A stretch of DNA of 32,000 nt from Moraxella nasicaprae (lineage in GTDB: Bacteria; Pseudomonadota; Gammaproteobacteria; Pseudomonadales; Moraxellaceae): the NCBI RefSeq assembly GCF_025643275.1, contig NZ_CP089977.1, positions 1,110,001-1,142,000 of the forward strand, given 5' to 3'. Shown piece by piece: positions 1 to 32,000 of this stretch. A model generated the notes under the pieces. The model did not search any database and was not told where the DNA came from. It worked only from the letters and a program-made list of their open reading frames with translations. Numbering within the stretch: the first letter of the stretch is position 1; every line of letters begins with the position of its first letter. The position numbers were made by a program, and so were the translations under genes.

Positions 1-1
1 A

Positions 2-1429
2 GTGGCGACTTTTCGAGCACCGCCCAAAGACGACACCCACACCACCGATGAGGGTATGATTACCCGTGATAATGTGTGGGGCGATATTGAGCAGGATTTT
101 GCTCGTCGTGATTTTTCCATCAATGCTTTGTATTATGACCCAATCGCAGGCGAGGTATTGGATTTTTGTGGGGCATTGACCGACCTTCAAAACCGCACGC
201 TTAGATTGCTTGGCGACGCATCGGTGCGTGTTGAAGAAGACCCTGTACGACTGCTTCGTGCTTTGCGTTTTAAGGCCAAATTGGGTTTTGAGTTTGATGA
301 TGCACTACAAAAGCAGTTTCATGCCGATAATTGGGCATTGCTTGAACAGGTCTCTACGCATCGACTGTATGACGAAACTCAAAAAATGTTTGGCGGGGGC
401 TATCTGACACCGTTATTGCCGATTTTATTCGAGCATGGGGCGATGGACAGCTTGATGGTGTATCCACCCGATGAGCCGTCTGCATTGATGACCGCCGCCG
501 CCATCAATACCGATAAGCGTATTTTGGCAGGCAAAAGCGTCAATCCTGCTTTTATTTATGCCACGATGTTGTGGGGTAATTATCTGCATCAGCTTGCCAA
601 GTTTAAGAAAAAGGGCTTGCCTTTTCATGAAGCTCAGATTAAGGCGGCTGCCAAAACCATCGATGCCCAAAGAATCAAGACCGCCATTCCTAAATTTGCC
701 GAGCAGTTCATTGCTGATATTTGGATTTTGCAAAGCAAGCTGGTTAATCCAAAAATCAAGGACATCGCCCAGTTAGAACGCTTGCCAAAATTCCGTGCAG
801 CTTTTGACTTTTTGGTGCTAAGAGAGCGATTTGATGACCACCCATTGACCGAGCCAACAGGCGATATGGCTGCGTGGTGGCAAGCATACCAAGATGCTAA
901 TGCGTCAGAAAAAGCAATGATGATTGAGAGTTTCGGTGCGGCGGCTGGCACACCAAAACGCCGTCGTCGAGACCGCAAGGCGGATAATATCAGTTTGGAG
1001 CTTGAACAGTTACGAGAATTGTCGTTGCGACATGATAAGCCGACCGCCAAGCCTAAGCCACTATTTGTGGTAGCACCGCAGGCAGATACCAAAGATGAGA
1101 TGGTTGATGTGCCTAGTTTTGCGATGGTTGAGTACAGCGAAGAAGACTTTGCCAAATTGCTTGCCAATGATGAACCATACATTCCAGCATCTCGCCATCG
1201 TCGTCGCAAGCCGTCATCGACTTTGAGCATTTTGGAGCAGCAACAAGGATTAAGCGAGTCAAAACCGCCCAAAAAATCCAAAGCAACCACTGCCAAAAAT
1301 ACTAAGAAAAAATCTGCCAGTCCCAAAAAAGCGACACCAAAAACAGCGTCAAGCGATGAGCTGGGCGATAAACCCAAACGCCGCCGCAGTCGTAAATCAA
1401 ACGCCAAACCCAAAGCGGATACAATCTAA
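2..1429 (+). CDS. pcnB: poly(A) polymerase I, N-terminus cut by the window edge, with a long basic C-terminal tail
   Basis: The ORF runs from the window edge. It has the nucleotidyltransferase/PcnB-type segment RDFSINALYYDP followed by LRALRFKAKLGF. The pcnB-folK-panB-panC order matches the E. coli arrangement. The last ~150 aa are rich in Lys/Arg/Pro/Ala. Confidence 0.85.
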   Translation: MATFRAPPKDDTHTTDEGMITRDNVWGDIEQDFARRDFSINALYYDPIAGEVLDFCGALTDLQNRTLRLLGDASVRVEEDPVRLLRALRFKAKLGFEFDDALQKQFHADNWALLEQVSTHRLYDETQKMFGGGYLTPLLPILFEHGAMDSLMVYPPDEPSALMTAAAINTDKRILAGKSVNPAFIYATMLWGNYLHQLAKFKKKGLPFHEAQIKAAAKTIDAQRIKTAIPKFAEQFIADIWILQSKLVNPKIKDIAQLERLPKFRAAFDFLVLRERFDDHPLTEPTGDMAAWWQAYQDANASEKAMMIESFGAAAGTPKRRRRDRKADNISLELEQLRELSLRHDKPTAKPKPLFVVAPQADTKDEMVDVPSFAMVEYSEEDFAKLLANDEPYIPASRHRRRKPSSTLSILEQQQGLSESKPPKKSKATTAKNTKKKSASPKKATPKTASSDELGDKPKRRRSRKSNAKPKADTI

Positions 1430-1439
1430 GGAGAATGTG

Positions 1440-1931
1440 ATGGTCAGTTGTTTTATTGGACTTGGGGGCAACATCGCCAACGAACACGGCACGCCCATTG
1501 AGCACCTACAAAACGCCATTACCGCCTTCAAAAACAGCCCCCATTTTGACAAGGTGGTGGTGTCGTCTTTTTATACCTCAAAAGCCTATGGCGTTACCGA
1601 CCAGCCTGATTTTGTCAATGCTGTGTTAAAAGCCGATACCAATTTGTCGCCACTGGATTTACTAGATTTTTGTCAATCGCTTGAAAATACAGCAGGGCGA
1701 GTTCGCTTACGCCACTGGGGCGAACGCTCGCTTGATGTGGATATTTTGCTTTATGGTGATGAAGTGATTGACAATGAGCGTTTGATTGTTCCACACAAAG
1801 AATTGACCCTAAGAAATTTTGTGGTCATTCCAATGCTCGAACTTGATGATACGCTGATGATTGATGGCAAGCCTTTAAAGGAGCTTTCGACAGCTGGCGA
1901 CTGGCAGGGGCTTGAAATTTTAAAAAATTAA
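1440..1931 (+). CDS. folK: 2-amino-4-hydroxy-6-hydroxymethyldihydropteridine pyrophosphokinase (HPPK)
   Basis: The HPPK-like core reads RHWGERSLDVDILLY ... IVPHKEL. I place the start at ATG 1440 rather than the track start 1356. AAGGAG at 1428-1433 lies 6 nt upstream of it, and 1356 would overlap the pcnB tail. Confidence 0.85.
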   Translation: MVSCFIGLGGNIANEHGTPIEHLQNAITAFKNSPHFDKVVVSSFYTSKAYGVTDQPDFVNAVLKADTNLSPLDLLDFCQSLENTAGRVRLRHWGERSLDVDILLYGDEVIDNERLIVPHKELTLRNFVVIPMLELDDTLMIDGKPLKELSTAGDWQGLEILKN

Positions 1932-2024
1932 CCCACTATAATGATACATTTTTACCAAAATGACCGTGATTACCCAAATCAATCATGCCATTTTGAATCA
2001 TTTTTCCCATCTGGATCAGCATCA

Positions 2025-2852
2025 ATGACCTATCTTGCCCCAAATCATCAAGCCCCCATCACTCTATCCACCCTTGCCAAATACAAAAAGGTAGGCGAAA
2101 AATTTAGCTGTTTGACCTGCTATGAGGCAAGTTTTGCTCATCTGATGGGGCAGGCAGGCATTGACACCATTTTGGTGGGCGACAGTCTTGGCATGGTGGT
2201 ACAAGGACAAAGCTCCACTTTGCCTGTCACGGTTGCCGATATGGTCTATCACACGCAAAATGTCGCAAGGGCAAATAGCCACGCCCTGATTATGACCGAT
2301 TTGCCCTTTATGAGCTATGCCACCTTGACAGACGCAGTCGCCAACGCCCGTGCGGTCATGCAAGCAGGGGCAAATGTGGTGAAGATTGAAGGCGGTAGTG
2401 AGCTTGCCGAAATCGTTCAAGTTTTGGCAAATAATGGCGTGCCCACTTGCGTGCATTTGGGCTTAACCCCCCAATCGGTCAATGTCTTTGGTGGCTACAA
2501 GGTACAAGGCAAAACAGACGCACAAGCCGAAAAGCTCTTAAAAGACTGTGAAATATTGGTAAACGCAGGGGCGAGTATGATTTTATTAGAATGTGTGCCT
2601 GCTTCCCTTGCCAAAACCGTTACTGAAAAATTTGCCGTGCCTGTTATCGGCATTGGGGCAGGGGCGGACACCGATGGGCAGGTGTTGGTTATGCACGATA
2701 TGCTAGGCGTTTATACTCGTAAACCTGCCAAATTTGTCAAAGACTTTTTAAAAGATGATGGCAATGAGACAGGCGATATTTTGGGGGCATTTGTCAATTA
2801 TCACAATTCGGTAAAAAATGGCTCTTTTCCGAGTATAGAGCATACTTTTTAA
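2025..2852 (+). CDS. panB: 3-methyl-2-oxobutanoate hydroxymethyltransferase (ketopantoate hydroxymethyltransferase)
   Basis: PanB motifs are present: ILVGDSLGMVVQG and KIEGG. The N-terminus MTYLAPNHQAPITLSTLAKYKK aligns by eye with the E. coli PanB N-terminus. I therefore prefer ATG 2025 over the track start 1941. Confidence 0.85.
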   Translation: MTYLAPNHQAPITLSTLAKYKKVGEKFSCLTCYEASFAHLMGQAGIDTILVGDSLGMVVQGQSSTLPVTVADMVYHTQNVARANSHALIMTDLPFMSYATLTDAVANARAVMQAGANVVKIEGGSELAEIVQVLANNGVPTCVHLGLTPQSVNVFGGYKVQGKTDAQAEKLLKDCEILVNAGASMILLECVPASLAKTVTEKFAVPVIGIGAGADTDGQVLVMHDMLGVYTRKPAKFVKDFLKDDGNETGDILGAFVNYHNSVKNGSFPSIEHTF

Positions 2853-2871
2853 AAAAATTTAGAGAATAACA

Positions 2872-3726
2872 ATGCAAGTCTTTAACACCATCGCCCAATT
2901 ACAAGCACAATTAAAAGCATACCGTGATAACACCATTGCTCCCAAAGTTGCCCTAGTCCCCACGATGGGCAATCTGCACGAAGGGCATTTGACCTTAGTC
3001 AATATCGCCAAACAGCACGCTGACATCGTGGTGGTGAGTATCTTTGTCAATCCCACCCAGTTTGGGGCAGGCGAGGATTTTGATAGCTATCCACGCACCC
3101 TAGATGAGGATTGTCAAAAACTACAAACGGTGGGGGCGGATATGGTCTTTGCCCCAAGCGTTGATGAAATGTACCCCACTTATCCGCCAAATATCCAAGT
3201 ATTAAGCGGTGAGATTACCAAGATTTTGTGTGGCAAAAGTCGTCCTACGCATTTTGATGGCGTGGGGCTGGTGGTGTCTAAGCTCTTTAATATCGTGCGT
3301 CCTGATGTGGCTGTTTTTGGCAAAAAAGATTATCAGCAATTAGCCATCATCAGACAGCTTAATGACGAATTAAATTTTGGCATACAAATTATCGGAGCGG
3401 ATATCGTGCGAGCCGATGATGGGCTTGCCTTATCATCTCGCAACCAGTATCTGACGGATGATGAGAGACGATTGGCACCGATGTTAAACCAAACGCTTAA
3501 CCAGCTGGCAAAGCATATTCGCCAAGCACCATTCATGGACTATCATGCATTGGTGGCACAAGCACGAGAGCATCTGAACGCCAATGGATTTGTGGTGGAT
3601 TATCTAGAATTATATAATGACAAGCTGCAAACCGTCAGTCAGTCGGATACAAAGTTGGTGGTTTTGTTGGCGGCGTGGCTTGGTAAAGCCAGATTGTTGG
3701 ATAATCTACAAATTAACCTAAATTAG
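2872..3726 (+). CDS. panC: pantoate--beta-alanine ligase (pantothenate synthetase)
   Basis: It has PTMGNLHEGHLTL (HxGH nucleotidyltransferase motif) and FGKKDYQQ. It lies directly downstream of panB. Confidence 0.9.
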   Translation: MQVFNTIAQLQAQLKAYRDNTIAPKVALVPTMGNLHEGHLTLVNIAKQHADIVVVSIFVNPTQFGAGEDFDSYPRTLDEDCQKLQTVGADMVFAPSVDEMYPTYPPNIQVLSGEITKILCGKSRPTHFDGVGLVVSKLFNIVRPDVAVFGKKDYQQLAIIRQLNDELNFGIQIIGADIVRADDGLALSSRNQYLTDDERRLAPMLNQTLNQLAKHIRQAPFMDYHALVAQAREHLNANGFVVDYLELYNDKLQTVSQSDTKLVVLLAAWLGKARLLDNLQINLN

Positions 3727-3749
3727 CACATCACCTGTACAGGAAGTAT

Positions 3750-4640
3750 ATGACAAAACAAGCATCCATCATCATCGTGTCGGGTCGTTCGGGTTCTGGC
3801 AAGACTTCGGTGCTCAATATTTTAGAGGATTTTGGGTTTTATGTGATTGATAATTTGCCCTTATCCATCGTGCCAGAGACCATCAAAAAACTCACCTCTG
3901 ATGACAGTATTCATAAGATTGCTTTGGGCGTTGATGTCAGAGCCCCAGCGGCGGATTTGTCCAGCTTTCCCAAAGTGCATGACGATTTGATTGCTTGTTA
4001 TGGTGAGAGTGCCATCACGGTATTGTACACAACAGCTACCGAATCGGTGCTGGTGGCTCGTTTTGGGGCAACCAGACGAGTACACCCCTTGATGGCGACA
4101 GGGGTGACGGGCAATCTGCCAAAAGCGATTTTGAGTGAGATTGAGCTGTTGGAGCCGATTGCCAGCTTATCTGATATTAAGATTGACACCAGCTATCTCA
4201 ATACGCACGAGCTAAAAGAAAAAGTGCGTGACTATCTGGGTGTGCAAAATCAAGTAACCATCAATCTGCTGTCCTTCGGTTTTAAATATGGCACACCAAT
4301 TGATGCTGACTTTATTTTTGATGTCAGAGTGTTGCCAAATCCGCATTGGCACATCGAGCTGCGTCAGCAATCTGGCGAAGATGCTCCTGTGCAAGCATTT
4401 TTTGCCCAGCACCCAGAAGTGGACGAGATGGCGGCGGATATTGCCACTTATTTGAATAAATGGCTGCCAAGTTTTTTGCAAAACAATCGCCACACCATCA
4501 CGATTGGCATTGGCTGTACAGGCGGTCAGCATCGCTCGGTGTATATGACCAGACTGATTGAAAGACGACTGGCACAATCATTACCCAATCAGATGCGAGT
4601 GGTTGCCAAGCATCGTGAAAAACGCTATTGGTGCTGTTAA
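3750..4640 (+). CDS. rapZ: RNase adapter protein RapZ (YhbJ family P-loop protein)
   Basis: The N-terminal Walker A reads VSGRSGSGKTS. C-terminal family motifs RVLPNPHW and GCTGGQHRSV are present. The ~296 aa length is typical. Confidence 0.85.
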   Translation: MTKQASIIIVSGRSGSGKTSVLNILEDFGFYVIDNLPLSIVPETIKKLTSDDSIHKIALGVDVRAPAADLSSFPKVHDDLIACYGESAITVLYTTATESVLVARFGATRRVHPLMATGVTGNLPKAILSEIELLEPIASLSDIKIDTSYLNTHELKEKVRDYLGVQNQVTINLLSFGFKYGTPIDADFIFDVRVLPNPHWHIELRQQSGEDAPVQAFFAQHPEVDEMAADIATYLNKWLPSFLQNNRHTITIGIGCTGGQHRSVYMTRLIERRLAQSLPNQMRVVAKHREKRYWCC

Positions 4641-4674
4641 GTTGTGAATTTATTGCTAAAAAAGAGATGATAGA

Positions 4675-5181
4675 ATGATGATTGATTGGTCAAAACAAGA
4701 CATGCGAGTATCTCGCACCGAAATCAAAAAAGCCCATGAACGCCTGCAAGCATTGGCGACACCGCTTGCCAATTTATCCAAAAAACAACAAAAAAATCTG
4801 CCTGTCAGCGAGTATTTTTTGGACGAATTAAGCCAGCTTGCCAGTATCACCAGTGCCGCTGCTAAAAATCGCCAAATCAAGCGAGTGGGCAAACTCATCA
4901 TCGAGGAAGACCACCACAGTTTGACACAGGCATTGTTTGAATGCAAATTTACCAAAGAACAAATCGCCAAGATTGAGACTTGGTATGCACGCCTCAAATT
5001 AAGCGATGAAAGCACCATTAAGCAATTTGTTAAGCAGTTTAATGCCAGTGAGTTTAACAGCATTTATCAACTGTTGTTGTGGATAGAGTACGCCCGTCAC
5101 TTAGGCGATGATGAACTGCTGACCGAAAGCGTGGCGGATTTTGAAAGCTATGTCAAGGAAGTGGCGATTTTATCTACTTGA
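4675..5181 (+). CDS. yjgA: DUF615 ribosome-associated protein (YjgA/DarP family)
   Basis: VSRTEIKKAHERLQALATPLANL and NRQIKRVGKLI align by eye with E. coli YjgA (VSKSEIKRDAEELKRLG, RRRQLQLIGKML). The start could be 4675 or 4678. Confidence 0.7.
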   Translation: MMIDWSKQDMRVSRTEIKKAHERLQALATPLANLSKKQQKNLPVSEYFLDELSQLASITSAAAKNRQIKRVGKLIIEEDHHSLTQALFECKFTKEQIAKIETWYARLKLSDESTIKQFVKQFNASEFNSIYQLLLWIEYARHLGDDELLTESVADFESYVKEVAILST

Positions 5182-5254
5182 TTTGCCGATGTATCAATCC
5201 ATTTGATAATGATAATCAATAAAATATATTGTATTTTTCTGATATACAGTGCTA

Positions 5255-5400
5255 TGATGTAACAAAGCCACATGAAATTCGGGTTCATGTGGCTTTGTTA
5301 CTTTCCTAAGCGATGACCTTGCGGTCAAATCCATGCAATGCGTTCCATCAAAACAGCGGTCGTCCATGTTGGCATTTCCATTCGCCATTTCCTTGCTGTG
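5255..5400 (-). ncRNA. Candidate Csr/Rsm-family (CsrA-sequestering) small RNA, about 145 nt
   Basis: On the minus strand there are six GGA motifs between 5392 and 5304. They appear as TCC on the given strand at 5390-92, 5377-79, 5363-65, 5344-46, 5330-32 and 5304-06. Five are in A-N-GGA context. One sits in the loop of the small hairpin GGCG-AAUGGAAA-UGCC. The 3-prime end is a perfect 16-bp hairpin (5299-5261) ending in UUUGUU. An extended -10 and a GacA-like box lie upstream. The ends are predicted, not mapped. Confidence 0.5.
5261..5299. terminator. Perfect 16-bp hairpin, usable as an intrinsic terminator on either strand
   Basis: The hairpin is AACAAAGCCACATGAA (5261-5276), a 7-nt loop, then TTCATGTGGCTTTGTT (5284-5299). 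The GC-rich core is followed by TTTGTT on both strands. It could terminate yjgA (+) and the candidate sRNA (-). Confidence 0.65.
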
Positions 5401-5405
5401 TGCGT

Positions 5406-5473
5406 ATTATCACACAATAGCAGGTTGTGGTATAGTGGTAGAAATCATCTTTTGTTGTAAGATATTTCGTACA
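5406..5473 (-). promoter_or_regulatory. Predicted sRNA promoter: extended -10 plus a GacA/UvrY-type upstream palindrome
   Basis: The minus strand reads TGTGATAAT at 5414-5406 (TGn plus GATAAT). The -35 is weak (TATACC, 5434-5429). The palindrome TGTAAG-ATATTT-CGTACA at 5456-5473 matches the Pseudomonas GacA box TGTAAG-N6-CTTACA at 11 of 12 specified positions. Its centre is about 65 nt upstream of the predicted start near 5399. Confidence 0.45.
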
Positions 5474-5500
5474 AGCATCACACCATCATTGATGGGTCAT

Positions 5501-5533
5501 AAAAAAACATCGCCCATGCGAGCGATGTTTTTT
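5501..5533. terminator. Bidirectional intrinsic terminator downstream of dsbA
   Basis: An A7 run is followed by stem ACATCGC (5507-5513) and GCGATGT (5522-5528), then a T-run to 5533. It lies 14 nt past the dsbA stop codon. Confidence 0.75.
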
Positions 5534-5546
5534 GGCAAAAAGTGAC

Positions 5547-6173
5547 TTATTTTTTCTCTTCACGCACTTTATTGATAAGAAAATCAACTACTTGTGGCAC
5601 TTTGGCATCTTCGCCTGTTACCACATATTTGCCATGCACCACCACCGCAGGCACGCCCGTCAGTTGATAACGCTGAGCTCCTGCTTTGGAGCGTTCGATT
5701 TTGGTGGTGACAGGGAATGAGTTGTATAGACTGTTGAATTTGGTCTTATCCACGCCTTGTGAGGCATACCAATTAGCAAGCTCTTCTTGTGAGCCGATGA
5801 TGTTTCTCTTGCCATCTTTGTGTACGGCATCAAACAGTAGCTGATGCGTTTTTTCTTGTACGCCAAGTTGCTGAGCGGCATAAAAACCACGAGCACTCAC
5901 CTCCCACATAGGGTTTAGAGCGGCTGGCGTTTGGAAAAATGCCACATCTTTGGCACGAGTTTTTGCCCATTTTTGCATGTGTGGTTCTAGGGCGTAGCAA
6001 TGTGGGCAACCATACCAAAAAAACTCACGCACCACGATAACATCGCCTGCGATATTTTCAGGGTTTGGTAAAACTTGGTAATCTTTATTCGCTTCAAACT
6101 CGGCAGCTTGGACAAGTGTCGCCAAGCCAAGCACGGTCGCCATGACGGAAGTTTTTAGTAAAAATTTCATCAT
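5547..6173 (-). CDS. dsbA: periplasmic thiol:disulfide interchange protein DsbA
   Basis: The signal peptide reads MMKFLLKTSVMATVLGLATLVQA. The thioredoxin active site is WYGCPHCY. I place the start at ATG 6173 because an AAGGAAA Shine-Dalgarno lies just upstream. The track start 6233 adds a non-signal extension. Confidence 0.85.
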   Translation of the reverse strand: MMKFLLKTSVMATVLGLATLVQAAEFEANKDYQVLPNPENIAGDVIVVREFFWYGCPHCYALEPHMQKWAKTRAKDVAFFQTPAALNPMWEVSARGFYAAQQLGVQEKTHQLLFDAVHKDGKRNIIGSQEELANWYASQGVDKTKFNSLYNSFPVTTKIERSKAGAQRYQLTGVPAVVVHGKYVVTGEDAKVPQVVDFLINKVREEKK

Positions 6174-6483
6174 TGTTTCCTTAAATCCAACGGTTGTTTG
6201 GAAATGATGGCAATACCGCCCGATGGGAGACAATTGCCAAAAAAATTGGTCGGGTATAGTTTAGCGTATTTTTGGGCAAATGTGGCAATTGTTTTCTTAA
6301 TAATTCGTTGCAGTTTGTGTAAATTTTATGTTTTTTGGGCAAATTTACCTAAATAACAGGCAGAAGTGACATCTTTGTTGCTGGTTTGGCCGTCAAGCAT
6401 TGGCAAGAATGTAGTCAATGGGCTTGAAAAATGGTAAGATAGTCATTTTATGAATCATTTTAGCGTCTGAACAAGGATACGCC

Positions 6484-7230
6484 ATGCAGCACATCAATAC
6501 GCCTGCCAATGCTGATTTTGATGAAATCGGTAAATTCACCAAACTTGCCAACGAATGGTGGGATAGAAATGGTGCGTTTAAATCTTTGCACGACATTAAT
6601 CCATTACGCCTTAACTGGATTGAAGATAGGGTCAATGAGCATTACGGCTCGCCATTGGTGGGCAAATCGGTGGTGGATATTGGCTGTGGTGGCGGTATTT
6701 TGTCGCATTCGATGGCGGTGCGTGGTGCTGGTGTGCTGGGTGTGGATTTGGGCGATGAAAATCTGCAAGCGGCTGGTATCCATGCTGCCAAGACAGGAAT
6801 GAGCGATAAAGTATCGTTTCGTTGTGTGGCGGTTGAGGAGCTTGCCAAAGAACAGCCTGCCAGCTTTGATGTGGTCACTTGCATGGAGATGCTTGAACAT
6901 GTGCCAGACCCATCAGCCATCATACAGGCGTGTTTTGACCTACTAAAACCAGGTGGTGCGTGCGTGATGAGTACCATCAATCGCAATCCAAAATCGTATC
7001 TGTTTGCCATTGTGGGGGCGGAGTATGTGCTACGATTGTTGGATAAAGGCACGCACGATTGGCATAAATTCATCACACCAGCTGAGCTTGACCAGATGGC
7101 AATCCGAGCAGGATTTGAGCGATTTGATATGACAGGACTGCATTATAATCCCATCACCAAGCATTTTTGGTTATCAAACAGCAATGTCGATGTCAATTAT
7201 ATGATGGCATTTACCAAGCCTGCTGCATAA
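6484..7230 (+). CDS. ubiG: bifunctional ubiquinone biosynthesis O-methyltransferase
   Basis: It has FDEIGKFTKLANEWWD, LHDINPLRL, and the SAM motif VVDIGCGGGILS. Length and N-terminus are typical of UbiG. Confidence 0.85.
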   Translation: MQHINTPANADFDEIGKFTKLANEWWDRNGAFKSLHDINPLRLNWIEDRVNEHYGSPLVGKSVVDIGCGGGILSHSMAVRGAGVLGVDLGDENLQAAGIHAAKTGMSDKVSFRCVAVEELAKEQPASFDVVTCMEMLEHVPDPSAIIQACFDLLKPGGACVMSTINRNPKSYLFAIVGAEYVLRLLDKGTHDWHKFITPAELDQMAIRAGFERFDMTGLHYNPITKHFWLSNSNVDVNYMMAFTKPAA

Positions 7231-7237
7231 GGAGTGT

Positions 7238-7957
7238 ATGATGACCTCAAAGATTTGGGCGGTGTTGTTTGATTTGGACGGTACGCTCATCGATACTGCC
7301 CCTGATTTTATTCGCATCATCAAGCAGATGTGTGCTAAGCACAACCACCCATGCCCCACAGAAGAGGCGATACGAGAGCAAGTGTCAGCAGGGGCTAGGG
7401 CGATGGTGCGTTTGATGTTTGGCGATGAGCTGGCAGAGGTGGCGGACAGTGATGAGAAACTGCTCGCCTATCGCCAAGAGTTTTTGGATTTGTACGAACA
7501 AGACATCTGTGTCGATAGCAGACTCTTTGATGGCTTGGATAAGCTACTAAACACCCTTGAAAATCAAGGCATTCAGTGGGGGATTGTCACCAATAAACCC
7601 AGATATTTGGCAGAACAGCTCCTTGATAAGTTAGACCTAGCCAAACGCTGTGCGGTACTGGTTTGCCCTGATGATGTGGTCAATACCAAGCCTGACCCAG
7701 AGCCGATGTTTTTGGCGACAGACAGACTCAATCAAACATTTGGCACAAACATTGAGTGCAAAAACTGCATCTATGTGGGTGACCACATCAGGGACATACA
7801 GGCAGGGCAAGCATCTGGCATGACCACTGTGGCTGTTGGCTTTGGTTATATCGTTCCTGATGAAAATCCTGATGATTGGGGAGCTGATAAAGTGGTGCAG
7901 ACACCTGATGAGCTGACCGATTGGGTGTTGGGCAAAATACAGGAGGTGATGGCGTGA
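7238..7957 (+). CDS. HAD-superfamily phosphatase (phosphoglycolate phosphatase / MupP-like)
   Basis: HAD motif I is FDLDGTLIDT. Motif II is VTNK and motif III is GDHIRD. The ubiG-HAD-yciK order matches my memory of the Pseudomonas ubiG-mupP-SDR arrangement. Substrate cannot be assigned from sequence alone. Confidence 0.75.
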   Translation: MMTSKIWAVLFDLDGTLIDTAPDFIRIIKQMCAKHNHPCPTEEAIREQVSAGARAMVRLMFGDELAEVADSDEKLLAYRQEFLDLYEQDICVDSRLFDGLDKLLNTLENQGIQWGIVTNKPRYLAEQLLDKLDLAKRCAVLVCPDDVVNTKPDPEPMFLATDRLNQTFGTNIECKNCIYVGDHIRDIQAGQASGMTTVAVGFGYIVPDENPDDWGADKVVQTPDELTDWVLGKIQEVMA

Positions 7958-8715
7958 ACCATCATGATATTCGTGCTTTTGATTATCAAGCAGACAGCCT
8001 AAATGGTAAAATTATCCTTGTGACAGGGGCAGGAGACGGCATCGGTAAAGTGGCGGCACTGACCTATGCCAAATGTGGTGCGACGGTATTACTGCTTGGT
8101 AAAACCCAAAGCAAACTAGAAGCGGTCTATGATGAGATCGAAAGCCTGCATTTGCCAGAGCCTGCCATTTTGCCATTGGATTTAGAAAAAGCAACTTTTG
8201 CCCAGATGCAAGAGCTGGCAAGATTGATAGAAAAGGAATTTGGACATTTGGACGGTGTGCTACACAATGCAGCGATTTTGGGGGCATTAACACCGCTTGA
8301 AATGTACGACCCCATTACTTTTGAGCAGGTCATGCGTGTCAATTCGACAGCGGTTTTTATGTTGACTCAGGCACTCATGCCGCTATTAAAAGCCGCCAGT
8401 AGCGGTTCGGTGGTTTTTACCAGCAGTGGTGTTGCTAAGCCTCGTGCATTTTGGGGGGCTTATGCTTTATCGAAACAGTCGCTTGAAGGCATGGCGACGA
8501 TTTTTACCCAAGAAACCAACAATCATACTACTTTAAGATTTAACTGCATCAATCCAGGGGCAACTCGCACCAATATGCGAGCCCACGCTTTTCCTGGCGA
8601 AGACCCTTATACCCTAAAAACGCCCGAAGAAATCATGTCGCCTTATGTATATTTGATGACAGATGAAGCGGCAGGTGTGAAAGGCGAAGTGATTGATTGT
8701 CAGCCCAAACAATAA
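7954..8715 (+). CDS. yciK: YciK-family short-chain dehydrogenase/reductase
   Basis: The Rossmann motif is VTGAGDGIG and the catalytic motif is YALSK. I place the start at GTG 7954. AGGAGG at 7941-7946 lies 7 nt upstream, and the GTGA overlaps the upstream stop codon. The track start 7921 is a TTG inside the upstream gene. Confidence 0.8.
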   Translation: MNHHDIRAFDYQADSLNGKIILVTGAGDGIGKVAALTYAKCGATVLLLGKTQSKLEAVYDEIESLHLPEPAILPLDLEKATFAQMQELARLIEKEFGHLDGVLHNAAILGALTPLEMYDPITFEQVMRVNSTAVFMLTQALMPLLKAASSGSVVFTSSGVAKPRAFWGAYALSKQSLEGMATIFTQETNNHTTLRFNCINPGATRTNMRAHAFPGEDPYTLKTPEEIMSPYVYLMTDEAAGVKGEVIDCQPKQ

Positions 8716-10046
8716 CGATTGGTGTTCCTGTGAGCTTATTTCAACACTTGTTAATCATTTTGGCATTGATTTTGACATCGAGTTTTTTTTCCATTTCAGA
8801 AATTGCTCTGGCTGGGGCTCGCAAAATCAAGCTCAAACTTTTGGCAGAATCTGGCGATGAACGAGCCGACAAAGTGCTGCAATTACAAGAAAACTCTGCT
8901 GATTTTTTTGCCACTTCGCAAATCGGTCTAAATGCCGTTGCCATCTTGGGTGGTTCGGTGGGCGAAAGTGCGTTGCGTCCTTATTTTGCCGAGTGGATTG
9001 GTGTGTTTTATTCAGGGCAGTATTTGGACAGCATCGCATTTTTTGCGTCTTTTATCGTGGTGACTTTGCTGTTTATTTTGTATGCAGATTTGATTCCCAA
9101 ACGCATTGCGATGATTAACCCTGAAAAAGTGGCCTTGGCGGTCATCAATCCGATACTGTGGACAATCATGTTGGTTAAGCCACTGGCTTGGGTCATCAAT
9201 GCCATCGCCAATCTCACTTTTCGCATCTTTAAAATCAACACCACCCGAGATGATAACATTACTTTTGATGATATTTCTGCCATTGTGGACGCAGGGGCGG
9301 AAGCTGGCGTGGTGTTACAACAAGAACAACATTTCATCGAAAATGTCTTTGAACTAGAAGAGCGTACCGTACCATCATCGATGACGGTGCGTGATGATGT
9401 GGTGTATTTTACGCTGGGCGAGTCAGAGGAGTCGATTCGCCAAAAGATTGCTGACTATCCGTATTCGAAGTTTTTGGTGTGTAACGAAACCATTGACCAA
9501 GTCATTGGCTATGTCGATACCAAAGATATTTTGGTGCGAATCATGAATCAGCAGTCGTTTTTTCAGCTTAATGAGTCCACCATTCGTAATGTGCTGATTA
9601 TTCCTGACACGCTGACTTTGTCAGAGCTTTTGGATAAGTTTCGTGCCAGTAACGAAAAACTGGCGGTGGTCATCAATGAATACGCCTTAGTGGTGGGTGT
9701 GATTACGCTATCAGACATCATGATGACTGTGATGGGCGATTGGGCATCTGCTGAACCTGAGGACCAACAAATCATTCGCCGTGATGAAAATTCTTGGTTC
9801 ATTGACGGCTTAACCCCGATTGATGATGTTAAGCACGCACTGGATATTGATGAATTTGCCGACTGGGAGCATTATGAGACTTTGGCGGGTTTTATCATGT
9901 ATCGACTGCGTAAAATTCCTCGCTTGGCAGACTTTGTGGAGCATGAGGGTTATAAATTTGAGGTGGTGGACATCGACCATTATAAGATTGACCAATTATT
10001 AGTGACTCGCTTACCACCAAAAATTGAAGAAAAAACCGATGATTAA
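8697..10046 (+). CDS. CNNM/TlyC-family membrane protein (DUF21 membrane domain, CBS pair, CorC/HlyC C-terminal domain)
   Basis: The N-terminal hydrophobic DUF21-like region contains SISEIALAGARKIKL. The central CBS-pair region and C-terminal transporter-associated domain fit by length and pattern. The start is uncertain: TTG 8697 overlaps yciK, and GTG 8730 is an alternative. Confidence 0.75.
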   Translation: MSAQTITIGVPVSLFQHLLIILALILTSSFFSISEIALAGARKIKLKLLAESGDERADKVLQLQENSADFFATSQIGLNAVAILGGSVGESALRPYFAEWIGVFYSGQYLDSIAFFASFIVVTLLFILYADLIPKRIAMINPEKVALAVINPILWTIMLVKPLAWVINAIANLTFRIFKINTTRDDNITFDDISAIVDAGAEAGVVLQQEQHFIENVFELEERTVPSSMTVRDDVVYFTLGESEESIRQKIADYPYSKFLVCNETIDQVIGYVDTKDILVRIMNQQSFFQLNESTIRNVLIIPDTLTLSELLDKFRASNEKLAVVINEYALVVGVITLSDIMMTVMGDWASAEPEDQQIIRRDENSWFIDGLTPIDDVKHALDIDEFADWEHYETLAGFIMYRLRKIPRLADFVEHEGYKFEVVDIDHYKIDQLLVTRLPPKIEEKTDD

Positions 10047-10080
10047 GCGTGCCAGCTTTTTGTCAAATCAAGCATGCCCA

Positions 10081-10107
10081 AAAGCCCCCATCAATCAGGG
10101 GGCTTTT
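10081..10107. terminator. Bidirectional intrinsic terminator between convergent genes
   Basis: The stem is AAAGCCCCC (10081-10089) and GGGGGCTTT (10098-10106) with an 8-nt loop. T-runs follow on both strands. The stop codon of the COG0523 gene lies in the loop. Confidence 0.75.
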
Positions 10108-11102
10108 GTTTGGCATAATGCCATCAGTTCATCGTCCCATTGCTGCCAAATGACGTCGTTTTGATGTGTTGATAAAATCAATTCTAGTTTGCTGGCATCT
10201 TGGGGGCTGGCATCGCTGATGTTGATGCTTTCTGGGGTGATGTTCAAAGAAACCCAGCCGTCATCGGTGTGAATGACCGCCTTGATGCGTAAATAGTCTG
10301 GTAGATTGAGCAGCCATTTTTGTAGCGGATAGCTGATAAATTGCCAATCAGCAGGCAACAGCCACCCACCCACTTGATATTCGCCCAAAATATCGTGATA
10401 GCGATAGGGAGGCGTGACATCATCTGCTGTATCGATGGGATTGGAGACTGGATTGAGCGGTGCCAGGCTGACCTTATGCACAGTATGATGAGTCTGTCGT
10501 GGCATGCTGAGCATCTTGGTATAATCTTGATGGGAAAGTTGTTTTTGGTCAAAGAGCATCGCTTTTGGGTTGATGTTTGCTACCCATTGATATAATAGCG
10601 ATGTATCATCTGTCGTGCCGTGATAGACGATGATGTCAGCATGTTTGATGTGGGCAATGTAACCTTCGTGCGTGCGGTACTTTTCTTGTTGCCATTGGGC
10701 AAGATTTAGTACGCAAATGATGGCATTGATGCTAAGGCTATTTTGCCAATGCGACTGACTTAGCTGACTGCTTAGCTCATCAGGGTGTGATAATCCTGTT
10801 GGCTCAATGATGAGCTGGCTGGGTCTGTGGTCGGATAATAAACGCACCAAAGCAACCTGCAAGGGGAGCTGGCTGGTGCAACAGATACAACCACCGCTGA
10901 CTTCCTTGATGGCAAGGTTATTGCCATCAATCAGACTGCCATCAATGCCGATTTTGCCAAATTCATTGATGAGTAATGCCCAAGTGTCATCAGGATTTTT
11001 TTGGGCGATGAGTTGATTGATGAAAGTGGTTTTGCCTGCTCCCAAAAATCCAATCACCAAAGTGGTGGGCGTGGCAATGATGGGCGATGGTGTGTACTGC
11101 AT
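10095..11102 (-). CDS. COG0523 (CobW/YeiR/ZigA-like) G3E-family P-loop GTPase, putative metallochaperone
   Basis: The Walker A is GFLGAGKTT and the CxCC metal motif is GGCICCT. It has the two-domain length typical of the family. I place the start at ATG 11102 because the longer track ORF (11132) runs through the ompR terminator hairpin. Confidence 0.75.
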   Translation of the reverse strand: MQYTPSPIIATPTTLVIGFLGAGKTTFINQLIAQKNPDDTWALLINEFGKIGIDGSLIDGNNLAIKEVSGGCICCTSQLPLQVALVRLLSDHRPSQLIIEPTGLSHPDELSSQLSQSHWQNSLSINAIICVLNLAQWQQEKYRTHEGYIAHIKHADIIVYHGTTDDTSLLYQWVANINPKAMLFDQKQLSHQDYTKMLSMPRQTHHTVHKVSLAPLNPVSNPIDTADDVTPPYRYHDILGEYQVGGWLLPADWQFISYPLQKWLLNLPDYLRIKAVIHTDDGWVSLNITPESINISDASPQDASKLELILSTHQNDVIWQQWDDELMALCQTKAP

Positions 11103-11103
11103 A

Positions 11104-11130
11104 GATAAAAATGGGACAAAAATTTGCCCC
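11104..11130 (-). terminator. Intrinsic terminator after ompR
   Basis: The minus strand reads GGGGCA-AATTTT-TGTCCC, a 6-bp stem with one G-U pair. It is followed by ATTTTTATC and starts 27 nt after the ompR stop codon. Confidence 0.55.
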
Positions 11131-11156
11131 ATTATAAAGGTTTGGCATACACCAAA

Positions 11157-11888
11157 TCAAGCAGCCCCATCTGGAACAAACACATAGCCCACGCCCCAGA
11201 CAGTCTGAATGTAGCGAGCTTGTGAAGGATTATCCTCAATCAAGCGACGCAGGCGAGAGACTTGCACATCGATGGAACGCTCCATTGCCCCCCATTCACG
11301 ACCACGAGCCAGATTCATCAGCTTATCACGAGTCAAAGGCTCTCTTGGGTGTTGGACTAAGGCTTTTAGGACGCTAAATTCGCCTGTGGTCAAAGTGACT
11401 ACATCGCCATCTCGTTTGAGCGTGCGAGTCGATAAATCCAAAATCCAAGGTCCAAATTGCACCACTTCAATCTGCTGGCTTGGAGCACCAGGCAGTTCAC
11501 GATTGTGGCGACGCAACACCGCTTTGATGCGAGCCAGTAGTTCTTTTGGGTTGAAAGGTTTGGGCAGATAGTCATCAGCCCCAGCATCAAGACCCGCAAT
11601 GCGGTCACTGTCTGAACCTTTGGCGGTCAGCATGATGATGGGAATGCTACTGTTTTCAGCACGCAGTCGTTTGCAGATGGCGATACCATCTTCGTCAGGC
11701 AACATCAAATCCAGCACAATCAAAGAAAACATCTCTCGTGCGATGAGTTTATCCATTTGTTTACCGTCGTGTGCCACACGCACCACATAGCCATCGTCTT
11801 CTAAGAAGCGTTGTAGCAAGGCACGCAGGCGTGCGTCATCGTCCACAACCAAAATACGATGGGTCATTGCATCAATGGTATCGGTCAT
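11157..11888 (-). CDS. ompR: OmpR-family response regulator (receiver plus winged-helix DNA-binding domain)
   Basis: RILVVDDDARLRALLQRFLEDDGY resembles the E. coli OmpR N-terminus. The phospho-acceptor region is LIVLDLMLPDEDG and the C-terminal motif is YIQTVWGVGYVF. I place the start at ATG 11888, with an AGGA Shine-Dalgarno 7 nt upstream. Confidence 0.85.
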   Translation of the reverse strand: MTDTIDAMTHRILVVDDDARLRALLQRFLEDDGYVVRVAHDGKQMDKLIAREMFSLIVLDLMLPDEDGIAICKRLRAENSSIPIIMLTAKGSDSDRIAGLDAGADDYLPKPFNPKELLARIKAVLRRHNRELPGAPSQQIEVVQFGPWILDLSTRTLKRDGDVVTLTTGEFSVLKALVQHPREPLTRDKLMNLARGREWGAMERSIDVQVSRLRRLIEDNPSQARYIQTVWGVGYVFVPDGAA

Positions 11889-12022
11889 AAGTGTGTCCTT
11901 ATTTTTGGTCATTTATCGTCAGATTGATGATGCTAAGTGTACAACATTACACCATAAAATGTAACTGTTTTTGTGTTAATTTACTTAACCGAGTATTGAT
12001 TGGTCAAAGCCGTCATCGTTTT

Positions 12023-12052
12023 TTGGCGTTTTGTTGGCAAAGTTGTTATAAT
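12023..12052 (+). promoter_or_regulatory. Putative sigma-70 promoter of tex
   Basis: The -35 is TTGGCG (12023-12028), followed by an 18-nt spacer and the -10 TATAAT (12047-12052). It lies about 45 nt upstream of the tex ATG. Confidence 0.45.
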
Positions 12053-12095
12053 AAGTGCATTTTCCTGCCAATTTGGCGTAACATAAGATACCATC

Positions 12096-14426
12096 ATGAC
12101 CCAAAATGTAGAAACTTTGCCGTCCATTGACCAAGATGCCATCTATGCACAACTTGCCAGCGAGCATCACATCAGACCCGCCCAAGTGTCGGCATTTGCC
12201 CAGTTGTTCGATGAGGGGGCAAGTGTGCCGTTCATCGCTCGTTATCGCAAGGAAGTGACAGGCGGTCTGGACGATGAGACATTGCGTCAGCTTGAAAAAT
12301 CATTGGTGTCCGCACGAGAGCTGGCGACTCGCCGCCTAAAAATCATTGAGCTATTAAAGGCTCAAAACGCCTTGACCGATGAGCTACAAAATCGGGTCAA
12401 TCAAGCCATGAGTAAATTGGAGCTTGAAGAGATTTATCAGCCGTATCGCCCTCGTCGCCGTTCGGTTGCCGCCAAAGCGACTTTGGCTGGATTGGGCGTG
12501 CCTGCCAAACAGATTTTGTCAGGGGTAGCACCAAGCGTGGCGTTGGCGGATTTTGTTGCACCTCAGACTTTGACCGATGAGTCGGGCGAAACCTTTGAGG
12601 CAGATTTTGGCGACTTTGATAAGCAGTTGGCTGGCGTACAGGCGATTATCCTAGATGAATGGGCAACGGCACTGGACTTGCTTGATGTGGTGCGTACAGG
12701 CTTTAATAAGACTGCCAGCATTCGTTCAGAGCTGATTGGCGAAGAAAAGCGAGAAGTTGGCGAGAAGTTCAAAGATTATTTTGAGCATAGTGAGCCATTT
12801 GCCAAATTATCCAATCATCGTCTGCTTGCCATGCTCAGAGGTCGCCAGCAAAATGTACTGGTGCTGCATGTCGATGGCGAAGATGAGCCATTTATTGAGC
12901 AGATTGTGCGTCATTTTGGCGTGGATAGTCGTGCTGATAATGGGGCATTTTTGGCAGACTGTGCCAAAAAACTTTGGACAACCAAATGGCGTACACAGAT
13001 TGAACATCGTCTTTTGACCGAAAGACGCATCACGGCAGAGACGGACGCCATTGCTGTGTTTGCGGAAAATCTAAAACATTTATTGATGGTTGCACCAGCG
13101 GGGCGTAAGGTCATTTTGGGTGTCGACCCTGGCTACAAAAATGGCGTCAAAATGGCCATCATTGACAGCACAGGCGATGTACTGGCAACCCAAACCGTTT
13201 ATCCTTTTGCCAGCAGCCAAGAGAATGCCGAAAAAGCCAAGCTCATCATCGCCAAGATGATTCAGGATTATCAGGTTGAGCTGGTTGCCATCGGTAATGG
13301 TACTGCCAGCCGAGAAAGTGAAATTTTTATCAAGGACATCATCAAGCAGCATCAACTATCCGCCACAGCACTGGTTATCAGTGAGGCAGGAGCGTCGGTG
13401 TATTCTGCCAGCGAGCTTGCCTCTGCCGAGCTTGGCGAACTTGATGTGTCGCTGCGTGGTGCGGTTTCTATTGCCAGACGATTGCAAGACCCATTGTCTG
13501 AGCTGGTCAAGGTTGAGCCAAAAGCCATTGGCGTGGGTCAATATCAGCACGATGTGAATCAGGCAGAGCTTGAAGCAAGTCTTGATAAAGTGACCGAAGA
13601 TTGCGTCAATGCGGTGGGTGTCGATGTCAATACCGCCAGCCCTGCGATTTTGGCTCATATTTCTGGCTTGAACAAAAATGTCGCCCAACAAATCGTGGAA
13701 TATCGCCGTGCTAATGGTGCATTCAAAAACCGTGAAGAGCTGAAAAAAGTACCAAGACTTGGCGTGAAGACCTTTGAGCAATCGGCAGGTTTTTTGCGTA
13801 TCAAAGATGGTAATGAACCGCTTGATGCCACTGGTGTACACCCTGAAAGCTATGGCTTGGTTTATGAGATTTTGACCAAGCATGACAAGACCTTGGGCGA
13901 AGTTTTGGGCAATGAAACGCTTGCTAAGTCACTTAACGATAGCAACAATGATTTTAGCCAATTATCGGTCGTGTTGTCTGAGCTTGCCAAGCCAGCACAC
14001 GACCCACGAGGCGAGTTTAAGACAGCAACTTTCCGTGACGATGTCAATGACATCAAGGATTTGCAGATTGGCATGGTGCTAGAAGGTGTGGTGACGAATG
14101 TAACCGCCTTTGGCTGTTTTGTGGACATTGGGGTGCATCAAGATGGCTTGGTGCATATTTCAGAGTTGTCCGATGATTTTGTGGACAATCCTGCCAGCGT
14201 GGTCAAACCACAGGATATTGTCAAGGTGCGAGTGATTGTCGTTGATGAGGCTCGCCGCCGCATTGGGCTTAGTATGAAATCGGATAAACCAAAGGCAAAT
14301 CCAGAAAAAACCGACCGCAAAGCCAAGCCAAAAGCCAAACCAAGCCATAAGCCAAAAACAGAGCAACCAAAGGCGATGGGTAGTTTTGGTGCGTTATTGC
14401 ATACGGCATTAAATCAATCGTCCTAA
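12096..14426 (+). CDS. tex: transcription accessory protein Tex (S1 RNA-binding domain protein)
   Basis: The N-terminal Tex motif is VPFIARYRKE. A YqgF-like region reads LGVDPGYKNGVK. A helix-hairpin-helix region is present. The C-terminal S1 domain reads GMVLEGVVTNVTAFGCFVDIGVHQDGLVHISEL. A Lys/Pro-rich tail follows. Confidence 0.9.
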   Translation: MTQNVETLPSIDQDAIYAQLASEHHIRPAQVSAFAQLFDEGASVPFIARYRKEVTGGLDDETLRQLEKSLVSARELATRRLKIIELLKAQNALTDELQNRVNQAMSKLELEEIYQPYRPRRRSVAAKATLAGLGVPAKQILSGVAPSVALADFVAPQTLTDESGETFEADFGDFDKQLAGVQAIILDEWATALDLLDVVRTGFNKTASIRSELIGEEKREVGEKFKDYFEHSEPFAKLSNHRLLAMLRGRQQNVLVLHVDGEDEPFIEQIVRHFGVDSRADNGAFLADCAKKLWTTKWRTQIEHRLLTERRITAETDAIAVFAENLKHLLMVAPAGRKVILGVDPGYKNGVKMAIIDSTGDVLATQTVYPFASSQENAEKAKLIIAKMIQDYQVELVAIGNGTASRESEIFIKDIIKQHQLSATALVISEAGASVYSASELASAELGELDVSLRGAVSIARRLQDPLSELVKVEPKAIGVGQYQHDVNQAELEASLDKVTEDCVNAVGVDVNTASPAILAHISGLNKNVAQQIVEYRRANGAFKNREELKKVPRLGVKTFEQSAGFLRIKDGNEPLDATGVHPESYGLVYEILTKHDKTLGEVLGNETLAKSLNDSNNDFSQLSVVLSELAKPAHDPRGEFKTATFRDDVNDIKDLQIGMVLEGVVTNVTAFGCFVDIGVHQDGLVHISELSDDFVDNPASVVKPQDIVKVRVIVVDEARRRIGLSMKSDKPKANPEKTDRKAKPKAKPSHKPKTEQPKAMGSFGALLHTALNQSS

Positions 14427-14677
14427 AACAAGGCTGGCAAGTAGGAGGTTGTGCCTATTTGCCAGCCAATATCTTAGTGCATCATTTTTTATTTGTGTCT
14501 TGTTGATTGCTATTTGGTAAATTTTTGTAACTTTTACAAAAGAATTTTCCCTGTTTAGTTATTTTTTCTGTATTATGGTTTGAAGGTGGATTATATAGTC
14601 TGAAAGTCATGTTCTTAGCATGACCAAAAAGTATCGCCTATATTTGGTATTTAGCTTTTTTGACAAAAGGATTTTTT

Positions 14678-15478
14678 ATGAAACGCACTTTACTTGTTTT
14701 GGGTCTGACCACTGCTGCAATGAGCCTAACTGCCTGTGGCGGTGGCGGTCATCATTCCGTAGATAATGCGGCCACGCCTGTTGTGAATAATTCAGCCAAC
14801 AACACCAACACGAACAATACCAATGCCAACAATGGTGCTAGCAATACTGCCAGTAATACTACCAACACCGCCAAAACGGGCATTCAAGGTAATATCATCG
14901 CCATCAAAAATCATAAAGCAGGCAATAATACTGCCATCAGTGCCACCAAAAACATTGAGAGCATTGTGATTAACGGTCAGGCTATTGATTTTATCCCAGC
15001 AGGATTTTCGGTGGGTAGCATCGATTTGCGTGCCAACAACATGGTGCGTGTTGGTTCGGGTAATAACGGCAGAAACTTAATTCACTCTTATTACGGCTAT
15101 CTAAAAGAAGGTACTAATGGCACGCCTCATCTGTTCTCACAAGGTAATGTGACCACCACAATGCCTCAATCAGGCAAAGCAAATTACACAGGTAATGCAG
15201 TCAATGTCAGCACCAGTGCCGATGGCAAAAGCCACGCCATCAGCACTTCGACCGCCAATTTTAGTGTCGATTTTGGTGCCAAAACCTTAACAGGTCAAAT
15301 CAACAGTGCCAACAAAGTTGAACTGGCTGGCACGATTAAGAACAATGGTTTTTCTGGCACCAAAAATGGCATTACGACCAATGGTTATTTTTATGGCAAT
15401 AACGCTGCCGAGCTTGGCGGTACTTATAAAAATGCTAACGGCACCATCAGTGGTGCGTATGGAGCAAAAAAACAATAA
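14678..15478 (+). CDS. surface-lipoprotein candidate with a TbpB/fHbp-like C-terminal beta-barrel domain and an Asn-rich linker
   Basis: The lipobox LTAC is followed by GGGG. The Asn/Thr-rich low-complexity stretch is NNSANNTNTNNTNANNGASNTASNTTNT. The C-terminal pattern is GKANYTGNA ... ANFSVDFGAKTLTG ... NGYFYGNNAAELGGTY ... GAYGAKKQ. That pattern is typical of the TbpB-like lipoprotein beta-barrel domain. I place the start at ATG 14678, with AAAGGA upstream. Confidence 0.7.
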   Translation: MKRTLLVLGLTTAAMSLTACGGGGHHSVDNAATPVVNNSANNTNTNNTNANNGASNTASNTTNTAKTGIQGNIIAIKNHKAGNNTAISATKNIESIVINGQAIDFIPAGFSVGSIDLRANNMVRVGSGNNGRNLIHSYYGYLKEGTNGTPHLFSQGNVTTTMPQSGKANYTGNAVNVSTSADGKSHAISTSTANFSVDFGAKTLTGQINSANKVELAGTIKNNGFSGTKNGITTNGYFYGNNAAELGGTYKNANGTISGAYGAKKQ

Positions 15479-15492
15479 TGTTTTTCTTGATA

Positions 15493-15522
15493 AAAGCCTG
15501 TTGTCATCAACGGGCTTTTTAT
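15493..15522 (+). terminator. Intrinsic terminator after the lipoprotein gene
   Basis: The stem is GCCTGTT (15496-15502) and AACGGGC (15509-15515), with one G-U pair. It is followed by TTTTTATT. Confidence 0.6.
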
Positions 15523-15555
15523 TGCTTATCTTGATGGCAAAGATGGTCAATCAAG

Positions 15556-15587
15556 AAAAAATCCGCCCAAATTGAGCGGATTTTTTT
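15556..15587. terminator. Bidirectional intrinsic terminator in the lipoprotein-glmS convergent gap
   Basis: An A-run (15556-15560) precedes stem ATCCGC (15561-15566) and GCGGAT (15576-15581). A T7 run (15581-15587) follows. Confidence 0.7.
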
Positions 15588-15714
15588 GCAAAACTTTTAA
15601 TCAAAGAAAACCGTTTGTGGCAAGCTAAGTTAAACCATGTCAAACCATGACGGTTTTCCGCCGCCCAAAGGCAAACTTGGGGCGAACGAAAAACTGGTTT
15701 TGCGAGTAATTTAA

Positions 15715-17553
15715 TTATTCTACCGTAACCGATTTGGCAAGATTTCGTGGTTTGTCCACATCGGTGCCACGCACCAACGCCACATGGTAAGATAGTAGCT
15801 GAACACCAATGGTATGTACGATTGGCGATAAGATACCCACATGACGAGGTGTGCGAATCACATGAATACCATCAGCAGCATGAAAATCGCTGTCCAAGTC
15901 TGATAGTACGAACAATTCTCCACCACGAGCCGAGACTTCTTGCATATTGGCTTTGACCTTGTCTAGCAGACCGTCATTAGGCGAGATGACCACGATGGGC
16001 ATATTTTCATCGACCAACGCCAAAGGACCGTGTTTTAGTTCGCCAGCAGGATAAGCCTCTGCATGAATGTAGGTCAGTTCTTTGAGTTTTAAAGCACCTT
16101 CTAAGGCAATCGGATAATGAATGCCACGACCCAAGAACAGCGTGCTTGGTTTGCCAGCAAATTTTTGTGCCCAAGCAGACAGTTGTGGTTCTAGGTTGAG
16201 AGCGTGTTGGATATGACCAGGCAGTTGACGTAAATCATCTTTGTAGCTTTCTGCTTTGGCATCATCAACATGACCACGCACCAGACCCAAAGTCACCGCC
16301 AAGCCGAACAAGATGACCAGCTGGGTGGTGAATGCTTTGGTTGAGGCGACACCAATCTCTGCTCCTGCACGAGTGTAGATGGCAAGCGTGCTGTTGCGAG
16401 GTAGGGCAGATTCCATCACATTACAGATGGATAAGCTGTATTGATGACCTTGTGCGATGGCGTATTTTAGGGCTTCCATCGTGTCTAGGGTTTCGCCTGA
16501 TTGGCTGATGGTAATGATAAGCTCGTTAGGGTCTGCGATGACATCACGATAGCGATATTCGCTGGCAATCTCGACATCACAGCGGATTTTGGCGATGGAT
16601 TCTAACCAGTATTTGCCTGTCAAGGCAGCATAGTAGGAAGTGCCACAGGCTAGGATTTTGATGCTATTGATGGTGCTAAAAATATCACTTGCTTGGCTGC
16701 CAAAATTCTCTGGCACAAAACCACCGTCCAAGAAAATCTCTGCTGTGTCTGAGACGGCTCGTGGTTGTTCGTAGATTTCTTTTTGCATGAAGTGGCTATA
16801 AGGACCTAGTTCAAGTGATGCCAAAGACAGCTCAGAAGTTTTGACCAAACGATTGGCTTGATTGCCATCTTTGTCAAGCAGTTGTTCGATGCCGTTGGCA
16901 CTTAGCAAGGCAACATCGCCATCTTCTAGATAAGAAACTTTGCGAGTAAAAGCGATGACGGCTGAAACATCAGAGGCGATGAACACTTCTTCGTCACCAA
17001 ATGCAACCAACAAAGGACAGCCCATGCGAGCCACGACCATTTGGTTTGGCTTATCATTGGCAATCACGGCGATGGCGTATGCACCATGAAAACGAGAACA
17101 GGCAGTCTGTACCGCACGATACAAATCGCCATTGTTATTAACATATTCGTGATGGACGCTGTGAGCGATGACTTCGGTATCGGTTTGTGATTCAAATTCA
17201 TAACCCAAAGCTTCTAGACGACGGCGTTCTGCTTCGAAGTTTTCGATGATGCCGTTATGCACCACAGAGATGAGTCCTGCCGAGATGTGTGGGTGGGCGT
17301 TTGGCTCGGTAACACCACCGTGTGTCGCCCAGCGAGTATGACCAATGCCAGTCAGACCATAGATTTGCTTGTTTTTGGCAGCTTCTTCCATCAAGGCAAC
17401 ACGCCCGACACGACGCACACGACGAATGCCTTCATCTGTCTGCACAGCGATGCCTGATGAGTCATAGCCACGATATTCTAGGCGTTTTAGACCATCTGTC
17501 AAAAAATCAACCACATTGTGATGAGTACGAATTGCACCAACGATACCGCACAT
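15715..17553 (-). CDS. glmS: glutamine--fructose-6-phosphate aminotransferase (isomerizing)
   Basis: The N-terminus MCGIVGA carries the catalytic Cys after Met. The two SIS-domain pattern is present. The C-terminus ends [12 protein letters not shown] and the length is 612 aa. Confidence 0.95.
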
Positions 17554-17644
17554 AATTTAAGTTCCTTAGTATCCAAACCAATGTCAAAAAAACCAAAGCG
17601 GTAAACAATTCCAAATCGTTAAATTGCTTACCATAAAATTCTTA

Positions 17645-17666
17645 AAAAATGCATCATGGCATTTTT
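17645..17666. terminator. Terminator-like AT-flanked hairpin about 95 nt upstream of the glmS start
   Basis: The hairpin is AAAAATGC (17645-17652), loop ATCATG, then GCATTTTT (17659-17666). On the minus strand it is followed by TTTTTTAAG. Its role (insulator, leader attenuator or sRNA end) cannot be decided from sequence. Confidence 0.35.
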
Positions 17667-17841
17667 ATGAATCAGTATAGCATAAGACAATCGGGCAAAT
17701 TGTTAATTTTTTATACTCATTGGTTGATGAATGAATGGATTTTTTTGCTCGTTGATTATCCTGCCTAAGGGTTGTTAAATTTTCAACATCGTCTAAGTTT
17801 GCCATACATGGGTGTTGTGGTTGAAGTTTGACAAAAAGCTG

Positions 17842-17872
17842 AATAAAAAACCGTGCTAGGGGTGGCACGGTT
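17842..17872 (-). terminator. Intrinsic terminator after the NrtD-like ATPase gene
   Basis: The stem is AACCGTGC (17849-17856) and GCACGGTT (17865-17872) with an 8-nt loop. The minus strand then reads TTTTTTATT. It begins 16 nt after the stop codon. Confidence 0.7.
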
Positions 17873-17887
17873 TGGCTTGGATAAAGA

Positions 17888-18736
17888 TTAGAGTAAATCC
17901 CAGTTATCACGAGCAGGATAGACCACTTTGGGTGTGGTAGGTCTGTCATCTTCTGCTTGTAGTTTTTTACTGCGATGCACCAAAAAGTCCAGCAAATGAT
18001 TGCGAATGCGATAATAATCTTGGCTGTGGTGCAGCTCTTCTCGGCTTCTGGGGTGTTCGATGGTGTTCACCACGATTTCAGCCAGCACCGCTCTTGGACC
18101 ATTGCTCATCAAAAAAATACGGTCAGCCAGCAAAATGGCTTCATCAATGTCGTGGGTAATCATAAAGACGGTTTGTTGGGTTTTTTCGACGATATTGACC
18201 AGCTCATCTTGAATGATGCCACGAGTCAATGCGTCCAATGCCCCAAACGGCTCGTCCATCAGCAGCATCTTAGGTTCGGTGGCAAAAGCACGAGCGATAC
18301 CAACACGCTGTTTCATGCCGCCAGAAAGCTGTGAAGGCATCTTGTCCATCGCAGATTCTAGTCCGACCAAAGACAGATAATGGCGGATTTTTTCGTTTTT
18401 TTCTGCTGTGGGCAATTTGCCAAATCTGGCATCGATGGCAAAGCCAATATTGTCTTTGACCGACAGCCAAGGCAGTAGGGCGTGACTTTGAAATACCACA
18501 CCTCTATCAAGACTGGGACCTGTGATGGGTGTATTGTCCATCAACATTTGTCCTTGTGTGGGTGTGTCAAGTCCTGCCAGACAGTTTAAGATGGTCGATT
18601 TGCCACAGCCAGAATGACCGATGAGGCAAATAAATTCGTTCTTTTTGATGTCAAAATTGATGTTTTCAAAAACATTTTGACCGCCATGTTGAAAACTTTT
18701 GGCAAGATTTTGTACGCTAATTAGAGTTTCTGTCAT
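17888..18736 (-). CDS. ABC transporter ATP-binding protein, NitT/TauT family (NrtD/CmpD-like)
   Basis: The Walker A is GHSGCGKST, the signature is LSGGMKQRVGIARA, and the Walker B is LLMDEPFGALD. Confidence 0.85.
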   Translation of the reverse strand: MTETLISVQNLAKSFQHGGQNVFENINFDIKKNEFICLIGHSGCGKSTILNCLAGLDTPTQGQMLMDNTPITGPSLDRGVVFQSHALLPWLSVKDNIGFAIDARFGKLPTAEKNEKIRHYLSLVGLESAMDKMPSQLSGGMKQRVGIARAFATEPKMLLMDEPFGALDALTRGIIQDELVNIVEKTQQTVFMITHDIDEAILLADRIFLMSNGPRAVLAEIVVNTIEHPRSREELHHSQDYYRIRNHLLDFLVHRSKKLQAEDDRPTTPKVVYPARDNWDLL

Positions 18737-18745
18737 CGTGTATTC

Positions 18746-19630
18746 TCATTCAGTATAGCTGACTTTCTTTTGTAATTTGGCAAAAATTAAGTCCAAAATC
18801 ATGCCAACCACGCCAATCATCAGTACGGCAAAAATCACATTGCCCAAAGATAGATTATTCCATTGATTCCACACAAAATAGCCAATACCTGTACCGCCAA
18901 CAAGCATTTCAGCAGCCACAATCACCAGCCATGCAATGCCCATTGAGATACGCATGCCTGTAACGATGGTTGGTGCGGCGGCTGGCAGGACGATTTTGGT
19001 GGCTTTGGTCAGAGGTGGTACTTCTAGTGTTTTGGCGACATTGAGCCATTCACGGCGAACCGAAGATACGCCAAATGCTGTGTTGGTCAGCATGGGCCAA
19101 ATCGAGCAAATAAAAATCACAAAGACCGCTGATAGGTTGGCATCTTTGATGGTGTACAACGCAATCGGCATCCACGCAAGTGGCGAGATGGGTTTGAGTA
19201 GTTGTACAAACGGAGAAATGGCTTTATTGGCAATCGGCGATATACCTAATAAGTAACCTAAGGGAATGGCAACCAGCATCGCCAATAAAAAGCCCGCCAA
19301 CACTCGACTGATGGAATAGGCAAGCTGAATGCCGATGCCCTTATCATTGAGTCCTTTGTCATAAAATGGATCGGATAGATGGGCAAAGCTGGTTTTGGCA
19401 AAACTCAGCGGACTTGGAAAGTCGCTTTCTTGGCTGCTTAAAATCGCCCCAGCAGGCGTACCTTCGGGGATATTGCCCATCAGCACTTCGTATTCTAAGG
19501 CAATGGCATCGGTTGGTGCAGTGATTTTGGTTGGTTGTGTTGCCATGTGCCAGACGCCAATCACGCCAACGACAATCAATAGACTTAGCAGGTAAGCCTT
19601 CATTTGTCCAGAAAGTTTGTTCATCATCAT
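18746..19630 (-). CDS. ABC transporter permease, NitT/TauT family (NrtB-like)
   Basis: It is a multi-span hydrophobic protein of 294 aa with the binding-protein-dependent transport fold. It sits between the binding-protein and ATPase genes with 3-nt and 9-nt gaps. Confidence 0.8.
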   Translation of the reverse strand: MMMNKLSGQMKAYLLSLLIVVGVIGVWHMATQPTKITAPTDAIALEYEVLMGNIPEGTPAGAILSSQESDFPSPLSFAKTSFAHLSDPFYDKGLNDKGIGIQLAYSISRVLAGFLLAMLVAIPLGYLLGISPIANKAISPFVQLLKPISPLAWMPIALYTIKDANLSAVFVIFICSIWPMLTNTAFGVSSVRREWLNVAKTLEVPPLTKATKIVLPAAAPTIVTGMRISMGIAWLVIVAAEMLVGGTGIGYFVWNQWNNLSLGNVIFAVLMIGVVGMILDLIFAKLQKKVSYTE

Positions 19631-19633
19631 CTC

Positions 19634-21001
19634 TTAGCGTTTGATTTTAAAGCTGTTTAGGTAGTCGTCAGGGCGACTGGGGTCAAATCGCTTACCCATC
19701 ACGGTGATGGATTTTTCGTTGGCAAAAGTATAGCCCATATTCGCCATTTGTTTTTTGGCATCGGTAAGCATGAATACTTGATTGGCAAGCGTTTGATAAT
19801 TCACATTGCCTTTGAGGTAGCCCCAGCGTTTCATTTGAGTCATCATCCAAATCGCCAAAGAATGCCACGGCATCGCATCAAAACCTGTACGGTCTGGCAC
19901 ATCTTGTACCTTACCAATGCCATCAGCAAATCTACCCGTCAGACTTTGGCGAATCACCAGTTCTGGCTGGTTTAGGTAGTTGGCAGGTGATAGAATCTTT
20001 GAAAACTGTTTTTTCATTTCAGGATTATTTGCCATCACATTGGCTTTGAGAATGGCACGATACATTGCCAAAAAGCTGTTCGGATTTTGGCGAATAAACG
20101 CAGCAGAAGTCCCAAATGAACAACAAGGGTGTCCATTCCAGATGTCACGACTTAGTGTGTGAATGTAGCCTGCTTTATCCCAAACGGCTCGTTGATTGAA
20201 TGGTTCAGGGCCAAAAAATCCATCAATATTGCCTGCTCGTAAGTTGGCAATCATGTCAGGCGGCGTGGTTAGGCGAAGTTTGACATCTTTATCAGGGTCA
20301 AGTCCATGCTCTGCCAAAAAATAACGCAACAAATAGTTGTGCATCGAATGCTCAAAGGGAATGGCAAAAGTCATGCCACGCCAGTTGGCAGGGTTGCGAT
20401 TGTCTTTGTGTTTTAATGCCATCACCAATGCTTGTCCGTTGATGTTTTGGATACAGGCAACTTGGGTATCTTGTTTGGCAGAACCTAGACCCAAAGTCAT
20501 CGCCAAAGGCATGGGTGCCAAAAAGTGCGATGCGTCCAGTTGGCGACTCATCACTTGGTCTCTGACCAATGCCCAGCCTGCTCGCTTGACCAATTTGGCA
20601 TTGATGCCTTGTTCGGCATAGTAGCCCAGTGGGTCTGCCATGATGAGTGGGGTGGAGCAGATGATGGGAATAAAACCAATGGTTAAGTCTTTTTTCTCAG
20701 GGGCAAGTTTGTCCATCGCTGCCGCTTCTTGTAGCAAGCCAAGCGGTAAGATACTCCCAATCGCTGCCATGGCAGTGCTTTTGCCAACGCTTGCCAAAAA
20801 AGCTCTTCGAGTTGGCTCGTGTGGAAATAATGCCTTGATGGCGGCAGCTTCGACAAAATCGGTCGAGGCTTGCTCGATTTGGCTGGCATCGCCAAAGCGT
20901 GTGTCTGGTGTTGCCATATCGCAAGCCTGTTGGCTATGATGGCGACCACAGCGACAGCCTAAACTGCTGTCTGTATCAAAGGGGCGAAAAATGTTAGTCA
21001 T
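19634..21001 (-). CDS. periplasmic substrate-binding protein, NrtA/CmpA-like, with a Tat-type motif after a long N-terminal extension
   Basis: Its 455 aa size and pattern fit NrtA/CmpA-type binding proteins. PTRRAFLAS matches the twin-arginine consensus but sits about 63 residues from Met1. The N-terminal region carries C16, C18, H21-H22 and C27. An alternative start is M29 (20917). Confidence 0.7.
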   Translation of the reverse strand: MTNIFRPFDTDSSLGCRCGRHHSQQACDMATPDTRFGDASQIEQASTDFVEAAAIKALFPHEPTRRAFLASVGKSTAMAAIGSILPLGLLQEAAAMDKLAPEKKDLTIGFIPIICSTPLIMADPLGYYAEQGINAKLVKRAGWALVRDQVMSRQLDASHFLAPMPLAMTLGLGSAKQDTQVACIQNINGQALVMALKHKDNRNPANWRGMTFAIPFEHSMHNYLLRYFLAEHGLDPDKDVKLRLTTPPDMIANLRAGNIDGFFGPEPFNQRAVWDKAGYIHTLSRDIWNGHPCCSFGTSAAFIRQNPNSFLAMYRAILKANVMANNPEMKKQFSKILSPANYLNQPELVIRQSLTGRFADGIGKVQDVPDRTGFDAMPWHSLAIWMMTQMKRWGYLKGNVNYQTLANQVFMLTDAKKQMANMGYTFANEKSITVMGKRFDPSRPDDYLNSFKIKR

Positions 21002-21039
21002 ATCAATTTCTTATCAAAAATCAGGGTGAATCTATCCTA

Positions 21040-21093
21040 AAAAATCCAAAAAAGCCAATCTGCAACGAACTTGGTGCGTCATACAGATTGGCT
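21040..21093 (-). terminator. Intrinsic terminator between the reductase gene and the ABC operon
   Basis: The perfect 10-bp stem is AGCCAATCTG (21053-21062) and CAGATTGGCT (21084-21093) with a 21-nt loop. The minus strand then reads TTTTTGGATTTTTT. Confidence 0.6.
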
Positions 21094-21154
21094 GGCAAGG
21101 TCATCGCTCAGATGTGGACTGATGAAGTCGAATCACGATGTATTGCTGGCAATA

Positions 21155-22507
21155 TTAACCGATGGGTTTTTTGAGCAGGGCTTTGGCAAGCAACTGCCCA
21201 TCTTGATGTAATTCTAGCGACAGCTCATGCTCTGTTTGTGTGATGATTTGCCAGTCGCCATCAGCAGTTGGATACCCATTAGCAGTCACCGAAATGGATT
21301 TGTTTTTTAGGCGAATCATCGGTGGTTTATGCTCATAATTGCCCACGCCTTGCAAAATATGGTTGGCGATGGCAGTTGCTTGCGGACGATGAGGGGCAAC
21401 ATAACGACATGGCATGCCATCAATGCTGATACAGTCGCCTAAGGCATAGATGTGCGGCACATTGGTTTGTAGGGTGGTGGTATCAACCTTGATGCCTGTG
21501 CGTTTATCAAAATCTAGTCCTGCACGAACAGGCAATCTGTCATCGACCATCAGTCCTGTGCTGACCACAATCTCATCAAATTGATGTTGAGTGGTTTGGT
21601 TGCTGGTGCAATCAAGCAGTTCAAGCACATAGCCAGCATCATTTTTTTGGACACTTTGCACCATGCTTTGCCCCAAAAATACGACACCCAAGCCAGTAAT
21701 AGCATCAAGAATTTGCTCAGTGGCAATTTTGGGCAATAGGGCATTTAGCGGTCTTGGGTGAACATCGATGAGACTGACCTGATGTCCTGCCATCGTCAAA
21801 TCTTCGGCAAGCTCTGTACCAATCATGCCAGCACCAATGATGGCAATGTGTTTTTTGTTGCCAGACAGCCGAGCTTGCAAGCCAGCAAATTTATCCAAAT
21901 GATTGACATGCCAAGCCATGCTTGGGTCAATGGTTGGTGGATAGGCGGGTTTTGCACCGATTGCCAGCACCAAATCATCATAAGCAATGTTGCCCAAGGT
22001 GGTGTGCAGTCGTTTGGCATCGGTGTCGATGTTGGTGACAAAAGTATTGGCAAGCAAGCGTACATTGGCGGTGATGGCAGCTTCTGCTCCACGACTACGC
22101 ACCAAATCGCTTGGCGTTTTGTGCTGACTGATGGCAACAGACAGCATGGGTTTGTGATAGCGGTCAGCATCATCAGCACTGATGAGTGTGACGGGAATGT
22201 CTTTATCCACAGCACGAATGGCATCAACCATCGCCCAGCCAGCCAGACCTGCACCAACGATGACTACACCAGCTTGCTGACTGTCAAACTCAACAATCGC
22301 TACCGTCTCATCATCGGTCTGCTCATAAGGTTCAAAGTCGGTTTTTCTGACACCGCATAGTGGGCATTGCCAGTCATCTGGAATGTCCTCAAAGCGAGTG
22401 CCAGCAGGCAAACCGCCATCAACATCGCCCAACTCTTCATCATAAATAAAGCCACAAGCAATGCAGATGAACTTTCGCCATGCACCACGACCATCGGTTG
22501 GCATCAT
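21155..22507 (-). CDS. rubredoxin domain fused to an FAD-dependent NAD(P)H reductase (NorW/RubB-like)
   Basis: The N-terminal rubredoxin has two CxxCG knuckles: [10 protein letters not shown] and WQCPLCG. These are followed by FAD-binding [11 protein letters not shown], the segment [11 protein letters not shown], and NAD-binding [12 protein letters not shown]. Confidence 0.8.
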
Positions 22508-22530
22508 TTTGTCTTATCCTTTAAAAAATC

Positions 22531-23637
22531 TTAAATAACTTTTGGTTCGCTCATCAGTTGATGCGACAAATAGCGTAGATGTTTAATCGCTGGGGTAACA
22601 ATGGCGACAAATTGAGCTTCCCTGAGGCGACGCTGTGGGGCTGATGTCATCAGATAGCCTTTGGCACCTTGATGTAGCATGGCTGCTTGGGTCGCTTGCA
22701 GGCACAGCATTGCTCCTTGGGCACGAGCATCTAGCACATCAAGAAAGAAGTCCTTGTGCGTCTCAAAAGGTGTTTTGGCAAGTGTTAAGGTGGTCTTGAC
22801 CAGCTTGTCCAGTTCGTGTTGCAGTGTGCCTGCTTGGTCTTCTAGGTAGGCATTGCTGACCGCTACGCCTTGCTTGATGTCGTCAATCGCCCCTGCGATG
22901 ATGCCTGCACCGATGCCAAGCTGCATCAAGACGAATGCACCACGAATTTTTTTGATGAATGCTTGGCAAGGATTGGCGATGATGTCCTGTTCACGCACAG
23001 GATAGTTGTTCAATTCAATTCGCCAAGTGCTAGAACCCTCCATGCCTGCAAAGGTTGGGCAGGCGTGTAGTTGCCAAGCACCTTGTCTTTCGTCATCAAA
23101 TTGCAACAAGAAAAACACCTGCTCGCCTGTTTCTTCGATGAGTGCCACCGCACCGCAGTATTGATGTGGGGCAATGTGGCTAATCCAAGGCAAAGTGCCT
23201 GACACCACATAGCCATTGCCATCTTTTTTTGCTTTTAAAATCATCGTTTCGATGTTTGCCCAAGTTTTCATTGGGTTGGATAAGGCCGTGCCGCCAAAGC
23301 TGTCTGCCCATTGGTGCTTACTTAGAAATTTATCTTTTAGGTATTCGTTGTCTGATTGGTCAATGTACAATCCGCACACTTGATGACACCAAGACAAAAA
23401 GCCAGTCGTGCCACAGACCTCGGCGATTTTGGCGGTGGATAAAATCGCTGTTCCAAAATCGCCCCCGTTGGCATTTAGATGTGCCGAAAAAGCCCCAGCC
23501 TTACCCAAGGCTGACATTTCTGCCAATGGGTAGTAGCCCCTATCAATTTCCAATACTTTTGGAGCAAGGTGGGTTTTGGCAAGCGTGGCAACATTGTCTA
23601 GTAATTGATTGGTATCTTGAAAGTTGATGTTCATCAT
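22531..23637 (-). CDS. acyl-CoA dehydrogenase-fold flavoprotein of unknown function
   Basis: At 368 aa it has the three-part ACAD-like layout. A central LPWISH segment occupies the place of the KxWITN motif. The C-terminal segment REAQFVAIVTPAIKHL sits where MCAD-type enzymes have RDA-x5-YEGT. The family call is by eye only. Confidence 0.6.
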   Translation of the reverse strand: MMNINFQDTNQLLDNVATLAKTHLAPKVLEIDRGYYPLAEMSALGKAGAFSAHLNANGGDFGTAILSTAKIAEVCGTTGFLSWCHQVCGLYIDQSDNEYLKDKFLSKHQWADSFGGTALSNPMKTWANIETMILKAKKDGNGYVVSGTLPWISHIAPHQYCGAVALIEETGEQVFFLLQFDDERQGAWQLHACPTFAGMEGSSTWRIELNNYPVREQDIIANPCQAFIKKIRGAFVLMQLGIGAGIIAGAIDDIKQGVAVSNAYLEDQAGTLQHELDKLVKTTLTLAKTPFETHKDFFLDVLDARAQGAMLCLQATQAAMLHQGAKGYLMTSAPQRRLREAQFVAIVTPAIKHLRYLSHQLMSEPKVI

Positions 23638-23812
23638 AATTTAACGATTATTAAGCAAAAATTTCGAAGTATTATAGAAAAAAATCATATGAATAGATAA
23701 GTTATTTTGGCATATTTTTAGTTCATTTTAGAATAAGAAATGACCAGCATGGCAAAAACCAAGCATCATTTGCCAAAATTTAGGTCAAATCTGCACAATT
23801 GTCGGTGGTTTG

Positions 23813-23842
23813 CCCTAGAAAATATCCAGCTTATCCCCATAA
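23813..23842 (+). promoter_or_regulatory. Sigma-32 (RpoH)-type heat-shock promoter upstream of hslO
   Basis: CCCTAGAA (23813-23820) compares with the consensus CCCTTGAA. A 14-nt spacer follows. CCCCATAA (23835-23842) compares with CCCCATnT. It lies about 35 nt upstream of the hslO ATG. Confidence 0.5.
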
Positions 23843-23876
23843 ATGACCCAAATTTATTGATTTTGGAATTAAGTTT

Positions 23877-24773
23877 ATGAGCCAAGTTTATCCAGCCAAT
23901 TATCGCCAGCGTTTTTTTATTGATGGTTCTGTCGTGCGTGGCGATGTCGTGCGTCTGACCGATGCCTATCAAACCGTCATCGCCCAAAAAGATTATCCTG
24001 TCGCCATCAAGGCTTTATTGGGCGAGATGTTGGTATCGGCAAGTTTGCTGATTGGTACGCTAAAAATCGATGGCAGACTATCCATTCAACTACAAACTTC
24101 GGACGAAAACGCTCGACTGAGCTGGGCGATGGCAGAATGCGACCACACAGGGGCGGTGCGTGCGTTGGCAGGGTTTGCCCAAGATGATGAGGCTGACGCA
24201 GTTTGGCAAACACTCACCACCAGTGACGATGCCTTTGCTCAGATGGGAGCTGGTGTATTATTCATCAGTATTCACCCTGCCAAAGGCGAGGCATATCAGG
24301 GTATTGTGGAGCGTGTGAGCACCAATTTGGGCGAATGTTTGGCACATTATCAAAAGCAATCTGCCCAAATCCCAACCATCATCAAACTTGCCAGCGATGA
24401 CAGCACGGCAGGCGGTATGTTGGTACAGCTATTGCCACAGACGCAGGCAGATAGAGACAATGACCCTGATTTGTGGGACAGATTGAGTGTTTTGACCAGC
24501 ACCATTAAGGCGGACGAATTGACAGGGCTTGATGCCAACGAAATCTTGTATCGCCTATATCACGAAGAGGAAGTGGTATTGCCAGAGCCTACACCGTTGC
24601 AGTTTGCTTGCACTTGCTCGCAGCAAAAAAGTGAAGGAGCAATCATTCAACTTGGGCTTGACGATGCTAAGCAGGCGGTGGCGGCTCATGGTGGCAAGCT
24701 GGTGCTTGACTGTGGATTTTGTGGCACAGAATATCAGTTTGACGAAAAAGCAGTTGAAGCATTATTTGCCTAG
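23877..24773 (+). CDS. hslO: redox-regulated chaperone Hsp33
   Basis: The C-terminal zinc centre is CTCS ... CGFCG, followed by TEYQF. Length and overall pattern are typical of Hsp33. Confidence 0.9.
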   Translation: MSQVYPANYRQRFFIDGSVVRGDVVRLTDAYQTVIAQKDYPVAIKALLGEMLVSASLLIGTLKIDGRLSIQLQTSDENARLSWAMAECDHTGAVRALAGFAQDDEADAVWQTLTTSDDAFAQMGAGVLFISIHPAKGEAYQGIVERVSTNLGECLAHYQKQSAQIPTIIKLASDDSTAGGMLVQLLPQTQADRDNDPDLWDRLSVLTSTIKADELTGLDANEILYRLYHEEEVVLPEPTPLQFACTCSQQKSEGAIIQLGLDDAKQAVAAHGGKLVLDCGFCGTEYQFDEKAVEALFA

Positions 24774-24806
24774 GCGGTCTTGATGATTTGTTCCATGTGG
24801 AACATC

Positions 24807-24838
24807 AAGCCACGCATCGATTGATGGGTGGCTTTTTT
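24807..24838 (+). terminator. Intrinsic terminator after hslO
   Basis: The stem is AAGCCAC (24807-24813) and GTGGCTT (24828-24834), followed by a T-run to 24838. Confidence 0.6.
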
Positions 24839-25110
24839 GGCTCTGATGATTTTTATCAGCCAAGCTGATGGCATATCATCAAGTGCTTTAATGATGTATT
24901 TTGGCATACATGGCTTTGTTTGGTTGTGATGAGAATTTGCCATCATCAAAGACAGTGATATTTTTTAGATGGCGAAGTTTGACGAGATTGGTCATATCGC
25001 ATTATTTTTTATTTTAACAAAAAAATCGTTTTTTTTGGATTGGGGGTAAAATGGCTGCATGATGGGGACTTTCCATCATCACACGAATATTGTTCATGTA
25101 CGAGGAGATT

Positions 25111-25452
25111 ATGATGAAAAAATTCATCTTAGCGGCCGTGTTGTCGGCTGTGGGTTCATCGGCATTTGGCTTTTGTAGTTATAGCACTTACATCAGCCCA
25201 GATGATAAATATAACAGCAATGGTCAATACTTAGCAGGTGCGGTTACCAAAAGTGCAGCGGCAGCAATTTTACGCCAAAACAGAGCTTGGGCAGGTTCTA
25301 ATGAATGTGGTCTGGGTAGTAAGTCAGCTCGTGCCAGCTTTGAGGCAAAGGTACGCAGAGGTAATATCTCGCCAAGCACCATTCGTGCCATCGTGCGAGG
25401 CAACCCTTGGGTAACTGTTGAAATTCATGGTAACTCGGTTACTGTTTATTGA
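25111..25452 (+). CDS. small secreted protein of unknown function
   Basis: The signal peptide reads MMKKFILAAVLSAVGSSAFG. The mature part is about 93 aa with two Cys. GAGGAG at 25102-25107 precedes tandem ATGs at 25111 and 25114. A strong terminator lies immediately downstream. I recognise no family. Confidence 0.6.
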   Translation: MMKKFILAAVLSAVGSSAFGFCSYSTYISPDDKYNSNGQYLAGAVTKSAAAAILRQNRAWAGSNECGLGSKSARASFEAKVRRGNISPSTIRAIVRGNPWVTVEIHGNSVTVY

Positions 25453-25453
25453 T

Positions 25454-25484
25454 AAAAAAATCGCACCACATGGTGCGATTTTTA
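25454..25484. terminator. Bidirectional intrinsic terminator
   Basis: An A7 run precedes stem TCGCACC and GGTGCGA around a 4-nt loop (25461-25478), and a T-run follows. It serves the small secreted protein gene (+) and the end of the amino acid ABC operon (-). Confidence 0.75.
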
Positions 25485-25489
25485 TTAGA

Positions 25490-26200
25490 TTAGGCAGTTG
25501 TGGGTGGAACATAGCGTTTGTGCTTATTGATATAGCGTTCAAATTGGCGAAAGCCAAATAAGAATATCCAACTAATCAATAGATAAATGATACCAGCAGC
25601 AAAGTAGATTTCTAAGGTCAAATAAGTCACCGAAATGATGTTTTTGGCTTGGTGGGTCAGTTCAACCAAAGTGATGGTTGATGCCAACGCACTGCCTTTG
25701 AGCATAAAAATCACTTCGTTACTGTACGCAGGAATCATGATACCAAAAGCACGAGGTAGGGTAATACGACGCATTTTTTGGAATGCTGACATACCGATGG
25801 CATCAGCCGCTTCCAATTCGCCTTTTGGCACAGCCTGAATTGCACCACGCACAATCTCAGCGATGTAGGCACTGGTGTTGAGTGTAAAGGCGATGATGGC
25901 ACACCAATAGGCTTGGCTTAATACGGGCTGCCATAGCCAAGATTCTTGTACACTTTTGAATTGACCTAAGCCTGCATAAATCAAAAAAATCTGTACCAGT
26001 AGTGGCGTGCCACGAAAAAAATAGATGTAGGCGGCTGGGAAAATTCGCACCCATGCCACAGATGACAATCGCCATAAGCCAAGCAAAACGCCAAACACCA
26101 AGCCCAACGCACATGACAATACAACCAGCTCGATGGTGGTGACGGACGCTTTTAATAGTGCTGGAAAATGTTCAATAATTGCTTGCCAGTTCCAGTTCAT
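25490..26200 (-). CDS. polar amino acid ABC transporter permease (HisM/ArtM-like)
   Basis: It is a multi-span protein of 236 aa with the His/Glu/Gln/Arg-type permease pattern. Its ATG overlaps the upstream stop codon (ATGA at 26197-26200). Confidence 0.85.
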   Translation of the reverse strand: MNWNWQAIIEHFPALLKASVTTIELVVLSCALGLVFGVLLGLWRLSSVAWVRIFPAAYIYFFRGTPLLVQIFLIYAGLGQFKSVQESWLWQPVLSQAYWCAIIAFTLNTSAYIAEIVRGAIQAVPKGELEAADAIGMSAFQKMRRITLPRAFGIMIPAYSNEVIFMLKGSALASTITLVELTHQAKNIISVTYLTLEIYFAAGIIYLLISWIFLFGFRQFERYINKHKRYVPPTTA

Positions 26201-26937
26201 GCTTGCCCCCTTGTGTTACGCAGTTTTTTGGCATAGCGAGCTGCTGGATTGGCAAGAATCTCAAAGCGATTCATGAACAGCATGATGACTGTGGTCAGTA
26301 GCAGATAGATGAACGCTGCCGCCAGATAAAAAGTGAATGGCTTTTGGGTGGATTGGGCGGCTCGCTGGGCATAGTACATCAAATCGTGCAAACCAACCAC
26401 CGAGATAAGAGCGGTATCTTTGAGCAGTACCAGCGTCAAGTTACCAAGACCTGGTAGGGCGACCATCCACATCTGTGGCAAAATGATACGAAAAAAAGTC
26501 TGAGCAGGACGCATACCGATGCTTTGAGCTGCTTCCCATTGACCTTTTGGAATGTCCTGAATCGCCATACGAAATACTTCGGTGGCATAAGCACCAAACA
26601 TCACAGATAAAGCCGTGACACCTGCCCAAAATGGACTGATGTCCACTCGTCCGTGATAGCCAAACAGTTTTAAGATGGCGAGCAAAATGATACTGCCACC
26701 AAAATAGATGAACAGCACCATGAGAAGTTCTGGAATCCCACGCACCACCGTGGTGTAGATGTTGGCAAGTTTTTCCAAAATCCAAATGCCAGATAGCTTA
26801 AATAACGCACCAATCAAGCCAAACAACAAGCCCAACACCAAGCTGGCAAATCCAAGCTTGATGGTGGTGATGGTGCCTTGCACAAGAATTGGGCCGTAGC
26901 CTTGCAAATCAAACACAATAATACCTTTAATGCCCAA
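26197..26937 (-). CDS. polar amino acid ABC transporter permease (HisQ/ArtQ-like)
   Basis: It is a multi-span protein that is translationally coupled to the downstream permease. The start is ambiguous between TTG 26937 and GTG 26916. Confidence 0.8.
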   Translation of the reverse strand: MGIKGIIVFDLQGYGPILVQGTITTIKLGFASLVLGLLFGLIGALFKLSGIWILEKLANIYTTVVRGIPELLMVLFIYFGGSIILLAILKLFGYHGRVDISPFWAGVTALSVMFGAYATEVFRMAIQDIPKGQWEAAQSIGMRPAQTFFRIILPQMWMVALPGLGNLTLVLLKDTALISVVGLHDLMYYAQRAAQSTQKPFTFYLAAAFIYLLLTTVIMLFMNRFEILANPAARYAKKLRNTRGQA

Positions 26938-27171
26938 TAATATGGTTGGTGTTGGCTAATCAAGATGCTACTTTGGCTGAGTTGATTAAACAATACCAAA
27001 TGATTTTGTTTATAATTATTAAAAAACTTTCTAAAACGGTCAATCTGCCAAGAAAACTTAGGACTATCTTAGACAGTTTGTTGTCAAAAATATACCGCCA
27101 GTGGACAACATAAAGCACATTGTAGCAAATCTTGCCACCAAAATAAAACTTTTTGATGGCAAGAGATGTGA

Positions 27172-27945
27172 TTATTGTGCATCTTTTGGTAGGGCTTCTT
27201 TGCCAAAATGTTTGATGACAATTTGTTCATAAGTGCCATCTGCTTTAATGGCAGCCAATGCTTCATCAAATTTGTGCAAAAGCTCGGTATTGCCCTTGTC
27301 CACAGCGACAGAGATTTTGTCATCAATGTCAATCTCATCGCCAACGACGGCAAAATCTTTGCCAATGTCGCTTTTTAGCCAGCTAAGAGCAGGTAATTTG
27401 TCAGAAATCATCGCATCAGCACGCCCATTACCAAGGTCAATGAATGCATTATCCAAAGTATCGTACAGTTGTGGTTTGCTGTTTGGATAGGTTTGGGTAA
27501 GCCATTGACTTGAAATGGTTGAGCGTTGGGCAGCGATTTTGGCAGATTCGATGTCTTTGATTGATTTTGGGTCAAATGACGCACCATTTTTCTTCAAAAA
27601 CACCAGCGAATTGACAAAATACGGCTGACTAAAATCCACTTGTTTGCTTCGTTCCTCGGTCACTGACATGGCTGAGACGATGGCATCAAATTTGCCTGTT
27701 TTTAGGGCAGGAATGATGCCGTCCCAGTCTTGTGCTGAGATTTCACAAGTGGTCTGCATTTTTTGGCACAAGGCATTGGCGATGTCGATGTCAAAACCAC
27801 CCAAACTGCCATCGGCATTGGTGTAGTTAAATGGTGCATAAGCTCCTTCGGTGGCGATACGCAAAGTTTGGGTTTGCTCGCCTTTGTCAGAGCCACAGCC
27901 CGCCAATGCAAGAGTGGCAATGATGCCAAACACCAATTTTTTCAT
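27172..27945 (-). CDS. polar/basic amino acid-binding lipoprotein, paralog 1 (type A)
   Basis: The lipobox is LAGC. The family 3 binding-protein core reads LRIATEGAYAPFNY ... GFDIDIANALC ... QDWDGIIPAL. It shares the segment ASFDPKSIKD with paralog 4. Confidence 0.85.
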   Translation of the reverse strand: MKKLVFGIIATLALAGCGSDKGEQTQTLRIATEGAYAPFNYTNADGSLGGFDIDIANALCQKMQTTCEISAQDWDGIIPALKTGKFDAIVSAMSVTEERSKQVDFSQPYFVNSLVFLKKNGASFDPKSIKDIESAKIAAQRSTISSQWLTQTYPNSKPQLYDTLDNAFIDLGNGRADAMISDKLPALSWLKSDIGKDFAVVGDEIDIDDKISVAVDKGNTELLHKFDEALAAIKADGTYEQIVIKHFGKEALPKDAQ

Positions 27946-27970
27946 TTATTTCACTCCTTGAAATGATGAT

Positions 27971-28762
27971 TTATTCAACCAAAGCAGGGTCAAAGTATTT
28001 GCCAGCGATTTCTTTGTATTTACCATTGGCTTTTAGGCTGGCAATGGCTGCGTTGAAGTTGTTGGCAAGTTCGGTGTCTGATTGACGCATGGCAATGGCA
28101 ACATTGTCATTGATGTCAATCGATTCGCCTTTAACCTCAAAGCCTTTGCCTTGTTCGGTGTTATTGAGCCAATCGGTTGCAGGGGCAATGTCAGACAGTA
28201 GATAATCAACACGACCCGCCGCCAAGTCTAGATAAGCATTGACCTGCTTGTCATAGATTTTGAGGTTGGCTTTTGGGTGGTTTTTTTCTAAGTATTGAGA
28301 CGATACGGTGGCTTGTTGAGCAGCAACATTTTTGCCATCAATATCGGCAATCGTGCCAGTATCGCCTTTTTTGCCAACCAAGACCAGCTTGTTGTTAAAA
28401 TACGGTTCGCTAAAATTTACAGTCTTGCGGCGTTCTTCGGTGGCAGACATACTGGCAAAAATGGCGTCATATTTATCTGCAATCAAACCAGGAATCAGTG
28501 AGTCCCAGTCGTAGGAAGTGATGGTGCATTCTGCTTTCATCTCTTCACACAGGGCGTGGATAAGGTCAATCTCAAAGCCCTGATGTTTGCCTTCTGCGTC
28601 CAAATAGCTAAAAGGCTTGTAGTTAGATTCAGTGGCGATGCGTAGCTGAACTTTACCACCATCGGTGGCTGGCTGGCTTTCTTGTGGCTTGTCGTTACCA
28701 CAAGCAACCAAAGTCAGGCTCAGTGTCGCTGCTGCTGTTCCTAGAACATACTTTTTCATCAT
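27971..28762 (-). CDS. polar/basic amino acid-binding lipoprotein, paralog 2 (type B)
   Basis: The lipobox is LVAC. I place the start at ATG 28762, with an AAAGGAGTG Shine-Dalgarno. It is roughly 60-70 percent identical by eye to paralog 3. Confidence 0.85.
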   Translation of the reverse strand: MMKKYVLGTAAATLSLTLVACGNDKPQESQPATDGGKVQLRIATESNYKPFSYLDAEGKHQGFEIDLIHALCEEMKAECTITSYDWDSLIPGLIADKYDAIFASMSATEERRKTVNFSEPYFNNKLVLVGKKGDTGTIADIDGKNVAAQQATVSSQYLEKNHPKANLKIYDKQVNAYLDLAAGRVDYLLSDIAPATDWLNNTEQGKGFEVKGESIDINDNVAIAMRQSDTELANNFNAAIASLKANGKYKEIAGKYFDPALVE

Positions 28763-28828
28763 AACACTCCTTTTTTGTGGTGAATTGGTACCGCTTAACT
28801 GTGTTTGGCAATCAATCGCCAAACTTTG

Positions 28829-28866
28829 GCTGATGTTTTGCTTGATGATTCAAACAAAACATCAGC
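28829..28866 (-). other. Perfect 12-bp intercistronic hairpin between binding-protein paralogs 3 and 2
   Basis: The hairpin is GCTGATGTTTTG (28829-28840), a 14-nt loop, then CAAAACATCAGC (28855-28866). It lies 12 nt after the paralog 3 stop codon and no U-tract follows it. Confidence 0.6.
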
Positions 28867-28877
28867 TGATACTGACA

Positions 28878-29648
28878 TTATTTGGTTGCACCAAAATATT
28901 TGTCAGAGATTTGTGCATATTTGCCATTGGCTTTTAGGCTGGCAAGTGCTGCATCAAATTGTGCCTTAAATGGACTGTCTTTGACAACGGCGATACCAAC
29001 TTTGTCGCCAATGTCAATCGGTTCGCCTTTAACCTCAAAATCCTTACCTTGCTCAGTGGTGAGCCAGTCAGAGATTGGCACGATGTCTGATAGCATAAAC
29101 TGGACACGACCAGCCGTCAAGTCTAAATATGCATTATCTTGCTTATCATAGACCTTGATGAGGGCTTTTGGGTGATTTTTTTGTAGATAATCTGCCGAGA
29201 CGGTCGCTTGTTGGGTGGCGACTGCCTTGCCATCAATGTCAGCGATGGTTGAAGTATCGCCTTTTTTGCCAACCAAGACCAGCGTGTTGTCAAAATAAGG
29301 TTCGCTAAAATCCACCACTTTTAGGCGTTCTTCGGTGATGGACATGCCTGCCATCACGGCATCAAATTTATCAGCATTAAGACCTGGAATCAGACCGTCC
29401 CAATCTTGGCTGGAAATTTCGCATTTGGTTTTCATTTCTTCGCACAAGGCATTGGCAAGGTCAATCTCAAACCCCGCCAAATTACCTTGATTATCCAGAT
29501 AGCTAAATGGCTTAAAACTAGATTCGGTGGCAATACGCACTACTTTTTCTTCTGTGTTGGCGGTAGTATTTTCGGTTTTATCGTTGCCACAGGCGGTTAG
29601 GGCGGTGATTGCTAGCACGGTGCTGGCGATTTTTAGGATTTTTGTCAT
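28878..29648 (-). CDS. polar/basic amino acid-binding lipoprotein, paralog 3 (type B)
   Basis: The lipobox is LTAC. I place the start at ATG 29648. It shares GKKGDT-TIADIDGK and many other segments with paralog 2. Confidence 0.85.
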   Translation of the reverse strand: MTKILKIASTVLAITALTACGNDKTENTTANTEEKVVRIATESSFKPFSYLDNQGNLAGFEIDLANALCEEMKTKCEISSQDWDGLIPGLNADKFDAVMAGMSITEERLKVVDFSEPYFDNTLVLVGKKGDTSTIADIDGKAVATQQATVSADYLQKNHPKALIKVYDKQDNAYLDLTAGRVQFMLSDIVPISDWLTTEQGKDFEVKGEPIDIGDKVGIAVVKDSPFKAQFDAALASLKANGKYAQISDKYFGATK

Positions 29649-29662
29649 TGTGATTCTCAATA

Positions 29663-30442
29663 TTAGTTACCAAAATGGAGTTTTTCTAGTTCTGCCAGTT
29701 TGCCGCTTTCTTTGACTTTTGCCAAAGCAGCGTCAATGTCAGCTTTTAGGGTATCGCCCTTGCGAACCGCAATGCCTAGATGGTCGTTGTTGTCAATCTC
29801 TTCGCCAACCAAGCCAAAACCTTGATTGTCTGCTTGTTTTAGCCAGTCGCTGGCGGAAACTTTTTCTGCCATCACAGCTTGGTTACGACCTGCTTTTAGG
29901 TCAAGATAGGCATTGGTATAGGTGTCATACAGCTTGACGGTATTGCCATCTTTGCCATCGTATTTTTCGCTGATGTAGGCAGCACCTGTGGTGGCTCTTT
30001 GACTGCCTAGGACAAGATTTTTGATGTTATTTGGGTCAAAGCTACCATCATTTTTGGCAAGCCAAACGATGGTGTTTGAAAAATAAGGTTCGCTAAAATC
30101 AACCTGAGCTTGGCGTTCTTTGGTGATGGACATACCAGCGATGATGGCGTCATAGTGATTGGCAAGCAGGCTTGGAATCAGACCGTCCCAATCTTGGGCT
30201 TTAATCTCGCATTCGGCATTCATTTCAGCACATACTGCTTGAATGACATCAACATCAAAACCGACAATTTTGCCATCTGGTGTGGTGTTGTTGAACGGAG
30301 GGTAGGCAGCTTCGGTGGCGATGGTCAGTTTGCGTTTTTCAGCAGTTGGCTGGGCATCTGCTTGCTCGGCTGACTTGTCTTGACCGCAGCCAACTAAGAC
30401 AGTACCACAAAGTACAGCAAGAGCGGTTAGGCGTTTTAGCAT
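29663..30442 (-). CDS. polar/basic amino acid-binding lipoprotein, paralog 4 (type A)
   Basis: The lipobox is LVGC. The core reads LTIATEAAYPPFNN ... GFDVDVIQAVC ... QDWDGLIPSL. It shares GSFDPNNIKN with paralog 1. Confidence 0.85.
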   Translation of the reverse strand: MLKRLTALAVLCGTVLVGCGQDKSAEQADAQPTAEKRKLTIATEAAYPPFNNTTPDGKIVGFDVDVIQAVCAEMNAECEIKAQDWDGLIPSLLANHYDAIIAGMSITKERQAQVDFSEPYFSNTIVWLAKNDGSFDPNNIKNLVLGSQRATTGAAYISEKYDGKDGNTVKLYDTYTNAYLDLKAGRNQAVMAEKVSASDWLKQADNQGFGLVGEEIDNNDHLGIAVRKGDTLKADIDAALAKVKESGKLAELEKLHFGN

Positions 30443-30526
30443 GATAAATCCTTAAAAAGTACAAATGAAAAAATCAACAATATTTAAGTCAAATATATTT
30501 TGGTAATCAAATCACACGGCACAAAA

Positions 30527-31309
30527 TCATTGGTGAGAGGCCATAAATTCACGCACACGGGGCGATTTTGGGTTGTCAAACACTTCGCTTGGCGTGCCAA
30601 TTTCTTCGATGCGACCTTGATGTAAAAAGACCACCTTGCTTGATACCTCACGAGCAAAACGCATCTCGTGGGTCACAATCAGCATCGTACGACCTTCTGC
30701 GGCTAATTCTCGCATCACCGCCAGCACTTCATTGACCAGCTCGGGGTCAAGAGCGGAGGTTGGTTCGTCAAATAGTAAGACTTGTGGACGCATGGCAAGT
30801 GAACGAGCGATGGCAACACGCTGTCTTTGACCGCCTGATAGATTGTCAGGGTAGGCGTCTTTTTTATCCAATAGACCCACTTTGGTCAATAGTCTTTCAG
30901 CGTCTTTAATCGCCTCTTCTTTGGATAAGCCTAAGACTTGCGTTGGTCCTTCGATGATGTTTTGCAAAATGGTCTTATGTGGCCATAGATTAAAACTTTG
31001 GAACACAAAGCCGATTTTGGAACGCAATTTTTCAAGCTGGCGTTTATCGGCGGCAATCAACTCGTCTTTTTTGGCTTTTAGTTTCAGCTCTTCTTGACCG
31101 ATAAAAATTTTGCCAGAGCTTGGGTTTTCAAGCAGGTTAATGCAGCGTAGCAGGGTTGATTTACCCGAACCTGATGAACCAAGAATGCTGATGACATCGC
31201 CATCGTGTGCGGTTAAAGACACGCCTTTTAAGACTTCCAGCGAGCCGTAATTTTTGTGAATGTCCTGCAAGTCTAATGCAATCGGTCTTGAATCTGAAAT
31301 GTCAGTCAT
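30527..31309 (-). CDS. polar amino acid ABC transporter ATP-binding protein (ArtP/HisP-like)
   Basis: The Walker A is GSSGSGKST, the signature is [14 protein letters not shown], and the Walker B is [12 protein letters not shown] place the start at ATG 31309 rather than the track start 31342. Confidence 0.9.
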
Positions 31310-31472
31310 GGCTATCCTAATGTTGAAGTCGTCAAATATCAATCAATGCACCATCAATATATCGCATCAATTTTTTGGGTGCATCATCGCATTCTATATT
31401 TTTACCCAAAACATCAATAAAGGCAAATATTTTTCATCACTTTTTGTGATTTTATCAGCTTTTCTTGGATTT

Positions 31473-31491
31473 TTGTTAACATTATTAACAA
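31473..31491. promoter_or_regulatory. Inverted repeat (candidate operator) upstream of the amino acid ABC operon
   Basis: The repeat is TTGTTAA-CATTA-TTAACAA, with 7-bp perfect arms. It lies about 165 nt upstream of the ATPase start in a 405-nt AT-rich non-coding region. Confidence 0.3.
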
Positions 31492-31672
31492 ATAAGCAAT
31501 ATTTGGCAATAATATCCCATTTCATTTGTTGTACCACCAAGTTTTTTGTTCAGCATAAGTCCTTGAAATCATAATTGAGCGTTGATTTGGTTTGTGATTT
31601 TTTTTAGATGAATGTGAGCGTATTTATTGATGTTGATTTGGGCATGATAGGGCAGTGGTTATTGAATAAAAA

Positions 31673-31700
31673 AATTCCCCAAAAGATTTTTTGGGGAATT
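31673..31700 (-). terminator. Intrinsic terminator after gltA
   Basis: The 12-bp stem is AATTCCCCAAAA and TTTTGGGGAATT with a 4-nt loop. The minus strand is then followed by TTTTTTTATT. It begins about 15 nt after the gltA stop codon. Confidence 0.8.
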
Positions 31701-31714
31701 TAGGAACAAGCAGT

Positions 31715-32000
31715 TTATTTGCGTTCGTTCACTGGTACGAATTGACGGTGTGTTTCGCCAGTATAGCGTTGGCGTGGACGACCGATTTTGAAAGATTCTG
31801 AATGCATTTCTGTCCAGTGAGCAATCCAACCTGCGGTACGAGCCAAAGCAAAGATGACGGTAAACATCGAGGTTGGGATACCGATGGCTTTTAGGATAAT
31901 GCCAGAGTAGAAGTCCACATTCGGGTACAGCTTACGCTCGATGAAGTAAGGGTCTGATAGGGCGATTTTTTCTAGCTCCATTGCCAGTTGTAGTTTTGGA
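31715..32000 (-). CDS. gltA: citrate synthase, C-terminal part (gene continues beyond the window)
   Basis: [25 protein letters not shown] ... [17 protein letters not shown] ... RPRQRYTG closely matches the E. coli GltA C-terminus. The reading frame stays open to the window edge. Confidence 0.9.

Follow-up and report, generated by a model that had tools for sequence, protein, structure and literature searches.

A predicted GacA-activated, CsrA-sequestering small RNA gene between yjgA and dsbA of Moraxella nasicaprae: a new Moraxella family of a known kind

Introduction

What occupies the long gap between the convergent genes yjgA and dsbA of Moraxella nasicaprae? The original prediction, made by reading the DNA, was that the minus strand of this gap encodes a small RNA that acts as a sponge for CsrA. 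In gamma-proteobacteria the cascade leading from Gac/BarA through small RNAs to CsrA exerts master control over virulence, biofilm and metabolism, and the genus Moraxella includes human and livestock pathogens. M. catarrhalis is reported to possess csrA, together with the kinase MCR_0156 and the LuxR-family response regulator MCR_1062, a BarA/GacS-type pair (PMC9409589), and BarA/GacS orthologs are found in Moraxellaceae generally (PMC8639471). Our literature searches found no description of a Csr-type sRNA in Moraxella, in agreement with the original prediction, which knew of no annotated one. We analysed the gap within a 32-kb stretch of M. nasicaprae DNA (hereafter the window) and compared it with related loci.

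Results

A complete, predicted small transcription unit lies on the minus strand of the gap

4675..5181, plus strand: yjgA, encoding the ribosome biogenesis factor YjgA (100 bits with NCBIfam NF003593, whose cut-off is 70), convergent with the sRNA
5259..5399, minus strand: predicted sRNA of about 141 nt, its start inferred at A5399, 7 nt past the -10, and its end placed after the terminator U-tract
5547..6173, minus strand: dsbA, matched by DsbA NCBIfam models with scores under the equivalog cut-offs, on the same strand as the sRNA and upstream of it

The gene ends (5181 for yjgA, 5547-5549 for the dsbA stop) leave a gap of 365 nt at 5182-5546, exactly the distance claimed for it. All of the sequences and coordinates listed originally were recovered on the minus strand, where an upstream box, an extended -10, a GGA-rich body and a terminator form a complete small unit within 5473-5259. 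The RNA, expected at first to be about 145 nt long, is predicted here at about 141 nt. A terminator hairpin of dsbA itself, read from the sequence (ACATCGC/GCGATGT followed by T7), is located at 5501-5534, before the box. No identical record was found for YjgA, taken from either of two start codons, or for PanC; the closest relative of the YjgA protein is that of Moraxella sp. ZJ142, with 91% identity, and blastn against plasmids gave no match.

A GacA/UvrY-type box precedes an extended -10

5456..5473, no strand assigned: GacA/UvrY-type palindrome TGTACGAAATATCTTACA, in minus-strand reading TGTACG-AAATAT-CTTACA, one mismatch to TGTAAG-N6-CTTACA
5434..5455, minus strand: promoter block between box and -10, with a family consensus of about CATTGAYGAYATTTGCCACT, near-invariant columns G35, T39, G42, C43 and T47, and no indels (alignment A4)
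5406..5414, minus strand: extended -10 TGTGATAAT (TGn plus GATAAT), read from the sequence, with no recognisable -35

A scan with the GacA box consensus TGTAAG-N6-CTTACA (PMC3171408, PMC11837529) agreed with the original reading that the palindrome departs from it at a single position, and returned it as the sole match with two or fewer mismatches in the window. Shuffles set the chance expectation for such a match at about 1.0 per 32 kb, so the box is not rare when taken alone. Its centre was measured at 65.5 nt upstream of the predicted start A5399, where about 65 nt had been proposed. Among eight orthologs and nine other family members (see below) the box is the best-conserved upstream block, and its spacing is free of indels. 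The block that follows it is more degenerate in the window than in any other copy of the family, while T-G-n-nATAnT in the -10 is invariant throughout. The extended -10 proposed at 5414-5406 is present, with no recognisable -35. A sigma-70 scan, which requires both hexamers, called neither a minus-strand promoter nor a -35.

The unit is conserved at the yjgA locus and recurs at unrelated loci

By synteny alone, we found the same unit 3' of yjgA in 8 other Moraxella species. In these orthologs the box has 0-2 mismatches, and the TGn-extended -10, the ACAGCAAGGA start, 4-6 GGA motifs and the terminator are likewise present; the linkers diverge and vary in length, giving RNAs of 130-170 nt, and no ORF is conserved across the region. 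Relatives that retain the flanking genes have kept both the palindrome and the GGA motifs, as the original prediction implied. The distance from the yjgA-linked sRNA to dsbA exceeds 2 kb in L004 and L008, and in L006 dsbA was not found within the 3-kb flank. Of 21 Moraxella species representatives that are informative at the yjgA locus, 13 lack the sRNA there, among them M. catarrhalis, M. bovis and M. lacunata, the last of which has dsbA directly beside yigZ.

A scan of metagenomes for the promoter pattern, together with a covariance model, identified about 30 further copies at five other kinds of locus. These copies adjoin unrelated genes (yigZ, coaE, tex, an SBP/luciferase-like pair and lysR/gspN), and some are clustered, with three in 2.8 kb, or arranged as tandem pairs. 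Each of the metagenome matches to the promoter pattern (25/25) is followed by a GGA-rich body and a terminator; conservation of the box among these matches is circular, because the box was part of the selection pattern. A further 4 copies came from the covariance model R1, which was built from RNA only, and all of them carry a box of their own. That the unit recurs elsewhere and in tandem copies, complete with box and terminator, is in line with the independent gene that had been proposed.

In the window, R1 matches the sRNA at 5402-5351 with 64.6 bits (E about 1e-14). Its other match there, 18 bits and antisense inside glmS, was rejected as noise, and the window holds no second copy: the region upstream of tex is empty here, though the organisms of L030 and L041 carry a copy at that place. 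At the yigZ locus no copy was detected in Moraxella sp. Pampa, M. caviae, M. lacunata, M. marmotae, Psychrobacter sp. I-STPA10 or Faucicola mancuniensis, even with filters off. Likewise, one 'MULTISPECIES' Moraxella genome has no copy in its yigZ-dsbA gap, which at 57 nt is too short for one, and a further yigZ contig shows none, but its sequence stops 173 nt past yigZ.

Conserved GGA motifs are displayed in a covarying structure

5353..5399, minus strand: 5' domain, in which helix P1 (ACAGC 5399-5395 / GCUGU 5357-5353) closes a loop holding GGA1, hairpin P2 and GGA3
5390..5392, minus strand: GGA1 (CAAGGAA), in the single-stranded joint from P1 to P2; its AAGG(G)A motif has an invariant G11 across the aligned family
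5370..5387, minus strand: hairpin P2, UGGCG-AAUGGAAA-UGCCA, whose loop presents GGA2; all five pairs change on both sides in the family
5377..5379, minus strand: GGA2 (AAUGGAA), in the P2 loop, unpaired probability 0.81
5361..5368, minus strand: CAUGGACG, with GGA3 at 5365-5363, fitting the RsmA motif CANGGAYG at every position; the GGA is invariant in 20/20 aligned members
5344..5346, minus strand: GGA4 (GAUGGAA), in the variable linker
5330..5332, minus strand: GGA5 (CAUGGAU), in the variable linker
5314..5327, minus strand: hairpin P3 (UGACC-GCAA-GGUCA), without GGA, in the minimum-energy and centroid folds
5304..5306, minus strand: GGA6 (UUAGGAAA), single-stranded just 5' of the terminator, unpaired probability 0.87, the sole motif without A at -2
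5259..5301, no strand assigned: intrinsic terminator hairpin of 18 bp with flanks AACAAA / UUUGUU, 18 pairs in the fold

A motif count returned six GGA in 89 nt (starts at 5392, 5379, 5365, 5346, 5332 and 5306), five of them A-N-GGA, in the very contexts quoted originally. Across the window, GGA has a background frequency of 0.63-0.72 per 100 nt, and the sRNA is the only stretch on either strand with at least 5 per 100 nt, as well as the only one on either strand (64 kb in total) with at least 3 A-N-GGA. Measured against local composition, the excess of GGA is modest (6 observed, shuffled mean 2.4-3.1, P = 0.013-0.035), and for the A-N-GGA count shuffling gives P = 0.0005-0.0009. The earlier estimate that about one GGA would be expected therefore holds against the window background but not against local composition. 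Family members carry 4-6 GGA each (mean 5.1), and the position of GGA6 is occupied by GGA or GGGA in all orthologs. Among 154 GGA motifs of the family, A is found at -2 in 93%, C at -3 in 44% and Y at +1 in 67%. The RsmA/CsrA motif is CANGGAYG (PMC11837529); the preference for A at -2 and the sequence around GGA3 are consistent with it, as had been claimed. Most of the GGA motifs are predicted to be in loops or otherwise unpaired, with a mean unpaired probability of about 0.7 compared with 0.41 for all bases, a result in favour of the original prediction on the point of accessibility.

The 5' domain alone adopts the P1/P2 fold as its minimum-energy structure (-9.9 kcal/mol). For the window RNA, which has a fold z-score of -3.6, the family fold lies within 0.2 kcal/mol of the minimum-energy fold, and its joints carry GGA1, GGA3 and GGA6. 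P1 is 94% paired across 20 distinct sequences, with AU/UA/GC/GU exchanges at two pairs, and the pair changes in P2 include GC to AU and CG to UA. For P1 and P2 combined, 84.5% of cells are paired, compared with 20-42% in slid controls, and compensatory changes occur at seven pairs (26 cells); the observed values were reached in 0/500 shuffles, and the covariation result holds for 26 distinct sequences too. RNAalifold independently predicts both helices. Covariation thus supports the hairpin GGCG-AAUGGAAA-UGCC, which had been proposed to present a GGA in its loop. In 7/8 same-locus sequences (the exception is L007), their own folds place a GGA-free hairpin of other sequence where P3 stands in the window RNA.

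The perfect 16-bp terminator hairpin described at 5299-5261 is present and extends to 18 pairs, 5301-5259. A terminator scan did not call it, because its U-tract lies partly within the stem. As the hairpin is symmetric, it would act in both directions, and it probably also ends yjgA transcription. Equivalent terminator hairpins with U-tracts follow every family member.

The sRNA probably belongs to a functional class but matches no curated family

Five sequence criteria define the CsrA/RsmA-sequestering sRNAs (Kulkarni et al. 2006, PMC1488887), and the window sRNA shows all five features. It is intergenic, in a 365-nt gap with no conserved ORF inside. Its six GGA and five A-N-GGA in 89 nt are a unique maximum in 32 kb, both strands considered. 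Its GGA motifs lie repeatedly in loops or single-stranded regions, GGA2 being in the loop of a covarying hairpin; a Rho-independent terminator, the 18-bp hairpin with UUUGUU, ends it, and an 18-bp UvrY/GacA-type site stands upstream at fixed spacing.

Rfam models of CsrB (RF00018), CsrC (RF00084), RsmY (RF00195), RsmZ/PrrB (RF00166) and RsmX (RF02144) gave no match at gathering scores in the window or in 8 related loci, and none of the Csr/Rsm families appeared in 5100-5650 even at E up to 10. The best Rfam match, RAGATH-6 (30.9 bits against a cut-off of 170), was rejected, as it covers the terminator hairpin only. As it shows the features of the functional class and matches no curated Csr/Rsm model, we regard the sRNA as a probable member of that class and not of a curated family.

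Pseudomonas RsmX, RsmY and RsmZ (RF02144, RF00195, RF00166) resemble the Moraxella family in size class (about 110-170 nt in the latter), in their 4-6 GGA in hairpin loops and joints, in the GacA box TGTAAG-N6-CTTACA before a weak -35 promoter, in the rho-independent terminator and in having several paralogs per genome. In contrast, their covariance models match neither the window nor the eight related loci, and the 5' domain (P1 ACAGC/GCUGU around GGA1, the GGA2 hairpin and GGA3) is specific to the Moraxella family. Closer relatives also have such RNAs: the CsrB, CsrC and CsrD sponges of Acinetobacter baumannii are validated, according to Singh et al. 2025 as cited in PMC13516227 and PMC13643297, and rsmX, rsmY and rsmZ in A. 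baylyi ADP1 and rsmY in Psychrobacter arcticus were predicted in 2006 (Kulkarni et al., PMC1488887). These are likewise Moraxellaceae sRNAs of the same functional class, described by the same five sequence criteria, and the predicted genes reportedly have a GacA-type site upstream. Their reported flanking genes are other ones: ACIAD0938/0939, ACIAD0480/gltP, ACIAD3594/3596 and Psyc_1521/1522. In an Acinetobacter transcriptome study, none of 110 sRNAs was >75% identical in Moraxella or Pseudomonas. Enterobacterial and Vibrio CsrB/CsrC (RF00018, RF00084) share the UvrY/VarA-dependent box, GGA in loops and CsrA sequestration, and tandem or clustered paralogs are predicted for Photobacterium and Shewanella (PMC1488887, PMC3171408); they differ in length (about 350-420 nt with 18-22 sites, compared with ~141 nt and six sites here), and there is no model match.

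Genes for csrA, gacA and gacS were found neither in the 32-kb window nor in the fetched loci. Using tblastn against the window and all loci, E. coli CsrA gave no match and P. aeruginosa GacA gave a receiver-domain match only, in L036 and L046. A protein search with E. coli CsrA had only enteric sequences among the matches listed.

Discussion

The unit between yjgA and dsbA is conserved and structured and does not code for protein; its promoter architecture and terminator are its own, and it belongs to a multi-copy Moraxella family outside Rfam. The GGA motifs of this family are conserved and have A at -2; they occupy the loop of a hairpin or single-stranded joints. Judged from these sequence comparisons, the unit is likely to be an independent minus-strand sRNA gene whose product sequesters CsrA. 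We conclude that it is a predicted GacA-activated CsrA-sequestering sRNA, of which the Moraxella family is new and the kind already known.

Alternatively, the GacA box might drive an sRNA that acts by pairing with mRNAs, whether or not Hfq takes part, or by binding another RNA-binding protein. The link to CsrA consists of sequence features only, the Rfam Csr/Rsm models are all without match, and some classes share a GGA-free conserved element, GCAAGUAGCAA, that could be a pairing seed. Yet divergent copies keep A-N-GGA and its display in loop or joints, with no long single-stranded seed, and the GacA/UvrY-box sRNAs that we found described all sequester CsrA/RsmA (PMC1488887, PMC11837529, PMC3171408), making a function other than CsrA sequestration unlikely. 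Still less probable is a cis-acting or 3'-end-derived element of a neighbour, such as a long dsbA 3' UTR or a bidirectional yjgA/dsbA terminator region. Its position between convergent genes, directly downstream of dsbA on the same strand, and the symmetric terminator, which could stop yjgA as well, would suit such an element. However, the strong dsbA terminator at 5501-5534 comes ahead of the box, the unit retains its own conserved promoter, its linkage to yjgA persists without an adjacent dsbA (L004, L008, L006), and copies also stand beside the genes of five other kinds of locus.

The RNA is most improbable as the message of a small protein. A 64-aa ORF does exist at 5388-5194, with AAGGAA before its AUG, but it crosses the terminator; the longest ATG ORFs of 7 orthologs (13-41 aa) lie in differing frames and encode unrelated peptides, a stop follows 4 codons after the equivalent AUG in L004, and ortholog indels are not multiples of three. 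As the ORF is not conserved in the orthologs, we rejected this reading. We give as little credence to a chance assembly of motifs in an AT-rich spacer, with nothing functional in it. Such an origin would be compatible with a box of up to two mismatches being expected about once per 32 kb, and with a GGA count whose P against local composition is only about 0.01-0.03, but the comparative data refute it: 8 species keep the box, the -10, the GGA motifs and the terminator, there are more than 30 related copies, and compensatory base changes are seen in the helices.

If the sRNA does sequester CsrA, a phosphorylated GacA/UvrY-family regulator would bind the palindrome centred near -65 and recruit RNA polymerase to an otherwise poor promoter. 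The resulting RNA of ~141 nt would offer six A-N-GGA-type sites, three of them within the closed 5' domain, where one of the three is an exact CANGGAYG. Binding of several CsrA dimers to these sites would titrate CsrA off the GGA-containing leaders of its target mRNAs, and so relieve CsrA control. Paralogs elsewhere in the genome would probably add titration capacity, like RsmX, RsmY and RsmZ in Pseudomonas.

A further reading, which we put forward tentatively and hold to be possible though not probable, is that the Moraxella RNAs are a genus-specific, independent family of Csr sponges, homologous neither to Pseudomonas RsmX/Y/Z nor to Acinetobacter CsrB/C/D, in which a compact cassette comprising box, promoter, RNA and terminator gives rise to tandem duplicates, moves from locus to locus, and is gained or lost at rearrangement junctions. 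Were this true, host-adapted species would differ in their Gac-commanded capacity to titrate CsrA.

The regulatory mechanism itself is already well known, and novelty is limited to the family, which would be suitable for an entry of its own in Rfam. One concrete gene, together with a promoter signature and a covariance model of 26 distinct sequences, would allow annotation of these sRNAs genome-wide, and the box serves to predict which genes the GacA-type regulator controls directly. The candidate would supply the RNA component of the cascade for Moraxella, for which we found no earlier description, and its deletion or overexpression may offer a handle on CsrA activity in this genus.

A probable small transcription unit between yjgA and dsbA

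The original prediction placed a CsrA-binding small RNA (sRNA) on the minus strand of a 365-nt gap between the convergent genes yjgA and dsbA. The gap has this length, with yjgA (NCBIfam NF003593, 100 bits against a cut-off of 70) ending at 5181 and dsbA at 5547-5549. Reading 4900-5800 directly, we found all the predicted elements on the minus strand, in the following order past the dsbA terminator.

5501-5534, read from sequence: dsbA terminator, ACATCGC/GCGATGT plus T7
5473-5456, minus: palindrome TGTACGAAATATCTTACA
5414-5406, minus: extended -10 TGTGATAAT
5392, 5379, 5365, 5346, 5332 and 5306 (starts), minus: six GGA motifs, within the predicted range
5301-5259, minus: sRNA terminator hairpin, 18 pairs, flanks AACAAA and the predicted UUUGUU

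The dsbA terminator hairpin (5501-5534) divides dsbA transcription from the sRNA promoter; having A6 and T7 flanks, it looks bidirectional, like the sRNA terminator. As claimed, the palindrome resembles the GacA box TGTAAG-N6-CTTACA, and it is the sole match in the window with at most two mismatches. Chance alone would produce one match of this quality in 32 kb, so the box by itself proves nothing.

When both strands of the window are searched, only the sRNA cluster reaches at least five GGA per 100 nt, or at least three A-N-GGA; the background is 0.63-0.72 GGA per 100 nt. Once the RNA body itself is shuffled for comparison, its number of GGA proves modestly unusual (P 0.013-0.035), and its five A-N-GGA clearly so (P 0.0005-0.0009). 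The third motif, GGA3, lies in CAUGGACG (5368-5361), an exact match to the RsmA motif CANGGAYG (PMC11837529). Across 154 motifs from 30 family members, position -2 is A in 93%, -3 is C in 44% and +1 is a pyrimidine in 67%, percentages that describe and do not test, because the members are not all independent. This context is the A-N-GGA core and fits the RsmA motif.

A 64-aa ORF was considered as a small protein and rejected: it runs across the terminator, and none of the orthologs has an equivalent ORF. At gathering scores, neither the window nor any of eight related loci matched an Rfam family. The proposed search with the CsrB, CsrC, RsmX, RsmY and RsmZ models likewise gave nothing, and no Csr/Rsm family matched 5100-5650 even at E ≤10.

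Conservation beside yjgA

A YjgA scan with one genome per species yielded 22 Moraxella loci, with 21 species informative for the sRNA; the best match to the window was Moraxella sp. ZJ142 (91% identity). Eight relatives keep the unit at this locus: sp. ZJ142, M. pluranimalium, M. porci, sp. Pampa, M. cuniculi, M. bovoculi and two MAGs, of which one is truncated on the 5' side. The palindrome and GGA motifs are thus retained in relatives that keep the flanking gene, as the original prediction had asked. The unit is absent at the yjgA locus in the other 13 of the 21 species, including M. catarrhalis (gap 137 nt), M. bovis, M. lacunata and M. nonliquefaciens. In loci L004, L006 and L008 it adjoins yjgA without a neighbouring dsbA: that gene is >2 kb distant in L004 and L008, and none turned up in L006.

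All ortholog units lie on the strand opposite yjgA. They share a box that departs from the GacA consensus at 0-2 positions (at none in M. porci and M. bovoculi), TGnGATAMT, a start that reads ACAGCAAGGA, 4-6 GGA and a terminator. RNA lengths span 130-170 nt, the linkers vary in sequence and length, and blastn picks up only part of these orthologs. Drifting linkers with kept motifs would be the expected pattern if selection acts on the motifs and not on the sequence. The box-to-start region is indel-free, except for 2 extra nt directly before the start in M. bovoculi; its invariant blocks are the box and the extended -10.

Between these, the whole family has a conserved indel-free block (window 5434-5455; columns 26-47 of the promoter alignment A4), with consensus ~CATTGAYGAYATTTGCCACT; the window carries its most degenerate version. 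Given spacers of 24-33 bp it lies too far from the -10 for a -35 role, and a second regulator or a DNA-bending protein might bind there. In one Moraxella MAG (L010 3528-3654, minus) the 3' two-thirds of the sRNA are kept and unrelated coding-like DNA replaces the 5' end and promoter, the result of either chimeric assembly or genuine disruption.

RNA structure

We aligned 20 distinct 5' domains with MAFFT (alignment A3). Helix P1 (ACAGC/GCUGU; window 5399-5395 with 5357-5353) closes the domain, and helix P2 (5387-5383 with 5374-5370) carries GGA2 in its loop; the joints contain GGA1 and GGA3, of which GGA3 is invariant. P1 and P2 pair in 84.5% of cells, against 20-42% with partners slid 1-3 columns, and two-sided changes affect seven pairs (26 cells). 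None of 500 shuffles matched the observed pairing or covariation score, and RNAalifold predicted the same helices unprompted. The claimed GGA hairpin loop is therefore present as P2, which covaries. A model-based alignment of 26 distinct sequences, biased to structure by construction, agrees, with 85.8% paired.

The family fold of the window RNA is just 0.2 kcal/mol above its minimum-energy fold, and for the isolated 5' domain the two coincide. When the window RNA and seven orthologs were folded as single sequences, the mean unpaired probability was ~0.7 for GGA versus 0.41 for all bases; the original note had named motifs mostly buried in stems as a refuting outcome.

Family members at other loci

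Metagenome contigs were scanned for an exact pattern (box, N43-45, ATAMT, N7-9, CAGCAARG). All 25 matches, in 24 contigs, were followed by a GGA-rich body and then a terminator. Since the pattern demanded the box, box conservation among these matches is circular; synteny-derived orthologs and copies found by covariance model are free of this circularity. That model, R1, was built from the RNA 5' domain alone and gives the window copy 64.6 bits (E ~1e-14). R1 added four copies missed by the promoter pattern, each with its own box, -10 and terminator, so that L040 holds three copies in 2.8 kb (2844-2896, 3555-3604, 5571-5623, all minus). Two other contigs also carry several copies, a tandem pair in L024 (2482-2538 and 2789-2846) and two copies 3.8 kb apart in L030 (8852-8903 and 12659-12711); the clustered copies of all three contigs have their own box, -10 and terminator.

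Only two of the 24 contigs show the yjgA-dsbA setting. The remaining contigs have five others, assigned by Pfam annotation of flanking ORFs and tblastn with flank proteins: 3' of yigZ/UPF0029, beside coaE, upstream of tex, between an SBP_bac_5 gene and a luciferase-like gene, and between lysR and gspN. Housekeeping genes on these contigs share ~70% DNA identity with those of the window, and the nearest matches of their YigZ proteins are in named Moraxella species. No second copy exists in the window, whose region upstream of tex is empty; a weak R1 match antisense in glmS (16899-16967, plus; 18.3 bits, E 0.056) was judged noise. A plasmid search found no similar sequence.

In L049 (M. lacunata, 2501-3772) and L053/L054 (another Moraxella genome, 4001-5272), dsbA-ubiG-gph is convergent with yigZ, and the 57-nt dsbA-yigZ gap holds no sRNA. 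In the window the partner of dsbA is yjgA, not yigZ, and in L026, L040 and L024 the sRNA lies 3' of yigZ. As dsbA faces either gene and the sRNA occurs 3' of either, the sRNA sits at a recurrent rearrangement junction.

A GGA-free motif, GCAAGUAGCAA, directly precedes the terminator in L024, L027, L028, L029 and the L040 copy at 2892; it is common to several sRNA classes outside the yjgA-dsbA loci and absent from the window copy. L029 also carries a TPP riboswitch (5586-5678, plus; 69.9 bits) ahead of a 413-aa ORF without Pfam match (5764-7005, plus), and nearby a SIR2-family (PF13289) gene (9307-10848, plus); its nearest named relatives, at 57-59% identity, belong to Acinetobacter.

Regulatory partners and proposed function

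csrA, gacA and gacS are not in the 32-kb window, whose genes are pcnB, folK, panB, panC, rapZ, yjgA, dsbA, ubiG, gph/mupP, yciK, paeA, a CobW-like GTPase gene, ompR, tex, a Slam-dependent lipoprotein gene, glmS and a nitrate ABC transporter. The ORF directly downstream of tex (14660-15478, plus) matches the NCBIfam Slam-dependent surface lipoprotein model at 77.5 bits, slightly below its cut-off of 80. M. catarrhalis BBH18 has csrA, and STRING links its sensor kinase MCR_0156 to the LuxR-family MCR_1062, csrA and rlmD (PMC9409589). Moraxellaceae BarA/GacS orthologs form a separate clade (PMC8639471).

Together our data show that the window unit is conserved, structured and non-coding, that its promoter is of the activator type, and that it displays A-N-GGA sites. 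We are confident that the sRNA gene itself exists in the yjgA-dsbA gap. A phosphorylated GacA-family regulator would bind the palindrome near -65 and activate a promoter that has no -35; the RNA would then bind several CsrA dimers and draw CsrA away from its mRNA targets. All characterised GacA/UvrY-box sRNAs work in this way (PMC1488887, PMC3171408, PMC11837529), and by analogy activation and titration together are the likely mode of action of the window RNA.

Related systems are described in the family Moraxellaceae. CsrB/C/D are reported to antagonise CsrA in A. baumannii (PMC13516227), where CsrB is enriched in CsrA RIP (PMC13643297). Kulkarni et al. (2006, PMC1488887) predicted rsmX/Y/Z for Acinetobacter ADP1 and rsmY for Psychrobacter arcticus, between other genes than the Moraxella unit. 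The window unit shows all five sequence criteria given there as defining CsrA-regulating sRNAs, it belongs to no curated Csr/Rsm RNA family, and our literature search turned up no account of such an sRNA in Moraxella. On these grounds the Moraxella sRNA represents a new family within a well-known kind, or at least adds a new member to it. No surprise to the specialist, the family is of use for annotation and for Moraxella biology.

Follow-up and report, generated by a model that had tools for sequence, protein, structure and literature searches.

Heterotrophic growth on thiocyanate (SCN-) has long been known for several species. The anion is a substrate of the lactoperoxidase defence system and is abundant on mucosae, as well as in soils and leaves. 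The thiocyanate enzymes described in the literature consulted, TcDH and thiocyanate hydrolase, come from sulfur oxidisers; TcDH, which belongs to the cyanate pathway of autotrophic Thioalkalivibrio, is a copper enzyme that passes electrons to cytochrome c (PMC5328954, PMC5778177). In the literature searched, which took in few subscription papers, no heterotrophic enzyme converting SCN- to cyanate and sulfur was found. The cynFABDS cluster of Pseudomonas pseudoalcaligenes CECT5344 combines an NrtABD-type importer with cyanase and a sigma-54 Fis-type activator (PMC6627978). For nrtABCD of M. catarrhalis, the portions consulted of two reports give nitrate as a merely putative ligand, describe full growth of knockouts in rich and defined media, and make no mention of SCN- (PMC4938438, PMC3699543). 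In Neisseria, nafA (NMB0995) heads a cluster with NMB0994 and a rubredoxin gene, and has been published as an anti-aggregation factor and vaccine antigen without an enzymatic role (PMC3128610, PMC3553081). Cysteine depletion of meningococci raises NMB0995 7.2-fold and NMB0994 3.5-fold, along with cysK (5.5), cysI (6.1) and cysA (4.9) (PMC3553081 supplement), and also induces oxidative-stress genes (PMC3553081). Here we describe a widespread operon, so far uncharacterised, whose probable function is thiocyanate import and cleavage; one copy lies in the window analysed, a 32,000-nucleotide stretch of Moraxella nasicaprae DNA.

Layout and proteins of the locus

Five co-directional genes lie between hslO and glmS, just as the sequence-only reading had described. 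All are intact; hslO is divergent from them, and glmS follows on the same strand. The intergenic gaps from the ACAD to the ATPase gene are 23, 153, 3 and 9 nt, and a clear operon end is provided by an intrinsic terminator. The features are:

23780-23798, no strand assigned: second, weaker match to the LysR-type box (10.3 bits)
23718-23736, no strand assigned: 19-bp palindromic LysR-type box (T-N11-A), lying 99 nt 5' of the ACAD start
22531-23637, minus strand: ACAD-fold flavoprotein of an uncharacterised subfamily, 368 aa (PF02771)
21155-22507, minus strand: rubredoxin-NAD(P)H:rubredoxin reductase fusion (PF00301 and PF07992)
21040-21093, minus strand: hairpin and U-tract in the spacer between the reductase and binding-protein genes (arms 21053-21062 and 21084-21093)
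19634-21001, minus strand: NrtA/CmpA/CynA-family binding protein (NMT1_2)
18746-19630, minus strand: NtrB-type ABC permease (207.7 bits against a cut-off of 209)
17888-18736, minus strand: NtrD-type ABC ATPase (NtrCD)
17848-17873, minus strand: intrinsic terminator after the ATPase gene and before glmS (z = -4.3)

The operon has the GC and GC3 typical of its host genome, and the Moraxella ACADs form one clade in a quick tree, on a long branch; recent horizontal gain is thus not indicated. The absence of the usual importer partners, noted earlier for the window, extends further: there is no cyanase anywhere in the genome, and a motif scan of it returned no nitrate reductase motif.

The internal hairpin (10 bp stem, 21-nt loop, then the U-tract) does exist, but its earlier description as strong was an overstatement: it is modest (z = -2.2, with 5 of 200 shuffles equally good) and received no call in a terminator scan. 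Its position is often retained in Moraxella but its sequence is not, the spacers being unrelated, and it has no Rfam match; attenuation at a conserved hairpin is therefore not borne out. The spacers of pseudomonad operons are about 40 nt long and hairpin-free, and the hairpin is missing from several environmental operons. A repeat family was considered for the hairpin arm and rejected.

The ACAD fold is assigned from the model of a 51% identical homologue (pLDDT 88), which matches 4kto with Z 39.3 and rmsd 2.5 over 350 residues; identity to solved ACADs is 21% or less. The catalytic Glu of the MCAD type is absent, the Y-E-G-T of ACADs aligning with a V-T-P-A that is invariant among 41 homologues, and in a manual alignment the helix-G Glu position of the isovaleryl (IVD) type is an invariant Phe. 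Two N-terminal flavin motifs, GGTALSNP and GTLPWISH, survive in the family, whereas the FAD-ADP contacts are lost and the R-x-Q-F-G motif, which binds the FAD pyrophosphate, is replaced by the segment LGHVNQ. Cys75, Cys161, Cys193, His108, His322 and His353 are invariant. In flavin monooxygenases of the DszC/SfnB/C2 type, a His in an H-D-P loop stabilises the C4a-hydroperoxyflavin, and in nitroalkane oxidase a catalytic Asp occupies the ACAD Glu position. The Moraxella protein has V-T-P in place of H-D-P and Thr in place of the Asp (13% identity to 3mkh), so that membership of either class, to which the sequence-only reading had likened it, is not supported. We propose it as the thiocyanate-splitting subunit. 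The fusion protein, which has two CxxCG knuckles in its rubredoxin part and rubredoxin reductase 2v3a as its best PDB match, is the proposed electron donor.

The binding protein has a CxCG leader, a twin-arginine motif and an HPCC pocket motif, as against HPEK in the nitrate binder NrtA (2g29) and HPEE in the bicarbonate binder CmpA (2i48). With the binding-site Lys or Glu replaced by Cys, the idea of a nitrate or bicarbonate importer is not supported. Operon-linked binding proteins fall into two distant clades (50-82% and about 26% identity), both with H[PA]CC; paralogues in the same genomes lack it and carry HPEK. Profiles of the SsuA/TauA type match the importer at only 39.7 and 20 bits, which leaves it NrtA-type. 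These findings suggest that the annotations 'acyl-CoA dehydrogenase' and 'nitrate ABC transporter' are wrong in these genomes.

Distribution, partners and control

Across Proteobacteria the genes are co-conserved. By HMM tallies over 72 non-Moraxella ACAD loci with at least 8 kb on both sides, the ACAD-fold gene is accompanied by an OsmC- or AhpD-like (CMD) gene at 71, rubredoxin-reductase at 59, a complete importer at 51, cyanase at 43, and persulfide dioxygenase (PDO), rhodanese or TauE at 39. Cyanase and a sulfur gene occur jointly at 28 of the 72; cyanase is missing from the surveyed neighbourhood at about 40% of environmental loci, and a sulfur gene at about 46%. One alphaproteobacterial clade has rhodanese nearby and no rubredoxin. 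Of 93 environmental operons, 59 have a sigma-54 site upstream, where about 0.8 would be expected. A sigma-54 Fis-type activator is a further feature of environmental copies. These partners, cyanase and the sulfur-handling genes, point to thiocyanate, which would most simply explain a substrate that yields both cyanate and sulfur. Cyanase adjacency alone is no proof of a cyanate product, since cyanase also adjoins hydrolases of the COS pathway (PMC5328954). A protein named Methylorubrum thiocyanatum in nr belongs to a full operon, and that species is cited as using SCN- as nitrogen source (PMC5328954, ref. B79), but this is a weak control because much of the genus has the gene. A search by gene families, SCN and genera, again covering few subscription papers, returned no characterised role for the operon. 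The earlier proposal of uptake and redox processing of a small nitrogen- or sulfur-containing anion is thus supported.

Within Moraxella, the ACAD is found in 32 of 42 genomes and the importer in 18, always together with the ACAD (18/18). In one Moraxella, the ACAD and reductase genes flank an ABC importer of the cystine type. The putative carrier is encoded in trans here, as a NafA-like AhpD/CMD protein (G000:1545566-1546111); the genome's two OsmC genes were rejected as cluster carrier, not being of the cluster type. The Neisseria cluster has the order CMD-ACAD-rubredoxin, with 58%, 40% and 64% identity to the proteins of this genome, and its ACAD falls in a clade separate from the Moraxella ACADs. 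NMB0995 and NMB0994 are probable meningococcal counterparts, NMB0994 being assigned as the ACAD by synteny and size.

A LysR-type motif trained solely on ACAD promoters of other species ranks the ACAD promoter of this genome 5th of 971, and it also occurs 5' of cysK, cysP, cysI-like and metQ genes. For cysK, 21 of 28 upstream regions across Moraxella, which as related genomes are not independent, exceed the 95th background percentile, against 2 of 141 control genes. In this genome cysP comes 52nd, cysK 74th and the cysI-like gene 78th; ranks 1-3 are not known sulfur genes, and the matrix also catches extended -10-like sites. Neither cysM nor the CMD gene is preceded by such a signal. Motif comparison thus recovers a LysR box common to cys genes, a trait of CysB regulons, and the binder is probably CysB, for which the genome has a like gene (282 bits, below the 436 cut-off).

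Three observations are new: no cyanase was found in any of the 42 Moraxella genomes, this genome has no sigma-54, and the operon carries a control box of cysteine genes. Together with the meningococcal response to cysteine depletion, they make it probable that in Moraxella the operon supplies sulfur rather than nitrogen. Besides cysK and cysM, the genome contains a sulfite-reductase-family gene; it lacks a PAPS-reductase-family gene and hence needs sulfur sources other than sulfate. This is not specific evidence, as thiosulfate uptake (CysP, CysM), also present, could explain the gap.

A proposed pathway and its competitors

With a confidence only slightly above even, we favour a sulfur-starvation operon that imports thiocyanate from host secretions, cleaves its C-S bond and recovers the sulfur. 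SCN- would enter through the HPCC-type ABC importer, and electrons, judging from the domains, would pass from NAD(P)H through FAD and the rubredoxin of the fusion to the ACAD-fold protein. The reduced flavoprotein would activate O2 and oxygenate the sulfur in an oxidative desulfuration, SCN- + O2 + NADH + H+ -> OCN- + [S] + H2O + NAD+. A thiol carrier would accept the sulfur. In environmental operons a one-Cys OsmC-like protein would play this part, in Moraxella and Neisseria the NafA-like AhpD/CMD protein. The genes for taking it to cysteine, the sulfite-reductase-like protein and CysK/CysM, are there, and sulfur may flow through them, while the cyanate, for lack of a cyanase, would be discarded. 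The reverse would hold for environmental copies, keeping nitrogen (cyanase, sigma-54 control) and disposing of sulfur (persulfide dioxygenase, rhodanese, TauE), and the Moraxella operon would be a mucosal version with the nitrogen-recovering genes lost.

The competitor that survives best keeps the same sulfur-starvation logic with another substrate containing sulfur and cyano or carbamoyl nitrogen, such as a thiocarbamate, a thiourea-type compound, an isothiocyanate derivative or a cyanide-cysteine adduct. Context and promoter evidence fit anything that yields cyanate and sulfur, ACAD folds usually take larger organic ligands, and the cystine-type importer inside one Moraxella operon hints at an amino-acid-like compound. 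Yet the importer normally found is of the NrtA/CmpA/CynA family, whose members take up small anions, and the abundance of SCN- matches both habitats, and we consider another substrate unlikely, if with a real chance of being right.

Quite unlikely is a defensive role, in which the reductase chain, flavoprotein and AhpD/OsmC thiol protein reduce hypothiocyanite (HOSCN) or another oxidant. AhpD and OsmC, interchangeable partners, both come from peroxidase-related families; the CMD gene also occurs in Moraxella genomes without ACAD; blood raises NMB0995 (PMC3382141); and the redox chaperone gene hslO has a common divergent promoter with the operon. That adjacency is, however, restricted to part of the genus, the Moraxella box is common with cysteine-supply genes, and in free-living relatives the ATP-driven importer speaks of catabolism, as do cyanase, persulfide dioxygenase and sigma-54 control.

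More improbable still, an independent importer of nitrate, nitrite or cyanate, as in the M. catarrhalis nrtABCD annotation, may follow the redox pair by chance. The hairpin separates them, 14 of the 32 ACAD-positive Moraxella genomes lack the importer, two have it apart from the ACAD, and one has a separate box before nrtA; same-clade importers, their binding proteins 50-53% identical to the one here, sit in divergent activator-ABD-cynS arrangements like cynFABDS. But the Moraxella importer never occurs without the ACAD, it is adjacent phylum-wide with both binding-protein clades, its nitrate Lys is missing, and the genome lacks cyanase and any detectable nitrate reductase.

The annotated function, that of an ordinary acyl-CoA dehydrogenase in the breakdown of fatty acids or amino acids, has the fold and the best structural matches in its favour but is highly improbable given the missing catalytic Glu, the Phe at the isovaleryl-type site (manual alignment), the lost FAD-ADP contacts, the low identity, and conserved neighbour clusters free of ETF or beta-oxidation genes.

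Returning to thiocyanate, we tentatively extend the proposal, at somewhat less than even confidence: the rubredoxin-fed ACAD-fold enzyme could be the missing heterotrophic SCN- cleavage, and its control could have been switched from nitrogen to the cysteine regulon in mucosal Moraxella and Neisseria (M. catarrhalis, meningococci and gonococci among them), which would thereby take sulfur from host thiocyanate. The operon may thus let airway and eye colonisers draw sulfur from a host defence anion; if so, their nutrient route would use up a precursor of innate defence, and the vaccine antigen NafA would gain a biochemical role. More generally, the operon supplies named candidate genes for the heterotrophic thiocyanate gap, of relevance to the treatment of mine and coke wastewater and to nitrogen cycling in leaf and soil.

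Comparison with known systems

Like the two-component group D flavin monooxygenases (DszC/TdsC, SfnB; 5xb8), the Moraxella enzyme has an ACAD fold without the dehydrogenase base. Further likenesses to these and to sulfur-starvation operons of the ssu/tau type are the Pro in the C-terminal loop, a partner reductase, an importer and CysB-type control. It differs in having V-T-P without the H-D-P His and a rubredoxin reductase instead of a free-flavin reductase, and its importer is NrtA-type, not SsuA/TauA-type. The proposed net products, cyanate and zero-valent sulfur, are those of the TcDH pathway, whereas the fold is that of an unrelated flavoprotein and the electrons apparently come from NAD(P)H (PMC5328954, PMC5778177). 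The importer type is common to cynFABDS (PMC6627978), which has cyanase and activator in common with the environmental copies but is devoid of ACAD, reductase, OsmC and sulfur genes; cyanase, activator and sigma-54 are all missing from the Moraxella system. The importer of M. catarrhalis (PMC4938438, PMC3699543), a species that carries the ACAD, is very probably orthologous. Finally, the Neisseria nafA cluster shares CMD, ACAD-family and rubredoxin genes with the system described here, and differs in having no fused reductase and no importer nearby (PMC3128610, PMC3553081).

The module and its transcript

The five-gene module is real, conserved and uncharacterised, and with confidence a shade better than even we regard it as a sulfur-starvation operon. 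It would import thiocyanate and then split it oxidatively under sulfur starvation, retaining the sulfur, where the corresponding environmental operon keeps the nitrogen. The window is part of a complete 2.1-Mb Moraxella genome, relative to which the module's composition is ordinary. The five co-directional genes noticed between hslO and glmS are confirmed as intact ORFs, with hslO divergent on one side and glmS downstream, and a domain search agrees with the domains first assigned to them.

Features of the module and its surroundings
17888-23637, minus strand: flavoprotein (Acyl-CoA_dh_N); reductase fusion (rubredoxin and Pyr_redox_2); importer (NMT1_2, NtrB, NtrCD)
17848-17873: operon-ending terminator, the real end of the transcription unit
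20900-20960, minus strand: binding-protein N-terminus, a CxCG/His leader ahead of a deeply placed twin-arginine motif
23718-23736: palindromic promoter box
25490-31342, beyond hslO: ABC cluster of the amino-acid type, with an ATPase, two permeases and several ORFs the size of binding proteins, an arrangement that also flanks the operon in three other loci (L120-L122)

The internal hairpin described by the sequence-only reading exists (10-bp stem, 21-nt loop), but its strength does not hold up: z is only -2.2 and a terminator scan does not call it. It matches no Rfam family. In most of the other Moraxella examined a hairpin of unrelated sequence sits at this point, and pseudomonad copies have a spacer of about 40 nt without one. 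In our view it acts not as a riboswitch but as a stabiliser or partial terminator, keeping importer expression lower. Among same-clade binding proteins, CxCG occurs in 57/60 and RRxF[LIM] in 53/60; some gene callers begin the protein at its second Met, losing the leader.

Environmental operons and the substrate

The flavoprotein (ACAD) family is large: 3782 matches, 600 or more loci across species genomes, and a member in 18 of 400 Pseudomonadota genomes. Its non-Moraxella neighbourhoods were tallied by HMM.

Genes near ACAD outside Moraxella: 72 loci, each flanked by 8 kb or more at both ends; the sample leans to best-scoring homologues
One-Cys OsmC-like protein: 67/72
Reductase fusion: 59/72
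Sigma-54 GAF activator: 55/72
Complete importer: 51/72
Cyanase: 43/72
Persulfide-dioxygenase-like: 23/72
Rhodanese: 17/72
TauE: 13/72
CMD/AhpD: 4/72

Sigma-54 sites lie upstream of 59 of 93 environmental operons, against about 0.8 expected. Every operon-associated binding protein carries H[PA]CC, and these proteins fall into two clades with an identity of only about 26%, where same-genome paralogues and NrtA (2g29) have HPEK and CmpA (2i48) HPEE. Two variants stand apart. An alphaproteobacterial clade (L106-L112) has TetR-OsmC-ACAD-rhodanese, often beside a cynF-cynABDS-like unit; most of these loci lack a rubredoxin inside 9 kb that could serve as electron donor. Eight Alcaligenaceae-type loci (L036, L040, L046, L048, L052, L053, L058, L059) retain OsmC-ACAD-reductase and a small cupin, with no importer or cyanase nearby and, in most, a sigma-54 site.

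Cyanase and a sulfur gene occur together in 28/72 loci. An operon needing both cyanase and sulfane-sulfur disposal points to a substrate giving cyanate and sulfur, of which thiocyanate would be the simplest. Since plain hydrolysis of thiocyanate costs about +19 kJ/mol, computed from formation energies, the enzyme more plausibly splits it by oxidation. A protein labelled M. thiocyanatum in nr sits within a full operon, a weak control because much of the genus carries the gene. Reviews list heterotrophs using SCN- as a nitrogen source, and the only enzymes they describe are TcDH and SCN hydrolase (PMC5328954, PMC5778177). That the module instead handles another substrate with both nitrogen and sulfur is unlikely, if the most serious of the alternatives.

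Probable sulfur regulation and the Moraxella variant

A palindromic motif, derived de novo from 14 ACAD promoters that all belong to other Moraxella, finds, out of sample, the box at 23718-23736, ranking 5 of 971 M. nasicaprae promoters. There metQ is among the top ten sites, the cysP, cysK and cysI-like promoters fall in the top 8%, and the three top matches are not known sulfur genes. Across the genus, 21/28 cysK promoters and 2/141 control genes (one being an nrtA of this operon) exceed the 95th background percentile and cysP scores are also raised, with p-values inflated by the relatedness of the genomes. Two identical 19-mers that are the motif's top matches (G000:581388 and G000:585365, on the M. 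nasicaprae genome) each lie 99 nt upstream of a gene, for an LLM-class oxidoreductase and a quinone oxidoreductase; they may mark the same regulon or a duplicated promoter. The box shows the T-N11-A pattern of LysR-type sites, and the genome has a CysB-like gene, whose product is the probable binder of the box.

In Neisseria, where the order is CMD-ACAD-rubredoxin, cysteine depletion raises NMB0995 7.2-fold and NMB0994 3.5-fold alongside cysK, cysI, cysJ and cysA (PMC3553081). NMB0994 is assigned to the ACAD family from its synteny and annotation, together with the length of NafA (182 aa; PMC3128610), not from direct sequence comparison. These data, with a cystine-type ABC importer within one Moraxella operon, are supporting context for sulfur regulation. 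Oxidant defence, as the module's role, is considerably less probable.

M. nasicaprae retains cysK and cysM along with a gene of the sulfite reductase family, and no PAPS-reductase-family gene was found in its genome. Sulfite reductase is kept in 36/42 Moraxella and a strong cysD/cysH pair in only 9/42; thiosulfate uptake could explain the missing sulfate genes. Cyanase occurs in 0/42. As the M. nasicaprae genome yielded no cyanase, sigma-54, cluster-type OsmC, activator or dioxygenase, nor a nitrate-reductase motif in a motif scan, nitrogen recovery and nitrate uptake have no evident use there. In rich and in defined media alike, M. catarrhalis nrt knockouts showed normal growth (PMC4938438), which is to be expected where another sulfur source is available.

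Among the 42 genomes, 32 have ACAD, 36 CMD and 18 the importer, always with ACAD (18/18). CMD lies directly upstream of ACAD in 6/20 Moraxella loci and in trans in M. nasicaprae. The neighbourhood survey bears out co-occurrence outside Moraxella too, with the reductase (59/72) and full importer (51/72) beside ACAD; two unrelated units are accordingly rather remote as an explanation. Moraxella ACADs form one clade, placed within the environmental OsmC-ACAD-reductase group only tentatively because the quick tree has a long stem. The module can be mobile, since M. osloensis plasmid pNP7-5 (L167:7166-14206) carries all six genes of its fullest form (CMD, ACAD, reductase, importer), flanked by an integrase-domain gene and by an IS1 transposase. 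One Moraxella has, judged by N-terminal sequences only, a type I restriction-modification-like island between the reductase and importer genes (L172:5417-16592). Elsewhere in the M. nasicaprae genome, a 1273-aa ORF (G000:211075-214896) has an N-terminus that may resemble Cas12a.

The flavoprotein and known systems

The ACAD fold is seen in the model of a homologue with 51% identity, and solved structures are at most 21% identical, so none is close. Catalysis depends on Glu in dehydrogenases, Asp in nitroalkane oxidase and His in DszC-type enzymes. Here the Y-E-G-T loop is V-T-P-A and R-x-Q-F-G is gone, changes fixed across 41 homologues; all three residues are therefore absent. Membership of the DszC/SfnB-type oxygenases or nitroalkane oxidases, suggested earlier, is thus not supported, for want of the His and the Asp, and without the Glu an ordinary ACAD is very improbable. 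By its sequence, the protein is an ACAD-fold subfamily outside those assigned. None of the module's enzyme genes occurs in the characterised cynFABDS cluster (PMC6627978). The module would work much as ssu/dsz-type scavenging systems do, yet its flavoprotein lies outside their enzyme families.
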